Assembly: GCF_011745625.1 (NCBI RefSeq)
Contig: NW_027191458.1
Location: 186,001-250,000 of the forward strand
Length of the DNA stretch: 64,000 nucleotides
Direction of reading: 5' to 3'
Source: Cladosporium halotolerans
Taxonomy: Eukaryota
The notes beneath the pieces were generated by a model, which was not told the DNA's origin, searched no databases, and saw nothing but the letters and a program-made list of their open reading frames with translations. Shown piece by piece: positions 1-64,000 of this stretch (position 1 is its first letter; every line of letters begins with the position of its first letter). The position numbers were made by a program, and so were the translations under genes.

Positions 1-145
1 GTCGCTGTCGGGGAACGAGGCCGTCAGTGCCGTGCCTGAGCATCGAACATCCCTTATCTCTATAAGAGAGCCCTCGAGCACCAACGTATCCAAGCAGATA
101 TAAAATCCAGAGCACCATCGACATTTCGATCAGAACTCTTCCACC

Positions 146-1348
146 ATGCCCAAGGGAAACTCTCAGCCTGCGCCTGTCAACGCATTCGCTCGGCTCGCAG
201 TCGCTCAAGCATACGTCGCAGCCAACCGGAAGGGAGCTACCATGCCTGCGACTACTCGCTCGCAGAACCGTGCTACCTACACGGCTTCTCCTCAAGCCCA
301 AGCTGGCTCTTCGAGGAGCGGTCAGACGCGTGTTGTCACGCCGGGCACGCCTCTATCAACCGCCCAAGGTGACGATGAGGACAGCGACACCGACACCGAC
401 AGCGACGGGGACGATAGCGATGACGAAAGCGAAGATAGCGACGATAGTGACGAAAGCGATGACGAGGACGATGATGAAACGATTGTAAGCAACATCTTTG
501 CAATCGGAGAACCAAACGGGCTCGTTAGAAAGGAAAACATGCTGGGCCATCCGACATCGTAAGTGACATCAAGGATCCTTCTATACATCGTCTGACCCTC
601 AACAGTGCTGAGTATGCGGGACTCGTACGAGTCGTAGCCGACTTTGCGGCTGAGAACTCTGACTTCCTCAAAGCTCTCAAAGCCCGCGTGAAAGTCCCCA
701 GCGACCAATGGAGCAAGCTCATGGCCAGGCGTCTCAGGACCCGTTGGGAGACGACGATGCTTCGCTTTGATCGCAACCCGTCCGACCCATCGAACCGGTA
801 CGACGTCATCAACACCGCCCAACGCCTTAAGAATCTTGCGGGCGCCATCAAGCGCATGACGCGTGCCACGTACTGGGAGGCCATGAGGCTCGACACCAGG
901 ATGGAGTTCTTCAGCCTCCTGCTAGACATCATCCGGGACGTTGTCCGTCGCGACAGGGACCACTACGGGGGCCGCGGCTCGCCGTACGCCCTGCAGTCGG
1001 CCATCGACGTCAATCTGTACCAGCGCCTGATCGGACAATCCCAGGACGTCTTCGCCGTCAAAGTCCTCAGGATCATGATAAAGCGGGAGCTCGGCGTGCC
1101 GCTGTTGAGGCAGATCGCGTACGTCGACGAGATTATCCACGAGCTGAGCCGCCGTCCCAATGCGCGTCCTGGGAGTTCTGTGTCGGGCCGCTCGTCGGCT
1201 TCGTCGGGATCATCGGGGGTCGCGACAAGCTTTGGCGGAGTTTTGTTGAAGCTGCGAGAGAGTGAGTCGACTCCTTAAATTTCGCTGTCAATGTCCGTTG
1301 CTTTTCTAACATTGCTGCCCAGAATTGATCCAACAGCGCGAGCAGTGA
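146..1348 (+). CDS. Hypothetical protein with acidic D/E/S tract; predicted exons 146-558, 606-1261, 1323-1348
   Basis: ORFs 146..562 and 688..1278 join in frame through intron 559-605 (GTAAGT...CTGAC...AACAG). A second intron, 1262-1322 (GTGAGT...CTAAC...CCCAG), gives the ending KLIQQREQ*. No family recognised. Confidence 0.6.
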
Positions 1349-1935
1349 AGGTAGGAGACATACGTCGGCTCAAGCGTGTTCGATACGCGGCAACCATTCG
1401 CTCTTTTCGTCAAAGCCCTACTCTCGGTCTGGTCTTCTGGCGTTCGGGTTGGTTTCGGTTTTCATACAGGATTTTGAAATTGCTCACGCGATGGTCAGTG
1501 AATCTTTCGGTCGCTCATTTTTCTAATCAATCTAAAATATCTCCGCTCCTTCATTTGGATCATGATACCTATGCCTCGTGCGTCACAGTACTGTTGAGTC
1601 ATCATCGTCGTCTCGCTTCTGAAGATGTATCTGCCTGGGAGCCGCAATCTTCCGAAGTAAAAAGATGCAGGTCACGTTTCTGCGAAAACAAAGAATCTCA
1701 TCTAATGTCAACGTTGGGCAGGTCACGTGCACAGCCTGATGTGGCGCAGCCCTTCTTCAAGCCTCATCCCCCGCAAGTCCAACGTCGTCACCAGGACGTC
1801 CCACGCGCTCTCTAGCGCTTTCTACGCCGCCGCCTCACACTCCGACGTACCTACATCGACATACTACTCGCACGAAGTCACCGTCGACAACATCTGGATC
1901 TACCTATCACGGTCTTTCGAGGCATCACACACACC

Positions 1936-2860
1936 ATGGCGGCGAACACACGATACCAAGACGTTCCCCAGCGCGACAGCTTCGAGGAAGCAGGCTACAG
2001 CCAGCCGCCTCCTTCATACCAGGCTGAACCCGTGCCTGGAGACTCCCGATCTGAAGACGACAATGTCCCTGATGACTTCAAGGTGAGCATTTGAGAAGCG
2101 CAACAACCACGAAAGCAGTGTGCTGACCACACAACAGTTCGGCGGCTCAGTCGCAGAAGCGACCCTGCCCATTCGCATGCAGTTCATCCGCAAGGTCTAC
2201 GCGATCCTCACCCTGCAAATCCTCCTCACGACAGCCCTCAGCTCCATCAGCTTCTTCTCCGAGCCGTACAAGAGATGGATCCAGACCAACCAATGGATGA
2301 TGTGGGTCAGCTTGTTCGGCGCGATCGGCTTCATGCTGCTCACATACTGGAAGCGCAAGAGCTATGTAAGTACATCCCCATCAGCAGCGCATCAGCCCTT
2401 ACAAGACTAACACCCCACTTAGCCCATGAATCTTGCCTTCCTCGCAGTCTTCACCGGTCTCGAAGCCTACAGCGTCTCCGTGATCACCAGCATGTTCGAA
2501 TCGCGCATCGTCCTGCAAGCCCTGATCTTCACCTTTGGCATCTTCATCGCCCTCACGCTCTTTGCCTGCCAGACCAAGTACGACTTCACCAGCTGGATGC
2601 CGTACCTGTTCGGCGCGCTGTGGGTGCTGATTATCTTCGGCTTCATGGCGGCTTTCTTCCCCAAGTCCAGCGGCGTCGAGCTGGGCTACGGCGTGGTCGC
2701 TGCGCTGATCTTCTCGGGTTACATTCTGGTTGACACACAGCTTGTGATCCGCCACTACCATGTTGAAGAGGAGATTGCTGCTGCGATCAGCCTGTACCTT
2801 GACATCCTCAACTTGTTTCTGGCGATCTTGAGGATCCTGAACAGCCAGAACAACAACTAG
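1936..2860 (+). CDS. BXI1: Bax inhibitor-1 / TMBIM family membrane protein; exons 1936-2082, 2138-2365, 2423-2860
   Basis: Motifs DDFKFGGSVAEATLPIRMQFIRKVYAILT and EEEIAAAISLYLDILNLFLAILRIL, about 7 hydrophobic helices, and two canonical introns that keep the frame. Confidence 0.93.
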
Positions 2861-3155
2861 TGTTTCTCCCTTTTGTCCGAATTTCTCGCGCTCTAGACTG
2901 TCTGTTTGGGTAATCCGTAATTAGTATCAGGCTGTGACACTGGAAATCAGGATGGCGTTCGGGTCACAATTACTTTAGTTGGAATAATTGGAACAAGTCT
3001 CAAGAAGGGCACTTCAGACTCGCTCAAACACCGTACACAACATGTCATCGTAGTATTAAGATCTATACGTCTAAGCGTGTGTCACAGCAATATATGCAAC
3101 CCGTCTCCATCGTCATCAAGATTACCTCCTCTCAGCCTGACACTCTGACATCTCT

Positions 3156-3818
3156 TCACCTCCCCTCCGCAACATCCTTGACCCTCGCCTCAAACGCCTC
3201 AATCATCTTATCCGCCACCATCGGTGCCATCACCGCGCTCACGCTCGCCAACCGTGGCTCCGCAAACTCAAACTCAACCTTCAAGCTAACCTCCGTGCTC
3301 TCCCCCCGCGGCTCCAAACTCCACCTCGTCGCCAACCTCTTCAGCACCCTCTCATCCCTCGTCGGATCCCCCTCCACCGGCCCACGCGCACTATGATGCG
3401 CGACCTCCTCATCCGACAGCGCCGTCTCGCTCTGCCCGGCCACAGCCTCGACAACCCTCTCCGGCGCGCAGTAAACGCGGCTCCAGAAGGCCTCGCTCAG
3501 GCCGCCATTGAAGCCGATCTGCAGCTCCGCTTCCTCGGGGTAGCGCTTGCCGTCTGCGGCGGTCGGGGCGGAGGTCTTGGTCACGCGCGAGGAGCGGCAG
3601 TAGGGGATGAAGGCGCTGTAGGAGGCGACGTCGGAGATGGTCTGGTAGATGACGCGGGCGGGGTAGGGGAGGGTTCGCGAGGCGGAGATGGTTTGCGGGC
3701 CGGGGTTGGGGAGGAAGTTGGAGAGGAAGGTGCGGGTTTGTTGGTGGTGGTGAGGGTTCGGGCGCTGGATGAGTGGTCGGAAGGTGTTGAGGAAGGGTCG
3801 GAGGGTTTTGGTGGCCAT
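3156..3818 (-). CDS. COQ10: Coenzyme Q-binding START-domain protein, mitochondrial
   Basis: Arg-rich, acid-free presequence; RTLPYP..IY..ISDVASYSAFIPYC..S motif; C-terminal VADKMIEAFEARV. Confidence 0.87.
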   Translation of the reverse strand: MATKTLRPFLNTFRPLIQRPNPHHHQQTRTFLSNFLPNPGPQTISASRTLPYPARVIYQTISDVASYSAFIPYCRSSRVTKTSAPTAADGKRYPEEAELQIGFNGGLSEAFWSRVYCAPERVVEAVAGQSETALSDEEVAHHSARGPVEGDPTRDERVLKRLATRWSLEPRGESTEVSLKVEFEFAEPRLASVSAVMAPMVADKMIEAFEARVKDVAEGR

Positions 3819-4190
3819 GTTGGAGGCGTGGGGATCAGGTTGTTGTAAGTGAGATGCTGGTTCGGCTGGCGAATGAAGTGATGCTGTGTATGAATGAAGA
3901 GAAACGAATGGTGGTTTCGCGAAACAACGGCAAACAAGAGAACGCTCAAATGCTAGAGGACGGTGACGATGAAATCATTAGTCGTCGTTCTGGTGATCTT
4001 CCTCCGCAATTAAGTTCCGCAGATTGGGTTCGGGACCGGCGGGCAGATCCGAGACACTGCTTTCAGGGTCCAAACGGGCGGCGTGGGATTTGTGGAGGCT
4101 TGCGAAAGTTGAAGGAAGAAATTCCTGGCCGTTGACTCGAATCGGGCGAACACTGCAGAGAACACAAAAAGGTTGCAGTAATAGAGCAAA

Positions 4191-5387
4191 ATGGCTGAAT
4201 CAAGACAAGACGAGACAACTTTGCCTGTCAGGCAAAAGCAGCCCCGTCAACAATTGACGAAAGGAATGGAGCACATGAGGGAGTACGTGGCGATCGACGA
4301 CTCCAACAAAACCTCTCAGCAGCAAGCAGAAGAAGACGCCTACGGAGTGCCAGCAACGATCGAACCGATTCGAAAGCCCGCCACAGACTCGCAAAGCAAC
4401 CCTCAAAAGCGAAGCGACCCTTTCCAATTCGGCACGCGGTACCTGGAAGAAGGCGACGACATCTTCGCGCACAATGCGTGGGACCACGTCGAAGTCGACC
4501 CGCAGTACACCGAGTTCATCGCAGCGCAGACCATCTTCCAGCGCGAGAACCAGGTCTCTGATTTCGACAAGAAGCGGTTCAACGACAAGCCCGAGAAGTG
4601 GTGGGACAAGTTCTACTCCAACAACCAGGCCAACTTCTTCAAGGACCGCAAGTGGTTGACTCAGGAATTTCCTGTGCTCGCCGAAGTGACCAAAGCCGAC
4701 CATGGGCCCTGCACCGTCCTCGAAGTCGGCGCCGGAGCCGGCAACACCGCCTTCCCCGTCCTCGCGATGAACTCTAACCCAGGCCTGAAACTGCACGCAT
4801 GCGACTACAGCGCCAAAGCCATCGACGTGATCCGCTCGCAGGAAGCCTACACATCACAACAGGAGCCGAGAGTCCTCCAGGCAGATGTCTGGGACGCAGC
4901 CGGTGAGGTTCTTCCACCAGGCCTGAAACCCGGATCCGTAGACTTGATCGTCATGATTTTCATCTTTTCCGCGCTGTCGCCCGATCAATGGGCGCAGGCG
5001 GTGCGCAATGTGCACACTCTGCTCAAGCCTGGCGGTGAGGTGCTCTTCCGCGACTACGGGCGTGGCGACCTGGCCCAGGTGCGGTTCAAGAAGGGCCGGT
5101 ATTTGGACGAGAACTTCTACGTGCGCGGCGATGGCACAAGGGTGTATTTCTTTGAGGAAGACGAGTTGCGCGAAATCTGGTCTGGAAACATCCCTGCCAA
5201 CTCAAAGGATGAAGGCGAGGCTCCAACGAAGGTTCAGGTGCCGGGGCTGCAAGTGTTAAATCTGGCGGTTGATAGACGCATGCTGGTGAACCGTCAGAGG
5301 AAGATCAAGATGTACCGTTGCTGGATGCAGGGTCGCTTCCGGAAGGCTTCAAACGAGAACGAGAACGGAGAGGCTGCCAAGGCATGA
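4191..5387 (+). CDS. TRM140: tRNA N3-methylcytidine (m3C32) methyltransferase, Trm140/METTL2 family
   Basis: HNAWDHVE, WDKFY..N..NFFKDRKWL..EFP, SAM motif LEVGAGAGNT, FRDYGRGDLAQVRF, YVRGDGTRVYFF, MYRCWMQ. Confidence 0.93.
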   Translation: MAESRQDETTLPVRQKQPRQQLTKGMEHMREYVAIDDSNKTSQQQAEEDAYGVPATIEPIRKPATDSQSNPQKRSDPFQFGTRYLEEGDDIFAHNAWDHVEVDPQYTEFIAAQTIFQRENQVSDFDKKRFNDKPEKWWDKFYSNNQANFFKDRKWLTQEFPVLAEVTKADHGPCTVLEVGAGAGNTAFPVLAMNSNPGLKLHACDYSAKAIDVIRSQEAYTSQQEPRVLQADVWDAAGEVLPPGLKPGSVDLIVMIFIFSALSPDQWAQAVRNVHTLLKPGGEVLFRDYGRGDLAQVRFKKGRYLDENFYVRGDGTRVYFFEEDELREIWSGNIPANSKDEGEAPTKVQVPGLQVLNLAVDRRMLVNRQRKIKMYRCWMQGRFRKASNENENGEAAKA

Positions 5388-8300
5388 TTGTACTCATGAC
5401 TGCCGCGGGCAAACAATGATGAGATGAGGCATTACGAGCTTGGCTCTATCATGATGATGATGACCGTACGACCAGTTAAACGCTAGAAGTTGGCGTGATC
5501 GCCGGGAAATGGCTCAGGGACTCGCCACAGTCAACATCGCAAGTGTTGAACATCTACAGGATGCAACAAGAAGCCAGCCATAATACAGAGGCAAAGTGGC
5601 GGAATTTGTAGGGGGATCGCATTCTCAAATAACTCACATGGTCAGTCAATTAGCTAGCTACCAGAACTGCCTCAGACCGCGTCCCTCCGAGACACCATGC
5701 GTTTAACACAGTCGGTTCTGTATCAAGAGGTCGACGAGAAAAAAATTCCAAAGTACGCACATGACGACTTAGATGCCGCATGACCCGCTCACTATACTCA
5801 CCATGTCGCTTGCGCTGTCATCCAACTCAAGTACTCGCAACCCGCTGGGCAATATTGATCTCTCACCTTCAGCCTTCTCTAATCTCCACATTCAACACCA
5901 TTTCCCATTTAAACAACAGCGGCATCGAAACCATCAAGGTATATAGCGATGTCGTCTACACCCACGACGTCGACGGCTCGACGCTCCTCTAGTAGGCTTC
6001 AACGTCTCATGTCGCCCAGCCACCGCAACCGCATCTCTTCCTCTTACAGGATCACACCACACGCGCACGCAAGAGGGCTCATGGAAAACTCGACGGAGCA
6101 TCAAATGAATTTTCAGGTGGGCCAGCCACCGAAAGAGGCCACGGTCATCTATAGCACGCAGGGAGCACCATCGACACCACCTTTCAACTTGTCAACACCA
6201 CTTGATAATCCCGGTTCCTCACAAGCTTGCGGGTTTTCCGAGCTGCACCATCTTACTGGACCGTCTAGGACCATACAAACTGATTGATGGCGACTCCGAG
6301 TACATTCGCACCATATTTGTAATACAGCTTGCCAAGCTTGGTCGCCAGAACCGCCGCCCGCCTCACCAATCCACCTTATTTGATGGCCACGTTAGCAGGA
6401 CATTGCTGTGGATAGCGTGTCCCCGCAGCCATCTACCAGAGTAGCTCGAAGGAACTCGCACGTGGTGATCTCTCCATGGCCACTTTAGAAGGCTTAAAGC
6501 AAGACGGAGGACCTCATCGCTGGATGCTTAGAGAATCTAGACGTCTCGATCGCTGAAGGCCTGTTGGCTTTGTGCAGATCTCACAAAGAGAAGACCTGGC
6601 TTTTCCGCCTCTACCCAAGGAGTTTCTCCATGGCATGAGCTAGCATATATACAACTCATCGAAAACGGTCAACAAATCACCAACAATGCTTACTGCGAGC
6701 TGGGCCTCGCGTGCGCGAGCCCGGAAAGCACACCGGCGAGACCAAGACACGCCTACCATTGAATTATGGGGACCAAGTGGCGCCTACCGTCCGTGGTGCG
6801 CGAAGTATTCGACCTTAAGCCGTCAGCAAAATCACCAAGCCCTTTGTACAATTCGAGCGCGTCGAATGTGGCAAGAAATTCCAACAGCTGAGCACCCTTC
6901 GTACCCATCAATTTACACAGCTTGACGTAGCGGTAGATGAATGTCAAGACCAGACTCAAGCATCCAACCCTCAGGATCCTCATTAATATCTCGAGCGCAA
7001 ACGGTACAGAATCCGACATACAAGAGGTTGAAACAAAAGGCGGCCGAGGAAGGATCGGACACTGCGTTTCCACCCAGTAATGCCGTACCACAACTGTACG
7101 ATGAAGCATTGAGTCACTGTTTCCCATTTGATCCTGCACTGAAAACGATTCCATTACGACTATCACCACCATCATAAATGTGTACCGAGAATGCCTCGCG
7201 CCCTCCATCCTAAATCTGAGGTCTATTAGTTGCCGTGATAAATTAGTTATGGTGGAATCTCTCTCCTCTCCATAAGAAAAGGAACGGTAATGTGCTACCT
7301 TCTTTTCTAGACTACTGAGGTCACACCTTCCCTCAGAAAGACTGGCATCTCATGGATACCCCGAATACGCAACGTTACTAGGACCGTGAAGCCTGTAAAC
7401 TTCCGGGTAAAGGTCAACCCCTAAAATCACCAATTCTGCCCTGCCCTCGAACACCTTTCGCAAAATCACTAGACAGCTATATTGCGATATATAGCCTTTT
7501 CCTTGACGACCGGGAGTCGACACAGAACGGCTGCGACAAAGTGTCTACTCAACCACTCCGGAGCCCTCCGCTAATTTGCTCGCCTGAGGCACCTAAATAT
7601 ATCGACACCCCGAGAATACCGACGTTTCAAAACGATTAGGGAGTCGATCAAACGATCGACCGACAGACAAAAGCTCATCACGCCACGCCACGCCGACAGC
7701 CACGCACACCCATGATGAAGCCCTGACGGTCGGGTGATATCGCGGTGATCGAAATGCCGATAGACAGAAATGCCTAAACATGAGTCCACTAAAAACAAAA
7801 CCCGCAAATGTCCGCTCTCCTGATATCAGACGTGCCCACATGCCCTATTCATCAGCGCAGTATTGCTCAACAATGATGATAGATGAAGAGAGAGATATGC
7901 AATCCAAATGCTGAAACGCCTCGCCGGCGATCCCGCCCCGCGCCGTCGTCGCACGCGCGCAGATCCGTCCGCGAAGACTCACCCTCGTCTCGCAGATTCG
8001 CACCTCGAGATGATGATTGCCGTTCTCCTGAGAGTCAGAACTCCGCTCTTCTACAGTAGTACATAAAGTTACTGAATTGCAAACTACTACCTTACTCAAA
8101 AGACGATGATCTCCCACCAGGATGCCGCCAGCGGGGCACCTCGGCTCGCCGCGTCTGGAGACGAGACAAGGGCTCGCAATCATGGCGCAATCAAGGCGAA
8201 ACGCGCAACGAGCCGATCGCAGAGTGCACGCGCGGAGGCCCGTGGGCGCTGGGCGCAGGATCATTTGGCTGGCGAGGAGGGGAGGAGGAGGTCATCTGTG

Positions 8301-10201
8301 GCGAGTGATGCGGGTAGCCGCGTGGATGGATGGGTTGATCTATTGTATTTACTGTATGTATCGATGTGTGAGGTCGTCCGTCACGCCTCACGCCACGGCG
8401 GTCGATGGCTGGAACGCCCTCGGACGCCAGACCACGTGCGCGCCGGTTCAGGACATCTGCATACAGTGCAGTACCGCAGTGTCGTGGCGAGCGGTTCGCG
8501 CGCCGGGAAGAGAAGAGATAAAGTTCGGCGCAGGGCCAGGGCAGAGCAGGGCCCTGAGGCCGTTTGCGGACGGGGGACTGATGATCTGCTCGGCTGCTGC
8601 GCGGACCCCCCGAGTCAATGCTTAAGCGAGAGGAGGGCTGGCGAATGGCCGCGGTCATGGACCTGGCGCGGCGCGCTGGATTGGGCAGTTGCCCTACGTG
8701 GCTTGGGCGAGGCGAGCGGTGGGCGAGACGATGGAGAGGCGCCCCGAGGTAGTGGTGAAGTCAGCAGATTGTTCGGGGTTCAGGGGGCACGGTAAGGTAG
8801 GCGACGGCGCGCCTCAACAGTTCGGCGAGAGGGCTTGCGGGCGAGCGAGCGAGGAGAGCCACGCCCGGTCGCCTTGTCACTTCAGCTGCGTGCGGGGAAA
8901 GTCGCCGGGAGAGATGCGGTGCAGGCGAAGGGACAGGCGTGGCGCAGGGCGAGTGGATATGAGGTTTGTGATACCACGCGTGTGTGATTGATATGCGTGG
9001 GCTGCGGGAGTGCGTGCAGGATGGCACTGGTGCCTGCGTGCCGAAGGATCTGAGACTGCAGCCAGGCTCGCTTGCTTGGGGGAGCGAACGGCGTGCCTGG
9101 CGCGCTCGCCGCTGGGCACGGAGCCACAATTATCTGGAGCCGTGGTGGAGAGGAAGAATTACGGAGATTGGCTCGGACGGGTTCGGTGCGTAGCGGGCTG
9201 CGATCAATAGGTTCGGTACGCTTTCGAGTCAAGCCAGCGTGACAGACGGCTGACAGAAGTCTCGCGGGCGGGGAGGTGGGTATGCCAGAGCCGTGGTCAG
9301 GGTACGCTGGCACAGTAGGCGTGCGCCTGATATATCCATGTCGATGTTTGCGCTTTTGAAGACCGGCGTAATCGTAGACGATTGCACGCACCTTATATTC
9401 GGCTCTGCTACTGGACGGCAAGCGAGAGCAGCGTGAGACACACAGACGACTATCGAAGCGTGTCAACACCCCGCGCAAATCGGAGGGTGCACCGGCCGGG
9501 TAGAGACAGGGCCTTTGCACCGGGTGGGTCGTGGCTGTCATCGAATCTTGGTGGATTTGCTGCCAGGACTGCTCCCAGGAGGCGGCCCTGGAGAGAGGTG
9601 GTGTAGGCTCCGATAGGGCCCTGCCGTCGTACGTACTCGTACCAGCTCCTCTCTGCCAGGGCGCTCAGCTAAGGCGCACTGCTGTCAGCATCGCTCCCAC
9701 CACTGCTGACGGCGGCGCGTGGCAGCACGGCATTCTTGTTCCTGAGCGCCAGGCCCATCACTCCCGCTCCCGTCCATCGCAAGCAATTCCTCCCCCCTCG
9801 CCAGGCTGCAGTGCGACCGTGCCTTGGTGCAGCGCATCAACAGCCCAGCGGAGACGAGGTGCGCTAGCGTATACAATAGCCGGTCGTGCTTAAACCGTCC
9901 AGCGTGTGCGCGACTCGACGACTCCTCGACGCAGGAACAGCGTCAGGCGGCCTGCTGGCAGGTGTCTGTCCTCACCTCTCTCGCCGGCAGCCCGCGTGCC
10001 AATATCCCATCATCCTCGCCGCCTGCATCTACCTGCGGCAGCCCTCGCCAGGCCAGCACCCCCCGGCGGCGCACAGAGCTTGCGTCAAGTCTGTCTGCCG
10101 CATATCCTCCGTCGCCCGTTTAATCCAATCCTAAGCGCCGGCCTCTCATTGGCGACACCACGCCAGTCCGTCACAGCGCCGTCCACGGCGTCTGGGCGCA
10201 A

Positions 10202-13200
10202 ATGGCCTCCAACGAGTCGTCGAGGCTGCTTGCACACCAGCCCGACTCGACTCGCGACCACCGCGGCCACACCAGCTCGTTGCCCTCCCGCGCGCCCACC
10301 AGCCCGCTCGCTCTTTACGAGCCCGCCTCCACCACTCGCAGCCCGACCACGCCTCCCTCCGCCTCGACTCCCCCGACCCAGGCCTCGTCCTCCTCCAATC
10401 GCAGCGCATATGTGCCCAGCTGGCCTGACGCGACACCACCCTCTCCGGACCGAGTGCGTGTCCCCGACCCAGCCAAACGGGCAGCGCCCGACCCTCGCCT
10501 CGATGCCATTCGTGAAGCCGCTGCTGCAGATGCGCTGAAAGAGGAGCTGGCCCGGAAGGAACTTGCAGCTTCACAGGTGCAGGCGCAGGCCCAGGGACGC
10601 GCCGCCGTGACCGACACGATCACAGGCGAGCAATTCCAGACCGGCACCGCGCCGTCAAGCTCCCCTCAAGCGTCTCCCACCATGTCTTCGTCCTCGCGCC
10701 CTTCTCGGCAGGAGCCACCCGCGAACATGCCTCGAACCGCCTCCATAGACTCTACCGTATCCTCCCTATCCAGCGTTTCGACGTCACAAAAAACATCCGC
10801 ACCGAGTTCGTATCGTGTATCCGACAGCGCCGGCCCACAGGACGTCGCATCCGCGATTGCTGCAGCTGGCTCGCCAGAGGCTGCCATCCAAAAATTGCTG
10901 AGCGAAAAAGCCTCAGCAGCCTCACACAACGCCCAACTCTGGCGCCTCGTGGAAAAGCAAAGAGCTATGATTCTAGGTTTGAACAAGGATCTGGAGAAGT
11001 CATTAAAGGAGAAGGACCGCTACAGGAGAAAATTGAAGGAAAGCCTGGTTTCGTCGTCTTCTGCACCCGCTCTGACAGGGTCAGGTCAGACTCCTGCGGA
11101 GCTGGTGGCAAGAGATGATAGCGAATCCCCTGCGCTCCCCGACCGATCACGATCGTTAGCATCACACGCTGCTTTGCGGGATGGTGATTTGGACAGCCCG
11201 AAAGTCAGTGAGGGCTCAGAAGTGGCGTCGTCGTACATCAGTCGGTCAGACACCCCGCAAGGCCCGCGTGATGTAGATTCGCCTGCTGGAATACCCGTAG
11301 TCCAGACACCTACCGGTGCTGAGCTCGCCAATGGGGAGCTTGGAAAAGTTGGGGAGGACGCAAGGACGCACGATGCGGTGCCTGGCGTTAGCGAGCGAGC
11401 TGCGCCACTGGCGCAATTAGTCGCAAGCACCAGGTCACCTCCAGTGTCACCGAAGACACCGGAGCTACCACAAAGAGGCCATGTACCTTCGCTGTCGGTC
11501 TCATCGGCGACCAGCCCCACGTCAAATGCAGCGTCTTTCTCTGGAGCGTTTAAGGGAGCTTCACGGAAGGCGCCGCCTGCGCCCTTGAACTTGTCGCCCA
11601 AAGCTAAAGACCCGATGTCGCCGGCTTTCGTAGATGCATCGGAATCGGAATATGAAGAAGAACCGGAGAAGATCAGGGCTGATCGCGAGACGCGAGGAAG
11701 GCGAAAAACCCGCGAGGAGGACGATCGCGAGCGAGAGGTCCTGGCGCGTCAAGAAGACGAACACAGAAGTCAGTCGAACAAAAGCAAACACAGCAAGAGC
11801 AAGAGCAAGAGTAAGAGTCTGCCACCAGGCGAGAAGCCAGCGATAGTGGACGAACCAGGCGTCCCTCAAATCTATGCTGGCCACACACTTTCTGATTCGG
11901 TCCACGAGAGGCCACATGTTCCGACATATCAGCCTTCCGGCGACCCGGCCGCTATAATGAGCCAGCGCGCGGTCGCAGATCATCCTGGTATTTTACAGCG
12001 CAACGTGACTGCCCCGTCGCTCATGAGCCCAGGTCTACCTATGAGCCCCCGACCTGGAGATCGACCACCAAACTCACCGATGCCACGCGCACCCAACAAA
12101 GCTCTCAACTCCATGCCTCTATCGCCCAGATCAGGTCTACCTCTATCACCGCGCCCACCGAGACAACCTATCCCAATGCCCCCGCAGACACCCATGTCAT
12201 TCGCTTCGCCACATCTTCAACGTGCAGAAGCATATCATGCAGCACAGGCTTCTCACAGCTCAGTCGACAGCCGTGTCACAGATGGTTCCCCGGACCCAAG
12301 CCCTGAGAACGAACGCCCGTTGATATCCAGCGACCCGAAAGCTCCAGGTGAAGTGTACAAGGGGTTGATTACTGAACAGTATCCTGGACTCTTGTTGCCG
12401 CCCAATGCTCTTCCATCAATCTTCGTCAAGACCGCCTCGTCCCGTATGAAACCTTCACGACAGAGCTTCATGGCACCGAAGCATTTCGAAGAAAACCCCG
12501 TGTTCACATTGTCAATTCACTCCCGGTCTGACGGGAAGCAATTGTGGCGCGTAGAGAAGACGTTTGCGGCGATGGCGACATTGAATCATCAGATCCGTCT
12601 GGTGACAGCATTCCGAGACCGCTTGCCGGATCGGAATCTTTTCGCCGGCCACGCACCCGCAAAGATCGATGCGCGTCGACAGGCCTTGGACGCGTTCTTC
12701 GACAGAATGCTGGAGGCAATCCAGGATGAGCGTGCCGCTCACATTGTCTGCAAATTCTTGTCAGCCGAAGCCTTTGAGTCTGAGGGAGGAGACTACTTCC
12801 CTACAGTTGGAGACCGCAGACCTGACACTCCCGTTGGCAAAGGTCGCACTCGACGTGAAGGGTACTTGACAAAACGTGGCAAGAACTTCGGCGGTTGGAA
12901 GGCACGATATTTCGTGCTTGATGGGCCTAACTTGAAGTACTTCGAGGCCCCTGGCGGTGCCCAACTCGGATCCATCAAACTCCAAAACGCACAAATCGGC
13001 AAGCAGTCACCCGGAGCTAACAGCAGCGCGACTGAAGATGAGGAAAACCAGTTTAGGCACGCCTTCCTCATCCTGGAGCCGAAGCGAAAGGATTCTTCTA
13101 GTTTGGTTCGTCATGTTCTCTGCGCGGAGAGCGATGAGGAGCGCGACTCTTGGGTCGATGCACTCCTTCAATATGTGGACTGGCGGGACGACGGTGAGGA

Positions 13201-14773
13201 GATCGGCAGAGGCGTTCCCATTTCCAAGGCCGACATAAGCGCACCGCGAAGCCCCAAGATTCAAAAGTCGTTCAACGAACTCCGCCCATCGTCTCTCGGG
13301 CCAGATACCCGTCTTAGGCACCCTGACTCGATGCGCAGCGTCGGATACGAATCAACCGTCGCTGGCGAAGCACCGATCATGGGACCTCCGAGTGCACGGC
13401 CATCCGGTTCACCTTCGCCTCCTTTCGACTCTGCACGCCAGAGTGGGAACAGCAGCGGCGCAAGCGAGCAGTCTTTCCCACAACATCCGACAATCTCCGG
13501 CCCAAGCAACGCACACATCATCCAAGATTCTGGCCAGTGGGGTATGAAGCCTCCGCCCACGCCTGGGGTTTCGAAGGACAAGAAGCGTGGTCTCTTCGGC
13601 TTCCGCGGACGATCCTCGTCTGACTTGGGTCCTGAGAAGGGTTCCCTGCCTGGATCTCAGCCGGACAGCGGTACTCGAGCAGCTTTTGGTGTGACGCTGA
13701 CTGAGTCTATCGAATGCGCGAATGTTGCGGGCGTGACGACTGAGCTTCCAGCAGTGGTGTACCGCTGCTTCCAATACCTGGCCTACAAGAGCGCCATCAA
13801 CGAGGAGGGCATCTTTCGATTGTCCGGATCGAACACGGTGATCAAAGCCCTGCGCGATCGCTTCAACACGGAAGGTGACGTTGACCTCGTTGGTGATGAG
13901 AAGAACTACGACATCCACGCCGTCGCTAGCTTGCTCAAGCTCTACCTACGTGAGCTGCCCGCCAGCATCTTGACGAGAGAGCTGCATCTGGAATTCCTGC
14001 AATGTCTCGAGTTGGGCCCCAGAGACAAGGTGATCAAACTGAACGTCCTGGTGAACAAGCTTCCTCGTCCCAACCGCGTCCTCCTATCAGCCCTATCCGA
14101 GTTCCTGCTCAGCGTCGTCAACAATGCCGACATCAACAAGATGAACGTCCGCAATGGTGAGTCTTACAAACCAGTCTTCCGAATCATGTCAGCCTTCCAG
14201 CATTGACACTAACATCCCACCGCAGTCGGCATCGTCTTCGCCCCCACCCTTAACGTCCCCGGCCCTCTCATCTCCTCCTTCGTCGAAGACCAACCCACCA
14301 TCTTCGGCGCCCCCCTCTCCCCCTCCGCCCTCTCCCCCGCCGCCCAAGACCACCTCACCGCCAACCCCGCCTCCCAACCCACCGACCTCCGCTCCCCCCG
14401 CAAAATGACTTTCCAAAACCTCCCAACCCCAGCCTACAACCAGCCCACCTTCCAATCCATCGGCCTCCCGCCCCACTTCGACCCAAACGAGACCGGCCTC
14501 ATCCCCATGCGCCCGGAGTACCACATGGCGCCGCAGGGCGAGGGCGGCTTCGGGAGTCTGAACGACGCGCTGAGGAGTCCGGGCTTGGCGCCGCCCGGCG
14601 GCCGCGATGCGAAGGCCCGCAGGCGCGAGAGCAGTATGGTTGCTGCGGTCGCGATGGCGCAGGCGCAGGTGGCGAGGAAGGGGAGCGCGGGGAGGTTGAG
14701 GGATGAGCAGGGGCAGGGGCAGGGGCAGGGCGAGGGGGTGGGGATGGGTAGGGAGTATGGGACGAGTTTTTGA
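10202..14773 (+). CDS. BEM3: PX-PH-RhoGAP protein (Bem3-like Cdc42 GAP); exons 10202-14156, 14226-14773
   Basis: Coiled coil (HNAQLWRLVEKQRAMILGLNKDLE), PX-like region (HAPAKIDARR), PH domain (EGYLTKRGKNFGGWKARYFVL) and RhoGAP (EEGIFRLSGS, HAVASLLKLYLRELP). Intron 14157-14225 restores NKMNVRN-VGIVFAPTLN. Confidence 0.92.
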
Positions 14774-15212
14774 GTGATGCGGCATGACTGAACGGGTGCT
14801 TTCTGACGGTTTGGGGCTGTGATGATCACCCCGGCTGCCCGCCGCCTCATTCTTTGAGCGGTGGCCACGACTCGAGGGTCATGCCCTAAAGGACTGCCTT
14901 GCGCGGGCCTGGGCGGCAATTGTTACCACCCAACGAGTGCCTTCATTCCTCGCAGTGCGCTTCGACACTGCAGCCATGACCTTTCGCACGACTTCTCTTC
15001 GCTTCGCCGAGTTGAACGAAACAAGAACGCGACCCGGACGAATCGACACTGGACCTCATCACTACTCGACGCGATCAGGGCGGCACGTTTGGACGTGCCC
15101 ATAACCCCTCTCCTTCCATCCCCTCTTTCCTCTCTTCCCTTTTTTTCAATTTTGGACTTTTGTCAAAGCATGAACGAATACCCTGTCTTGTTTCTTGCTT
15201 GGTTTTTTGCCT

Positions 15213-15245
15213 TAGTAGTAGTAGTAAAGTACAGTAGTACAGTAC

Positions 15246-15290
<45 letters not shown>

Positions 15291-15296
15291 CGTAGT
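15213..15296. repeat. (TAG)n microsatellite with an imperfect left part
   Basis: About 15 perfect AGT units at ~15246-15290, preceded by an interrupted TAGTAG/CAGTA stretch. Confidence 0.95.
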
Positions 15297-16135
15297 GTCC
15301 ATGGATATACCCATTCTTTGTTTGGTAATTTGTTATGTGAAGTAGTTTCTGAATACAGCACATAGATTCATTGCTTCAGAATATTACCTACTACTCGTTA
15401 ATTATCAAGATTCGATACCATTGTCACCTTTCATATCAAAAGTAGTATGCGAAACAAACACGTCGGCATAAAAGGCTGTTCACGTCAACGCACTAGATTT
15501 TGTCCCGTCATCTGCCGCGGTCATTGGCCACCTGATGAACGATACCAGGTCGGACGATGGAACCCACCTCATGAAAGCGAGCCCGAACTGCCTCGCGATC
15601 CGACGCAGCAGCATATTCGCCTGATCTAGGATCGAGCACTCGCACGCTTCGTGAGGTCTAGAACGTGAGGTGCTGTTGCTGAATTTCGTGGACTTAACTC
15701 TTTTAGTCAACCGCACCCTGTCACTGCCACTTTCGCTCGCTACTGGCAAGGAAAACGTCGCAGGCTGCTTCGCCACACCCACGCCACGCCACGCCTACTC
15801 CACCCATCTTAGTAACTACCTACCTATACCGCTCCGTCCAATATGCCGCGGCGCGCTGTCTCACCAGCCTCACCCACTCGCCGGGCCAGCAGGTCCAGAC
15901 AAGGCGCGGCAAAGACAACTCGCAGACTTTCCCCACCGCCCTTCGGGACCCGAGCCCGCGTCCGGCAGAATGTCTTTGGAGACGTTCTAGAAGGAAGGCG
16001 CGCGTCTGTTCCCGTTGTTCCCGTCCCGTCCCTTGTGGTGGTCTTTGTTTGCCGACGGACGAGGACGAGGCGCGGTGCGCGGGCTGCGCGCCTCCGTCTG
16101 TGCGGTGGCGAGGAGGGCTCTGATTTTTGTTGCTG

Positions 16136-16177
16136 TTGGTTGGTTGGTTGTTTGGTTGGTTGGTTGGTTGGTTGGTT
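16136..16177. repeat. (TTGG)n tetranucleotide microsatellite
   Basis: About 10 TTGG units with one interruption. Confidence 0.9.
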
Positions 16178-17466
16178 AGATGGTCAGGGTCTCTGGCGCT
16201 GTGGTGGTGTGGCTGGGTTTGGGGGACGTCGCGAGTCGGAGGCTCCTGTTGTTAGTATGTGTGTGCATAGGGACCCGGGCAGGGCGGGAGGTTTTGAGCT
16301 TCGGGGGAGCTCGGGCGCGGCGCGCTGGCGGGTCGTGAGAATGGATGCATGTAAATACATATTATTGCAATGTGTGTAAGTTGGGTCCGGCGGGATCTGT
16401 GATGGCGGTGGGGGTGGTGGTGGCGACGGTTTGCGCGAGGGCCAATGACAATAGTTCTCACACTGCGCATCTCGGGGATTGATAGATCTACGGCACGGTT
16501 GGATCTCCGTGCATTATGTCCATGACGCGCTGGCGGACGATGCGCGTCGTCGTGCTCGAAAGACTGCAGGGTTATGACGACTGGCAGCCGCGAGGGGTGG
16601 AGGGTGAAAACAAGATACGGGCGCGGGCTGCGCTACCTTAAGTGCGTTAGAGTTTGGCTGGGAGGGCGACGCGGGGGGTTTAAGCGAGGCGCTTGGGGTG
16701 GGTGGAATGGTCACTATGACAGACTTGACAGTCTTGATAGTAGTTAGTTGGTGTGAGAGAGCACGAGAGATGGCCGATAGGCTCGATCTCTAGAAACCCC
16801 GCGCGCGTGTCGATGCGCAGTGCGCGCCCGGTGGCTACATCATGGGAGTCGCATGCTATGTACAGTAAGGTATGTACGAGCCACAGGACGATGAATGGAG
16901 ACGGCAACGTGGCTCGCCTGACAGGCGAGGCTTCCAGCTTGAAGAAGGCAGATCGGACGATGCATCCCTGCAAGCAGGCCACGGCTCAATGGTCGACGAG
17001 GCTGGGTTGACGAGGGCGGCAGCGCGCGCCGACGTCAGCCACGTACGCGGGCGTTGGTGTTTGGCGAGGTCGCGGTGGAGCTTGAGCCACGAGCCCTGGT
17101 CTCGTCCATCTGCGTGGGTGCGAGGTGCGCTTGGGCGCACGCGAGAGCGGACGATTTCTCCGACGGCCGCGTCGCTGGCTGTCTGTGAGTCTGTCTGCCT
17201 GGCTGTTTCGCCCGTCCCGGCTGCCAGGCCCTTCAGGTGTGGGTGGAGCGCTTTTGGAACGCCACCCGTGGCTCTGCGAGACCGAGCCGAGCGAGCACCA
17301 AGGCGCGCGCGACATCGTCAGCCTCGTATGGCGGGTGTTCGTGCAAGGCACCGCACGCGATCGCGCGGCTCCCACGCCTTCACTGCCCTCGATCCGCAGG
17401 CCCACGCACATCGCCGGGCCGGCAGGCGTTTGCGAGTGGGCTGGCGATCGGTGTGGCTGCAGCGGC

Positions 17467-17490
17467 GGAGGAGGAGGAGGAGGAGGAGGA
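17467..17490. repeat. (GGA)8 microsatellite
   Basis: Directly visible tandem GGA units. Confidence 0.9.
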
Positions 17491-18521
17491 GCAGCGCTTG
17501 GCCGATGACGACGGTGATGAGCAGCGCAGCCGGCTGAGGGAGGCGGATGGAGCGAATGCAGCGAATGGATGTGTTGCTCTGCCAGCCTTCCAGCCTCGGG
17601 CGCGCTCATCCCTGCGTGCCGGGCTCGTCTCGTCTGTGTTGCCGCAGCCCAGAGAGGCCCAGAGAGGCCTGCCGTATACACCATGCGACCGCCACCTCAG
17701 CGCGCCGGCTGCCTCAACGCCGTCTTCCTCCCTCACCAGTCCTTGCATACCTTAGTTGCTCACACTACCTGCCGTCTCCCACCAGGAACCCGCGCACTCG
17801 CCACGCACGCCAGCCAGTACCGACCTGGGTAGTGCCCTGCCTAACCTCACGATCAACACCGCGGCGCCACCAGCAGCCCCGCGGGCGCCTTCCGCACACG
17901 CACCGCCCCCGTCAGCCCGTCAGCCCGTCAGGCTCGCCATTCATTCCCGCCTGCTGCGCCCACCCCAAGCCTTTGCACCTCAGGGTCGCAGCTTCTTGCC
18001 TGCTTTTGCTTCTCAGCGCCCGCCTCAGCCCCCCTCGGCATCGCCACACCACGCCGCTCGCTGGCCACCACCACCGCGCTTGCTGCGAGCGCACCGACTC
18101 CTCCACCACGCACTGATCCTCCGCCCACACCACTGCATCACTCTGCGCGCATCTCGTCGTCTCAAAGTCTCAAAGCACACGACACGCCCGCGCCCCCAAC
18201 CGCCTCGACGTCATCCGCGAGACGTGCTATGCGCCGGCCCACCACCCGGTCACTGCGCTCCCATCCATACACTCTCACCCAGATTGCTAGCATTCCACAC
18301 TGCCGCTGCCCCGTTTAGCCGCGCGCGACGAGGTGCGTTCTCCGCCGCCCTTGTGGCGACACCATGCACTGCCACGCCACCGTCTTCCCATCTCCAGCCT
18401 GCCGCCAAGCCCATTCTTTGCGCTGCCGCTGTATCGAATGCCCGTCGCTGACCTGACCACGCGACTGCAGACTCCATAGTGACACCACCGCGCATTCCAC
18501 CTCCCATGTCGACCTAGCCCT

Positions 18522-20567
18522 ATGGCAGCAACTCAGCGCGCCGTTTCCCCTCCCTCAAACCAACCGCCCGCGACCAACCCTCCTAGAACGCCGACCTCAT
18601 TCCCTACCGACTCACACGCGCCGACCACGACATCCACCGGAAAGGCAGACACGCTTCGTCCGAAGCATTCCAACCTGGGACCCACCTCTAACCCAAGAAG
18701 CCTCTCGCCAAATACAGCGACATCGAAACCGTCTCAGCCTCGCCCGCATTCTCGATCTCCCGTACCTTTGACCGGCGCAGCCGCAGTCGCAGAGGCAAAA
18801 AGAAGGGACCATCAGGAGCAGCAGCAAAAGGCCGCGGCAGAGGGCAAGCGGACGAGTCGGAACCCTGCCGTGCAGGCCATGCAAGCCCTCATGGGTGGAG
18901 GAGGCATCAGCAGGCCGTCCGACAGTCCCGCGCCGAACAAGCTCAGCGAGCCCATGCGCAAAGTCGCGGAGAAAATCACCATTCCTTCACAAACGCAGGG
19001 CGATTCGTTACATGCGAGTCCGACAAGCATGTCCAGCTATGGATCTGTGGAGTCTACCGGACTAGGTGCAGCCATGACTGCGACAGCCAGCAATTTCCCC
19101 GAAACTTCGGGACAGCACAGTTACGTAGCCGAGCCGGCCGACATGGAGTCTGGCCAATACCCGGAGAATGGACACTTGAACGTCAACAGCGACGATGGAG
19201 CCAAGGCGTTTTCATATCCTGGTCCGCCACCACAAGAGGCAGAGAAAGAAGCGCCTTCTCGAGGAATGAGTCTGCCTGGATACGGCCAGACGAGTCCGAA
19301 ATCGCCGGCCTCGTCGACTAAGCGTCACAAGTGCCCGTACTGTTCGACAGATTTCACCAGACATCACAATCTCAAAAGTCATCTGTTGACTCACAGCCAA
19401 GAAAAGCCGTATGTGTGTCAAACGTGCAACGCACGATTCCGACGGCTTCACGACTTGAAGCGACATACAAAACTACACACCGGAGAACGACCCCACACAT
19501 GCGATAAATGTGGACGACGATTCGCGCGAGGAGACGCCCTGGCTCGCCACAACAAAGGACCCGGAGGATGCGCAGGTCGAAGATCTAGCGCTGGTGGCGA
19601 GGACGATTTCGGCATGGACGGCGTTGATTATCCCGGCGACGAAGATGACGACGTCGATATGGACCCTCACTCCCGTCGCGTCAGCGAACCAAGCCGCAAG
19701 CGAGCACACCTCGAAACACCTCAGGATGTTGAGCGACAAGTATACCGCCAGCACTCCAGCACATACCCTCCACCCGCGATACCCCCACACGCACGTGGCG
19801 ACATGGCGCCACCACAGGTCGTGCACCCTAACGCCGGTGCCGCCACTTCACCTCGAGATATGTCAGGTCAACCAAGCCCCGCAGTAAACTCCTACTACAA
19901 CGGATCCTGCGCCCAGGTCTTCCCGCAACAAGGCCCCATGATGACCGAATCCCCCAAACCCCTCTCGCCAGGCCAACCCTCCGACCAACACCGCCTGAGC
20001 GTCACAGACCCCAACGCCGCATCCTCAGCGCGCAACCGCTCCCCCTCCCTCGCCTCCCAACTCCAACAACAACACCTCTCCCGCGCCAGCGCCGGCGGCG
20101 GCGGCCGCACACCCCCCCAGCACCCCCCCGCCCAACAATTCCCCCCTCACCCCGCCCAGCCCCAACTCCCGCCCCTCACCGCCTCCTCCCAGCGCCCCTT
20201 CGCAAACCCCGGCCCCTCCTCCCTCCACCACCAGCAGATCCCCCCCGCCTCCGCTTCCAACGCCGGCAGCATGTCCTCCCACGGCCGCTCGTCCGGCAGC
20301 AGCCTGCGCGACGTGCTGGGCTCCGGCAGCGGCAGCGGCGCCTCGGGCCCGGAGGCCCCCGGCGCGCCGGGCCCGGATATCTGGGCGTACGTGCGCGGGC
20401 TGGAGGCGCGCTTCGGCCGCATGCAGGACGAGTACGAGCTGCGGATCTCGAGGATGCAGGAGGAGATTTTCGCGCTGAAGGCGCAGGTTGCTGGTGGGGG
20501 AAGCGGGGTGGGTGGTTATGGTGGTGGTGGGGTTGGCGAGGCGGCGGCAGCGATGCAGAGGCATTAG
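18522..20567 (+). CDS. C2H2 zinc-finger transcription factor with three fingers; Crz1-related finger array but not clearly Crz1 itself
   Basis: CPYCSTDFTRHHNLKSHLLTH-SQEKPY-CQTCNARFRRLHDLKRHTKLH-TGERPH-CDKCGRRFARGDALARH; P/S/Q-rich flanks; C-terminal coiled coil (YVRGLEARFGRMQDEYELRISRMQEEIFALKAQV). Confidence 0.92.
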   Translation: MAATQRAVSPPSNQPPATNPPRTPTSFPTDSHAPTTTSTGKADTLRPKHSNLGPTSNPRSLSPNTATSKPSQPRPHSRSPVPLTGAAAVAEAKRRDHQEQQQKAAAEGKRTSRNPAVQAMQALMGGGGISRPSDSPAPNKLSEPMRKVAEKITIPSQTQGDSLHASPTSMSSYGSVESTGLGAAMTATASNFPETSGQHSYVAEPADMESGQYPENGHLNVNSDDGAKAFSYPGPPPQEAEKEAPSRGMSLPGYGQTSPKSPASSTKRHKCPYCSTDFTRHHNLKSHLLTHSQEKPYVCQTCNARFRRLHDLKRHTKLHTGERPHTCDKCGRRFARGDALARHNKGPGGCAGRRSSAGGEDDFGMDGVDYPGDEDDDVDMDPHSRRVSEPSRKRAHLETPQDVERQVYRQHSSTYPPPAIPPHARGDMAPPQVVHPNAGAATSPRDMSGQPSPAVNSYYNGSCAQVFPQQGPMMTESPKPLSPGQPSDQHRLSVTDPNAASSARNRSPSLASQLQQQHLSRASAGGGGRTPPQHPPAQQFPPHPAQPQLPPLTASSQRPFANPGPSSLHHQQIPPASASNAGSMSSHGRSSGSSLRDVLGSGSGSGASGPEAPGAPGPDIWAYVRGLEARFGRMQDEYELRISRMQEEIFALKAQVAGGGSGVGGYGGGGVGEAAAAMQRH

Positions 20568-23034
20568 GATTGTTGGTTGTGGGTTGCTGGCGTTGATCAC
20601 CCAGGGGAGGAGAGGGAGGAGTGGAGTGGAGTGGGTATGAGACTGATGAGGCGGCTGGAGCTGGAGATGGGGAAACGTAGCGGTGGGGTTGTGAGGCTTG
20701 TCTGATGGACGAAGATGGGATTTCGAGGCGGACGCTTTCGGCGCCGGGCTTTTATGATTTGTCCCCGGAGAGCGGACGTCACAGTCGGCGGAGCTGCTCT
20801 TGGGTTTTATTGAGGGCGTTGGGTCGGGTGTAATTGTACGCGTGCGGCTTATCGCGCGCGGCACGCCACTCGACGACTTGTCAGCCGCGCGGCTCTTTCG
20901 GAAGAAGACGCGAAGACGAAGACCCAAAAACGCACCACGTCACGTCAGCTCCGGCCGAGCGCAACACCAGAGGAGGATTTCGAACCCCCCTTCATCGAAC
21001 CACCGCGCAAGTCGCCTTCAGGATGACGAACATCACGTTTATCCATCGCCATCTCCGCCACAATCACCGCCTACCATCACCCCAGACACCCAACCAAGAC
21101 GCGGTGAAAAAAATCACGAGAGCATTGAATACGCGGCCTTTCCATCCCTGAAACAGCGGAAGGAACCGAAGCGCAGCGCTCACTCATCTGGCTTTCGCCA
21201 ACATCAATCGGCCTTCTCTTCAAAAAAAAAAAAGAAGAGCAAAGAAGCAAGCGCTTCCCCAGCGCCCCCATCGCCCATGCTTCCTCACTTCAACGATTCG
21301 TGTTATTTCTTTTCCTTCTTTCGTCACGACCAAAAAAAGTGTATTATATAAGGTAGCTAGCTAGCGCTCTCGCTTTTCCTCTTGCTCTTCTTCTTTTTGC
21401 TCTTCTTCTGCGACGTTTTTGATTCCCCACGGAGTGCAAGGCAGGAAGGGTTCTTTTGGGTATCGCGATGAGATGAGATGAGGAGGGACGAGGAAGAGGG
21501 GTGCTCCGGTGGATTGGGCTGGATTGGAACGGGCTGGGGTTTGGCATTGTTGGTTGGGTTGGTTGGGTTGGGTAGCAGAGCAGAGCAGAGTAGTAGTGTT
21601 TGAATGATGATGTTTGTTGGTACTCCGTTTCCATTGCTTGTCGCATGTCTTTTCTAGTAATGGCAATTGTTCGTTCGGGTGAGGGGGGGGTTTGTCTTGG
21701 ATTGTGGAATAGTGGTCTTTTATTTTTATTTTTATTTTTATTTCATTGTTTTCGGGTTTTTTGGGGGCGCCGCAGAAGCAAAGGAAGGGGTTCGTTCGTT
21801 CGCGAGGACTTCTTTGACCGCGAGTCCGGTGTTCGATGAGGTCGGAGCGAGCGGTCACCTGACTACTCCACCTACCTACCTACTCCCCAGCAGTGGGTGG
21901 CAGTCGACTGCCACGAACTTCTCCGACTGCAATGGATGAACGACTGGCTCTTCAGGCGATGGGAAATCGTGATCAAACGATGAGTTCGATCGTGGATGGA
22001 GTGGAAGACGTGGTGGTGTGGCGAGGGTGTGAAAATGGCATGGCGAGGGCGGCGTGCTTTGAGACATTTGTTTTGATTTGAGCTGGCGGGGTTTGTTGTT
22101 GCTGTCTAGGCTACGCTGGCTGATGGGGGTTCGTGTTTCTTTGGAAGAGATGGAGTCAACGCGGATACGCTTCGTGAATAGGGTGTTGTGGTGGCTATAG
22201 TGTGCTGCTGTTTAGTATTCGCGATCGCTAGGGTCGTTGCTACTGCTCCACTGGATGTTGTTGTCGATCGCCAAGCTTTGGAGGCTGCGTGGGTCTGAGA
22301 CATCCATGTCTCGGTTCTTCCGCAACTTCACTTCCCGCATCTTTCACGAATCTACATACCTAGGCACTTGCAACGAAAGTGTCGATTCGCCTAACTATCA
22401 ATCCACACTCGAATGGGTATGCGCACTCGCCCGCCTTATGATTATTGCCAGCCGCTCACCATTGGCTGCAGTTAGCCCAACGGTTCTGGTTGCTGGAGTG
22501 GCAGGCGTACCGAAACCATAAAATCGCCAAACCCCCCGGACGAGCCACCCTGACGCCCGAGCGCCCAACCATTACTGAAACGGTATTTCCTAAATGGACT
22601 AGCCCCCCAGTCTCCCTCCAACAATGGTGAACACATTTCGCACCCAAGCATCACGAGAATTGCTTGATCGTTCTGCAACATGCACCCGCCTCTCTGTTCC
22701 AGCATTGCGTTTCCCCATATGGACATCCAAGGCCAGCCACGGAGAGTGTATATGATTGCGCGTCTGCCTTGCAGATCGCCTGGATCCTATTCTGGAGCGT
22801 TGGCCATCCGCCGCCGCGTTGGCCATTCTTCACGATGGCTTCAGACCGGTGGCTGACATCCTGTAGGTGGTTGGTATGCACAATGTAGGTGAATATAAGG
22901 CCGTCCATTTTTTCTTTCTCAATCCCGGTCAGCAAGCATCTCCTTGTCTCTCAAACGATCTCATCGCTATCTCTCTCTCCAATCGATTGGCTCTTGTCAA
23001 GATATCCATTCTTGGGCATTCGATATCCCCCACA

Positions 23035-23877
23035 ATGGCTCCAGCTTCCCAACACCTGCTGGCCCTCCTCGCCTTGGGCCTCCTCTGGTCCCCTCAACAC
23101 GTCAACGCCCACGGCTACATCAAAACCCCTCCCTCCCGACAAGCTTCCTGCGCAGCCGACAAAGTCGACGAGTCCAACTGCGGCGGCGTAACCTACGAGC
23201 CCCAATCCGTCGAAAGCCCCAAAGGCGCCCCCTTCGACACCGACGTCGGCACGCAAATCTGCAACGGCGGCGGCAGCCGCTTCTCCGAGCTCAACACGCC
23301 CGGCGCCGACATCTGGCCCACGACCTCCATCCCCGCCGCGCAGGACCTCGCGCTCGAGTGGAAGATCACCACCGCGCACAAGACCCAGAGCTGGGCCTAC
23401 TACATCACCAAAGCCGACACGCCGCTCGACCCCTCGCAGCCCCTGACCAAAGACTCCTTCGAGACGGAGCCTATCCTCCTGCTCGACACCAACCACGACG
23501 CCCCGCCGCCCTCGCTCACGCACACGGTGCCCGGCGACGCCCTCGCCGGCCGCTCCGGCTACGCCGTCATCTACAGCGTCTGGTCCATCGGCGACACGGG
23601 CAACGCCTTCTACAACTGCGTCGACGTCAACTTCGAAGCCTCCGAAGCAGAGCAGCCCGCGAGCAACACGACGACGACCGCAGTGCCAACGACGATGGCG
23701 ACGTCCACGCGCGCCATGACCGGCACCGCAGTGACGGGCACCGGTCTCCCGGGCACGGCGGTGTCGGCGACGGGCAGCATGAGCACCGCGACGGGCGCGG
23801 CGAGCGTCGGCTACTCGGCGACGGGCAACTCGACGGTCCTGACGCTGTCGGGGAGGAAGTTGAGGAAGTACTTTTGA
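23035..23877 (+). CDS. Secreted AA10 lytic polysaccharide monooxygenase (CBP21/chitin-binding type) with Thr-rich tail
   Basis: 25-aa signal peptide ending VNA, mature His1 (HGY, codon at 23110), YEPQSVE, WKITTAHKTQSWAYYITK, SQPLTKDSF and VWSIGDTGNAFYNCVDVNF, all colinear with Serratia CBP21 motifs. Intronless. Confidence 0.92.
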   Translation: MAPASQHLLALLALGLLWSPQHVNAHGYIKTPPSRQASCAADKVDESNCGGVTYEPQSVESPKGAPFDTDVGTQICNGGGSRFSELNTPGADIWPTTSIPAAQDLALEWKITTAHKTQSWAYYITKADTPLDPSQPLTKDSFETEPILLLDTNHDAPPPSLTHTVPGDALAGRSGYAVIYSVWSIGDTGNAFYNCVDVNFEASEAEQPASNTTTTAVPTTMATSTRAMTGTAVTGTGLPGTAVSATGSMSTATGAASVGYSATGNSTVLTLSGRKLRKYF

Positions 23878-24821
23878 GTTGCGGGGACGGGGAGTTTGTA
23901 GATGTTTTTTTCGTTTCCTTTCTTTTTTCAGAGCGTCATACCCATTTGAATCGCCTGGTTGCATTTTTCTCGGAGTTTGGGATTGGGACGGGAGTCAAAA
24001 AAAAACGCCAAAGAATGGATGGATGTCCATGTTTGCGGTACGTGTTTGGCCGGAGGGAGTTTGGTGGATTTTTGACTGCGAGATGGAGCTTCAAGAGCCG
24101 GTATCGAGTGGCGTTTGGGGTTCATCGGTGGATTGGGATAAGACAGATGTAGAGGAGGCATAATAATGAGACATAATAACCTTGTGCACGATCTCGAATG
24201 CACGATCTCGAATGCATCATTCCTCCTTGGACCAGCCTCTCACTACGTGGGCGAATTCTCCATGAACTATGTCTGGCAACCGTGTAGATCAGCTAGTAAT
24301 CCAGTTATATAACCTACGGAGCAACGATATAAACTTGAAAGCCGCGATAGCGCGGATTTCCCAATTGGGTTGTTGAGGAAAGTGGGGATCGTCACACGTC
24401 AGCGGATGTTGAAGTGAAGTGCGTCTCAGGCAGCTTGCGAGCGTGCCTTAAGCATCTCAAAAGCTCAAGGCAGCGTGAACTTCCTAATTAGGCAGTTGTG
24501 AGAAGAGCGGGGACTGTGACATGTCACGGGTTAGTGAAGTGAATATGGCCTTCCACGGGGCTCAAGTCAGGTACGCGTCTTTGTCACGGAAACTGGTATG
24601 CTTTTGGAGTCTACGTGGGGGTTTGACTGCCCTGCGGCGCCTATTCGTTTCACCGTCTAAGGCGGAGAAATGGAAGGACGAACGGACAATCGTGCACAGG
24701 AACGTCTGAGTCAAGGATTGCGAGTATAGGGTGTCATAACACTTTTAATCATGATATGTAATCATAGCTTTCTAGCTGTGCAATGATCGTAACAGTACTC
24801 AAAAAATCACAAAGCTTTTTC

Positions 24822-25838
24822 TTAAAGCTCGATGACGACCTTCTTGGCAGAGACACCCTTCTTGTTAGTGTCGCAGCCCTTCTGCACATTCTCCAGCCCC
24901 TTGCCAACAACAAGCGGCTCCGGCACAAGCCTGAGCTTACCCTGCTGCAGCGCCTCCTGCACGTAGCTCTTCCAAACGGGGTGAGTCGTCTCGGAGATAC
25001 CAAAGACGTTGCCGACCTTCACAGCATCCGGCACATTCTGCGGCCCAGGCAGGGTCACAGCGAGGTTGCCCGCGCCGCACTTCTCCATAATCGGCACGGT
25101 GATCTGGTAGCTGTCCTGGTTGGAGATGGTGTCGTAGACGCCGATGAAGTTGCGCGGCTCGGCGGCCTTGACGGCTTTGGCGACGTCGTCGACGACGCTA
25201 GAGGACTTGTAGTCGAACGCCTCGCTGGCGCCCAGCGAGCGCACGAAAGCGTGGTTGCGCTCGGATACGATGGCGATGACGTGCGCGCCGGAGGCGACGG
25301 CGAGCTGGACTGTCAGGGCGCCGACGGAGGAGCTGGCGCCGTAGACGACGAGGGTCTTGCCGCTCTGCGTGGGTGTGAGAGTAGGGTACTCGAGACCCAT
25401 GAAGCCGTTCTGGCGGGAGCCGTAGAGGCCTGCGGAGGCGGTGTCGAGGGCGAGGGGCAGGACGGAAGCCTCGGAGAAGCTGGCGCTGTCTGGGATCTTG
25501 CCGACGATGGCGGCGGGGGCGGCAGTGTAGAGCTGGAAGCCGCCGTGCTTGGGGTCCTGGGTGGCGAGGCTGATGGCGTGGGCAGAGACGCGGTCGCCTT
25601 TCTGGAGATGCTTGACGTTGCTGCCGACCTCGACGATCTCGCCGGCGACGTCGCAGCCCAGAACGATGGGCCACTTCTGGATAAACATGCCGGTGTCTTG
25701 AATCTTCCAGTCGACCGGGTTGATTGCGATGGCGTGGTTCTTGATCACGACCTCGTCCGCATTGGCCTTGGGCATGTCAGCCTCTGCGACACGGAGGGTC
25801 TGGCCCTTGCCGTCGAGCCATGCTGCTTGGTTGGACAT
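24822..25838 (-). CDS. Zinc-type alcohol dehydrogenase-like / enoyl-reductase (MDR superfamily, CipB-like)
   Basis: MSNQAAWL, KNHAIAINPVDWKIQ, P.VLGCDVAGEIVEVG, VVYGASSSVG Rossmann motif, C-terminal GVSAKKVVIEL. Confidence 0.9.
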   Translation of the reverse strand: MSNQAAWLDGKGQTLRVAEADMPKANADEVVIKNHAIAINPVDWKIQDTGMFIQKWPIVLGCDVAGEIVEVGSNVKHLQKGDRVSAHAISLATQDPKHGGFQLYTAAPAAIVGKIPDSASFSEASVLPLALDTASAGLYGSRQNGFMGLEYPTLTPTQSGKTLVVYGASSSVGALTVQLAVASGAHVIAIVSERNHAFVRSLGASEAFDYKSSSVVDDVAKAVKAAEPRNFIGVYDTISNQDSYQITVPIMEKCGAGNLAVTLPGPQNVPDAVKVGNVFGISETTHPVWKSYVQEALQQGKLRLVPEPLVVGKGLENVQKGCDTNKKGVSAKKVVIEL

Positions 25839-27161
25839 TTTGATTGTTGTTGTGGGTTCGTATCGATTGAGTCGTGGGGCTTCTTCAAGCTGTAATTTGG
25901 AGATTGGTTTTTTGTTTTTGATTGAGATCGACTGGAAGAAGAGGCAAGAGTCGATGATAGAACTCAAACGACGATGTGATGTGGAGTGGATTGTAAACTG
26001 TAGCAAAACGAAACGATGATGTCAGTCCGTCAATGGCAGGATTGTTCGAATGGTGGAGAGCCGACCGAACGAAGGGGACACCGTTGGACTTTATGAAGCT
26101 TGATCCAATATCACGCTAAGCCTTTGCTCGTATATAAATTTCGCTTTGTCAATTGGGTTTTCCGTCGTACCGAGTAATCTGCGGTGAGCTACCGGACTTT
26201 GCATCCTTTGAGCGGACTGGCACGTTGCTTTGTCAGAAAGCCAGCCTTCGGCGCGGAACAGACACCGCAAGAGGTAACCGAGCGGGTAGATTCGGCGAAG
26301 TCGATGGAATATACCCCAAAGCCATTGTGCTCAAGACGGACAACGGCGATTAATTGCACCGATATGCCGTATGTTGCAATAGAGAGCGCAAAAACTTGTG
26401 TGCTGCTCACTCAGTCCTGTGAGTTCAAGTTTCTTGCGGTGTCAAGGGTTAGGGTTCAATCTGCTCTAGCTATTTTGTGGCTGATGAAGGTGTCACGGTG
26501 TAACATCAGGATTCAAGTGTGCTTTGAAGTGAAACATTGCAATGAGCTGAGTTTCTTCACAAACCCAACGAAGTGAAAATTAGTTCGTTCACTGCACCCC
26601 TGGATGGATGTGGCCGGAGTGATCGTGACAACCATGCATCTTCTGTCCTTGACTGAATGAGGGCGTATCTCCATATGCCCCATGTACCTGTTATACATTG
26701 GTTCTTCGACCGACCCCCCGTAGAAACGCATACTCAGTAAGGATAGCAAACATGTATTCACTGATTGCATACTGCATCGATCACAGTTGGCTGCATTTCA
26801 GCAGCGACGCACAAGTTCGTTCATTCATGACCGCATCAGCTGGCGCGATTCTGTAGACCAGTCTTCACTTACATGAAGCACGTGCCCCGCACTTAACCTT
26901 GCATGGCTTTCAGGGATGTCGTCAGGTGCTCGAAATGCTGCTTGAGCTCACATGTCGCGCGGGGTTGTTCAAAAGCATTCATGTGCTCGACGGGATACTT
27001 CACGGACCCCATCACTCAAACGACACACTTTATCAATTCTCTACCCCCATAAGCCACTGTGCTACATCACAACACCACCGGAATCTCTACGCTTCCTCCT
27101 CTCGCTTACCCCATAGTCGGCGCTTCGATTTTCATCAAAGCGCTTCGACTTCAATCAGACC

Positions 27162-29420
27162 ATGGCCGACACCCTCGCTCTCCACTGTCGGATCGCCGTC
27201 CTGGAAACCGAGCTTCGCCTGACTAAAGAATCGCTTCGCCAATATCAAAACGGCGGCATCCAACTCGTAAACCTCCTCGCCCAAAACAGTCAAGGTGCCC
27301 CATCAACCAACGTCCTTTCCGCGGAGCAGAAAGAGATCGCCAACCTTCGCTTCCAACTCCACGATGCAGGCGAGCGCATTGAAGAATTGGAGAGGTCGCT
27401 GAAGACTGTGAGAGGAGCGAAGGATGTGCTGTTGAACCTGAGGAAGAAGGAGCGAGCTGATGCAACCAAGAAAGAGGCAAACCCTGATGGAGATGTTGGC
27501 TGGAATACTTATGCGGAGTCTTGCGCTGAAAGAATCCACGACGGACCAGAGATCGAAGATTCAACAAGTCAGGTGCCGAACTATGGACGGAAACAGCAAT
27601 GGGCTCGCGATCAAGCCAACCTCAAGTCTGCTGATACCAAGTCTGGTCGCGCGGACCCACCACCCGCTACTATCTACTGCGGAAAGAAAGTTGACTACTT
27701 TTCAACAGCTCCATGGAGCTATGGAAACAAGGAGAAGGAAGTGTCTGTCGCTCGCCAGGAGTCCAAAGTCGCCACTCCTGAAGAAGCCCCCATCCAGGGC
27801 ACCAGGATCGAAGGCTCCAATGGTCAAGTCTTCTGGATCACCCCAGCTTCGCCTGACGAGACGGACTGGATGGAAAGAGCACCTGCAAACGGTGCTGAAT
27901 CTCCGCGTACCACTGCCCAGAGATTGAAGGATTGGTTTGCTCCTGACGAGCACAATCACCTTCTTGAGCTTGCCTGCGACATCGAGGACAAGGAGAAAGA
28001 TGAGTACGAGATATACTGGGAAGATTATGCCATCGCGTTCAACGGGCATTCTGAAAAAGAATGGAGAACGTACTATGAAACTGTGATCCGCCCGGTATAT
28101 CTGGAGGAGCTTGAAGGAGCTAGGCGTGATGAGGAGGTCGCCAAATGGAGGGAGTTCGCGGAGGACAAGGAAGACGAAGGTGAAACGCCAGAGCCTCCCG
28201 AGGGCGACAATGACGTGGAAAAGGAACAAGCAAGCTCCTCGGCTGATCACGAGGGCGTTGCTGTGACTTGCTTGCTTGACATGAACGACTTCACGTCCAG
28301 CGGTAAATGCGTCGGAAGTCCGGATACGGGATTGCAATCCCCAATCCTTCCCAATCACAGTATGATCGAGGTTCCAAGCGGCAGACACGGAGAGCCCCAA
28401 CTCGATTCCACTGACTCTCGCACTCTCGATGTCGTGGCGGAAGACTCCAGGCCCGGGGCCGATGAAATCGTCCAAGACAACGAGGTTGAAGGGTCCGAAG
28501 GCGTTCAAGCACCCACCAAGCCATCAGCCACTGGCCCCACGACAACCATGGACCCGGAAAATGTCACTTCGCAACCCTCAGTCATCGAGGAAGGCACAGC
28601 CCGCCCAATCCACATTCGCTCCTACAGCAAAGAGGAAGTCAAGCGCCAGGAGATCTCCCGCCACGACTCCAAAGCGTCCGTCTCCCCTGCTGCCCCCCAA
28701 ATCCCCGTTCAACCCAAGAACAAGCTCTCAGACTCTATGCACGCGCCGAAAGACCCCGCCTTGCCTAGACCCAGAGCACCCCTCCCATGGCAACAATTCG
28801 TCTCCCGCAACGGCGGCTCCCCGGACCCCACCCTCCGCCGCACGATCCTCATCACCAACATCCCCACGAGCACCGCCCTCACCACCGTCCTCGACAACAT
28901 CCAAGGCGGCCGCCTCCTCCGCATCCGCTACGTCGACACAGCAAGAATGCAAACCCTGCCCCCGATCGAAACCAACACCGTCATCGTCGAGTTCATCGCC
29001 AACATCGACGCGCGCCGCTTCTGCGCCTCCTACACCAAAGACTCGATGACTCTGCTCTCTGGTGGGAAAACGCACACCGCGAACGTAAGCCTGATCCCCA
29101 CGGCCAGCAAGCCGATCCCCTTCTTCCTCTCCCGCGGCTTGCGCGAGGAAGGATGGTCGCGTGTGCTTTACGTGCACGGCGACATCGGCGCTGAAGAATT
29201 GGTCGGGAAGATCGAGATGGCGTGGGGTGCGCCGAGGCGCCCTTTGAGGACCAAGGAGGAGAGTGGGCTGATGACGCTCGAGTATACGGCCGTGGAGGAT
29301 GCTGTGAGAGCGTTTGAGGTGTTGGGGCAGGAGCCGGCGGTGGAGGGGATGGGGGTAGGCTTTTTGCCGGATCCGTGTGCGATCGCGAGGGTGGTTGAGG
29401 TTGGTGGGGAGGGTGAGTGA
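27162..29420 (+). CDS. Hypothetical protein: N-terminal coiled coil, central Myb-like helix-turn-helix, C-terminal RRM-like region
   Basis: 752-aa intronless ORF with RIAVLETEL coiled coil, YWEDYAIAFNGHSEKEWRTYYETVIRP, and RRTILITNIP...VLDNIQGG...VIVEF (RNP2/RNP1-like). Domain calls made by eye. Confidence 0.75.
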   Translation: MADTLALHCRIAVLETELRLTKESLRQYQNGGIQLVNLLAQNSQGAPSTNVLSAEQKEIANLRFQLHDAGERIEELERSLKTVRGAKDVLLNLRKKERADATKKEANPDGDVGWNTYAESCAERIHDGPEIEDSTSQVPNYGRKQQWARDQANLKSADTKSGRADPPPATIYCGKKVDYFSTAPWSYGNKEKEVSVARQESKVATPEEAPIQGTRIEGSNGQVFWITPASPDETDWMERAPANGAESPRTTAQRLKDWFAPDEHNHLLELACDIEDKEKDEYEIYWEDYAIAFNGHSEKEWRTYYETVIRPVYLEELEGARRDEEVAKWREFAEDKEDEGETPEPPEGDNDVEKEQASSSADHEGVAVTCLLDMNDFTSSGKCVGSPDTGLQSPILPNHSMIEVPSGRHGEPQLDSTDSRTLDVVAEDSRPGADEIVQDNEVEGSEGVQAPTKPSATGPTTTMDPENVTSQPSVIEEGTARPIHIRSYSKEEVKRQEISRHDSKASVSPAAPQIPVQPKNKLSDSMHAPKDPALPRPRAPLPWQQFVSRNGGSPDPTLRRTILITNIPTSTALTTVLDNIQGGRLLRIRYVDTARMQTLPPIETNTVIVEFIANIDARRFCASYTKDSMTLLSGGKTHTANVSLIPTASKPIPFFLSRGLREEGWSRVLYVHGDIGAEELVGKIEMAWGAPRRPLRTKEESGLMTLEYTAVEDAVRAFEVLGQEPAVEGMGVGFLPDPCAIARVVEVGGEGE

Positions 29421-29673
29421 GAGAGATTGTGGCTGTGACGATCTGGCGGTTTGGTCTGGTGTTCGGTGGAATCTGCGAGGCAGAGTGCTGGAGGTGAGAG
29501 AAATCAAACGGTGTATCGAGACGTCTGGAATGCGACTCTAGCAGTGTCCAAAGAAGCTGAGTAGCCAAAAAAAATTCAATCGGTCTATGAAAATCGTCCC
29601 TGCGTCAGCAATCGTTCCAGCTCATCTAGCCCCTCTCTTCCCCTAACAACCCACAGCCCCCCTCCCAAACCCC

Positions 29674-30324
29674 CTACTTCCTCGCCGGCCTAATCATAAG
29701 CGTATGCACCACATTCTCCTCGCGCCCCCACTCCCTCGCATCAAAATCCATGACCCCGACCTCCTCAAACCCCCACTTAGCATACAACCCCTTCCCCTTC
29801 GGACTACTCTCCAAATACGCCCTGAGTCCCAACTCATCCGCCCTCCTCAACCCATCCTCAAGCAACATCGCCCCGAGGCCCTTCCGCTGATGCCCCGGGT
29901 GCACAACCAAAATCGACAGAAGCATATACGGCTCGCCGCCGAAAATCTCCCGCCTCTTGCGCCCCAGCTCGCCGAAAAAAGCCCCCATGGCCTCTGCGTT
30001 GGCGCCCGGCGGCGGGTCGCGGTGTCCCTCTTCGTCTTCCCTGTCAAGCTCCGCCTCGGTCCTCTGGCGCGCGTGGATTTCCCACTTCGCCGTCGCGACG
30101 ACCTGGCCGTCGGCTTCGACGGCTTTGACGAAGAGGAGCTCGTCCGGGTGCGCGGCGGCCTTTTGGATGGTTTTGACGTTCACGGCGGTCATGTGGGCGG
30201 CGGCGTCGGGCGGGCAGCCGGTGGGGTAGAAGACGGACATGAGGTCGGGGCCGAAGGCGGCGTTCATGAGGGCCGTTTGGGCGGGGGCGTCGGGGGGTGT
30301 CATGGGGGAGAGGGTTATGGGCAT
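29674..30324 (-). CDS. GNAT-family N-acetyltransferase
   Basis: Motif A LVVHPGHQRKGLGAMLL and motif B YLESSPKGKGLYAKWGF. Confidence 0.92.
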   Translation of the reverse strand: MPITLSPMTPPDAPAQTALMNAAFGPDLMSVFYPTGCPPDAAAHMTAVNVKTIQKAAAHPDELLFVKAVEADGQVVATAKWEIHARQRTEAELDREDEEGHRDPPPGANAEAMGAFFGELGRKRREIFGGEPYMLLSILVVHPGHQRKGLGAMLLEDGLRRADELGLRAYLESSPKGKGLYAKWGFEEVGVMDFDAREWGREENVVHTLMIRPARK

Positions 30325-31385
30325 TTTGGCGGTGGTGGGTGGGTGGGTGTTGTTGGTGCGGTTGGTTTGGGGGTTGGGTGTGGTTTGTGATGTTGTGTCG
30401 TGAGTTGGAGCGTGTGTGTACGGTTGTATGGTGTAGTGTGAAATGTACCAAAAGATAGATTGGGAGATGGAGATGGAGAGAAAGAAGCAGACCTACCGGC
30501 GACCAGGTCTATATACACTTGATGAGTTGAAATCCTATACGAAGGATGACCGGTACGAGGATCTAGTCGGTACGAGCGCAGACGAAGGAACGAGTCATAA
30601 CGCTTTCTTCAAGGTTAGGTTGCGCTCGTCGCTAGCTGAGCTGGGGTCTGGTGCCTCGGAGCTTGGGAGGGTCGCTGCGGTCGACGAAGTTGGGAGGCGG
30701 GGAGTTTTGGGAGTGGAGCCCGCGGGCTCCGAAGATCTCAGCTGCCTTGAGATTATTGAGGTTACCTACAAACACAGCCACTGCTAATCTTTGTGATCAC
30801 GACAAGACGCGAAGGAAGCTTTGAGGCTGAGCGGACGACGTAAGACGGACGGATTCGCATACCACGAGGTGCCGGCTCCGCGGGACGCGAGATACGTACG
30901 TAGAGCATCCGATCAAATGCTCGGTTTGAAGAAGGTGCTTGACATTGCCTCAGTCAAAGTGTGGTCCTTCAAAGGTACATTCGAAAGTCTGTAAAAGAAA
31001 CAGCGTCTGATTACTCATCTCTTTTGGAGAATCTGCGGTGAATGCTAGATAGTATCATGGATTATTCCGTACCAGCAGGGAGCAGGAGGGCCATCACCAG
31101 AGGCCTCACAACATGAGAGCCCTCGCTCAGCCCTGTAGTTCGATAACATTCTGAACATCACAATGAATTCACGTATTGAACTGAGATCGAGCTGTATTGC
31201 TTGGCAAGTTGCCGGTGTTTTTGAAATCAACCAGCTTCCTGAGTGAAAGGGCCGGGGGGCGCGTCAAGTGGATATATCTTTTCTCTCAGTGATGCCTTGA
31301 TACGTGAATGACATGCAGTCTGACCGCTTAGTGATCTTCAAAAACCAAATCTCAATAACCAATCAACCCCTTCCCATCTCCACTC

Positions 31386-32855
31386 CTAAGCCCTGACCTT
31401 CACCTCCGACACCGTCATATCAACTGGCCACCTCGCCTCCATCTCCGCCTCCTCCGCCTCCCCCCACGCCATCGGCAACACCGCAAACGTCAAATAACTC
31501 GTATGCGTCTTGACCTCCGGCTCAGTCCTATGCACCAGCCTGCCCTCCTTGAACAGCTTCCTGCCCCCCAACTCCGCCCTGATCCCCTCCAGCCTCTCCG
31601 CCTTGCTCTGCACCTTGCCCGCTCCCGGCACGCCCGCCTTGCCCGCGTGGAACTCGCTCAGCTTCGCGTCGACCTCGCGCAGCCTGCTCAGCGACTCCTC
31701 GACCGTGGCCGGGTTGGAGTTGACGCCGCGCAGGCCTTCCTCTTTGATGCCGACGCGCTCGCGGCGCACGTCGAGGCGGCGGTTCTGCACCTCGACGGTC
31801 TGGATCTCGGTCCAGCCGGCTTTGCGCAGCGCGGAAGCCGTCGCGGTCACTTGCTCGATGCAGGGGGAGAAGGTGCAGATGTTGACGGCGGAGTTGGGGT
31901 CGAGGGGGGAGGTCGGGGAGGAGGAGCGGGAGAGGTGCTTGAGGGCCAGCCAGGGCATGGGGAGGTCGAGGAAGATGGCGTTGGCGCGGGGGGAGACGGC
32001 GGAGGGGAGCAGGAAGCCGTCGTTGTAGACGTCGCGGTGGTTGACGTGGACGAGGGGCTGCAGGCCGTGGGCGGAGATTTCGCTGCGGAGCGTGTCGACG
32101 CGGGGCGCGTGGTACTCGAAGCTGCAGACTTTGCCGTGGCTGGTGGTGTCGGAGGAGTCGGAGGGGTAGCCGTTGTAGACGGCGCGGGCGGCGGCGTGCG
32201 TGAAGCTGCCGCTGCCGGCGCCGGCTTCGATGAGCGTTTGTCCGGGCTTGACTTGCATGCGCTGCAGGATGTAGGAGTAGTCGGGCGTGTAGACGACTTG
32301 CGTGCGGTGGTCCAGGGAGTAGGTCCACGATTCGGGTGTCGGGGGAAGGACATGCATGAATCCGGATCCGGCCTCGACTGCTGCTTTCAAGGGAGGTTGG
32401 GGAGGTTTGATGGTGGGCTCGGGGGCGGCCTTCATCTTCTTCGTGGGTGATTCGGGCGGCTGCAGCTGTTCGTCGTCTGCTTTCCGCTTCTTCGAGTCTG
32501 CGGCGGCTTCATCTTGAGGCGGTTGCTCAGCAGGCTCAGACGCCGGCGTAGCAGTGCCGCTTTTTGCATTTTTTGTTTTACGTCCTCTAGTGCCGGTGTC
32601 GACCTTACTGGCGCGTACTTGGCTGCCCCAGGGAACGCCAATCAAGGTGCTGTGCGGGTAAGAGCCAAAGCGAGTGTTGGTAACAGCACCCTCTGCGTAT
32701 CCATCGTTGGCAGTCGTTCGTAGTGTGACAGGAAGCAGACTGTCGCGCTTGACATGTAATATGGCCAGGGAGTCTGCCTGCGCTGTGAGTGGCGGGTGGA
32801 AAAAGGGCGATACGACGGGTGCTGGTTGTTGCTCTACCCCTTCCATGGCGGACAT
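31386..32855 (-). CDS. TRM61: tRNA (adenine-58-N1)-methyltransferase catalytic subunit
   Basis: TRFGSYPHS, PTPESWT.SL.HRTQVVYTPDYSYI, EAGAGSGSFTH, FLDLPMPW, FSPCIEQV, HTSYLTFA. Confidence 0.95.
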   Translation of the reverse strand: MSAMEGVEQQPAPVVSPFFHPPLTAQADSLAILHVKRDSLLPVTLRTTANDGYAEGAVTNTRFGSYPHSTLIGVPWGSQVRASKVDTGTRGRKTKNAKSGTATPASEPAEQPPQDEAAADSKKRKADDEQLQPPESPTKKMKAAPEPTIKPPQPPLKAAVEAGSGFMHVLPPTPESWTYSLDHRTQVVYTPDYSYILQRMQVKPGQTLIEAGAGSGSFTHAAARAVYNGYPSDSSDTTSHGKVCSFEYHAPRVDTLRSEISAHGLQPLVHVNHRDVYNDGFLLPSAVSPRANAIFLDLPMPWLALKHLSRSSSPTSPLDPNSAVNICTFSPCIEQVTATASALRKAGWTEIQTVEVQNRRLDVRRERVGIKEEGLRGVNSNPATVEESLSRLREVDAKLSEFHAGKAGVPGAGKVQSKAERLEGIRAELGGRKLFKEGRLVHRTEPEVKTHTSYLTFAVLPMAWGEAEEAEMEARWPVDMTVSEVKVRA

Positions 32856-33895
32856 TGTTCGTGATTACTACCTTAGGTAGTAGTATTTTAGGCTACTGAC
32901 AGGCTGCCTGCAGGTATCCGTATCCGCAACCCGACGTCAAGCTCATACAGCGCGTGCTCTGCGCAATCGACCGATGCCGAAGCGAGCCTCACAAAAAATC
33001 CACACTATCGATAGCGCGCACGGCCCAACTTCACATGGTTGAGCCGCGAAGTGTCTTGGAGCCGGCGGCAGAGAGGCCCAACCATTGACGCTGCCATGGA
33101 ATATGGGAAGTATTCACTGAGGGGGGAAGCAGATGGTGGCAGGGCGTAGCAGTGCTATCAGTAGGCTTGGTCAATCAATCAGCCAAATTCAAGAGAGGGT
33201 AAATCAAATGCAGAGAGAAACAGCAGCAGCTCAGCAGTGACGTAGGCGGCTATCCTGAACACCCCATGGGCAGGTCCAGCTCGTCGCGGTGTGGAGAGTC
33301 GGAGATGGCTGGCGCTAGCGCGTCACTCAACCGACAACAAAACCTCCCCCCGGCCACTGCCGCCGTCGATACAGTAACAGCAGGCAGTAGTGCCAGGCCT
33401 GTCCTGCGTGGGGGCCGTAGACCGTGGGTGGAGGCGCCGGCAGCTCAGAGCTGTCGCTCGCATACGCGGTAAGTCCACCCGGCCTGGTACCTTGCCGATC
33501 TCTCACTCTCGCATGCCCTCATGATTATTTCCTCATCCTCCTCCTCCGCCGCACCTCCCCTCCAGTGCCTTTTCTGCCTTCCTCCCACCACTCTTCCCAT
33601 CCTCCACGAGGGAAGCAGCAGGGGCGGCGAGTTCTTGCTCTAAACAATTGCCTACCACCTTGGCCTCACCTCCCATCAACCTCCTCGCCGTCTCGAATCC
33701 CGACCCCGCTACACCTAACATCTCTCCTCCACCGCACCTTTGCTCCTCGCCGCACCAGCCAGCATTGATACCAGGCTGGTATTCTGCACTCCATTCTGCT
33801 CACTTTCTAGCTTTGCCTGCTTGCGCCTTCGTTTCGCCCATAGCTTCGTCCAGAGGAGGCTCTGAAGCACCTCGTAACCTGCAAACATCACAATC

Positions 33896-36800
33896 ATGGC
33901 GCCCGCACAGATCAATAACCCTACCGTCTACCTGCTTCCTCTCCGCGATGATGGCTCTCCGGACCTCCCCGGCGACCGCCCTTACATGTATCTGCCCGAG
34001 GTCACCAACCCCCACTACTGCGTCCGATTTGAGATTGAGGGCACCAGCTCCATCTGCCGCGAGGGAAGCCTCTGGGTGAATCTTCCCGGCAAGGGCGAGC
34101 AATTCGACCGCAAGAGTTTCAAGGAATACCAGTGCGTTGTGGCCGAGTTTCCATGCTGTTAGAGGGTGATTCTGACAAGATCCGCAGGCTGAAGCCCGAT
34201 TTCAGCGGCACCATCTCCATTGATGTGCCTGTGTACCAAGCTGGCGCTTTCGAGTTCTACACCACCTACACCCCTCTTCCTAAATTCACCACCGCTCCCA
34301 TTGACAAGCCCGAGCCGACGAGCACCAAGAAATACTACATCGATGTCGCCCCCCGCCTTCACATTGGCAAGTCCAAGCTGCCTCTGGACGCCATTTCCGT
34401 CATTTCCTGCTTGTCCAAATTCATGGGCAAATACCCTGAAGACTGGGACCGCCATCTCCATGGCATCAGCGAGCGTGGATACAACATGGTGCACTTCACC
34501 CCGCTTATGATCCGCGGTGAGAGCAACTCGCCCTACTCCCTCTACGACCAGCTCGCTTTCGACCCTGCATTTTTCCCCAATGGCGAGGCCGACATTTCGG
34601 AGATGACCACGAAGATGGAGAAAGAGTACAGCTTGCTTTCAATGACCGACGTGGTCTGGAATCACACCGCGAACAACAGCAAGTGGCTGGAGCACCACCC
34701 GGATGCTGGCTACAACCTCAAGACTGCTCCTCATCTGAGGCCAGCATACGAGCTTGACAGTGAAATGCTCAAGTACTCTGCTTCTCTTGCTTCAAGAGGC
34801 TTGCCCACGCACCTCAACAACGAAAGCGACTTGCAGAGGATTGTGGACGACATGGAGAGCACCGTCATTGGCGCTCTCAAGTTCTGGGAGTTCTACGTCG
34901 CAGATGTTGAGAAAGACTCCAAGGCGGCCACGGAAGCGTGGAAGAAGCACGACGTTGATTCTCAGCTGTCAGTCCCCGAAGACATTAGCAACTGGAGCCT
35001 CAAGCAAAAGGCGGACTGGCTGGTCGCCAATGCATTCGCTGGCACCGACCGCATGGGCGAGCGTTTCCGACGCAAGGCTATCCCGTCTAAGGCTGCCGCT
35101 CTGCTCCAGAAGCTCTTCGGCAAGTACAACGCTTCGGCCTACGACTTTAGCAGTGACGAAAGAAGCGCTTACGGCACCATGCACCGCTTTCTGAACGAAG
35201 TCAATCTCGCCTGGTACCGCGAGTTCAACGCCGATGTGGCAGCGATCAAGGAGCAAGTCTTCGGTCGCGCCAAGTACATGCGTCTTGAGCCCAACGGCCC
35301 GAAGATTGGAGACATCACCAACGAGAATCCTCTCATCGAGTCCTACTTCACGAGACTCCCCAAGAACGACGTCACCGCAAAGCACGACGCTGATTCTCTC
35401 GCTCTGGCCAACAACGGTTGGGTCTGGGCTGCAGATGTCATGAAAGACAATGCTGGACCGCTCTCCAAGGTTTTCCTTCGCCGTGAGCTCATAGTCTGGG
35501 GTGACTGCGTGAAGCTGCGCTATGGCTCTGGACCTGAGGACTCGCCTTACCTCTGGGAGCACATGACCAAGTACACCCAAATGATGGCGAAACACTTCAA
35601 CGCTTTCCGCATCGACAACTGCCACTCGACCCCCTCACACGTGGCTGAGCACATGCTTGACTCCGCTCGCCAGGTTCGCCATGACCTGGTCGTCGCGGCT
35701 GAGCTTTTCTCCGGAAACGAAGACATCGACTTCCTCTACTGCCAAAAGCTCGGCATTTCCTTCCTGATTCGCGAGGCTATGCAGGTCTGGTCGACCGCTG
35801 AGATGTCTCGTCTTGTCCATATCAACTGCGGCCGCCCGGTTGGAAGCTTGGAGCTCGATGACATCTCTGGCCTAGACAAGCCTACTGCTAACGGTGCTCT
35901 CGCCGAAGGTGAATCACCGACTGGACACGAGATCGTCCACAAGATCATCCCCTCCAAGATCCACGCTTTGTTGATGGACTGCACTCACGACAACGAAACG
36001 CCTATGCAGCGGCGCGATGGCCGTGACACGCTGACCAACTCTGCCCTCGTCGCCATGTGCGCCTCCGCTTCTGGATCCGTGTTCGGCATGGACGAATGCT
36101 ACCCCGAGCTGGTCGACCTGGTTCATGAGACCCGGCCGTACACAAGCCCGTACAGCAACCTCAAGCACGATGAAAGCATGAGGATCGGTGCCGGCGAGGG
36201 CGCAGGTAGCATCAAGAAGTTGATGAACCAGCTGCACCAAATCATGGGTATGGACGGCTACAACGAGTGCCACGTTCACCACGACGGCGAGTACATCACT
36301 GTGCACCGTCTGCACCCCAAGTCTCGCAAGGGCTACTACCTCATCGCACACACTGCTTTCCCTGGCTACGGTAATGGAAATGGCGGCTTCGGAGCACAGA
36401 CTCTTACTGGGACGAAGGCCAAACTTCTCGGCGCGTGGAACCTGGAGTGCGATCAGAGCGAGGAGGCGAAGAAGGCGGCCATCCACGACAAGGTGCTGCG
36501 CGGTGTTCCTTCCCACACCAAGGACATTCGCGGTATCAGGATTGACGGCGAGGGCCATGATAGCATCATCCGCATCCCCAACAACTTCCCCCCTGGCTCC
36601 ATCGCCGTCTTCGAGACCTGGATTCCTGCCGCTGAGCACAGCGAGGGCTTGGATAAGTTTGTCACCTCTGGCGCTCGCGATGCGTTCAAGGACGTCGGGC
36701 TTACTGATCTCAACGCCATCATGTACCGCGCAGATGCCGAAGAGCGTACTGCATCTGGCGGTGCCGACGGAGTCTACAGCATCCCAAACTTTGGGCCCCT

Positions 36801-38685
36801 CGTCTACTGTGGACTGCAGGGTTGGTGGTCGGTGCTTCGCGATGTCATTGCGAAGAACGACCTTGGCCACCCCATCTGCGAGCACCTCCGCAATGGCCAG
36901 TGGGCTCTCGACTACATTGTCAACCGCCTTGACAAGCATGCCCAGGACCCTCTGTACACCAACCTGAAGGGCCCGGCTGACTGGCTCCGCTCGCGCTTCG
37001 ACGCCATCCGCAAGCTCCCCTCGTTCCTCCTGCCCCGCTACTTTGCTCTTGTCATGCGCACTGCCTACAAGGCTGGTTTCGAGCGTGGCATTGAGCTGAT
37101 GAACGACAATGTCAAGCACGGCCAGCACTTCCTGAAGTCATTGGCCATGGTTTCCTACCAGGTCCAAGGCTACATGCCTAACGCGTCGCTCTGGCCTGAT
37201 AAGCTCGTGCCATCTCTCGCAGCCGGTCTGCCTCACTTCGCCCAGGACTGGGCTCGCTGCTGGGGTAGAGACATCATGATCGCCATGCGCGGTCTGCTCC
37301 TTTGTACTGGCCGCTATGCCGATGCTCGTGAGCACCTCATGTGCTTCGCCTCCGTCGTCAAGCATGGTATGATCCCTAATCTTCTCGGATCGGGCAAGCT
37401 GCCTCGTTACAACAGCAGAGACTCCGTGTGGTTCTTCCTCCAGAACATTCAAGACTACGTCACCTTGGTCCCCAACGGTGAAGAGATTTTGAAGGAGGAG
37501 GTCAAGCGCCGATTCCTGCCCTACAACGATGAGTGGTTCCCTTGGGACGACCCCCGCGCCTACTCCAAGACCAGCACCATCGAGGACGTGATCCAGGAAT
37601 GTCTCCAGCGCCATGCCTCCGGTATGCACTTCCGCGAGTACAACGCGGGCTCCGACCTCGACAGCCAAATGCTCGACCCGGGCTTCAACATCGACATCGA
37701 GGTCGACTGGAAGACCGGCCTCATCTTCGGCGGCAACGAATGGAACTGCGGCACCTGGATGGACAAGATGGGCGAGTCGACCAAAGCCGGCAACAAAGGC
37801 CACCCGGGCACCAGCCGCGACGGCGCCCCCGTAGAAATAACAGGCCTGCTCTACAGCGCCCTCGCCTGGGTCTCGCAGCTCAAATCTGCCGGCCACTTCA
37901 AATACGACGGCGTCACGACCTCCAAAGGCGACCTGATCACCTACTCCGCCTGGGCCTCCAAGATCAAAGAGCACTTCGAGCACTGCTACTACATCCCCGC
38001 GGACGACGCCGAATTCCCGCACTTCGACGTCAACCCGAAAATCGTCAACCGCCGCGCCATCTACAAGGACGTCTACCGCGGCGCCAAAGAGTACCGCGAC
38101 TACCAGCTGCGCCCCAACTTCCCCATCGCCATGGCCGTGGCGCCCGACCTCTTCGACCCCGCCCACGCCCTCGCGGCCCTCGAGCAAGTCGACGCGCACC
38201 TCGCCGGCCCCCGCGGCATGGCCACCCTCGACCCCGCCGACCACGAGTACCACCCCAACTACATCAACAGCGACGACAGCGAGAACTACCACACCGCCAA
38301 GGGGCGCAACTACCACTCCGGGCCCGAGTGGGAGTGGCCCAGGGGTTTCTTCCTGCGCGCGCTGCTGAAGTTCGACCTGCAGAGGCGGAGGACGCGCGAG
38401 GAGAGGGTGGAGGCTTTCCAGCAGGTCACGCAGAGGCTGAGGGGCGTCATGCAGGAGATCAAGGAGAGCCCGTGGGCGGGACTGACGGAGCTGACGAATG
38501 AGAAGGGGGCGTTTTGTGGGGATTCGGTGAGTTCTTCTGTGCATTCTGAACTTGTTTGTGGGAGAGGTTTGGGGGTTTTTGCTAACGCCGTTTGACAGTG
38601 TCCGACCCAAGCGTGGTCAGCAGGGTGCATAATCGACCTCTACGACGACGCGAGCAAGTATGGATTGGATCCGCCGGCGCAGTGA
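33896..38685 (+). CDS. GDB1: Glycogen debranching enzyme (4-alpha-glucanotransferase / amylo-1,6-glucosidase); exons 33896-34131, 34188-38526, 38599-38685
   Basis: GYNMVHFTPL, RGESNSPYSLYDQ, FRIDNCHSTP, MDCTHDNE, AAGLPHF, WGRD, NCGTWMDKMG, YHSGPEW. The last intron restores DS-CPTQAWS. Confidence 0.96.
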
Positions 38686-39476
38686 GCGATGCGCTTTTTC
38701 GACGGCGTCGAACGCTACAACCCTAACCCTATGCTCTGGAGCGGTAGCGGGTCGATGCGGCTGTGCGATGGAAGTGGAAACCTGAGATGAGGGTTCTCTG
38801 GTGGAGAAGGTGTTGCACAAAGCGGGCGGGGGAAATTGATAGACGTGCGAGATGGTTATGAAGACGATTATTGTTACCTTACGAGGACGAAGACCTACGT
38901 AAATACAAAGCTTCCTGAAACCTTCAATATGTTTTAAGTGGCTTTCCCTCTGATGATAGTGGACCAGGATGCTGAATGTGACCTTGTAGCAGGGCCCCCT
39001 CGTACGAATGGTGGAGGACGAATCTGATCGATCTCGCTTGTTCGTCTTTGATTGACCCTCGCCGTTGCTTTCTGGCGAGAAAGTATAAACGTCTCGAAGT
39101 ATTGAGTGGGGGATTAAAATGATGCGATGACTTCGCCGGTTCCTAGTAATTCTTTACAGGAGTGAGGTCCGAAATCGACCCCCCTGGAGTGGCTGAAAGA
39201 TCGCGGAAAGGGTAGATTTTTTGCTCACAATCCAGCAGGCGAAAAATGCTGAACTTATTCCGAAGACACTCAATTAGATGCCCGAGGACATTTTCTCAAG
39301 TAATGCGGAAGGTTCGGACGCTTGTCCATCTTAGAGGTGAGTTAGAACTTACCTCAAAATATGGAGGAAGTATTCCAAACGATGAAAGACGCGCCTGTCT
39401 GCATACACCCTGGCGTTGCAGGTGTTCCGCGCCTGGCTGTGACCGCGCTGACCACCATTTCGCGAGGTACAGTACT

Positions 39477-39900
39477 GAACCCCTCTCGACAGCCCCGTCG
39501 ACGTCCCCAGCTTCAAGCCCTGCACTCCTGTGAGACGAGGTACCTCAACCGATCGTCGCCCGGCCTCTCTATCCCCCGCGGGGCTCCCACACGCAGACCC
39601 CGCACCTCACTTACCGCCTTGGCGCTGTCATCAAGCATCCTTCCGCGCGTGCTTTGGCGAAGCTTGACCCCTGTTGGCAGAGCTTAGGCTTCAGGCCGCC
39701 TCGGCTGCCTGATAGCCTACCATGCGGCTCCTGCCCTCAACCAATGGTGAGCGAGTGAAGACCTCGGTGTCGTCGCGTGGGCTTCACGATGTCGCGGTGC
39801 GGGCGTGGGATCTGCGTGGCGATCGCGGAGGGGATTAGGAAGGAGAGCGCAAGTGGAGGTTGGTAAGCAAAGGGCTGTCGCGCTTTTCTTTTTGGGGTTT
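39477..39900 (+). ncRNA. Candidate structured RNA element (nested multi-stem) in the 5' leader of the MFS transporter gene
   Basis: At least 10 correctly nested complementary pairs, e.g. 39487-39495 CGACAGCCC / 39872-39880 GGGCTGTCG, 39590-39597 / 39811-39818 and 39599-39606 / 39796-39803. Transcription and strand are not shown. Confidence 0.45.
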
Positions 39901-39970
39901 CGTTTTCTTGGTTCTGCTGTTTGACCACTCTGGACTTTGTGTTCTGCTCGTTAAGTGAGGTGACGATATC

Positions 39971-41829
39971 ATGGCTTTGACGATGGATCACAAGCGAGAC
40001 AGTGACAGCGACAAAGGGAGAGGAGTCGGCGGCTTCTCTTTCGACAACGAGAAAGGCGAAGGAGCAACCCACGCCGAACATCAGGACAGCCTCCCCGGCT
40101 TCGACGACCCAGACGCCGGGAAAAGCGACGAAGAGCGCGCAGCAATTGTATCAAAACCCCCCCAAAGACACCACCTGCCCGGCTAACCAACCCACCAGGA
40201 CCGCAAACTTGTCCGCAAGCTCGACATCAAAATCATCCCCTGGCTGACCTTCCTATACCTCGTCTCCTTCCTCGACCGCACCAACATCGGCAACGCCAAA
40301 GTCGACGGCCTGCAAGAAGACCTAGGCATGTCTAACGGGCAGTACAACGCCGCACTATCCCTCTTCTTCCTCTCCTACGCCGGCTTCGAACCCCTGACCA
40401 ACATCCTGCTCAAGCGCCTGCGGCCCTCCGTTTTCATCCCCGCCATTATGGTGCTGTGGGGGATCGTGATGACGACCATGGGCCTCGTGCACAATGCCGC
40501 GGGGCTCATGGCGGCGCGCTTCTTCCTGGGCGTGGCGGAGGCGGGGCTGTTCCCTGGCGTGGCGTATTACTTGTCTTGCTGGTATAAGAGGAGCGAGTTT
40601 GGCGTGCGGTCGGCGGTTTTCTTCTCGGCGGCGGCGTTGGCGGGCAGTTTTGGTGGATTGTTGGCGGCGGCCATTGCGCAGATGAGAGGGATCGGGGGCA
40701 AGCCTGGGTGGGCTTGGATTTTCATCTTGGTAGGTTGCTGCGTCTGGTTTTTCTCCGTGGCTTGGGTTGTGTATCAACGCTGCGCGGTTTGGTCACGGTT
40801 GGCTGACACTTCACTTCACAGGAGGGCCTCGCCACTGTCCTCATCGGCATCGCGAGCTACTGGCTCGTCCACGATTTTCCAGACGACGCCAAGTTCCTAT
40901 CAAACGACGACCGCAAGCGTGTACTGAGGCGACTGAAAGCCGACGGGCAGGCGTCCGCTGAGCGTGAGGAGTTTAAGATGGCGTACTTCTGGGCGTCGGT
41001 TAAGGACTGGAAGACGTGGGCTTTTGCCATCATCTACATGGGCTGCGACGGCTCTTTGTATGCCTTCTCCTTGTTTTTGCCTTCAATCATTCAGCAGCTC
41101 GGCTACTCTAGCACGAGAGCGAATTTGCTGTCCGTACCGCCCTACGCAGGTAAGTTATCCTTTATCCGATCGATTAAAGCAACGCCGCCCCCTCCATCTC
41201 GCCATCAGCTAACCCTTCCCAGCCGCCGCGATAATCACAGTCTTCATCGGCTGGTACGCGGACCGCACGCGCCAACGCGGCCTCTGCAACATCGGCATCT
41301 CCCTAATCGGCATTGCGGGCTTCGCCATGCTCCTAGGTTCGCCCTCCTCGCCCTCCTACGCCGGCGTCAAATACGCCGGCACCTTCCTCGGCGCCGTGGG
41401 GATCTACCCGTGCATCGCCAACACGATCTCGTGGTGCGCCAACAATACTGAGGGCGTGTATAAGCGCGGCGTCACGCTGGGGTTTGTGATCGGATGGGGC
41501 AATCTAAACGGTATTGTGGCGAGCAATATCTACCGCGCGCAGGACAAGCCCGGGTATAAGTTGGGACATGGCGTGGTGTTGGCTTATTTGGCGCTGTTTT
41601 TGTTGGGGGGCAGTTTGGTGACGTACTTTGCGCTGAGGGGGGAAAATGCGAAGAGGAGGAAGGGGGTGAGAAATGGGATGTTGGAGGGATTGAGTGGGGA
41701 GGAGGTGAAGGTTAGGGGCGATAAGAGGTGAGTTGAGATTCGTTCTTCTGTTTCGGAATCTGGATCTTGGAATGTGGTTCGAATTGATTGCTGACCATGT
41801 GCAGGCCGGACTTCATCTATACGCTGTGA
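39971..41829 (+). CDS. MFS anion:cation symporter, TNA1/DAL5 (nicotinic acid/allantoate permease) family; exons 39971-40147, 40199-40729, 40822-41149, 41223-41727, 41805-41829
   Basis: LVRKLD..IIPWL..LYLVSFLDRTNIGNAK, RFFLGVAEAGLFPG..YYLSCWYKR, GWAWIFIL-EG, LLSVPPY, C-terminal RPDFIYTL; four canonical introns. Confidence 0.93.
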
Positions 41830-42105
41830 GCGAGTCGTGCCGCTGTTCTTGGTCAATCTGCAGCGATCCGACTCGTGCGCGACATCATTTGGTTTGAAAG
41901 GACTTAGCTCGACTTACTCAGGTGAGAGCTAAAGAGAATGCGTATTTGTCTTTCCATACGAGATGGAATTAAGGGAGTTGACTTATCATTGAATATCGTT
42001 GCATCGTCATTTCTTCTCCAAGTCCCACCTGTAGGCGTGCTCCTCTGACGCACCCCGGAACTATCCTCAGACTGCAAGCTCTACCTCCAACGAGTCCCAT
42101 GTTCC

Positions 42106-43203
42106 TCAACCCTCCTCCCCCTTCAACATACCTCTCCGCTCCTCCTCCAACCTCCTCTTAAACGCCTCACAACTCCTCCTCACACCCTCGCTCAACCCAA
42201 CCCTAGGCCTATAACCCAACACTCTAACCGCCTTCTCAGGACTTGCATAATGCGTCCGATACCCATCTTTAACACTCCCTCGATCCAACGTCGCCCTGCG
42301 CCCCGTAACCCACGTCAGCACCTCCAACACCCACGCCACAACGACCGCCAGCGTAACCGGCACATGCACCCTCACGCGCGGCTCGTGCCCGAACTGCGCC
42401 CACACGAACGCCAGAAAATCCCAGAAATACGCGGGCTCGTGGTTCGTGACGAAGATCGCTTCGCCGGCTGCGGTCCCAGCTCCGCCAGGAAGGAGGTTCT
42501 CGATCGCCAGTACGTGCGCGTCCACGGCGTTCGAGATGTACACCCAGTCATAGAGGTTGTGGCCATCGCCGATGATGAAGTGCGTCTCGCCTTTGGCGAT
42601 GAGGTCGTGCAGGAGGCTGAGGACCTGGGTGTCGTCGGGGCCGATGACGGTGCAGGGTCTCAGGGCGCAGGCCTTGAGGCCGCGCTGGGCGTTGGAAGGT
42701 GAGAGGACGAAGGCTTCGGCGAGGCCTTTGGAGCGGCCGTAGTGTAGGGTTGCGAGGCCGGTGGGCGTGGTGTCTTCGTGCATGTTGTGGTAGTCGTGGT
42801 CGAGGTCGTCGATGATTGCGGTCACGCTGGAGGTGTAGACGAAGCGGGTGCAGCCGGCGGCGAGGGTGGCGTTGAGGATGTGGACGGTGCCATCGTAGTT
42901 GATGGCCTTGACGCGTTGCCAGTCGGAGTCTTTCGTGCTGTAGCGGAGTTCTCTGCTGGTGACTATGCCTGCCGTGTGGACGACGAGGTCCGGATGGTAG
43001 TTGGAGAAAGCGGCCTTGACGCTGGCTTCGGAGCGGATGTCGATTTGGAAGAATTGGTCGATTATCTGCCGTATGTCTTCATCCGGTGGGTGGATGTCCA
43101 GGGCGTCGATGGTCCATGTCGGATGTTTTTCGTTCAATGCTTTGATGACGGCGCGTCCGAGGAAGCCGCTGCCGCCTGTGACGAGGATCCGGAACGTTGC
43201 CAT
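42106..43203 (-). CDS. 3-beta-hydroxysteroid dehydrogenase / sterol-4-alpha-carboxylate 3-dehydrogenase-like (ERG26-like extended SDR)
   Basis: LVTGGSGFLG, VVHTAG, FVYTSS, catalytic YGRSK, ALRP...GP.D, GDGHNLYDWVY..N...AH. Confidence 0.88.
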   Translation of the reverse strand: MATFRILVTGGSGFLGRAVIKALNEKHPTWTIDALDIHPPDEDIRQIIDQFFQIDIRSEASVKAAFSNYHPDLVVHTAGIVTSRELRYSTKDSDWQRVKAINYDGTVHILNATLAAGCTRFVYTSSVTAIIDDLDHDYHNMHEDTTPTGLATLHYGRSKGLAEAFVLSPSNAQRGLKACALRPCTVIGPDDTQVLSLLHDLIAKGETHFIIGDGHNLYDWVYISNAVDAHVLAIENLLPGGAGTAAGEAIFVTNHEPAYFWDFLAFVWAQFGHEPRVRVHVPVTLAVVVAWVLEVLTWVTGRRATLDRGSVKDGYRTHYASPEKAVRVLGYRPRVGLSEGVRRSCEAFKRRLEEERRGMLKGEEG

Positions 43204-43502
43204 GTGCAAATTGTCACTGCGATCGATTGAAACTTCACAACATTACCACTATGCACCGCGATGAGTTTGCAGTATCTGCAGAGGCCGAGGTGCAACGCTA
43301 TCGTATGATTTGACGATTCGAGCATAGTGCTTATTCATCCTCCGCTTCGATGTCTCGTTTCGTCAGATTTGCCACCAATCCCGTCATGCCAGTATGGGAT
43401 TTCACAGAATCAGAAATAATTGATGAGAGATACCTTGTGCAACACTGTACAGCGTGCTGAATTTTGTCGTACTCATGTATGCTCATGTCTCTAATACTAC
43501 CT

Positions 43503-45183
43503 TTACATACGCTCTCTTCTTCTCGGAGCAGCGCGGATAATGTTGTCCACGCGAAGCAGGAGCTCGGCAGCCTCGGATGCCGAGTTGACGACGGCGCGCT
43601 TGAGCTTGTAGCTCTCGATAACACCCAGCTGGCGCATGTCTGCCACCGCACCGCCCGGAGTCATCAGGTCGAGACCCGAGCTGCTCATGCCGGAGTAGAC
43701 GGCCTTGCGCAGGCGGGCAACGAGGTCTGAGGAGTCGAGACCGGCGTTGTCTGCGAGGATGGTGGGGAGCTGGCGGAGAGCCTTGGAGAAGGAGTCGACG
43801 GCAAGCGCTTTCTTGCCCGCGACGTTCTGCGCCGCCTGGTCGACGGCCTTGGCCATGTTCATCTCTGCCGAACCACCGCCGAGGGTAGTGCGCGGGTTGG
43901 CAACGGTCTGAGAGAGGACGGCGAGAGCGTCGTGGAGGGAACGCTCGGCTTCGTCGAGCAGCTGCTCAGTAGCACCACGGAGAACGACAGTGCAGGCTCT
44001 GCCGGCTGCCACACCAGAGAAGCGGATGAGGGTGTCCTCGCCGATGATGACCTCCTCGATGACATCGCAGTGGCCGAGCTTGACGTGCTCGGGGTGGTCG
44101 AAAGTGCTGGTGATCTCAGCGCCAGTAACAAGCGCGAGACGCTCCACACCGTCAAAGTCGGCGTGCTCGATGGAAGCAATGCCGGCGTCAGAGAACAGCT
44201 GCTCAGGCCAGTTGTAGATAAGCTGCCTGTTGACGAAGCAGTTGATTCCATGACCCTTGATGCGCTCAACCTTAGCCTTCATCTTCTCACGCTCCGCCTT
44301 CTCCAGCTCAGCCAGCTTGCCCGTGCCCTCAACCTTCACTCTCGCACCGAAAATCTTAACTTTGTCCGTATCCATGCTAGTGTTCGCAACCATGATCTTG
44401 GCGTTCTCCACGCGCTTGGGCTGGTTCACGCCGAACTTTTTGTCCAGAATGAAGCCAGGGTCGAGGTATGAATCTGAAAGTTTGCCGCCGGCCTTCTTGA
44501 TGATCTGAATGTTGGTGAGATCCGTAGCACCGCGCATACGAAGCACGGCATCGGTAGCGAGGTTAGCGAAGTATTCGCGGTCCTGAGACAGAACCTTGGA
44601 GCTCAGTGTCGTGCGCGCGATCGAAACGAGGTCCTCGCGGAACTTCTCCTGGTTCGAGCTGTTGTCCACGCTCGACTCCTCAAGTGCCTTCAGCGCAGCC
44701 GCGCTCGCTATCCGGTAACCCTCAATGATCGTCTGCGGGTGAATCTTCTGGTCCACGAGCTTCTCGGCCTCGCGAAGGAGCTCAGCGGCCAGAACAGCTA
44801 CACTCGTGGTACCGTCTCCCACTTCGTCATCTTGAACTTTTGAGATGTTGACCAGAACCTTCGCCGCTGCGTTGTCGAGTGCTATGCTCTTGAGGATGGT
44901 TGCACCGTCGTTTGTGACCATGACCGTGCCTGTGCTTGCCGACTGCAGAATCTTGTCCATGCCCTTGGGGCCCAGTGTTGACTTCACAAGGTCGCCAACC
45001 GCGATCGCACCAACGAAGGAGCCTGAAGAAGGTTAGATGGGTGCTCCATCGATTCTCCATAGACACAAAACATACTAAGACGGGCGTTCTCGCCCTTCTC
45101 CTCCTGGACATCCTCAGCGAAGATGCTAGCCTGTGCCAGTGTCAGTCAAAATTCTGCGAATCGAACACAAGCCAGCGTACCAT
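43503..45183 (-). CDS. CCT2: Chaperonin CCT/TRiC beta subunit; exons 45183-45181 (ATG only), 45130-45076, 45022-43503
   Basis: [69 protein letters not shown]; two canonical introns. Confidence 0.96.
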
Positions 45184-45429
45184 TGTAGCGAATTTGAGCC
45201 GTCCGGGTTATGTAGTAGTCGGACGGGAGCTCGGTGTGGGTGGTGAGGGGGTATTTGGAGGATGTTGGAGGGGTCCAGGTGTTTCTGTCGGCCAGCGGCT
45301 TCCAAACTTTCCAGATTCGCGACTCACGTTGCTCGACGCGGAGACTGTGCGCCGGGCGCCAGCCTTGGGGAGCTTCGGCCTGCGCAACAACGTCACCAAT
45401 CAACAAATCCTCCACCCTCTGTCGCGACA
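45184..45429. promoter_or_regulatory. Short divergent (bidirectional) promoter between CCT2 and SAD1
   Basis: Only 246 bp separate the two divergent ATGs. Confidence 0.6.
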
Positions 45430-47103
45430 ATGATCAAGCGATCGGCTGACGAGCCCCTTGAAGATGCGACCACTGTTGCATCTCCCGCTTCGAAACGGGT
45501 GCGAGTCGACGATGTCGCCGACCAGGATCTCCCTCCGCCTCCCCCGCCAGCAGAGCCCTCCGTCGCAAACGGTCACTCGGCCTCGAATGGCGCACAACCA
45601 ACACAACAAAGCTCTGAGAATGAGCGTGTGGGTCTCGAAGACCTCGACGACGAAGACCTCGACGAGCCCGTGCCTAGCGCGCGACAACGAGAGCCCGCCG
45701 AGGGCTACAGCGACCTTTACCTCGACACAATAGACCGTGCGAGACTGGACTTCGATTTCGAAAAGCTGTGTTCGGTGACTTTGAGCAACATCAATGTCTA
45801 CGCTTGTCTGGTTTGCGGGAAGTACTTCACAGGGAGAGGGCACAAGACGCCGGCATACTTCCACGCGCTGGAGGTAGGCCACCATGTATATATAAACATG
45901 GAGACGAAGAAGGTTTACGTGCTGCCTGAAGGTTACGAGGTCAAGAGCGGCAGTCTCAATGATATCAAGATCGTGGTGGATCCAAAATTCACGCCTGAAG
46001 AGGTGAAGACACTGGACAAGCGACGAGAACCATCGTGGGATCTGCTAGGAAAGAAGTACATACCCGGATTCGTCGGCCTGAACAACATCAAGGCGAATGA
46101 CTACCACAATGCCGTCGTACAGTCACTGGCACACGTGGCGCCTCTCCGGAATTTCTTCATGCTCGAAGACTTTTCATCAAGACCGCAACTGGCCCAGCGC
46201 TTCAGCATTCTCATTCGCAAAATCTGGAACTCAAGAGCGTTCAAATCGCATGTCAGCCCGCACGAGCTAATGCAAGAGATCAGCTCGCGGTCAAGCAAAA
46301 AATTCACACTGACAGAACAATCCGATCCTGCGGAGTTCCTCAGCTGGTTCCTGAACAATCTCCACCTTTCGCTCGGCGGCAGCAAGACCAAGCCCAAGTC
46401 CTCCATCGTGCAAACAATTTTTCAAGGCTCCATCAAGATCGAGTCTCAATCGATCACCGCGCGCGCAGATGCCGGCGACCGCCTGCGCTTCGAAGACACC
46501 GCGATCAAATCGCAAACATCACCCTTCATGATCCTCACGCTCGACTTGCCACCCGCGCCTCTGTTCCAAGACGACACGGACAAGAACATCATCCCGCAAG
46601 TACCCCTGACGACCGTGCTGAACAAGTACAACGGCATCACAGCGCAGGAGAAGATGAACAACCGCGTGCGGTACCGCCTGCTGCACCCGCTGCCGCCGTT
46701 CCTGATCATGCACGTTAAGCGCTTCGAGTCCAACAAGTTCCTGCAGTCCCAGCGCAACCCGACCATTGTCACGTTTAACCCCCGTGCTCTCGACATGTCG
46801 CCGTACGTTGAGCCCAACCCTAAATTGCATCCGCTCAACGAGCCGATCATCTACGATCTCGTGGCGAACATCACCCACGAAGGTGTGAAGGTGCGAGACG
46901 ACTCGGTTGAGGGCGAGGCGGAGAGAAAGGTGTGGAGGGCGCAGGTGAAAGAGGGCGGTGGCGAGGGCGCGCAGCAGCAGTGGTGGGAGATGCAGGATTT
47001 GTATGTTGATAAGGTCAATGCGGACCTGCTGAGCACGAAGGAGGCCTATGTCATGGTCTGGGAGCGGAGGAAGGCTGGGAAGGGGAAGTCGAAGGCAACA
47101 TAA
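45430..47103 (+). CDS. SAD1: U4/U6.U5 tri-snRNP protein Sad1/USP39 (ZnF-UBP plus inactive USP domain)
   Basis: LDFDFEKLCSVTLSNINVYACLVCGKYF, GFVGLNNIKANDY (Asp in place of the catalytic Cys), FKSHVSPHEL, NIIPQVPL, YDLVANITH. Confidence 0.95.
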   Translation: MIKRSADEPLEDATTVASPASKRVRVDDVADQDLPPPPPPAEPSVANGHSASNGAQPTQQSSENERVGLEDLDDEDLDEPVPSARQREPAEGYSDLYLDTIDRARLDFDFEKLCSVTLSNINVYACLVCGKYFTGRGHKTPAYFHALEVGHHVYINMETKKVYVLPEGYEVKSGSLNDIKIVVDPKFTPEEVKTLDKRREPSWDLLGKKYIPGFVGLNNIKANDYHNAVVQSLAHVAPLRNFFMLEDFSSRPQLAQRFSILIRKIWNSRAFKSHVSPHELMQEISSRSSKKFTLTEQSDPAEFLSWFLNNLHLSLGGSKTKPKSSIVQTIFQGSIKIESQSITARADAGDRLRFEDTAIKSQTSPFMILTLDLPPAPLFQDDTDKNIIPQVPLTTVLNKYNGITAQEKMNNRVRYRLLHPLPPFLIMHVKRFESNKFLQSQRNPTIVTFNPRALDMSPYVEPNPKLHPLNEPIIYDLVANITHEGVKVRDDSVEGEAERKVWRAQVKEGGGEGAQQQWWEMQDLYVDKVNADLLSTKEAYVMVWERRKAGKGKSKAT

Positions 47104-47539
47104 GCCTTTCTGACTTTTAGGGACTGTACATTATGAGGAAAAGGCTGTATGTTATCGGAGCACGCCGTCGATTTGACGACATGGATGCCTCCAGCCACGT
47201 TTTTACTCGGGTGAAGGATCACTCACTATTCGCATCGCGGTCGACTGTTGCTGATCTGTTGCTTTCATGCGACAAAATCTCCAAACGCGTCGAAATTGAT
47301 CATGTTTGCCTGACCGTTGCACCATGCCCAACGCAGCCACGCCAGGCGCTTTGGCTTTCTCTAGCTGCAGCCTCGCCTCCCCACGCCTGGAATGTCGACC
47401 CTGGACTTCAGCTGTGTCGCGGACCCACATGTAGTGAATAGGGTTCCCGGTCACATCCTCGTCACATCTTTGTATATTAATACTACAGCTACCTTGCTCG
47501 CACCTGCGAGCTTCGAGCACCGCTCGGTGTGTCGGCGCC

Positions 47540-49378
47540 ATGGGACTCTTCGTGTTGGAAGACAGACACCTGGAGCATGTGCCTGGTACGGCGACGCTGG
47601 ACGATCTGGACGAACAGAATGCAGGCGCGCAAGAGCATGGTATACATGGAGACCTCAAGAAGAGCAAGAACGGCACAATACTTGTACCGCAACCTAGCGA
47701 TGACCCTAACGGTGGGTGCAAATGCCGTTCCACCGCGCAGGCGATATGTATCGCCTCACCTTCAACGCGCGACTGACATCCAGATTATCCAGACCCTCTC
47801 AACTACCCTCTCTGGCGCCGCGACTTGATCACTTCAATCCTCTGTCTCGCTTCTGTCATTGCTTCTACGCTCTCACCCCTCTTGGCAGCCAACACTCTCT
47901 CCATGGTCCTCTACTACAACAGCCCCGCTTCACCTGGTGATCCGCGCCCACCCCAGCGCTCTTTCACCGACGTCGCTCTGCTGACCGGTCACCACCTTCT
48001 CGGCGTCGGCGTCGCAGGTTTCGTCTTTGTGGCCTCTGCTCGGATATGGGGCAAGCGCCATCTGTACCTGCTCGGCACGGTGATAATCATCGTCAGCTCC
48101 GCCTGGGCCGGCGCCTCAGGGCGCAACTATGGCAGCCTGCTCGCGGCACGCTTCTTCCAAGGCGTCGGACTGGCCCCTTTTGAAGCCCTCGTCAACGCCA
48201 GCGTCGGCGACCTCTACTTCGTACACGAGCGCGGGAAACGCATGGCAGTCTCCAACCTAGCAGTCTTCGGCGGCGCCTTCCTTACGCCCGTCATCGTGGG
48301 CAAAATGACCGCCTCGCTCGGCTGGCAATGGACGCACTACTTCGTGGCGATCTTTGCAGCCGCCATGCTGCCCCTCCTATTCCTGCTCGTGCCAGAGACG
48401 GCTTTCAAGCGCGACGCGAAACTCGACACCGACACCGCCATGATCACCGCCTCCACCCCAGACACCACCCACACCGACAAACGACCCCAAACCGCCACCA
48501 CGCCCTCCTCACCCCCCAACTCCCCCCCACCCCGCCCCGTCCTCTCCCTCCACCACCCATTCTTCGCCCCCCGCCTAACCCCCACGCCCTTCCCCAAACT
48601 CCTCCTCCGCCCCTTCCCCCTCTTCCTGCACCCCTCGATCCTCCTCTCCTGCCTCCTCCAAGGAACCCTCATCGGCTGGACCGTGCTCATCGGCATAGTC
48701 CTCGCGGCCATCATGATCGGCCCGCCCCTCTTCTTCAACGAAGTCCAAACAGGCTACATGTACACGGGCGCGGCGCTCGGGGCGCTGCTGGGCTTCGTGC
48801 TCGCGGGCGCGCTGGCGGACAGCGTGCCGCGCTGGCTCGCCAAGCGCAACAAAGGCGTCTTCGAGCCGGAGTTCCGGCTGCTGCTCGTCGTGCCGCAGCT
48901 GCTGCTGGGCTGCGGCGGGCTGTACGGGTTCGGGGTCACGGCGGCGGACACGGGGCGGTACGGGTGGTTCTGGGCGGACTTCTGCTTCGCGCTGGTGGTG
49001 GCGGGGATGGTGCTCGGGGCGGTGGCGAGCGCGCTGTACGTCGTCGACGCGCACCGGGAAGTCGCGGTGGAGGGTTTCACGTGCCTGCTGGTGTTCAAGA
49101 ATGTGTTTTCGTTCGGGCTGACGTTCAGTGGGTATGAGTGGCTTGTGAGGGGGGGCGTGAAAGAGGTTTTTGTGGCGGTGGGGAGTGTGCAGGTGGGGAT
49201 TTGCTGTTTGGCGGGGGTGTTGTGTGAGTGCTTCTTTTCTTCATTTTGTCTTTTCTTGAGTTACCGTGGTTGTTGAGGTGTGTGCTGACATACGGTGATC
49301 CACGCAGACGTCTTCGGCAAACGCAACCGCTCTTTCTTCGCGCGGCACGACATCCTCGACTTCTTCCACTTGAAATGA
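47540..49378 (+). CDS. MFS transporter, HOL1-like (DHA1-related); exons 47540-47711, 47793-49223, 49308-49378
   Basis: HVPGT, ILVPQPSDDPN-DPLN, WGKRHLYL, VGDLYFVHERG, PET, GVFEPEFRL, FKNVFSF, YVFGKRNR; both introns keep the frame. Confidence 0.9.
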
Positions 49379-49465
49379 CCGTTCCATAATACAACAAGCG
49401 ATATGCTACAAATCTATTAATAAACAAAATCTATCCCAAAACACCCCCTATCCCTTTCCCATATA

Positions 49466-49613
49466 TTACAACTTCGACCTCAAAACCTTGACAACAAAAT
49501 GCGGGCCCCTCGCCGCGATAGCCTGCTCGGTCGCCTTGAGCACCTCGTGCACGTCCATAGCTCGTAAGGGTGCGGAGTCGTCTTCGCTATTGGAGTCTGA
49601 GGCTTGTCGGGAT
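49466..49613 (-). CDS. GPD1: Cryptic alternative terminal exon of GPD1 adding 48 aa ending in PTS1 (-SKL)
   Basis: Donor GTGAGT at 50068, branch CTAAC at 49641-49637, pyrimidine tract and TAG acceptor at 49614. Splicing is in frame and ends ...VVKVLRSKL-TAA. Confidence 0.8.
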
Positions 49614-50064
49614 CTAAGAGGGGAGAGAGGGGAGACGTTAGCGAGGTGCAAAAGGAGAAGCCAGCGTTGCAGGGCGAGGGGTGTGGAGGAGACGAGACGA
49701 GACGGGGATGGAGAGGCTGGATTCCTGGCTGGCGGGGCTCGAGTCTTGCGAGCAGCGACGAGCGAACAAACGAGACGGAGACGAAGAGAAGTTATGAATG
49801 AAGGAAAGACGGCTCGTTCAGTCATATGTTCGTGCGTGAAGCTTGTGTTTGCGTTTTTCATTGTGTTCGTTTGTCTCGTTTGCCTTGCCTTGCTTTGCCT
49901 TGCCTTGTCTCGCATCGTATGTGCATGCCGTCTGGCAGCGTCTCCCGCCGATGTCCCGCGTCTCGCGTCTCCTGTCTCCACTCCTGCTCTTCCGTAAAGC
50001 CATGATAATGCATGCACGCATGTCGTCAAATGTCAAACAAGCAACATCGGGGGAAAATCAGCAC

Positions 50065-51576
50065 TCACTCCATCTCCCTCTGGCCCTCCTCGATCAGATC
50101 CGGAATATCCTTCGGCTCATTGACGCCCTCCAAAATGTTCCTCACGGCCGTGAAAAGCGGGAACTCTCTCTCGCGGCCCTCCTTCTTCAAGAATGCATAG
50201 ACCTCGTGCGCCGTGCTCGTGCCCTGCAGCTTCTGCCCGTTCAGCTCCCGCGCCTCGATCTCGTCGATGCTCTTGCCCTCAGCGACGCTCATCTTGGCGC
50301 AGCGGAAATTGCGGCCGCCGGAGCACGACGTGATGAGGTCCGCAACGCCGCAGGACTCCTCGGTGAAAGTCTCCGTGCGCGTCGAGGCGCTGAAGAAGGC
50401 CTTGCCGAAGCGCACTTCCTCCATGATGCCGACGCGCATGACGGCGGCCTTGGCGTTGTCGCCCCAGCCGAGGCCGTCGACCCAGCCGGCGGCGAGTGCC
50501 ACGACGTTCTTCAGGGCGCCGCCGAGCGAGACGCCCGCGACATCGTGCACCATGCGCACGTGGAAGTAGGGGCGGTGGAAGAGCTTCTTCATGTTGGCGT
50601 GGTGCAGGGGCGGGAACTCGCTGGGGAGAGGCTGGAGTTTGGGGCCGGAGGTCTTGAGCTTCTTAGACTCGGGCTCGGCGCCGTTGAGCTGCGTGAGGTC
50701 GAGAGAGCTGGCGTGCGGCGTGCCGACGGGCGAAGGGTGCTTGCTGTCCATCTTGGGCGGGTCGTAGGCGACGGTCGTCTCGCTCCACTTCTCCTGCGCG
50801 ACCTCGTTCGCGATGTTGGCGCCCGAAAGCGCGCCGCAGTAGATGCCCAGTTCGCGGCCGATGGACTCGGAGAACAGCTCGCAGCCGCTGTCGTTGACGG
50901 CCACGCCCTTGATGCAGCTGATGCCGCGGGCGTAGGGGACGATCTTGCCGACGATGCTCTGGCAGGTTTTGGCGATGAACTGGTGGGGAAGGTTAAAGAC
51001 GAGGATGGTGGCATCCTGGACGGCCGTGGCGAGGTCGGGGTGGGCGACGATGTTCTGGGGCAGCGCGATGCCGGGGAGGTACTTGACGTTCTCGTGCAGG
51101 CCGTTGATCAGCTCGGTGAGCTTGTGGGGCTTCGTGCAGAGCGAGGAGCCTGCGTCGTAGTGCTTGCTGTTCTTGGGGATGCTGTATTCTTCCTCAAACA
51201 CCCACATGCGGACCTCCTGCTCGAACAGGTCCGGGTTCTCCTGCACGTTCTCGCCAACGACCTTGGCGATTGTGGTGCCCCAGTTGCCAGAGCCGACGAT
51301 AGCGACGCGGTGCTTCTTAGAGTGCACGCCGAGGCCGGCATTGTTGTTACTGTTGCTCGCCATATTGAGGAACCGTGCTGTGTTAGAGAATCGTGGGAGG
51401 GAAACAGAGGGGTAGGCGAGGAGAGGTCGAGCTCCCGGCGAGCGAAAGGTTGAGGAACGCGATAAGGAGCTGGAGCTCTTGTTGAAGCAGGTGAATCGAG
51501 CAGCAGACGGTGTATGTGTAGCGGTGTTGGTGATAGTGGTGGAAGAGAAGAGGCGTGTGTGTCTCAGCAGCGGCAT
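50065..51576 (-). CDS. GPD1: NAD-dependent glycerol-3-phosphate dehydrogenase; second in-frame ATG at 51363
   Basis: [78 protein letters not shown]. Confidence 0.97.
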
Positions 51577-52315
51577 AAATGGAAGAGTAACAGTAGCAGG
51601 CGCAGCTGCTCTCGCTCGTCGCGCCTTCCTCCTAGGGCGAGGGTCGATGGCGTCGGGCGTCGTTGAGGGCCAGAAAATCTGCGGGCCTGCGCGCCCTGCA
51701 TGACGTTGGACCGAGGCTGCAGCGGCGCGCGCGCGTGGTGCGCCCCTTGCAGTCTGACCACCGAGCCACGAGAGCCACTCTTCGCTTGGCCCGTCTATTC
51801 CGGGCGAGAAAGGGTGCCTGGGTGATGATCTATTGCGTGGCGAGACCTGTCGCTTTGACGTGTCTCGTGACAGGACGGGATGTCACGCTGGCCTATACCG
51901 GAGGATGTACCTCGCCTTAGCCTGCATGCATGCATGATAGAGATCGCCAGACCTTACCTCAGCCCTACAGAGACCCGGTACTCGGCATGATGTATAATCG
52001 CCTATACCCGCATCGCTCTAGATCACGGCAACGAGCAAACCCTACATAAGCGACGACCCGCAGGCTAAGCTATACCAACAATTCGAAGCCACTCAATAGC
52101 CGACGAAGTGTTCCTTCTAATATGAGTAAAAAATGTAGTTACTTGATACACAACACGACCAGATGAACCGCAGACCTCGGAGTCCGGATCTAAGTCTAGA
52201 AATCTATAAAACCAAGTAGGTAGCATCTGAGATATGGCCCCAACATGATCCGGCCTAGATTGCTCCCTTCCGTCTTCGCTTCTTTTCTTTCTACGAATCG
52301 CTTCAAAATACAATC

Positions 52316-55300
52316 CTACTCAGCCTTGGACCTCACCTGCTTCACCTCCGCCTTCTCCATGAAAAAGCTCCTCTCCGCCAACTTCAGCAGCTCATCGATG
52401 AAGATGATCGGCGCGCTCCACCACAGAACAATCTTCCACTCGCCCCAGCCGAGCGGCACGATGCCGAAAACGCTCTGCAAGATCGGCGTGTAGAGCAGGG
52501 CGAAGTGCAGCGCCATGGAGAGCGTGATGGCGTAGACGAGGATCATGTTCTTCCAGAGCGGGAGGGTGAGGAGGGACTCAGAAGACGAGAGGGCGTTCAT
52601 GGCGTTGAGCATTTCGATGACGACGAGGATGGACAGCGAGACGGTCGAGGCGGCGCGCGCGGAGCTGTCGGAGAAGATGTGGCAGCCGATGGAGGGGAAG
52701 ATGGCGCTGCAGCTGTGGAAGTGGGTCTGGTATGTATGTTAGCAAGAGTGGTGGGTAGATGGAGGAGGCTCGTGTTTACTTACCAACTGGTAGAAGGAGA
52801 TGTTCGGGCCGTGCTGGTAGTACATGAACCACCAGGCGTAGCCACCAACAGTCGCCAGACCGACGTAGGTGCCGATGACCATGTATCTGAAGAAGAGCCA
52901 GCCGCTGATGAGAGGGTCGTCACGCTTTCGCGGCGGGCGGTTCATGACATCGTGATCCTTCGGGTTGAAGCTGAGCGCGGTAGCGGGCAGACCATCGGTG
53001 ACCAGGTTGACCCACAGGAGCTGAACAGGGATGAGAGCCTCAGGCATGCCAATAGCAGCGGTCAGGAAGATAGAGACGACCTCACCGATGTTGGAAGAGA
53101 TCAGATAGCGGATGAATTGCTGAGTGTTGTTGTAGATGCTGCGACCCTCCTCGACGGCAGATTCAATCGTGGCGAAGTTGTCATCGGCAAGAACCATGTC
53201 GGCGGCGAGCTTGGCGACATCAGTACCGGTACCCATGGCAACGCCGATGTCACTCTTCTTGAGAGCAGGAGCGTCGTTGACACCATCACCGGTCATAGCG
53301 ACAACCTCACCAGCAGACTGCAGAAGATCGACAAGCTTGCTCTTGTGTCCAGGCTCAGTACGAGAGAAGAGAGAAGCGGTACGAGCAGCCTTGAGCTGAT
53401 CAGCCTCGCTGAGAGAATCGAATTGACGTCCAGTAAAACTCTTGCCAGTGAGATCTTCCGTGGGGCCAAAGACACCAATCTGTCTGCAGATAGTCTCGGC
53501 GGTGTTCTGGTTGTCACCAGTGATGACGACGACACGAATACCAGCCTGGCGACACTTGACGATGCTGTCTGCGACCTCCGGACGGGGCGGGTCGAGCATG
53601 CCAACGAGACCAAGAAGGGTCATGCCCTGCTCCAGTTGCTGGTATTCCTGAGTGCTCTTCGCACGCTTGGCCAGATCCGAGGTGACATTGTCGATGCTAG
53701 CCAAAGCCATGACACGAAGACCTTGCTTGCCGTACTCGACAACTTCGGTGTTTAGAAGTGAAGCCAGCTTATCATTCAGAGGAACACGCTTGCCGTTGCT
53801 ACCAGTGAGACAGTGAGTGCAGCGGTCGAGGATCGATTCCGGCGCACCCTTGACGAGGAGACGCTGACCTTTGCCGCCATTGACGAGAACAGACATGCTC
53901 TTGCGGTCTCTAGAAAATTCGAAAGTCCTAAGTTTCTCGGCACGCTTGGTGTATTCAGCGCTGGCGAAGTGGCGGATTTGCTCGGGTCCGAGCTGAGCCT
54001 TGGTCAAGTTGAGGGTTGCATCAGTGGTGCCAATCTTCTCCGCGAGAGTCCTGAGAGCGCCCTCGGTGGGCTCACCAATGTTGTTGTATGTCTCAGTCTT
54101 AGGGTCGTAGGCGAGTTCAGCGTCGTTGCAAACCGCAGCAACCTCGGTCATCTGGGCGACAGTGGTCGAAGTAGCAGCAGGGTGGTCGATGACCTTGCCA
54201 GCCTTGGAGACCGCACCGATAGGCGCAAAGCTAGTGCCCTCGACATCCAGTTCCTCAAGGTCATTGCCAGCCTCATTGACGTACACGATCTTGTTCACGC
54301 TCATCTGGTTGGTGGTAAGAGTGCCGGTCTTGTCAGAGCAGATCACACTACAACTGCCGAGAGTCTCGACGGAGGGCAGGCTGCGCACGATCGCGTTCTT
54401 CTTCGCCATAGTCCTAGTACCGAGGGCGAGGCAGGTGGTTATGACGACCGCGAGACCCTCAGGAATAGCAGCAACACCAAGCGAGACGGCGATCTTCAGA
54501 TAGTAGATCGCACCCTTGGTCCAGTTACCTCCAAAAGAGGGGTCGTTGAAATGACGGATGTTGATCAGCCAGACGAGGATGCAGATAGCGGAGATGACCT
54601 TGGCAAGCTGATCGCCGAAATCGTTGAGCTTCTCCTTCAGAGGTGTGGGCTGCGAGATCTGGGCAGTGATGCTTTCGTGGATATCGCCAATAGCGGTGTT
54701 GGTGCCAGTCAGGACGACGATAGCGCGGGCATGTCCAGTGACAACGGTGGTGCCGGAGAAGAGCATGTTGATCTGGTCCTGCTTCACAGCCTGCTCGTCC
54801 TTGATCGCATCCACATCCTTACCAACACTTTCACTCTCACCAGTCAGGATAGACTGATCGATGCGGAAGCTGTTGCTGCTGATGCTCAAGACCCTACAAT
54901 CGGCGGGAACACGGTTGCCGACTGCGATATCCACGACGTCACCGGGGACGAGATCCTCAGCCTTGACAGATTTGATTGTTCCATTGCGAACGACCTTGGC
55001 GTGGTTCGCGCTGTACTCTTGCAAGGCCGCAATGGCCTTCTCAGCCGACGATTCCTGGCTAACGCCGACGACGGCGTTCAAGATCAAGATGGTGAGGATA
55101 ACGGCGGGGTCGACGAAGGCGGTCCATCCCTCCTCCTCTTCAAAAAGCGCGAGGACGAACGAGATAGCAGCGCTGGCCAGGAGAATGATAACTAGCTGAT
55201 CTTTGAATTGTTCGAGAACGAGCTCCCACAGGGGAGTAGGCGGTTCCTCGGGGATAGCTGTTGGTACATTAGCAAATGCTTCTTATTGTTCCCAAGATTG

Positions 55301-55431
55301 CATGATTGCCTACCGTTTTTGCCGTGCTTCGATCGCGAGGCCTCGACCTTGCTATCAGATAATCCAGTATGCTCGGTGACACCAAAATGGGCCAGAACAT
55401 CGCGCGGCGAGCGCACATATGCGTTGTCCAT
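52316..55431 (-). CDS. P-type IIA Ca2+-ATPase (SERCA-type, NCA-1-like); exons 55431-55314, 55257-52784, 52726-52316
   Basis: [84 protein letters not shown]. Confidence 0.96.
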
Positions 55432-57954
55432 CTTGCTCTACTCTAGGCCTTCGGGCGGGCCTACGCTTCGTAGTGTCGAATTCCCAGTCGCGAAAGCCGA
55501 ACGACGTCGGTTCTGGGGGAAAAGAGAAATGGCAGACGGGCCAAAAGTCCGACGGGCAACGTGGTAGGATGCGGGTGGTGTAGCGATTAGCGAGCGGACG
55601 TCACTCGGAGGACTAGCAGCGATTCACCACCCCGCCGCGGCCGACAGGCACCACCTGGCTTTTTGTAAAAGCCGATCGGCAACCCTCAAGGGCTCCGCCG
55701 AACCTGCAGCGGCCGCTCCCGTGTTCAGCCTCCTAAGGCCGAGATCTTCAGACCATTTGACTTCCTCAAGGCTTGCAGGGTCCATCAATATTCATTGAAA
55801 GTTGAAAATATTCAACCATCAATATTTCCCGCGCCTCAATCCACGAGTGACCAACATCAAAGCTCTTCTACAGCCCCGAATATCCATCAACCCGCCATCT
55901 GCAGGCCAGAAACACGCGGAAACCCTTGTACCCCAGACCTCAGCCCTAACAGCTTGGCACTCATCATGCACGCCCGCGCTATTGCAGTAGCAGTTCCTAT
56001 TGCACCGACTACGACCCACTCAACCTCCTTCGTCCACCAAGTTTCGCGAAGCTCACCCGCCCGGTCCGCGCGGTCTTGGAGATATCAGGAAGTTTCTCGT
56101 TCCCCAAGCTCACTCCGCGGGGCGACTTGACGTGACGCTGCAGCGGATTCATTGGATTGAGCATAGCGTTTGCGTAGACGTCACGACTGCTGTCTTGGAA
56201 ACGTAGTCACGTTCTCGAGGAAGCGCGTTGTGCTCCCGTAGTGACGTGGTTCACCAATCCTGGATCATGGCAGGACAATGCCAACCATCGATCACGTCGC
56301 TGGAGCCGCGCTTGGCATACTTTCCTGAACATGCACTCTCGGCTCGGATCCCGAGTACTGGGCGCCACTTACGCGTGATCCGTTGACTATAGAGGACGAT
56401 GTGATGTTGAAGGTCTCGAGTAATCGACATGTGTCCTGTTGAGACAGGATGGTCACGGTGATATGTCTTGGCGATGTCTATCTGCAAGTGCCTGAAAAGC
56501 TGCTGGATCATGGCTGCCAAAGAAACATCACTCATGCGGGCCTGATTCAAGGCGTCCGTGTATTCATTCCAGAAGATGAGTTTAGACGCAAGTCTGATAG
56601 AGTGCGTTCCATGACGTTTTTTAGTAGATGTACAGGCTGCCACCCAATGGCCCGAGCAATGGATATCTTGCAGCCGCACTGGTTGTAAATGCTTTCGTCG
56701 CAAGGCTTTCTCACTGAGGCTGGCGTGTTCCACAACCCAGGATTCTTCCACAAGTTCATACCAGTCCTGCATGGATGGAGTGCTTGTTCGAAGCTGTGCT
56801 TCACGGCACCAATAGCTTCACCGCAGCCGAGTAATCGAAGTATGACCTTACACGGCTGGTCCGATCCGTCCTTGGAATTTATCGGAACTAATTGAAAACA
56901 TTTTCTCCAAGACTCTCTATAATCTTGAGTGGCTGTAGGTTTGTTGCGAGGTCACTGGACGCAAATGTTGGGTCGCAGTTACTTGTGCGCGAAGCACTAA
57001 TCTTTTTCGCTTCGAAGGCACGTCAAACGACTGGCTGTTCACTATCAATGACCTAGGCCGAACCTTCTGCTCCCAAAAGATGAGCCCCCACTCAAGACTG
57101 GAACAAAGTTCAATTGTATGCTGCTAGGAGTACATGTTAGGGAAAGGTTGAAGTCCTTGGATAGCCAGTCGGACTAATTTCTCGTGCTTGAGGTCACCCT
57201 GGCTTTCGGTCCGCGATTAGAACTCCACGGTGATCTGTTGCTTCTCCATGGATCGTTCGGGATCAGCTTTTTGCTTGATTGAAAGTGAAGCATTGTCACA
57301 TCAAGGGCATACGGATGCTGGTGCAAGACGGGCAATGTAAAAAGCATCGCCTGGTTTGCTTTGCCTTCCTTTCAACTTTAATCTTGCATCTTTTCCCACG
57401 TGCATGCGCCGATTCGTTCGTGTTGACATGTTGGAGGATGCGACTGGAGACGCAAGAGGGCATCAAGGAATGATCGGAAAGAGAGACGTATGTTTCCTGC
57501 AATATTTTGCTGATACTGGCGTTTCACCTCGCTTGCAAATGATGCTGGTTGCACTTCTCGCGAGATCATTCATTGGTCACGTGTTGCTAAGCAAATCAAG
57601 CAGCAGTCGGTGAAGCTTATTTGACGTCGGCTTCATTAAAGTGGATCTTGTAAAAGCGTGGGTTGGATTACAGTCGGAGGATTCAACGTTTCCACATAGA
57701 TCGGCGGTGCAGTTGCCCTACAAGACTAAGCGTCTGTGACAAGAGAGGATTGAAACGGTAAGATAGAAGTATCGTCGCTTCTGCTGAAGCGCGACCCTTT
57801 CTCACCTTCGCGAGCTGAAGCTACCGGCTCTCGATACCACCTTTTGCCTCATATTGCGATCAGTCACACCTCCTATGTGCCTCAGATAAATTACGAAAAC
57901 TTGATCTTGGTCGACGTCTCCAACTCGCTAAATCCTTGGCTATCGTACGCAGCC

Positions 57955-58341
57955 ATGGGCGAGAAACAGAAGCCTTCAGCTGGGCTTACTCTGGTCGAGC
58001 TCGACTTTTGTTTCCAATACTGCGCATTTGTGGACTCTCGCTCAGATCTCCAACCAGGAGAGGATGAGGTTCGAGCTTTCTTGCGTCGCTCCATTCTGCC
58101 GACAGATGTACGATACCCTGCCGAATGGTCTAGCGACGAAAGGCTTCGCGACGAAGCTGCGGATCGGTTTTTGGGACTTACACGACATCTACAAAACCCG
58201 AAGACGGACGTTGCGACACCATCGATGCTGGATCTCACGACGTTAAAGCGCCTGGCCTGGTTCTTCCTTGTTGGCTTTGTCGGGAATGGAGTACTCCGTT
58301 ACGTCCGTACGAGCCAGGCTTCGACCGCGGAGCGTGCCTAA
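57955..58341 (+). CDS. Possible small lineage-specific protein (128 aa) or gene remnant
   Basis: ATG in good context (GCCATGG) and protein-like composition, but no family recognised; lies in a lower-GC, ORF-poor region. Confidence 0.25.
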   Translation: MGEKQKPSAGLTLVELDFCFQYCAFVDSRSDLQPGEDEVRAFLRRSILPTDVRYPAEWSSDERLRDEAADRFLGLTRHLQNPKTDVATPSMLDLTTLKRLAWFFLVGFVGNGVLRYVRTSQASTAERA

Positions 58342-58629
58342 AAAGGCCGATCGACTTATGTCGATGGTTGCACGGCAGTGCTATCCCATGTTTCTCACTT
58401 CGGAGGCAAAGCATACTCAACGAATGACTCCAGATGCCTGGGACCGTCGGTAGCAACCGTGGGAGATACGATCTCACTCCGATCGACCGAACGCAGTGTC
58501 TTGGTTTGCCCAAGATTGCATGCCTTCGACGTGTGTTCTCTTACAGACATCCAAAGTACAAGGTCTCTGTTACATCTAGAAACAACACACAAGAAAGACA
58601 AAGCTCCAATATTCGTTCCAGCAACTCTA

Positions 58630-60671
58630 CTAATTATCCTCTGTCTCTGTCGCCCCATCTGATGACGCTTCCGCCGTGGCTGCCGGCACACTTTCTTCGA
58701 CCGTTGTCCACAGAGTCACTGCCATTTCCTCCTGCGTGACGACTTGTATGACTGGCTCACCGACAACTGTAGCAACCACGACCTCTCCTGCCACGGTCTG
58801 AACCACTAACACCGTGGTTGCGGGGCCCACGCTTGTTATTACGACCGCATCTTTTGGCGCAGATTCATTGCCATCCTGCTCTTCAGCTTGTTGGTCCTCT
58901 GACTGTCCAAGCTTTTGAGCAGTCGCTTTCTTCGCCGCCGCAACTGCTTCTGCTGCCTTTTTAGCTTGCAGTTTCGCCTGTGCTGCGGTCAGTTGGTGTG
59001 TAGCCGCGGTGATGGTAGCTTTCTGCCACTCTTCTTGCGGTGCCGTGATGAGCATTTTCAGGCGCTGGATCGTAGTGTTCAGTGTTTGCATTTCGAGACT
59101 TGATGATCCATTAATAGACTTATTTTCGAGCAGCTCTTTCTCTCCGGCAAAAATTGCTTCGTGAGCCGTGTTCAGCCAAGCTTTCTGACTTTCTTTGAGG
59201 GCATGTAGGAGAGGCTGAGCCGTCTGCTCGAGCTTACCGATCTCCTCAGAAATCTTCGCCGTGTCGTGGGTGTACTCCTCCTTAATGAGCACCCTATTCA
59301 ACTCATCTCGCTGCTTGTTTATCGCTTCTTTTTCAGCATCTGATAGCCGGCCATTGTATTCTTCCAGCTGAGTGCCCACGTTGGACAGTAAACGTGCCGC
59401 TTTGAGCCTCAACTCAGCCATCGCCTCCCTCTCACGTTCTCGAGTTGCTTTCACCCCATCCCAGAAGTCTTTCATTTCCTCTGGATAGGCAGTCGATTTT
59501 AGAGGCAACTCCCAATCGTCCAGATGCTTCTCGGCACGCTCAATCCAGTACGCCATGCGCTCTTCTTGATTAGGCACACCAGCGAAGTGAACCAACATAT
59601 CGCCTCTTCGGACCTGGAAAGGCGCTAGGGTCTGGTTGTGTTCACCCTGGTAAGTATTGAAGCACCTTTGCGGCGCTTGGACGATGTTCCTCTCAAATGC
59701 CCGCTCCTTTATTATCGTGTTCATGGCACTCTGGTCACGGAACTCCAGCGGCTCGTCGGGCTTGTAGAGTCTCAGAGTGACGGTTGCCGTGAGGAACTTA
59801 ACGGCCCATTGGTTGACTCGCACGGAGAAGACGCCGTTATTCAACCCAGTTTCGTCGCTCGAATACAGCAAATGCACATCATCGAACTCCGCGTCAGGAG
59901 GTGGAAGGAAGGTCTCGATCGGCACCCGCGGGTTCAGAATGACCGTGTCCGCATCGACCCAGAGGAGCCACTCCAAGCGCTCCTCGTCCGGCTTCGACAA
60001 CTCTTGCAGAAGCAGACTGAGAATGTACGCCGGCTTGCTCCAGTGTTCGCCCAGTAATGGCTGCCGCAGAACATGAAGCCGATATCCATGAAGCCGATCA
60101 TGCTCCTCATGCGTTCGAATCGCTCTCTCCCGAAGACTGTCACCGTCGAGCAGGATCGTACATTTGCCCACCCGCGTCCGCATCTCCAGCTGCTGGTTCA
60201 ATGCCCCTTCCTCGAACGACGTGAGTCCAGATGCATTCACTCCAGCCTCCTTCGAACCGTACGGGTTCCACGACTGAATCGTATCGCTGACCGCATGGTG
60301 CAAATCAGCCAACGCACCTTTCACGCTCGGTTTCCTCCTCCCCTCACCCCCTGCTGCCATCCAATCCCCAATCGCTTCCTTTCCACCAAAACCAACCAGC
60401 TCATGCAGCAGGCCTCCAGACGCCGCATCGTATCCTTGTAAGACATCGTCGCCTCCTTCTGAGGGGCCAAGTGTCGTCGTCACCATCCAGCCAAGCACCA
60501 CGCAACTCAAGGCCAGAAGTGCAAACCGGATCCTGCTGTTCCCCAGTAGCGCCGAGCGGCCCCGTATCGGCCGTAGCCAGCGAGGCAGAGAAGATGGAGA
60601 GATCGGAGAGGACGGTGAAGAATCTCTATACGGGGCGTCGATGAAGATGGAGAGGTGTACGATGAAGGCAT
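58630..60671 (-). CDS. GT34 glycosyltransferase (Mnn10/Gma12 family) with coiled-coil C-terminal extension; 5' end unresolved, apparent frameshift near 60632
   Basis: RAIRTH..H...HGY, WSKPAYIL, LEWLLWVDADTVILNP..P...FLPP, GLNNGVF..RV..W, F.DQSAM, GDMLVHFAG; type II membrane anchor IRFALLALSCVVLGWMV. Confidence 0.88.
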
Positions 60672-61317
60672 CGTAACTTTTCTTCCTCCTTCCTCCCTGT
60701 TCGTTAGCGTGACAGTTTCTGATTCCCTGAAATTGATGCTTGCAATGAAGTTACGAAACGCAAACAGTGGCAAATACCCGCAGGTATCAGATATGTACGA
60801 ACGACAGCCAAACGAGGGCTCGAATCAGATGCCAAAGGGATGAAGCGATATTTACATGCCAGGGCACAACCACGCGTCGTAACGCAGCAAGGTAAAGTCG
60901 CGTCCCCTGCTTTTCTCCGCCCTTCCCATGTATCGCTATTTCTGCAATACGAGAGACATTTGCGCCCGTGGCGCGGGCCTCGCGGCCTTTGTCTGATCGC
61001 CATCGCTGGCTACGGAAGGTCAGTGAGGCTGAGGTGAGGAGAGAGGACTTCGGCGTCCCTTGCGTGACGTGGCACGGTGAGCAAGGCGGCGTCAAGAGCG
61101 CTGAGGACATGGTTTCAGTGGGATACAGCTGTGGCTTCTTATCTGCGTTTCTGTCATACGTACAATGTTCATTGTTTCACGTGCGTTGCACTCTTTCGCG
61201 ATGCTGTCTAATAATGCTATGGTATTAGGATGGAAGCGCGGCGCTCAAATTCTCATTAACCGGCCGACCCGTCTGCAATATCCTATGCTCCTTTCGAACG
61301 CCAATTTCCGAACAACA

Positions 61318-64000
61318 TCAATCGCTGCTATCACTACTATCGTCGCTTTCGTCATCATCTTGTCGAATGCTAAGTTTGCGGCGCTGCTGTGTTTCATCCT
61401 GCTTCGGTGGCGCCTTCTTGGCTTTGGGCGGCGAGGGGATGTGTGCCTTACGCACCAAACCGGACAAGCCACCCCCGATAGATCTGGACATTTGGCTGAC
61501 GCCCATTGAGGACGTGGGCGGCGCAGCGGTCTTAGGCTGCGGGGGCGATTTGCCTTTGGCTTTCGAACTCTGAGGCGCTGGCGTAGAAAGACTGGGCTTC
61601 CGGTGCGCTGAAGAGCTGTTTTGAACCGGTGTGGAAGGCGCGTGCTGGTGCTGGCCATCAGGCGCTGTGAGGTGGTGATCGAAAGAAGAGCGACGCTCAC
61701 TGCCGCTTTCGCTGCTGCGACGCACGGCGCCACGATGGCGGCGGCGGGCGCGTTTGTTTGCGGCTTTTGTGCTCAGTGGAGGAGGCATGGCGGTTCTATC
61801 GTCTGACTTGACCTTGCTGAGATGTGAGGGTGGCGTGCTATCGACGGCGGTGGCTTTTCGCTTGCGGAACGGCTGTGGTGAGTTTTCTGCGCCGCTGTTG
61901 TTGAGCTCTTGCAGGTTTTCGTCCGTCAAAGCGTGACGGGCATCGCTATTGGTGTTGGATAGATTGGCAACGGTGGGAAGCTCAGGCTCATCCTCTTCGT
62001 CTTCGCCATCAAGCTTGGGTTCGCCCATAGCGTCGACGCCGTTCGTATGCGGTACCTCGTCCTCAATGGCAGTCGTATCAAAGGCTTCTTTATCTTGATC
62101 AACCTCGTTCAGATGCTCTTGCTCAACATCACTGCCACCATCAGGCACTTCGCCGTTCTGCACATTGGCTTGACGTTCGTTAAGCCCGTTCGTCGCATTT
62201 TCTGGCTCAGGAGAATCACCGTTTGGACCAGGCGCCTCTTCCTCATCATCAACCTCACTCACATGTCTGTCGACATCCATCTCTTCCGGCTGTTCAAAAT
62301 CCTCATCACTCCACACCTGCTCTCCAAAATCATCGTTCGGGACAGAGTCCGCGTTTGATTCGTCGTCAACACGGACTACGTCTTCGTCCGCCTGCTCAGT
62401 ATCGCCACCCTGAGCCGGCCCGTCCATGTGCTGCACATCGACCTGCGGCAAGGTCGCTCCGCCACGAGAGACCTTTCGTTGCCTGTGCAGTCGACGCTCG
62501 GCAGCCTTGAGCCGGGCGACCTCGTTCCAATCGCCGCGAGACATGGCACGGACAGAGAAGGTCTTGATCTTCAGCTCTTCGAAGTATTCTTGGCGATCAC
62601 GTCCGAGACTTGCTGCGTTCGCGGTCTTCTCCCAAATTTCAGCATCGGTGGGAGTCGGCTCTCTGTGGTTGCGAGCGCTAGATAAATCGGCAGAGCTCGG
62701 CGGAGCGATCTCAGGCGCCTGAACTGAATCGTTGAGTGCAGGCGCAGTCGCTGACGGAGCCCTTTGCAGGTCCCTGATTCTTGATGCGTACGACGGCCCT
62801 CTGGAAGGAAGCCTTCCGGAAGCAGGAGTGGGCGCATGCGAGCTATCGGGCTCAAGAGTTCCGATTTGAGGTGATGGCTGTAGCGAGGTAGGTTGGCTAT
62901 GAGGCATACCACCTTCTGGCGAGGCGCTTATTCGCTGGCTGGATGGTCGCAGTCCCCGTTGATTCTTGCTGCTGGGGGAGGCATTACTGGTCTCCTCGTC
63001 CTGTTCAGCGTGTATATGAGGCACATCGTTGCTTCTGACGGACACAGCAGCTCTCTGAGACCTTGTCGTGGAAGGATCTAGTGTCTGAAATGCTTGGCTT
63101 TCCTGAGTTGCTCGGTCCTCGCTCGACAAGGATCTCTGCAATTCTTGCGAGAGCTGCACGGCGGCGCGAGTGTCAATGCCAGATTCCATCCTTGAACGGC
63201 GGCGCTGATCGGACGAGATCGGCGTACTGCCTTCTCCCGTCTTCATTGGTGACAGGAGTTTCCGAGTTCCCTCGTTTTGTCTTCGCAGAGCTGACAATGG
63301 TGTTGGCTGCGCTGCCGGCGATGGGGCATTTACGTCTGATTGCTTTCTCACGGTGACAGAACTCCGCTTGGGCGTAGATTCAGCTAACGAAGATTGTTGT
63401 TGCTCTTGCGTCGAAGTGTCAGGCGGGACATTACCATCGTCTTCCACATCTTGGCCCTCACTAGCCAGTTGCGCCTCCAGCATATCCAAGTCGTCTGCTG
63501 GGGTCTGCTCTTGATCTTCATCTCTAACGAAGCCATCGCTCTTGCTAGTGTCCTTGACGGGAGGTTCTTGTGGTACATGCTCCGTAGTATTTTCAATGCT
63601 AGTCGTCCGACGATTACGGTCGTACTGCGCATCGAGCTCCTCGTCGGTCGGTCTCGGAGCACCAGCACGCTGCTTGCCCTTGTCGCGAGTGAATTTGAGA
63701 GTCGTCTGCGTTCCACTAGAAGGCCATATGAGACTCCCACGAGCAGTCTCCTGCTCGGCGGAGCTTACCTCGACCCTAGGGCTCGACGAGCGCTTCGCCT
63801 TCGTCGACGGCCGCTTTTTGCCCAGTTCAGTGTCGCGGTTCCTTTGAACCTGGGGTGGCGAACTTGGGACTTCCACGAGCCGAGACTGTCTATTAGTCGT
63901 GGCAGACGGTCGACGGGCCGCACGAGCCTGCATTGAGCGCTCGACTGGAGAGCTGTTGGCCAGTAGTTGAGAGCTCTCGATCTCTGGCTCATCAGCTATC
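61318..64000 (-). CDS. Large low-complexity (S/E/Q/R-rich) hypothetical protein, 5'-partial at the window edge
   Basis: 871-aa ORF whose frame stays open without a stop from 63933 to the window end; basic NLS-like clusters (KRKAT, KRARRR); no recognisable domain. Confidence 0.75.
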   Translation of the reverse strand, partial: IADEPEIESSQLLANSSPVERSMQARAARRPSATTNRQSRLVEVPSSPPQVQRNRDTELGKKRPSTKAKRSSSPRVEVSSAEQETARGSLIWPSSGTQTTLKFTRDKGKQRAGAPRPTDEELDAQYDRNRRTTSIENTTEHVPQEPPVKDTSKSDGFVRDEDQEQTPADDLDMLEAQLASEGQDVEDDGNVPPDTSTQEQQQSSLAESTPKRSSVTVRKQSDVNAPSPAAQPTPLSALRRQNEGTRKLLSPMKTGEGSTPISSDQRRRSRMESGIDTRAAVQLSQELQRSLSSEDRATQESQAFQTLDPSTTRSQRAAVSVRSNDVPHIHAEQDEETSNASPSSKNQRGLRPSSQRISASPEGGMPHSQPTSLQPSPQIGTLEPDSSHAPTPASGRLPSRGPSYASRIRDLQRAPSATAPALNDSVQAPEIAPPSSADLSSARNHREPTPTDAEIWEKTANAASLGRDRQEYFEELKIKTFSVRAMSRGDWNEVARLKAAERRLHRQRKVSRGGATLPQVDVQHMDGPAQGGDTEQADEDVVRVDDESNADSVPNDDFGEQVWSDEDFEQPEEMDVDRHVSEVDDEEEAPGPNGDSPEPENATNGLNERQANVQNGEVPDGGSDVEQEHLNEVDQDKEAFDTTAIEDEVPHTNGVDAMGEPKLDGEDEEDEPELPTVANLSNTNSDARHALTDENLQELNNSGAENSPQPFRKRKATAVDSTPPSHLSKVKSDDRTAMPPPLSTKAANKRARRRHRGAVRRSSESGSERRSSFDHHLTAPDGQHQHAPSTPVQNSSSAHRKPSLSTPAPQSSKAKGKSPPQPKTAAPPTSSMGVSQMSRSIGGGLSGLVRKAHIPSPPKAKKAPPKQDETQQRRKLSIRQDDDESDDSSDSSD

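Follow-up and report, generated by a model that had tools for sequence, protein, structure and literature searches.

The 64-kb window of Cladosporium halotolerans DNA, meaning the whole stretch that was analysed, carries at 23035..23877 on the forward strand a single intronless open reading frame (ORF) of 280 aa, with its ATG at 23035 and a TGA stop at 23875-23877; it forms the complete coding sequence of an AA10 LPMO. The first-pass annotation had placed the gene at 23035..23640; its start holds, but 23640 marks the end of the catalytic domain only, and 80 further residues, which make up a linker and a conserved tail, had been missed. The start codon lies in the context CACAATGGC, and the MAP... 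start is kept in 17 of 19 aligned orthologues, the remaining two being N-terminally truncated records, while no conservation of extensions upstream of this start is seen among the same 19. A public annotated genome contains an identical protein, encoded on a contig of 1,015,135 bp, and a protein identical to that of the neighbouring alcohol dehydrogenase (ADH) gene is on record from the same contig.

The encoded protein is built from four parts, all on the forward strand. Residues 1-25 (23035..23109) form a predicted signal peptide with the hydrophobic core LLALLALGLLW and V-N-A at positions -3 to -1; cleavage after VNA would leave His26 as residue 1 of the mature protein, and this histidine is aligned to residue 1 of the mature chains in the crystal structures 5ftz, 5l2v and 2bem. 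The AA10 catalytic domain follows at residues 26-200 (23110..23634), as supported by Pfam, alignment, AF2 and Foldseek. A variable linker rich in Ser, Thr and Ala (residues 201-239; 23635..23751) contains an N-T-T sequon and is predicted to be disordered; its columns in the ortholog alignment are gappy and little conserved, and the AF2 model has a pLDDT below 50 at residues 218-254. The protein ends in a conserved C-terminal tail (residues 240-280; 23752..23874) with an N-S-T sequon followed by the basic motif G-R-K-x-R/K-R/K-x-F; the alignment of 19 orthologues holds 17 invariant columns in this stretch, and the tail matched no Pfam family.

The genes on both sides of the LPMO gene are eukaryotic by Pfam, in agreement with the fungal flanks described earlier. 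Upstream lies an ORF for a C2H2 zinc-finger protein (18483..20567, forward strand; zf-H2C2_2 and zf-C2H2), and downstream a zinc-type ADH of 338 aa in a single exon on the reverse strand (24822..25838; ADH_N and ADH_zinc_N); a RhoGAP+PH gene and TRM61/GCD14 also flank the locus, and a glycogen debranching enzyme, a CCT chaperonin and a UBP are found farther out in the window. The absence of introns noted in the first-pass annotation stands as an observation, as the frame is open throughout and no intron is needed, and assembled contigs, RNA-like but of unrecorded library type, are colinear with the ORF and show no joints; it is nevertheless weak as evidence, since the neighbouring ADH and TRM61 genes are also single-frame.

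These contigs of unrecorded library type cover approximately 22634..24180 on the forward strand and hint at a possible transcript, which would have a short 5' UTR and about 300 nt of 3' UTR. One run (X15) yields a single contig of 1,526 nt at a depth of 110.7 over 22634-24155, adjoining a contig at 6.8x; two others (X2 and X4) yield pieces at 22948/23014-23690 (about 50x) and at 23924/23968-24180/24120. The gap in X2 and X4 cover at 23690-23924 is not interpretable in contigs of this kind. Small shares seen in air, dust and urban metagenomes are not part of this evidence. A repeat containing AATAAT is present at 24155-24179.

Family, fold and catalytic residues

The earlier assignment to AA10 was borne out, the best HMM and structure matches being to AA10 and not to AA11 or AA16. 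Pfam LPMO_10 (PF03067) is matched at 133.8 bits (cut-off 23; E 1.5e-38) over profile positions 1-183 of 183, and all 29 matches at E <= 1 in a sequence search of the PDB are of AA10/CBM33/fusolin type, headed by GbpA, SliLPMO10E (5ftz), a Listeria LPMO and CBP21 at E 1e-29 to 1e-31. An AF2 model built on 19 close orthologues only was unusable (mean pLDDT 40); the model built on 127 diverse alignment rows reached a mean pLDDT of 82, with values above 93 in each 10-residue block across residues 31-200. The Foldseek match that ranks best for the predicted structure is CBP21 (TM 0.92, rmsd 1.8 A, 38% identity), with BtLPMO10A, SliLPMO10E, GbpA and others also among the top matches; the top 43 matches listed are all AA10 or fusolin, and structures of AA9, AA13, AA16 and X325 are matched only at E 6e-5 or worse.

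All of the motifs named in the first-pass annotation are present, namely the signal-peptide-like N-terminus before H26, YEPQSVE at residues 54-60, WKITTAH with H115 and DTGNAFY with Phe192, and the agreement with the family greatly exceeds what chance would produce. Alignment to CBP21, 5ftz and others identifies H26 (23110-23112) and H115 (23377-23379) as the histidine brace and Phe192 (23608-23610) as the axial residue, all on the forward strand; this position is Phe in AA10 and Tyr in AA9, AA11 and AA13. The domain further carries the YEPQSVE surface loop, W183, D187, N190 and the Cys pairs 39/49 and 76/195. Twelve residues are identical in the alignment to CBP21 (H26, H115, F192, Y54, E55, Q57, S58, E60, T112, W183, D187 and N190), and these are invariant in 15/15 rows of the Cladosporium clade. 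Over the 78 aligned rows of the wider family, the first brace histidine is found in all 78, the axial Phe in 77 and the second histidine in 76, the two replacements of the latter being Arg in P0123 and Pro in P0124, both relatives of the Cladosporium proteins.

Comparison with AA10s of known activity suggests that the enzyme is chitin-active, as had been proposed. CBP21 (SmLPMO10A of Serratia marcescens; 2bem) has an identical YEPQSVE loop and the equivalent His, Asp, Asn and Phe residues, and its chitin-surface set, whose roles, together with that of the second-sphere Glu, we take to be those of the CBP21 literature, is present in the window protein. Chitin-active structures occupy Foldseek ranks 1-16 (E 5e-19 to 2e-15), the top 15 including entries titled as chitin-active (GbpA 8gul/8gum and 5aa7), whereas CelS2, TfAA10A and ScLPMO10B are matched at E 1e-11 to 2e-10, with the cellulose-active CelS2 and T. 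fusca AA10A at ranks 24-26. The separation is wider by sequence, where the chitin-active set scores E 1e-30 and CelS2, TfAA10A and ScLPMO10B score E 1e-3 to 7e-6. CBP21 nonetheless differs from the window protein in having no tail and no Cys76/Cys195 pair, with Ala and Ala/Val-type residues at those positions.

A further difference lies beside the copper site, where the residue two positions before the second histidine, presumably the conserved AA10 Ala corresponding to CBP21 Ala112, is Thr113 in the window protein. This position is Ala in 7, Thr in 4 and Val in 4 of the 15 Cladosporium-clade rows and Ala in 36 of 37 rows of the actinomycete clade, and the Thr thus appears from the alignment as a small local deviation from the CBP21-type subgroup. 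Along with the loss of the second histidine in P0123 and P0124, by which the lineage is seen to be able to drift from catalysis, this change would fit a non-catalytic derivative, a secreted chitin- or copper-binding protein serving either to mask chitin from plant receptors or to scavenge copper in the manner of X325/Bim1. A weak match to BIM1-like_dom (22.3 bits, below the cut-off of 27) points the same way. Such a derivative is nevertheless improbable, as both histidines, the axial Phe, the second-sphere Glu60 and the CBP21 surface set do not vary within the Cladosporium rows, the BIM1 match lies beneath a far stronger LPMO_10 match, and the X325 structures fall far below those of AA10.

Genomic integration, selection and distribution

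The bacterial affinity of the catalytic domain is the only feature that would suggest bacterial contamination or a chimeric assembly, and this explanation is already refuted. The gene lies deep among the eukaryotic genes of the window, its product carries a signal peptide of eukaryotic type and a Ser/Thr linker, and its codon bias is that of the host. A 70.9-kb contig from an assembly of independent format spans the AA10 region, and the gene is found in several independent assemblies as well as in metagenome contigs with fungal neighbours. The host-like composition described earlier was confirmed: GC3 is 0.90 and the share of C-ending codons 0.60, against 0.86 and 0.58 in the adjacent ADH gene, and the RSCU correlation with the neighbours is 0.87, where the neighbours correlate among themselves at 0.80-0.86. 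Composition alone is not decisive, because an actinomycete gene would also show high GC3. Around the gene, a search for repeats and scars of mobile elements gave only short matches at chance level.

The C2H2-AA10-ADH block for which synteny had been suggested is not kept in a second species, where a 12-kb contig (L002) carries an orthologue 69% identical to the window AA10 between a gene for a Ste24 CAAX protease and a DUF7580 gene. The AA10 gene alone was matched when this contig was compared by blastn with window positions 10001-36000, and again when its ORFs were compared by tblastn with the whole window. As the AA10, ADH and TRM61 cluster members share longest contigs of 59,616 and 12,912 bp, the linkage of these three genes probably does not extend beyond close relatives; AA10 and TRM61 share a contig in C. 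fusiforme and in C. inversicolor, but at distances of 119 and 221 locus tags.

Between orthologues, dN/dS is 0.06-0.11 in the catalytic domain and 0.08 in the tail (L001 vs L002), and synonymous sites are saturated relative to the window gene (dS > 1.5). Judged from these coding sequences, selection is strongly purifying and the gene is evidently functional, which also speaks against the non-catalytic derivative considered above.

Named orthologues occur only in Cladosporium, in the four species C. fusiforme, C. inversicolor, C. allicinum and C. sp. NU13, a count that refers to named records, about one quarter of the proteins in the database carrying names. In an exhaustive search of representatives, the next matches are proteins without an organism name (44-54% identity) and proteins of Kitasatospora and Streptomyces (43-48%). 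A search started from one of the unnamed relatives, P0122, recovered the Cladosporium clade at 50-54%, then bacteria and Ustilago, and nothing else; for the unnamed relatives, the ESM Atlas returned generic AA10 clusters only. TRM61 from the same window marks the host as a Cladosporium or a close relative of that genus: its identity is 78% with C. fusiforme and 74% with C. inversicolor, and falls to about 60% in further named genera of Dothideomycetes, such as Fulvia, Zasmidium, Cercospora and Hortaea. Among the Dothideomycete genera and sister families recovered in this way, no named AA10 orthologue was found. The expectation that orthologues would not be widespread in Pezizomycotina was therefore upheld for named records. 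The same pattern weighs against vertical descent from an ancient eukaryotic AA10 that was lost in nearly all other fungi: AA10-like genes do occur in fungi as distant as Cladosporium, Ustilaginomycotina and Agaricomycetes, but dozens of independent losses would be required, including losses across many sequenced Dothideomycete genera.

Phylogenetic position and origin

Two trees were built, a careful one of 78 rows (67 ingroup and 11 outgroup) and a quick one of 115 rows. In the careful tree the Cladosporium proteins form a clade with support of 100/97, joined by P0122, P0123, P0124 and P0128 at 100/99, and this group falls inside a 95/88 clade of 67 rows, the other named members of which are Actinomycetota, Ustilaginomycotina and Agaricomycetes; CBP21 lies in the gammaproteobacterial outgroup. 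The Cys76/Cys195 pair is found in 67/67 rows of the larger clade and in 0/11 outgroup rows. Within it the trees disagree: the quick tree nests the Cladosporium group inside the actinomycete clade, whereas the careful tree makes the two sisters, a placement from which no donor genus can be named. That the Cladosporium and smut group stands beside the actinomycete clade and not inside it could be taken to favour vertical descent; the pair, however, is a derived one, common to the fungal sequences and a single bacterial subgroup, and this subgroup sits in a much larger bacterial radiation, the homologue search comprising 745 representative clusters. Vertical descent is accordingly regarded as very improbable, more so than loss of catalysis.

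The closest bacterial sequences, with E values down to 1e-42, are single-domain actinomycete AA10s, among them proteins of 195 aa from Kitasatospora and Streptomyces (P0031-P0038). Their identity to the window protein is the 43-48% already given in the seven Kitasatospora/Streptomyces rows and 42% in the Amycolatopsis row P0037; SliLPMO10E of Streptomyces lividans aligns end to end (1-172). These proteins share both Cys pairs and the PKG...C loop lengths of the Cladosporium AA10. Unlike the latter, they have bacterial signal peptides and lack the linker, the tail and the glycosylation sequons, and the stem of the Cladosporium clade is long relative to them, at 0.65 substitutions per site.

Among fungal proteins, the closest parallel is UmAA10 of Ustilago/Mycosarcoma maydis (UMAG_05439), for which the accessible part of the report describes the same layout of a signal peptide, a single AA10 domain and a long, disordered, Ser/Thr-rich tail with a basic end (Yao et al. 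2023, PMC10617569), together with activity on chitin and on fungal cell-wall chitin and a proposed origin by horizontal gene transfer (HGT) (PMC10617569). It has the His brace, the axial Phe and the Cys76/Cys195 pair in common with the Cladosporium AA10 and belongs to the same actinomycete-type subfamily in the careful tree, although its host is a basidiomycete smut and Cladosporium is an ascomycete. UmAA10 (P0307) is 33% identical to the window protein over the shared alignment, its close relatives P0126 and P0127 being 39% and 35% identical. It has Asn in place of D187, and its tail is unrelated in sequence and contains a Cys, where the Cladosporium tail has none. Homology between the Cladosporium and Ustilago-type tails was considered and rejected, hhalign giving a probability of 0.1% and an E of 0.49 with the reversed control scoring the same.

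Since the Ustilaginomycotina AA10s join the Cladosporium group at 95/78 in the careful tree, a separate and direct bacterial origin of the Cladosporium gene cannot be claimed outright. The same enzyme may instead descend from one fungal acquisition that was passed between fungi, Ustilaginomycotina and an ascomycete lineage, or from a dikaryan ancestor followed by many losses, with the disordered basic tail present from the start. The common layout, with a terminal Arg/Lys cluster on each Ser/Thr-rich tail, agrees with such an origin, and a single clade of all fungal AA10s is only borderline disfavoured by the AU test (p 0.06). On the other hand, a branch with an SH-aLRT of 97 divides the two groups in the quick tree, placing the Ustilaginomycotina outside costs just 3.8 log-likelihood units (AU p 0.41), and the long stems (0.65 and 0.20) invite long-branch attraction. 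The lack of detectable homology between the tails further opposes it, as does residue 187, which is Asn in 8/8 Ustilaginomycotina rows and in 0/59 other ingroup rows, where Asp is found. Agaricomycete AA10s (Psilocybe cubensis and Athelia sp.), also bacterial-type fungal AA10s with a proposed HGT origin, are nested at 100/100 among Micromonosporaceae-like AA10s bearing CBM5/12, with a shorter loop after PKG and an altered residue 190; these are clearly a separate fungal entry, so that transfer does recur. HGT has likewise been proposed for AA10s of Galerina and Mycena in the accessible portions of two reports (PMC4424831, PMC11293592). One acquisition shared among fungi is on this evidence unlikely, though better placed than vertical descent or loss of catalysis.

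An old, ameliorated bacterium-to-fungus transfer, as the first-pass annotation had supposed, is therefore well supported, being called old and ameliorated because of the genus-wide presence, the synonymous saturation and the host-like codon usage. The catalytic domain would have entered the ancestor of the genus Cladosporium from a bacterial lineage whose nearest living relatives, by sequence, are actinomycete AA10s, and would have been inherited vertically since then; its codon usage would have become that of the host, and it would have acquired a signal peptide of eukaryotic type, a Ser/Thr linker open to O- and N-glycosylation and the conserved basic tail.

Proposed function and significance

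The reading preferred here, to which a probability of about 0.75 is attached, is that the gene encodes a secreted, Cu-dependent AA10 LPMO of the chitin-active, C1-oxidising CBP21/SliLPMO10E type that derives from this old transfer; copper binding, chitin specificity and C1 regiochemistry are predicted by similarity to characterised AA10s. Removal of the signal peptide would free His26, and the copper ion would be held by the amino group and imidazole of His26 and by His115 in a histidine brace, with Phe192 beneath it. A flat face composed of Y54, E55, Q57, S58, E60, T112, D187 and N190 would dock on crystalline chitin, upon which the reduced copper, with O2 or H2O2, may oxidise C1 of GlcNAc and break the chain, thereby giving chitinases access.

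The tail invites comparison with those of fungal AA9 LPMOs, which, according to the accessible part of one study, carry a positive patch at their end and bring about dimerisation (Tamburrini et al. 2024, PMC10990093). The AA9 LPMOs with the X283 basic motif are, as far as described there, secreted proteins with a disordered Ser/Thr-rich tail and a short, positively charged end motif, as in the Cladosporium AA10, but of another catalytic family and with a different motif, RxHAR, preceded by a dimer-forming Cys (PMC10990093). By this resemblance, the Cladosporium tail probably serves to place the enzyme at the cell surface or to dimerise it there, and the protein may act in remodelling of the fungus's own wall, as for the U. 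maydis AA10, or in attack on fungal or insect chitin. A broader proposal, to be held tentatively and with odds clearly against it, is that the Cladosporium proteins and P0122, P0123, P0124 and P0128 form a eukaryote-adapted AA10 lineage of single origin with the smut AA10s, in which a domesticated, basic-tailed AA10 moved between fungi, some members became non-catalytic and the tail is a new wall-tethering or dimerising motif.

For a long time AA10 LPMOs were assigned to bacteria and viruses. Only in 2023 was a fungal one, from U. maydis, first characterised, according to the accessible text of the report (PMC10617569), and the published fungal cases found are, so far as the available text of those sources goes, all from basidiomycetes. 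The accessible part of one article (PMC6909477) names AA10, without detail, among LPMO families that other ascomycetes encode or express, and literature searches covering article text turned up no account of an AA10 from Cladosporium or from any other named ascomycete. The Cladosporium enzyme is thus an ascomycete addition to the HGT-derived fungal AA10s already published in basidiomycetes, and the picture of LPMO biology is unchanged by it, because both fungal AA10s and their origin by HGT were already accepted.

What the locus adds is an ascomycete case of the cross-kingdom gain of a chitin-oxidising enzyme, in which the components of domestication can be seen as a signal peptide, a putatively glycosylated linker, a basic tail and host codon bias. 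Cladosporium ranks with the most common moulds of the air and the phyllosphere, and some of its species parasitise other fungi and insects; the gene offers a tractable system for the role of a chitin LPMO in a fungus that has chitin in its own wall. Filamentous fungi methylate the N-terminal histidine of their own LPMOs, and the locus also bears on whether that modification extends to an AA10 of bacterial type.

Gene model, catalytic domain and tail

The evidence supports a functional-looking AA10 lytic polysaccharide monooxygenase (LPMO) gene of actinomycete type, ameliorated and genus-wide in an ascomycete. The gene is a single ORF at 23035-23877 on the forward strand, running from the ATG at 23035 (context CACAATGGC) to a TGA at 23875-23877 and encoding 280 residues, the length also given in the public annotation of the identical protein. 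The end at 23640 proposed in the first-pass annotation is that of the catalytic domain only. An in-frame ATG at 22876 is unlikely to be the start, as the MAP... start is conserved among orthologues while upstream extensions vary. The protein comprises a signal-peptide-like segment (residues 1-25) with a hydrophobic core and V-N-A directly preceding His26, the catalytic domain (residues 26-200), a linker rich in Ser/Thr/Ala (residues 201-239) and a conserved tail (residues 240-280) whose end carries an N-S-T sequon and a G-R-K-x-R/K-R/K-x-F motif.

Pfam LPMO_10 covers residues 26-198 over its whole profile (1-183 of 183; E 1.5e-38, 133.8 bits, cut-off 23), and the sole other Pfam match in the protein, BIM1-like, falls under its cut-off. 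All 29 matches at E <= 1 in a PDB sequence search are AA10/CBM33/fusolin proteins, headed by GbpA (9e-31), Streptomyces lividans SliLPMO10E (5ftz, 8e-30), the Listeria LPMO 5l2v and Serratia CBP21 (1.4e-29). His26 lines up with the first residue of the mature chains in the crystal structures, CBP21 has the identical YEPQSVE loop, and CBP21 equivalents align with His115, Asp187, Asn190 and Phe192; this residue alignment bears out the first histidine, loop, second histidine and axial Phe that had been read from the sequence. The position two before the second His (23371-23373) is Thr113 in the window protein and A/T/V across the Cladosporium clade, with Ala in 36 of 37 actinomycete-clade rows and all 11 outgroup rows.

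An AlphaFold model from 127 diverse rows reached a mean pLDDT of 82, with every catalytic-domain block above 93 and a disordered stretch at 218-254; input of 19 close orthologues alone gave a pLDDT of 40, and the 127-row run was the model used. Foldseek placed it on CBP21 (TM 0.92, rmsd 1.8 A); next come BtLPMO10A, SliLPMO10E, GbpA and more AA10s, of which several have titles naming chitin activity or chitin binding. Cellulose-active AA10s stand lower in the ranking, and AA13, AA9, AA16 and X325 structures score no better than E 6e-5. As the best Pfam, PDB and Foldseek matches are all AA10, assignment to AA11 or AA16 is not upheld.

The last 40 residues contain 17 invariant columns across 19 orthologues, and the linker is gappy. 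The tail has no Pfam match, and AlphaFold gives it low-confidence strands (pLDDT 53-64). Compared with Ustilago-type tails, the hhalign probability was 0.1%, equal to the reversed control, with only an Arg/Lys cluster in common; the C-terminus of P0122, one of the four closest relatives of the Cladosporium clade, is likewise a basic cluster. Disordered tails of fungal AA9 LPMOs are described as commonly ending in a positive patch, and the basic motif X283, which is conserved, as mediating dimerisation jointly with a Cys (Tamburrini et al. 2024, PMC10990093). By analogy with these basic-ended tails, the features of the Cladosporium tail suggest a fungal-style addition gained after transfer, probably serving localisation or self-association.

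Three sequencing runs with transcriptome-like contig statistics, whose library kind is unrecorded, have contigs colinear over the gene with no joints. Run X15 has one 1,526-nt contig (22634-24155, depth 110.7) beside a 6.8x contig, and X2 and X4 have about 50x at 22948/23014-23690 and 23-40x at 23924/23968-24180/24120, which hints at a transcript of about 1.2-1.5 kb with no splicing. At 24185-24212, just beyond the apparent 3' end of these RNA-like contigs, a 14-nt sequence is perfectly duplicated in tandem (TGCACGATCTCGAA x2).

Genomic setting and distribution

The gene is surrounded by RhoGAP+PH, C2H2 zinc-finger, Zn-ADH and TRM61/GCD14 genes (Pfam), and glycogen debranching enzyme, CCT chaperonin, UBP, glycerol-3-phosphate dehydrogenase, P-type ATPase, GT34 and MFS transporter genes lie elsewhere in the window, so that the fungal neighbourhood noted earlier extends to a stretch that is eukaryotic throughout. 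The host-like composition also holds: GC3 is 0.90 with 60% C-ending codons (0.86 and 58% in the adjoining ADH), and the RSCU correlation of the gene with its neighbours is 0.87 (0.80-0.86 among the neighbours themselves), with no foreign signal in any of the three measures. A 70.9 kb contig of a genome-type assembly covers the whole AA10 region and, together with the eukaryotic surroundings and host-like composition, rules out contamination. No second LPMO or chitinase was found within the 64-kb window. A 767-aa ORF at 27117-29420 (+), between ADH and TRM61, has host-typical composition (GC3 0.66) and no Pfam match at E <= 1e-3. A polyketide cyclase/SRPBCC-type ORF at 3159-3974 (-) adjoins a methyltransferase ORF at 4185-5384 (+); together they may form a small gene pair for secondary metabolism or with a lipid-related role.

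A word-indexed search returned 29 clusters at 57-99% identity, below which the identities fall to the 43-48% of single-domain AA10s from Kitasatospora/Streptomyces. Where the high-identity clusters carry species names, these are C. fusiforme, C. inversicolor, C. sp. NU13 and C. allicinum, which together span the genus's three main species complexes; database entries for the Cladosporium proteins read 'hypothetical protein'. An exhaustive search of 1.84 billion representatives gave 745 matches at E <= 1e-3, with only P0122 (54%), P0123 (48%), P0124 (44%) and P0128 (39%) between the Cladosporium clusters and bacteria, and Ustilaginomycotina (Violaceomyces, Kalmanozyma) following these four at 35-39%. 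Among named records, no orthologue was found in other ascomycetes, most rows being nameless and many relatives being present in the same database; on the named records, orthologues are thus not widespread in Pezizomycotina. The window TRM61 shares 78% identity with its C. fusiforme counterpart, 74% with that of C. inversicolor and about 60% with those of Fulvia, Zasmidium, Cercospora, Hortaea and further named Dothideomycetes, which places the host in Cladosporium or very near to it.

The C2H2-AA10-ADH block, singled out in the first-pass annotation for synteny in relatives, is not kept in L002, a metagenome contig with a 69%-identical orthologue flanked by a Ste24 protease and a DUF7580 gene; blastn against window positions 10001-36000 and tblastn against the whole window match AA10 alone. 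AA10 and TRM61 lie on one contig 119 locus tags apart in C. fusiforme and 221 in C. inversicolor, and among the window organism's close relatives the cluster members for AA10, ADH and TRM61 have longest contigs of equal listed length. Such an arrangement is consistent with vertical descent on a single chromosome that has undergone much intrachromosomal shuffling, as is typical of Dothideomycetes.

Phylogeny and origin

In a quick tree (115 rows, SH-aLRT), the Cladosporium clade groups with P0122-P0124 (88), with P0128 beside them and unplaced, and all lie together with CBM5/12-bearing actinomycete AA10s in a group supported at 97 that leaves out Ustilaginomycotina. A careful tree (78 rows, L-INS-i alignment, LG+C20+F+G4; UFBoot/SH-aLRT) recovers the Cladosporium clade at 100/97, with P0122 at 98/87 and with all four relatives at 100/99 (stem 0.65). 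This group joins eight Ustilaginomycotina rows, including U. maydis UMAG_05439, at 95/78, and the pair is sister (97/82) to a 40-row clade in which all named rows are actinomycete except two nested Agaricomycetes. Forcing all fungal rows into one clade gave p 0.06 in an AU test, and holding Ustilaginomycotina apart from the Cladosporium group gave p 0.41. The Cys76/Cys195 pair is an independent character agreeing with the careful tree: every one of the 67 rows in the actinomycete-plus-fungal group has both residues, and none of the 11 outgroup rows does (5ftz has both, CBP21 neither). The trees place the catalytic domain in an AA10 subfamily of actinomycete type. Of the possible directions of transfer, bacterium to fungus is by far the most parsimonious, with no donor genus nameable from the trees.

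Psilocybe cubensis P0047, Athelia sp. P0333 and P0316 nest at 100/100 among Micromonosporaceae-like actinomycete sequences. The Agaricomycete AA10s clearly represent an entry into fungi of their own, apart from the clades of Cladosporium and the smuts, and therefore AA10 entered fungi at least twice. P0047 has Ala instead of the axial Phe. The bacterial subgroup nearest the mushroom AA10s is exemplified on L003, a 2,159-bp actinomycete contig with an AA10 bearing CNGG and NAFYNCVDV motifs downstream of a histidine kinase gene. The second copper-binding His is lost in the metagenome/Logan proteins P0123 (Arg) and P0124 (Pro), the latter also being without Trp183 and Asn190; these may be non-catalytic LPMO-like proteins of a eukaryote-looking organism.

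Pairwise Nei-Gojobori comparison of the window gene with its two metagenome orthologues gave catalytic-domain dN/dS of 0.06-0.11. Synonymous sites are saturated between the window and L001 or L002 (dS > 1.5); in the least saturated pair, L001-L002 (dS 0.82), dN/dS is 0.11 in the linker and 0.08 in the tail. These values indicate a gene of long standing in the genus, with purifying selection acting along its full length, the tail included. Saturated dS, host-like codons and placement in an actinomycete-type subfamily sustain the earlier proposal of an old, ameliorated bacterial transfer.

The U. maydis AA10 is presented as the first fungal AA10 characterised, active on chitin and fungal cell-wall chitin and bearing a disordered tail, in a study whose tree holds nine fungal AA10s, all Ustilaginomycetes, with horizontal gene transfer (HGT) suggested (Yao et al. 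2023, PMC10617569). Of 79 fungal genomes, only those of U. maydis and Galerina marginata were reported to have AA10-like genes, with HGT proposed (Busk and Lange 2015, PMC4424831), and a Mycena genome paper mentions an AA10 cluster and possible HGT (PMC11293592). A full-text literature search returned no description of an AA10 from Cladosporium or another named ascomycete, although supplementary CAZyme tables may list counts. As HGT-gained fungal AA10s have already been described, the Cladosporium gene, its AA10 identity confirmed by profile and structure, is a further case of a known phenomenon, to which it makes modest additions: an ascomycete host, a conserved novel tail and relatives without the second copper-binding His.

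Follow-up and report, generated by a model that had tools for sequence, protein, structure and literature searches.

The window, by which we mean the whole stretch of 64,000 nucleotides from Cladosporium halotolerans that was analyzed, carries on its minus strand a gene, GPD1, whose 3' end can be read in 2 ways. The coding sequence opens with an ATG at 51363, closes with a TGA at 50067-50065, and belongs to the glycerol-3-phosphate dehydrogenase (GPD) family as judged by 2 Pfam domains that both score over their cut-offs: PF01210, the N-terminal NAD-binding domain (143.2 bits, cut-off 23.1, E 8.6e-42), and PF07479, the C-terminal domain (148.2 bits, cut-off 25, E 2.3e-43). Searching protein databases returned 5989 homologs, including P0003, a protein of 432 aa that is 100% identical, and homologs labeled glycerol-3-phosphate dehydrogenase at 64-86% identity. 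The features on which the argument turns are listed here with their evidence, X1 to X3 being RNA runs and the L numbers related GPD loci, both described below.

50065..51363, minus strand: GPD1 coding sequence, the short isoform of 432 aa read from the unspliced message (translation, Pfam, homologs)
50063..50068, minus strand: 5' splice donor GTGAGT (sequence; joint in an X1 RNA contig; context shared in relatives)
49614..50068, minus strand: optional phase-2 intron of 455 nt (absent from X1 record 1; kept in X1 record 2, X2 records 6 and 7, and X3 record 14)
49637..49641, minus strand: CTAAC, matching the branch-point consensus, with the acceptor 27 nt downstream (sequence; CTAAC or CTGAC in L001-L006 and L012)
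49614..49635, minus strand: pyrimidine tract at 49635-49617 (19 nt) and acceptor TAG at 49616-49614 (sequence)
49466..49613, minus strand: hidden last exon, made up of the base that completes a Glu codon, 48 codons ending VLRSKL, and TAA at 49468-49466 (translation, relatives, dN/dS)
49407..49465, minus strand: distal 3' UTR of long transcripts (spliced X1 contig to 49423, X2 contig to 49407)

The coding sequence ends ATG GAG TGA GTG, and its stop sits within GA/GTGAGT, where the slash marks the exon-intron boundary: the upstream exon has GA as its last bases, up to 50069, and the TGA makes up intron bases 2-4. The acceptor TAG is the first AG past the branch point and lies in frame with GPD1. 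Across the splice joint, GA + A gives GAA (Glu), and the extension gained by splicing amounts to 49 residues, 1 split Glu codon and 48 further codons, with a C-terminus of S-K-L followed by TAA that fits the PTS1 type [SAC]-[KRH]-[LM]. The initial annotation had placed a donor over the stop, an intron of 455 nt at 50068-49614, a CTAAC, a pyrimidine tract, and a TAG at these same coordinates, and the 48-residue peptide ending -SKL that it quoted is the one obtained by translating the spliced message.

Since a stop inside GTRAGT in frame is automatic for any phase-2 intron, a stop that doubles as a donor is not remarkable alone; the key point is that the unspliced end matches the ends of orthologs that lack the tail. 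The unspliced reading finishes with REME and its stop at the ancestral C-terminus, the tail-less orthologs that we inspected end in DIPDLIE plus 3-8 residues, and the unspliced GPD1 end falls within a few residues of the same point. Because of this agreement, the short form is predicted to be a complete enzyme of ancestral length. On the other side of the hidden exon, the distal 3' UTR overlaps the 3' end of a convergent transporter gene, whose stop lies at 49376-49378.

RNA evidence came from the assembled contigs of a metatranscriptome run, X1, and of 2 other RNA-like runs, X2 and X3, with reads matched to the window at 90% likeness. In X1, record 1, a contig of 242 nt with a depth of 8.11, connects 49613 directly to 50069, skipping exactly 455 nt with no intervening letters at a GT..AG joint that reads CT..AC on the plus strand; record 2 (depth 6.3) passes from the coding sequence into the intron unspliced; and record 3, a coding-sequence contig of depth 14.8, has its end at exactly 50069. 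The 2 branch contigs both begin at 50096, and their depths sum to 14.4 versus 14.8 for the coding-sequence contig, contig depth being a poor measure that cannot rank the parts of a gene. The pattern is that of a single assembly-graph node that divides into 2 paths, one spliced and one unspliced, and both RNA forms of GPD1, with and without the intron, occur in this one run. The junction evidence consists of a single contig from a single run, with a shorter side of 28 nt against a 31-nt minimum for counting as bridging; Logan presumably assembles with 31-letter words, in which case 28-30 nt would be the most that a branch contig can share. Because 10 of 191 positions differ from the window, the junction contig derives from a related strain or species other than this genome. 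The test proposed in the initial annotation, a junction across 50069/49613, is in this way answered by one contig of a relative's RNA that joins both positions.

In X2, records 6 and 7 are unspliced, and record 7 crosses the donor unbranched. In X3, record 14 covers donor to acceptor, again unspliced and unbranched, and this run is RNA because its contig has lost an 84-nt intron of the neighboring gene to splicing. No spliced GPD1 form was seen among the X2 and X3 contigs, and because contigs drop rare variants, this shows that the unspliced form dominates in these runs; it does not follow that splicing is absent. At least some unspliced RNA uses the distal end, since contigs of both runs pass through the entire intron into the tail exon. 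Depth in X2 falls from 108.7 to 12.4 across 49871-49921, a drop that was weighed as a candidate proximal poly(A) site; the method skips an A-rich repeat at this place, and contig depth is in any case unfit for ranking gene parts. How much of the message is spliced seems to differ among samples, which fits a regulated choice.

If the intron were constitutive, the sole functional protein would be the long -SKL form, and the short form would reflect precursor RNA, genomic DNA, or a habit of gene models. An in-frame stop in a phase-2 donor arises with no need for selection, metatranscriptomes can contain DNA, and gene callers would overlook a short last exon after a long intron. However, X3, identified as RNA by its neighbor's spliced intron, keeps the whole GPD1 intron with no spliced branch, X2 crosses the donor unbranched, the 2 branches in X1 have similar depths (8.1 and 6.3), and the unspliced end lies near the ends of tail-less orthologs, as would suit a complete enzyme of ancestral length. 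We consider constitutive removal quite unlikely; intron retention, which had been put forward as the source of the stop-terminated isoform, agrees with the unspliced contigs in all 3 runs.

The tail exon recurs in other genomes. Of 80 related GPD loci from metagenomes, 7 have it on the GPD1 strand, downstream of the gene: L001-L006 carry it whole, and in L012 the contig end cuts it. The donor G/GTGAGT over the stop, in the context GAG-TGA-GT, is present in all 7, and CTAAC or CTGAC, a pyrimidine tract, and a first AG in frame are found in L001-L006, with L012 keeping the same signals up to the end of its contig. The intron measures 219-290 nt in these relatives versus 455 nt here, and its identity is lower than that of the exon in 15 of 15 pairs. 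RSKL is the terminus of all 6 complete tails of relatives and belongs to a set of 15 invariant residues that also includes A18, M19, V24, K26, A27, E29, R35-H38, and V41; conservation extends 31 residues upstream of the C-terminus, and the residues just before RSKL vary conservatively. Tails are 38-48 codons long and differ by whole codons only, as does the stretch from the acceptor to Met19 (18, 10, 11, 12, 8, and 7 residues).

Substitutions in the tail are mostly silent, with 18.8 synonymous versus 7.2 non-synonymous changes between L001 and L002 (dN/dS 0.027), 11 versus 2 between L005 and L006 (0.04), and dN/dS values of 0.18 for L001-L003 and 0.11 for L002-L003, an overall range of 0.03-0.18. 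Between these relatives and the window, synonymous tail sites are saturated, and 15 residues are still invariant. The relatives represented in X1-X3 have all 10 of their listed indels inside the GPD1 intron, and the 2 substitutions listed in the tail exon are both synonymous. These patterns indicate that the tail exon is under purifying selection in the GPD1 frame. The layout is beyond chance because the RNA contig has the junction, the arrangement recurs in 7 of 80 loci, and selection acts in frame. The claim that the intron is real and that its splicing makes an -SKL isoform thus stands on an exact GT..AG contig, 7 relatives, and a dN/dS of 0.03-0.18, and the search for the 48-aa exon downstream of GPD1 in relatives, suggested at the same time, turned it up in 7 of 80 loci with donor and RSKL kept.

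The tail is limited to a small clade. It is absent from 73 of the 80 loci, including L007 at 86% identity, and a profile of the tails found no match in those 73. Donor-like stops occur at L009 (G-TGA-GT) and at L035 and L054 (G-TAA-GT), and in none of these 3 did a search turn up a branch point followed by an exon with a PTS1 in frame. None of the 28 homologs inspected among 120 listed has the tail at its C-terminus, and the database search found neither a longer protein (85-2000 aa) containing the 48-aa tail nor a protein of similar length sharing words with it. Comparison with Pfam gave no family and with the ESM Atlas no look-alike; the only match among 1.84 billion representatives was P0123, a public 64-aa ORF composed of a prohibitin fragment and the same last 28 tail residues. 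A PTS1-like end of another kind, a direct C-terminal AKL, SRL, or ARL, is found in 9 of the 80 fungal GPD loci.

The tail itself consists of a poorly conserved linker of ~20 residues and a conserved segment of ~30 residues, predicted to be helical, that ends in R-S-K-L. In an AlphaFold model of the isolated tail, which was built on a 6-sequence alignment and is to be read for secondary structure only, helices span residues 21-35 and 37-47 with pLDDT of about 90, and the linker is of low confidence (pLDDT 51-70). A PTS1 is favored by an exposed C-terminus and by basic residues at about -4 to -7. Here, R at -4 is invariant and -7 is K or R, but the model has residues 37-47 in a helix, which would speak against exposure; coming from an isolated peptide and a 6-sequence alignment, this is weak evidence in either direction. 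RSKL is a canonical PTS1, and from this we infer recognition by Pex5 and peroxisomal import.

If the splice is real and the tail does not serve import, it could be a regulatory, oligomerization, or binding module in which SKL is masked or is one feature among several. A PTS1 needs roughly 12 residues, and conservation reaching 31 residues from the C-terminus exceeds this; 2 confident helices at 21-35 and 37-47 (pLDDT about 90 in the isolated-tail model) and the lack of a match to any known family would also suit a module. On the other hand, RSKL is invariant in 6 of 6 complete tails and the preceding residues vary conservatively, AKL, SRL, and ARL on other fungal GPDs point to peroxisomal targeting as a recurrently selected trait, and module and import functions are not exclusive. 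A tail with no role in import is in our judgment very unlikely. That the tail ORF is an independent micro-gene (~30 aa from Met19, ending SKL) or belongs to another transcript, with the GPD1 junction due to splicing noise or a chimera, would suit the invariance of Met19, the stronger conservation from Met19 on, and P0123, where a prohibitin fragment replaces GPD through another context or a chimeric assembly, but it is highly improbable, as in the window and in the 6 distinct complete loci the GPD1 donor shares its reading frame with the first AG past a consensus branch point, the acceptor-to-Met19 length changes by whole codons only, all these loci keep the donor over the stop, and the RNA junction uses exactly these GT..AG sites.

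Beyond the splice, the 2 RNA forms, and the conservation of the exon under purifying selection, all of which are observed, we favor the reading that optional removal of the last intron yields a real alternatively spliced pair of GPD1 forms, one cytosolic and stop-terminated and the other peroxisomal and ending -SKL, and we would put its probability at about 0.78. If the 455-nt intron is kept, translation would stop at the donor TGA and give the 432-aa enzyme, taken as cytosolic. If it is removed, the stop would be lost and a 49-residue extension ending RSKL gained, to which Pex5 would bind, carrying GPD1 into peroxisomes. There the enzyme may reduce DHAP to glycerol-3-phosphate and so re-oxidize NADH, forming an arm of a redox shuttle in the way that yeast Gpd1 does after import via PTS2. 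Only the spliced isoform carries a PTS1, the unspliced one reading as the complete enzyme. A peroxisomal GPD is plausible in fungi, given the direct AKL, SRL, or ARL ends in 9 of 80 loci and the PTS2-dependent peroxisomal location of yeast Gpd1.

Two other routes to the peroxisome were considered for this gene and rejected. Neither the short nor the N-extended protein (503 aa) contains a match to the N-terminal PTS2 nonapeptide (R/K)(L/V/I/Q)xx(L/V/I/H/Q)(L/S/G/A/K)x(H/Q)(L/A/F), as that pattern is given in PMC10526880, and a looser R/K-x6-[HQ]-[LAF] is missing from the first 120 residues of the 503-aa form. Read-through of the stop would add 12 residues ending FDI before the next stop, with no PTS1.

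The closest precedents are Ustilago maydis GAPDH and Aspergillus nidulans PGK, which gain cryptic PTS1 signals by alternative splicing (Freitag, Ast and Boelker 2012, as described in PMC3798809 and PMC9549241). These cases share with GPD1 the principle of one gene and 2 messages differing at the 3' end, with PTS1 on the spliced or extended form only, as well as an NAD-linked or glycolytic, otherwise cytosolic enzyme for which a role in peroxisomal NAD/NADH balance is proposed. They differ in that the enzyme here is GPD and the taxon a Dothideomycete clade, that the exon encodes 48 residues with a conserved helical part of 30 residues beyond a short PTS1 tag, and that it lies behind a long intron (455 nt; 219-290 nt in relatives). 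The table of PMC3798809 has GPD only as the S. cerevisiae enzyme, with a PTS2 and control by phosphorylation. A literature search covering few subscription journals found no description of a spliced PTS1 isoform of GPD; the Nature paper of Freitag and colleagues, or its supplements, may name further enzymes.

Yeast Gpd1 belongs to the same enzyme family and is dually cytosolic and peroxisomal, an arm of the NAD(H) shuttle beside Mdh3. In S. cerevisiae it enters peroxisomes via an N-terminal PTS2 (Jung et al. 2010, as cited in PMC3798809; also PMC9549241), as does Debaryomyces hansenii Gpd1 (PMC10526880), and the initial annotation's statement on the S. cerevisiae enzyme agrees with PMC3798809 and PMC10526880. 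The yeast protein thus depends on an N-terminal signal, Pex7, and control by phosphorylation, whereas GPD1 here has no PTS2 match and is predicted to use a C-terminal PTS1, Pex5, and RNA splicing. Yarrowia lipolytica malate dehydrogenase is likewise a dehydrogenase of a redox shuttle in which splicing decides whether the PTS1 form is made (Kabran et al. 2012, PMC3372373; PMC3798809). There, a choice between 2 acceptors separated by 4 nt changes the frame, whereas here a whole terminal intron is kept or removed. Mammalian LDHB and MDH1, NAD-linked dehydrogenases as well, also hide a PTS1 beyond their annotated stops but reach it by stop-codon read-through (PMC8919083), which in GPD1 gives the 12 residues lacking a PTS1.

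Upstream of the annotated start, an in-frame AUG at 51576 would add 71 residues that form a conserved, acid-free, presequence-like N-terminal extension, kept as an open frame in many relatives. Its sequence hints at a third, mitochondrial form of GPD1. If the extension is used, GPD1 would resemble Aspergillus nidulans IdpA in serving 3 compartments from one gene; IdpA reaches mitochondria, cytosol, and peroxisomes through alternative transcription starts (Szewczyk et al. 2001, as described in PMC3798809), with PTS1 on all of its forms, whereas in GPD1 the PTS1 is optional. A GPD1 form with both signals could, if this is true, be a mitochondrion-peroxisome tether like other dual-signal proteins (PMC10906886). 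We hold only tentatively, as a rather doubtful possibility, the wider proposal that one GPD1 serves 3 compartments via 2 independent switches, the AUG at 51576 and the optional last intron, and that the tail is a newborn exon that one Dothideomycete clade recruited from the DNA flanking the gene on its 3' side, a two-helix module doing more than carrying SKL, for example gating signal exposure or docking on the enzyme.

Peroxisomes depend on shuttle dehydrogenases because they cannot freely exchange NAD(H). The routes by which these enzymes enter differ by lineage and are often hidden from gene models; that of animal GPD1 is still called unclear (PMC8919083). The locus described here adds GPD to the enzymes gaining a PTS1 by splicing, of which GAPDH, PGK, and MDH were known, and it does so through a new exon within one fungal clade, where other fungi have the PTS1 built into the protein itself. 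Because the inspected homolog models (28 among 120 listed) are without the exon, peroxisomal proteomes based on annotation will miss such isoforms.

The glycerol-3-phosphate dehydrogenase gene GPD1 ends in ATG GAG TGA GTG, its stop codon lying within GA/GTGAGT, and the initial annotation had proposed that this stop doubles as a splice donor whose use would join a hidden exon ending in -SKL to the enzyme. On re-reading the minus strand and its translation, the coordinates and peptide of that proposal are all correct, and each intron signal it named (the GTGAGT donor at the stop, CTAAC, a pyrimidine tract and TAG) is present in the sequence.

Elements of the GPD1 3' region
51363 to 50065, minus strand: GPD1 open reading frame, short form (unspliced message), from ATG at 51363 to TGA at 50067-50065, translating to 432 aa
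50068 to 49614, minus strand: candidate intron, 455 nt
49641 to 49637, minus strand: branch-point consensus CTAAC
Between CTAAC and the acceptor, minus strand: 19-nt pyrimidine run
49616 to 49614, minus strand: acceptor TAG
49613 to 49466, minus strand: tail exon

Across the junction, the exon end GA (50070-50069) and base 49613 form the codon GAA, and the frame runs on for 48 codons to V-L-R-S-K-L and a TAA at 49468-49466. Among the matches listed, the best named relatives of GPD1, at 75% identity, come from Dothideomycetes such as Zasmidium and Baudoinia, and unnamed homologues reach 84-86%. Any phase-2 intron with a GTRAGT donor necessarily has an in-frame stop there, and the coincidence of the two is by itself no proof.

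Four sequencing runs (X1, X2, X3 and X19) were compared with positions 48900-52000 at 90% likeness. X19 matches the whole stretch perfectly and is possibly the source DNA. X1, a metatranscriptome, is the sole run recorded as RNA, the RNA status of X2 and X3 being a guessed label. In X1, one 242-nt contig (depth 8.11) matches 50096-50069 with its letters 3-30, at zero mismatches, and 49613-49423 with its letters 31-221, with nothing between the two parts; the segment skipped is exactly 455 nt long and has GT..AG ends. This is the joint predicted across 50069/49613, although its 28-letter side is below the length counted as bridging; with differences at 10/191 positions, the contig derives from a close relative and not from the window's own genome. 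A second X1 contig (depth 6.3) is unspliced, running from 50096 into the intron to 49922, and a third, from the coding sequence (depth 14.8), ends exactly at 50069. The spliced and unspliced branches share their start base, about 30 letters ahead of the split, in an assembly (Logan) that we take to use 31-letter words, and their depths sum to 14.4 against 14.8 for the coding contig. These three contigs form the pattern expected of one assembly path dividing into two, and by contig depth the two forms look roughly equal in X1.

The remaining two runs bear on the unspliced message, X3 by way of a neighbouring gene.

Convergent neighbour
47777 to 49378, plus strand: transporter-like gene, major-facilitator type by its translation
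49224 to 49307, plus strand: last intron of this gene, 84 nt, GT..AG

X3 must be RNA because a 1585-nt contig has this neighbouring intron removed; the same contig retains the GPD1 intron, continuous from tail exon to coding sequence. X2 coverage is restricted to the transcribed span, 49407-51389, and its contig passes the donor unbranched. The unspliced GPD1 message is real, and it is the sole form assembled in two of the three samples (X2 and X3). Within the limits of contig data, the pattern in X1-X3 looks like alternative, not constitutive, splicing.

For conservation, the last 144 GPD1 residues were searched against JGI metagenome contigs with 2.5 kb of flank kept, which gave 80 GPD loci at 60-89% identity, and the tail exon was sought by tblastn and then with a profile built from the tails. 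It follows GPD1 in the same orientation in L001-L006 and in L012, where the contig end cuts it, and neither search found it at the other 73; the downstream exon, which the initial annotation suggested seeking in related genomes, is thus present, in the same layout, at 7/80 related loci. At all seven the coding sequence ends in GAG-TGA-GT, and a CTAAC or CTGAC motif is followed by a pyrimidine tract and then by a first AG in frame with the donor. The six complete introns measure 258, 290, 222, 222, 243 and 219 nt (L003 and L004 being identical over the GPD1-tail region), against 455 nt in the window. Tails span 38-48 codons and differ in length by whole codons only, with 15 invariant residues: A18, M19, V24, K26, A27, E29, R35, G36, P37, H38, V41, R45, S46, K47 and L48.

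Pairwise Nei-Gojobori counts for the tail exon
L001-L002: synonymous 18.8, non-synonymous 7.2, dN/dS 0.027
L005-L006: synonymous 11, non-synonymous 2, dN/dS 0.04
L001-L003: synonymous 10.0, non-synonymous 9.0, dN/dS 0.18
L002-L003: synonymous 14.0, non-synonymous 10.0, dN/dS 0.11

In comparisons with the window, a pS of 0.80-0.94 marks saturation at synonymous sites, whereas pN is 0.36-0.39, and nucleotide identity is higher in exon than in intron in 15/15 pairs. Constraint from the opposite strand cannot account for this, since the neighbour's coding sequence stops at 49378. Judged from these alignments, the tail is a protein-coding exon, read in the proposed frame and joined to the GPD1 donor. 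The structural reading first put forward, a spliced -SKL isoform beside an unspliced short form, is upheld by the X1 junction, the seven-locus conservation and dN/dS of 0.027-0.18, and the spliced isoform is very probably real. Four loci have tandem acceptors 3 nt apart (caag/tag or taag/cag), both in frame (L001 3124-3129, L002 3220-3225, L005 3179-3184, L006 1273-1278); if either is usable, tails differing by one residue could result.

Variation among X1-X3 was counted from a partial list, with 120 more differences outside it: 10/10 listed indels fall inside the intron (49633-50034) and none in the tail exon or coding sequence, 24/25 listed coding substitutions are synonymous, and the listed tail-exon substitutions, at 49505 and 49559, are third-position, synonymous in the proposed frame and present in all three runs. 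In 28 gene models of 120 listed and in the metagenome loci, tail-less orthologues terminate only a few residues away from the GPD1 stop (...DIPDLIE plus 3-8 residues). The product of the unspliced message therefore has the ancestral length, and the tail is, on this comparison, an addition within one subclade.

The flanks hold further features. The transporter stop (49376-49378) is 87 nt from the tail-exon stop, so the 3' untranslated regions must overlap, and the transporter transcript could interact in antisense with the distal message of GPD1; the same transporter lies downstream in L001-L003, by antisense translations. Within the intron, X1 and X2 contigs break at an A-rich imperfect repeat of caaggcaaag-like units (49871-49921), which the read comparison skipped; the depth of X2 contigs is 108.7 towards the coding sequence and 12.4 beyond the repeat. 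The repeat could be a proximal poly(A) region, which contig depth cannot demonstrate.

Upstream features
51364 to 51576, minus strand: in-frame extension from an ATG at 51576, adding 71 residues to GPD1
52739 to 55282, minus strand: long open frame whose translation contains CSDKTGTLT

By its translation, the latter resembles an exon of a P-type (SERCA-like) cation ATPase. The 71-residue extension has 0 Asp/Glu, 9 Arg/Lys and 24 Ser/Thr and resembles a mitochondrial presequence; similar frames free of acidic residues, 56-84 residues long, are open in L001-L005, L009-L011, L023 and L025 (shorter or less clean in others), relatives' gene models of 477-540 aa include such extensions, and an X3 RNA contig extends to 51612, past this ATG. 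A third, mitochondrial GPD1 isoform could start there.

AlphaFold, given a 6-sequence alignment of the tail, returned a mean pLDDT of 78, with low confidence over residues 1-20 (51-70) and confident helices at 21-35 and 37-47. A PTS1, the peroxisomal address, requires fewer than the roughly 31 conserved residues of the tail, and the helices may keep the signal off the enzyme or serve an additional role. Pfam and the ESM Atlas returned no relative of the tail, and 1.84 billion representative proteins returned P0123 alone, which fits a tail exon recently born from flanking DNA. In P0123, a public protein of 64 aa, residues 1-44 match PDB prohibitin chains (E about 1e-13) and represent a piece of prohibitin, whereas residues 37-64 share 86% identity with the window tail and end VLRSKL; the two parts join at a common EVLKA. 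Prohibitin was not found in the window; P0123 may have arisen as a chimera, in assembly or in cDNA, through this short shared word, or may show the exon in another genomic setting.

SKL is the canonical PTS1, preceded in the tails by a conserved R at -4 and by K or R at -7. No PTS2 pattern, the N-terminal signal type of yeast Gpd1, was found in the GPD1 protein, N-extended reading included. Stop-codon read-through was rejected as a route, its product being without a PTS1. In 9/80 loci GPD ends directly in a strict PTS1, on C-termini called by a script that is rough where the last 25 residues are split by an intron.

Direct PTS1 at the GPD C-terminus
AKL: L025, L064
SRL: L033, L034, L053, L056, L076
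ARL: L073, L074

Some fungi thus appear to hard-wire a PTS1 that the tail-bearing clade would make optional.

Cryptic PTS1 signals made by splicing are already known, in U. maydis GAPDH, A. nidulans PGK and Y. lipolytica MDH, as are those made by read-through in PGK and TPI (PMC3798809), and GPD would join the spliced group. In the table of that source Gpd1 appears only with PTS2 and phosphorylation, whereas GPD1 here would gain a PTS1 by splicing. Our full-text search returned no report of a spliced PTS1 isoform of GPD; the 2012 paper and its supplements, outside that search, may hold more. Import of the -SKL isoform into peroxisomes and a redox-shuttle role are plausible, and we give the whole explanation, from optional splicing and -SKL tail to import and shuttle, a probability of about 0.78. 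With direct signals at some loci and an optional tail at others, selection for peroxisomal GPD seems to have occurred more than once in fungi, by differing means, which fits the yeast Gpd1/PTS2 shuttle as described in PMC3798809, PMC9549241 and PMC10526880.
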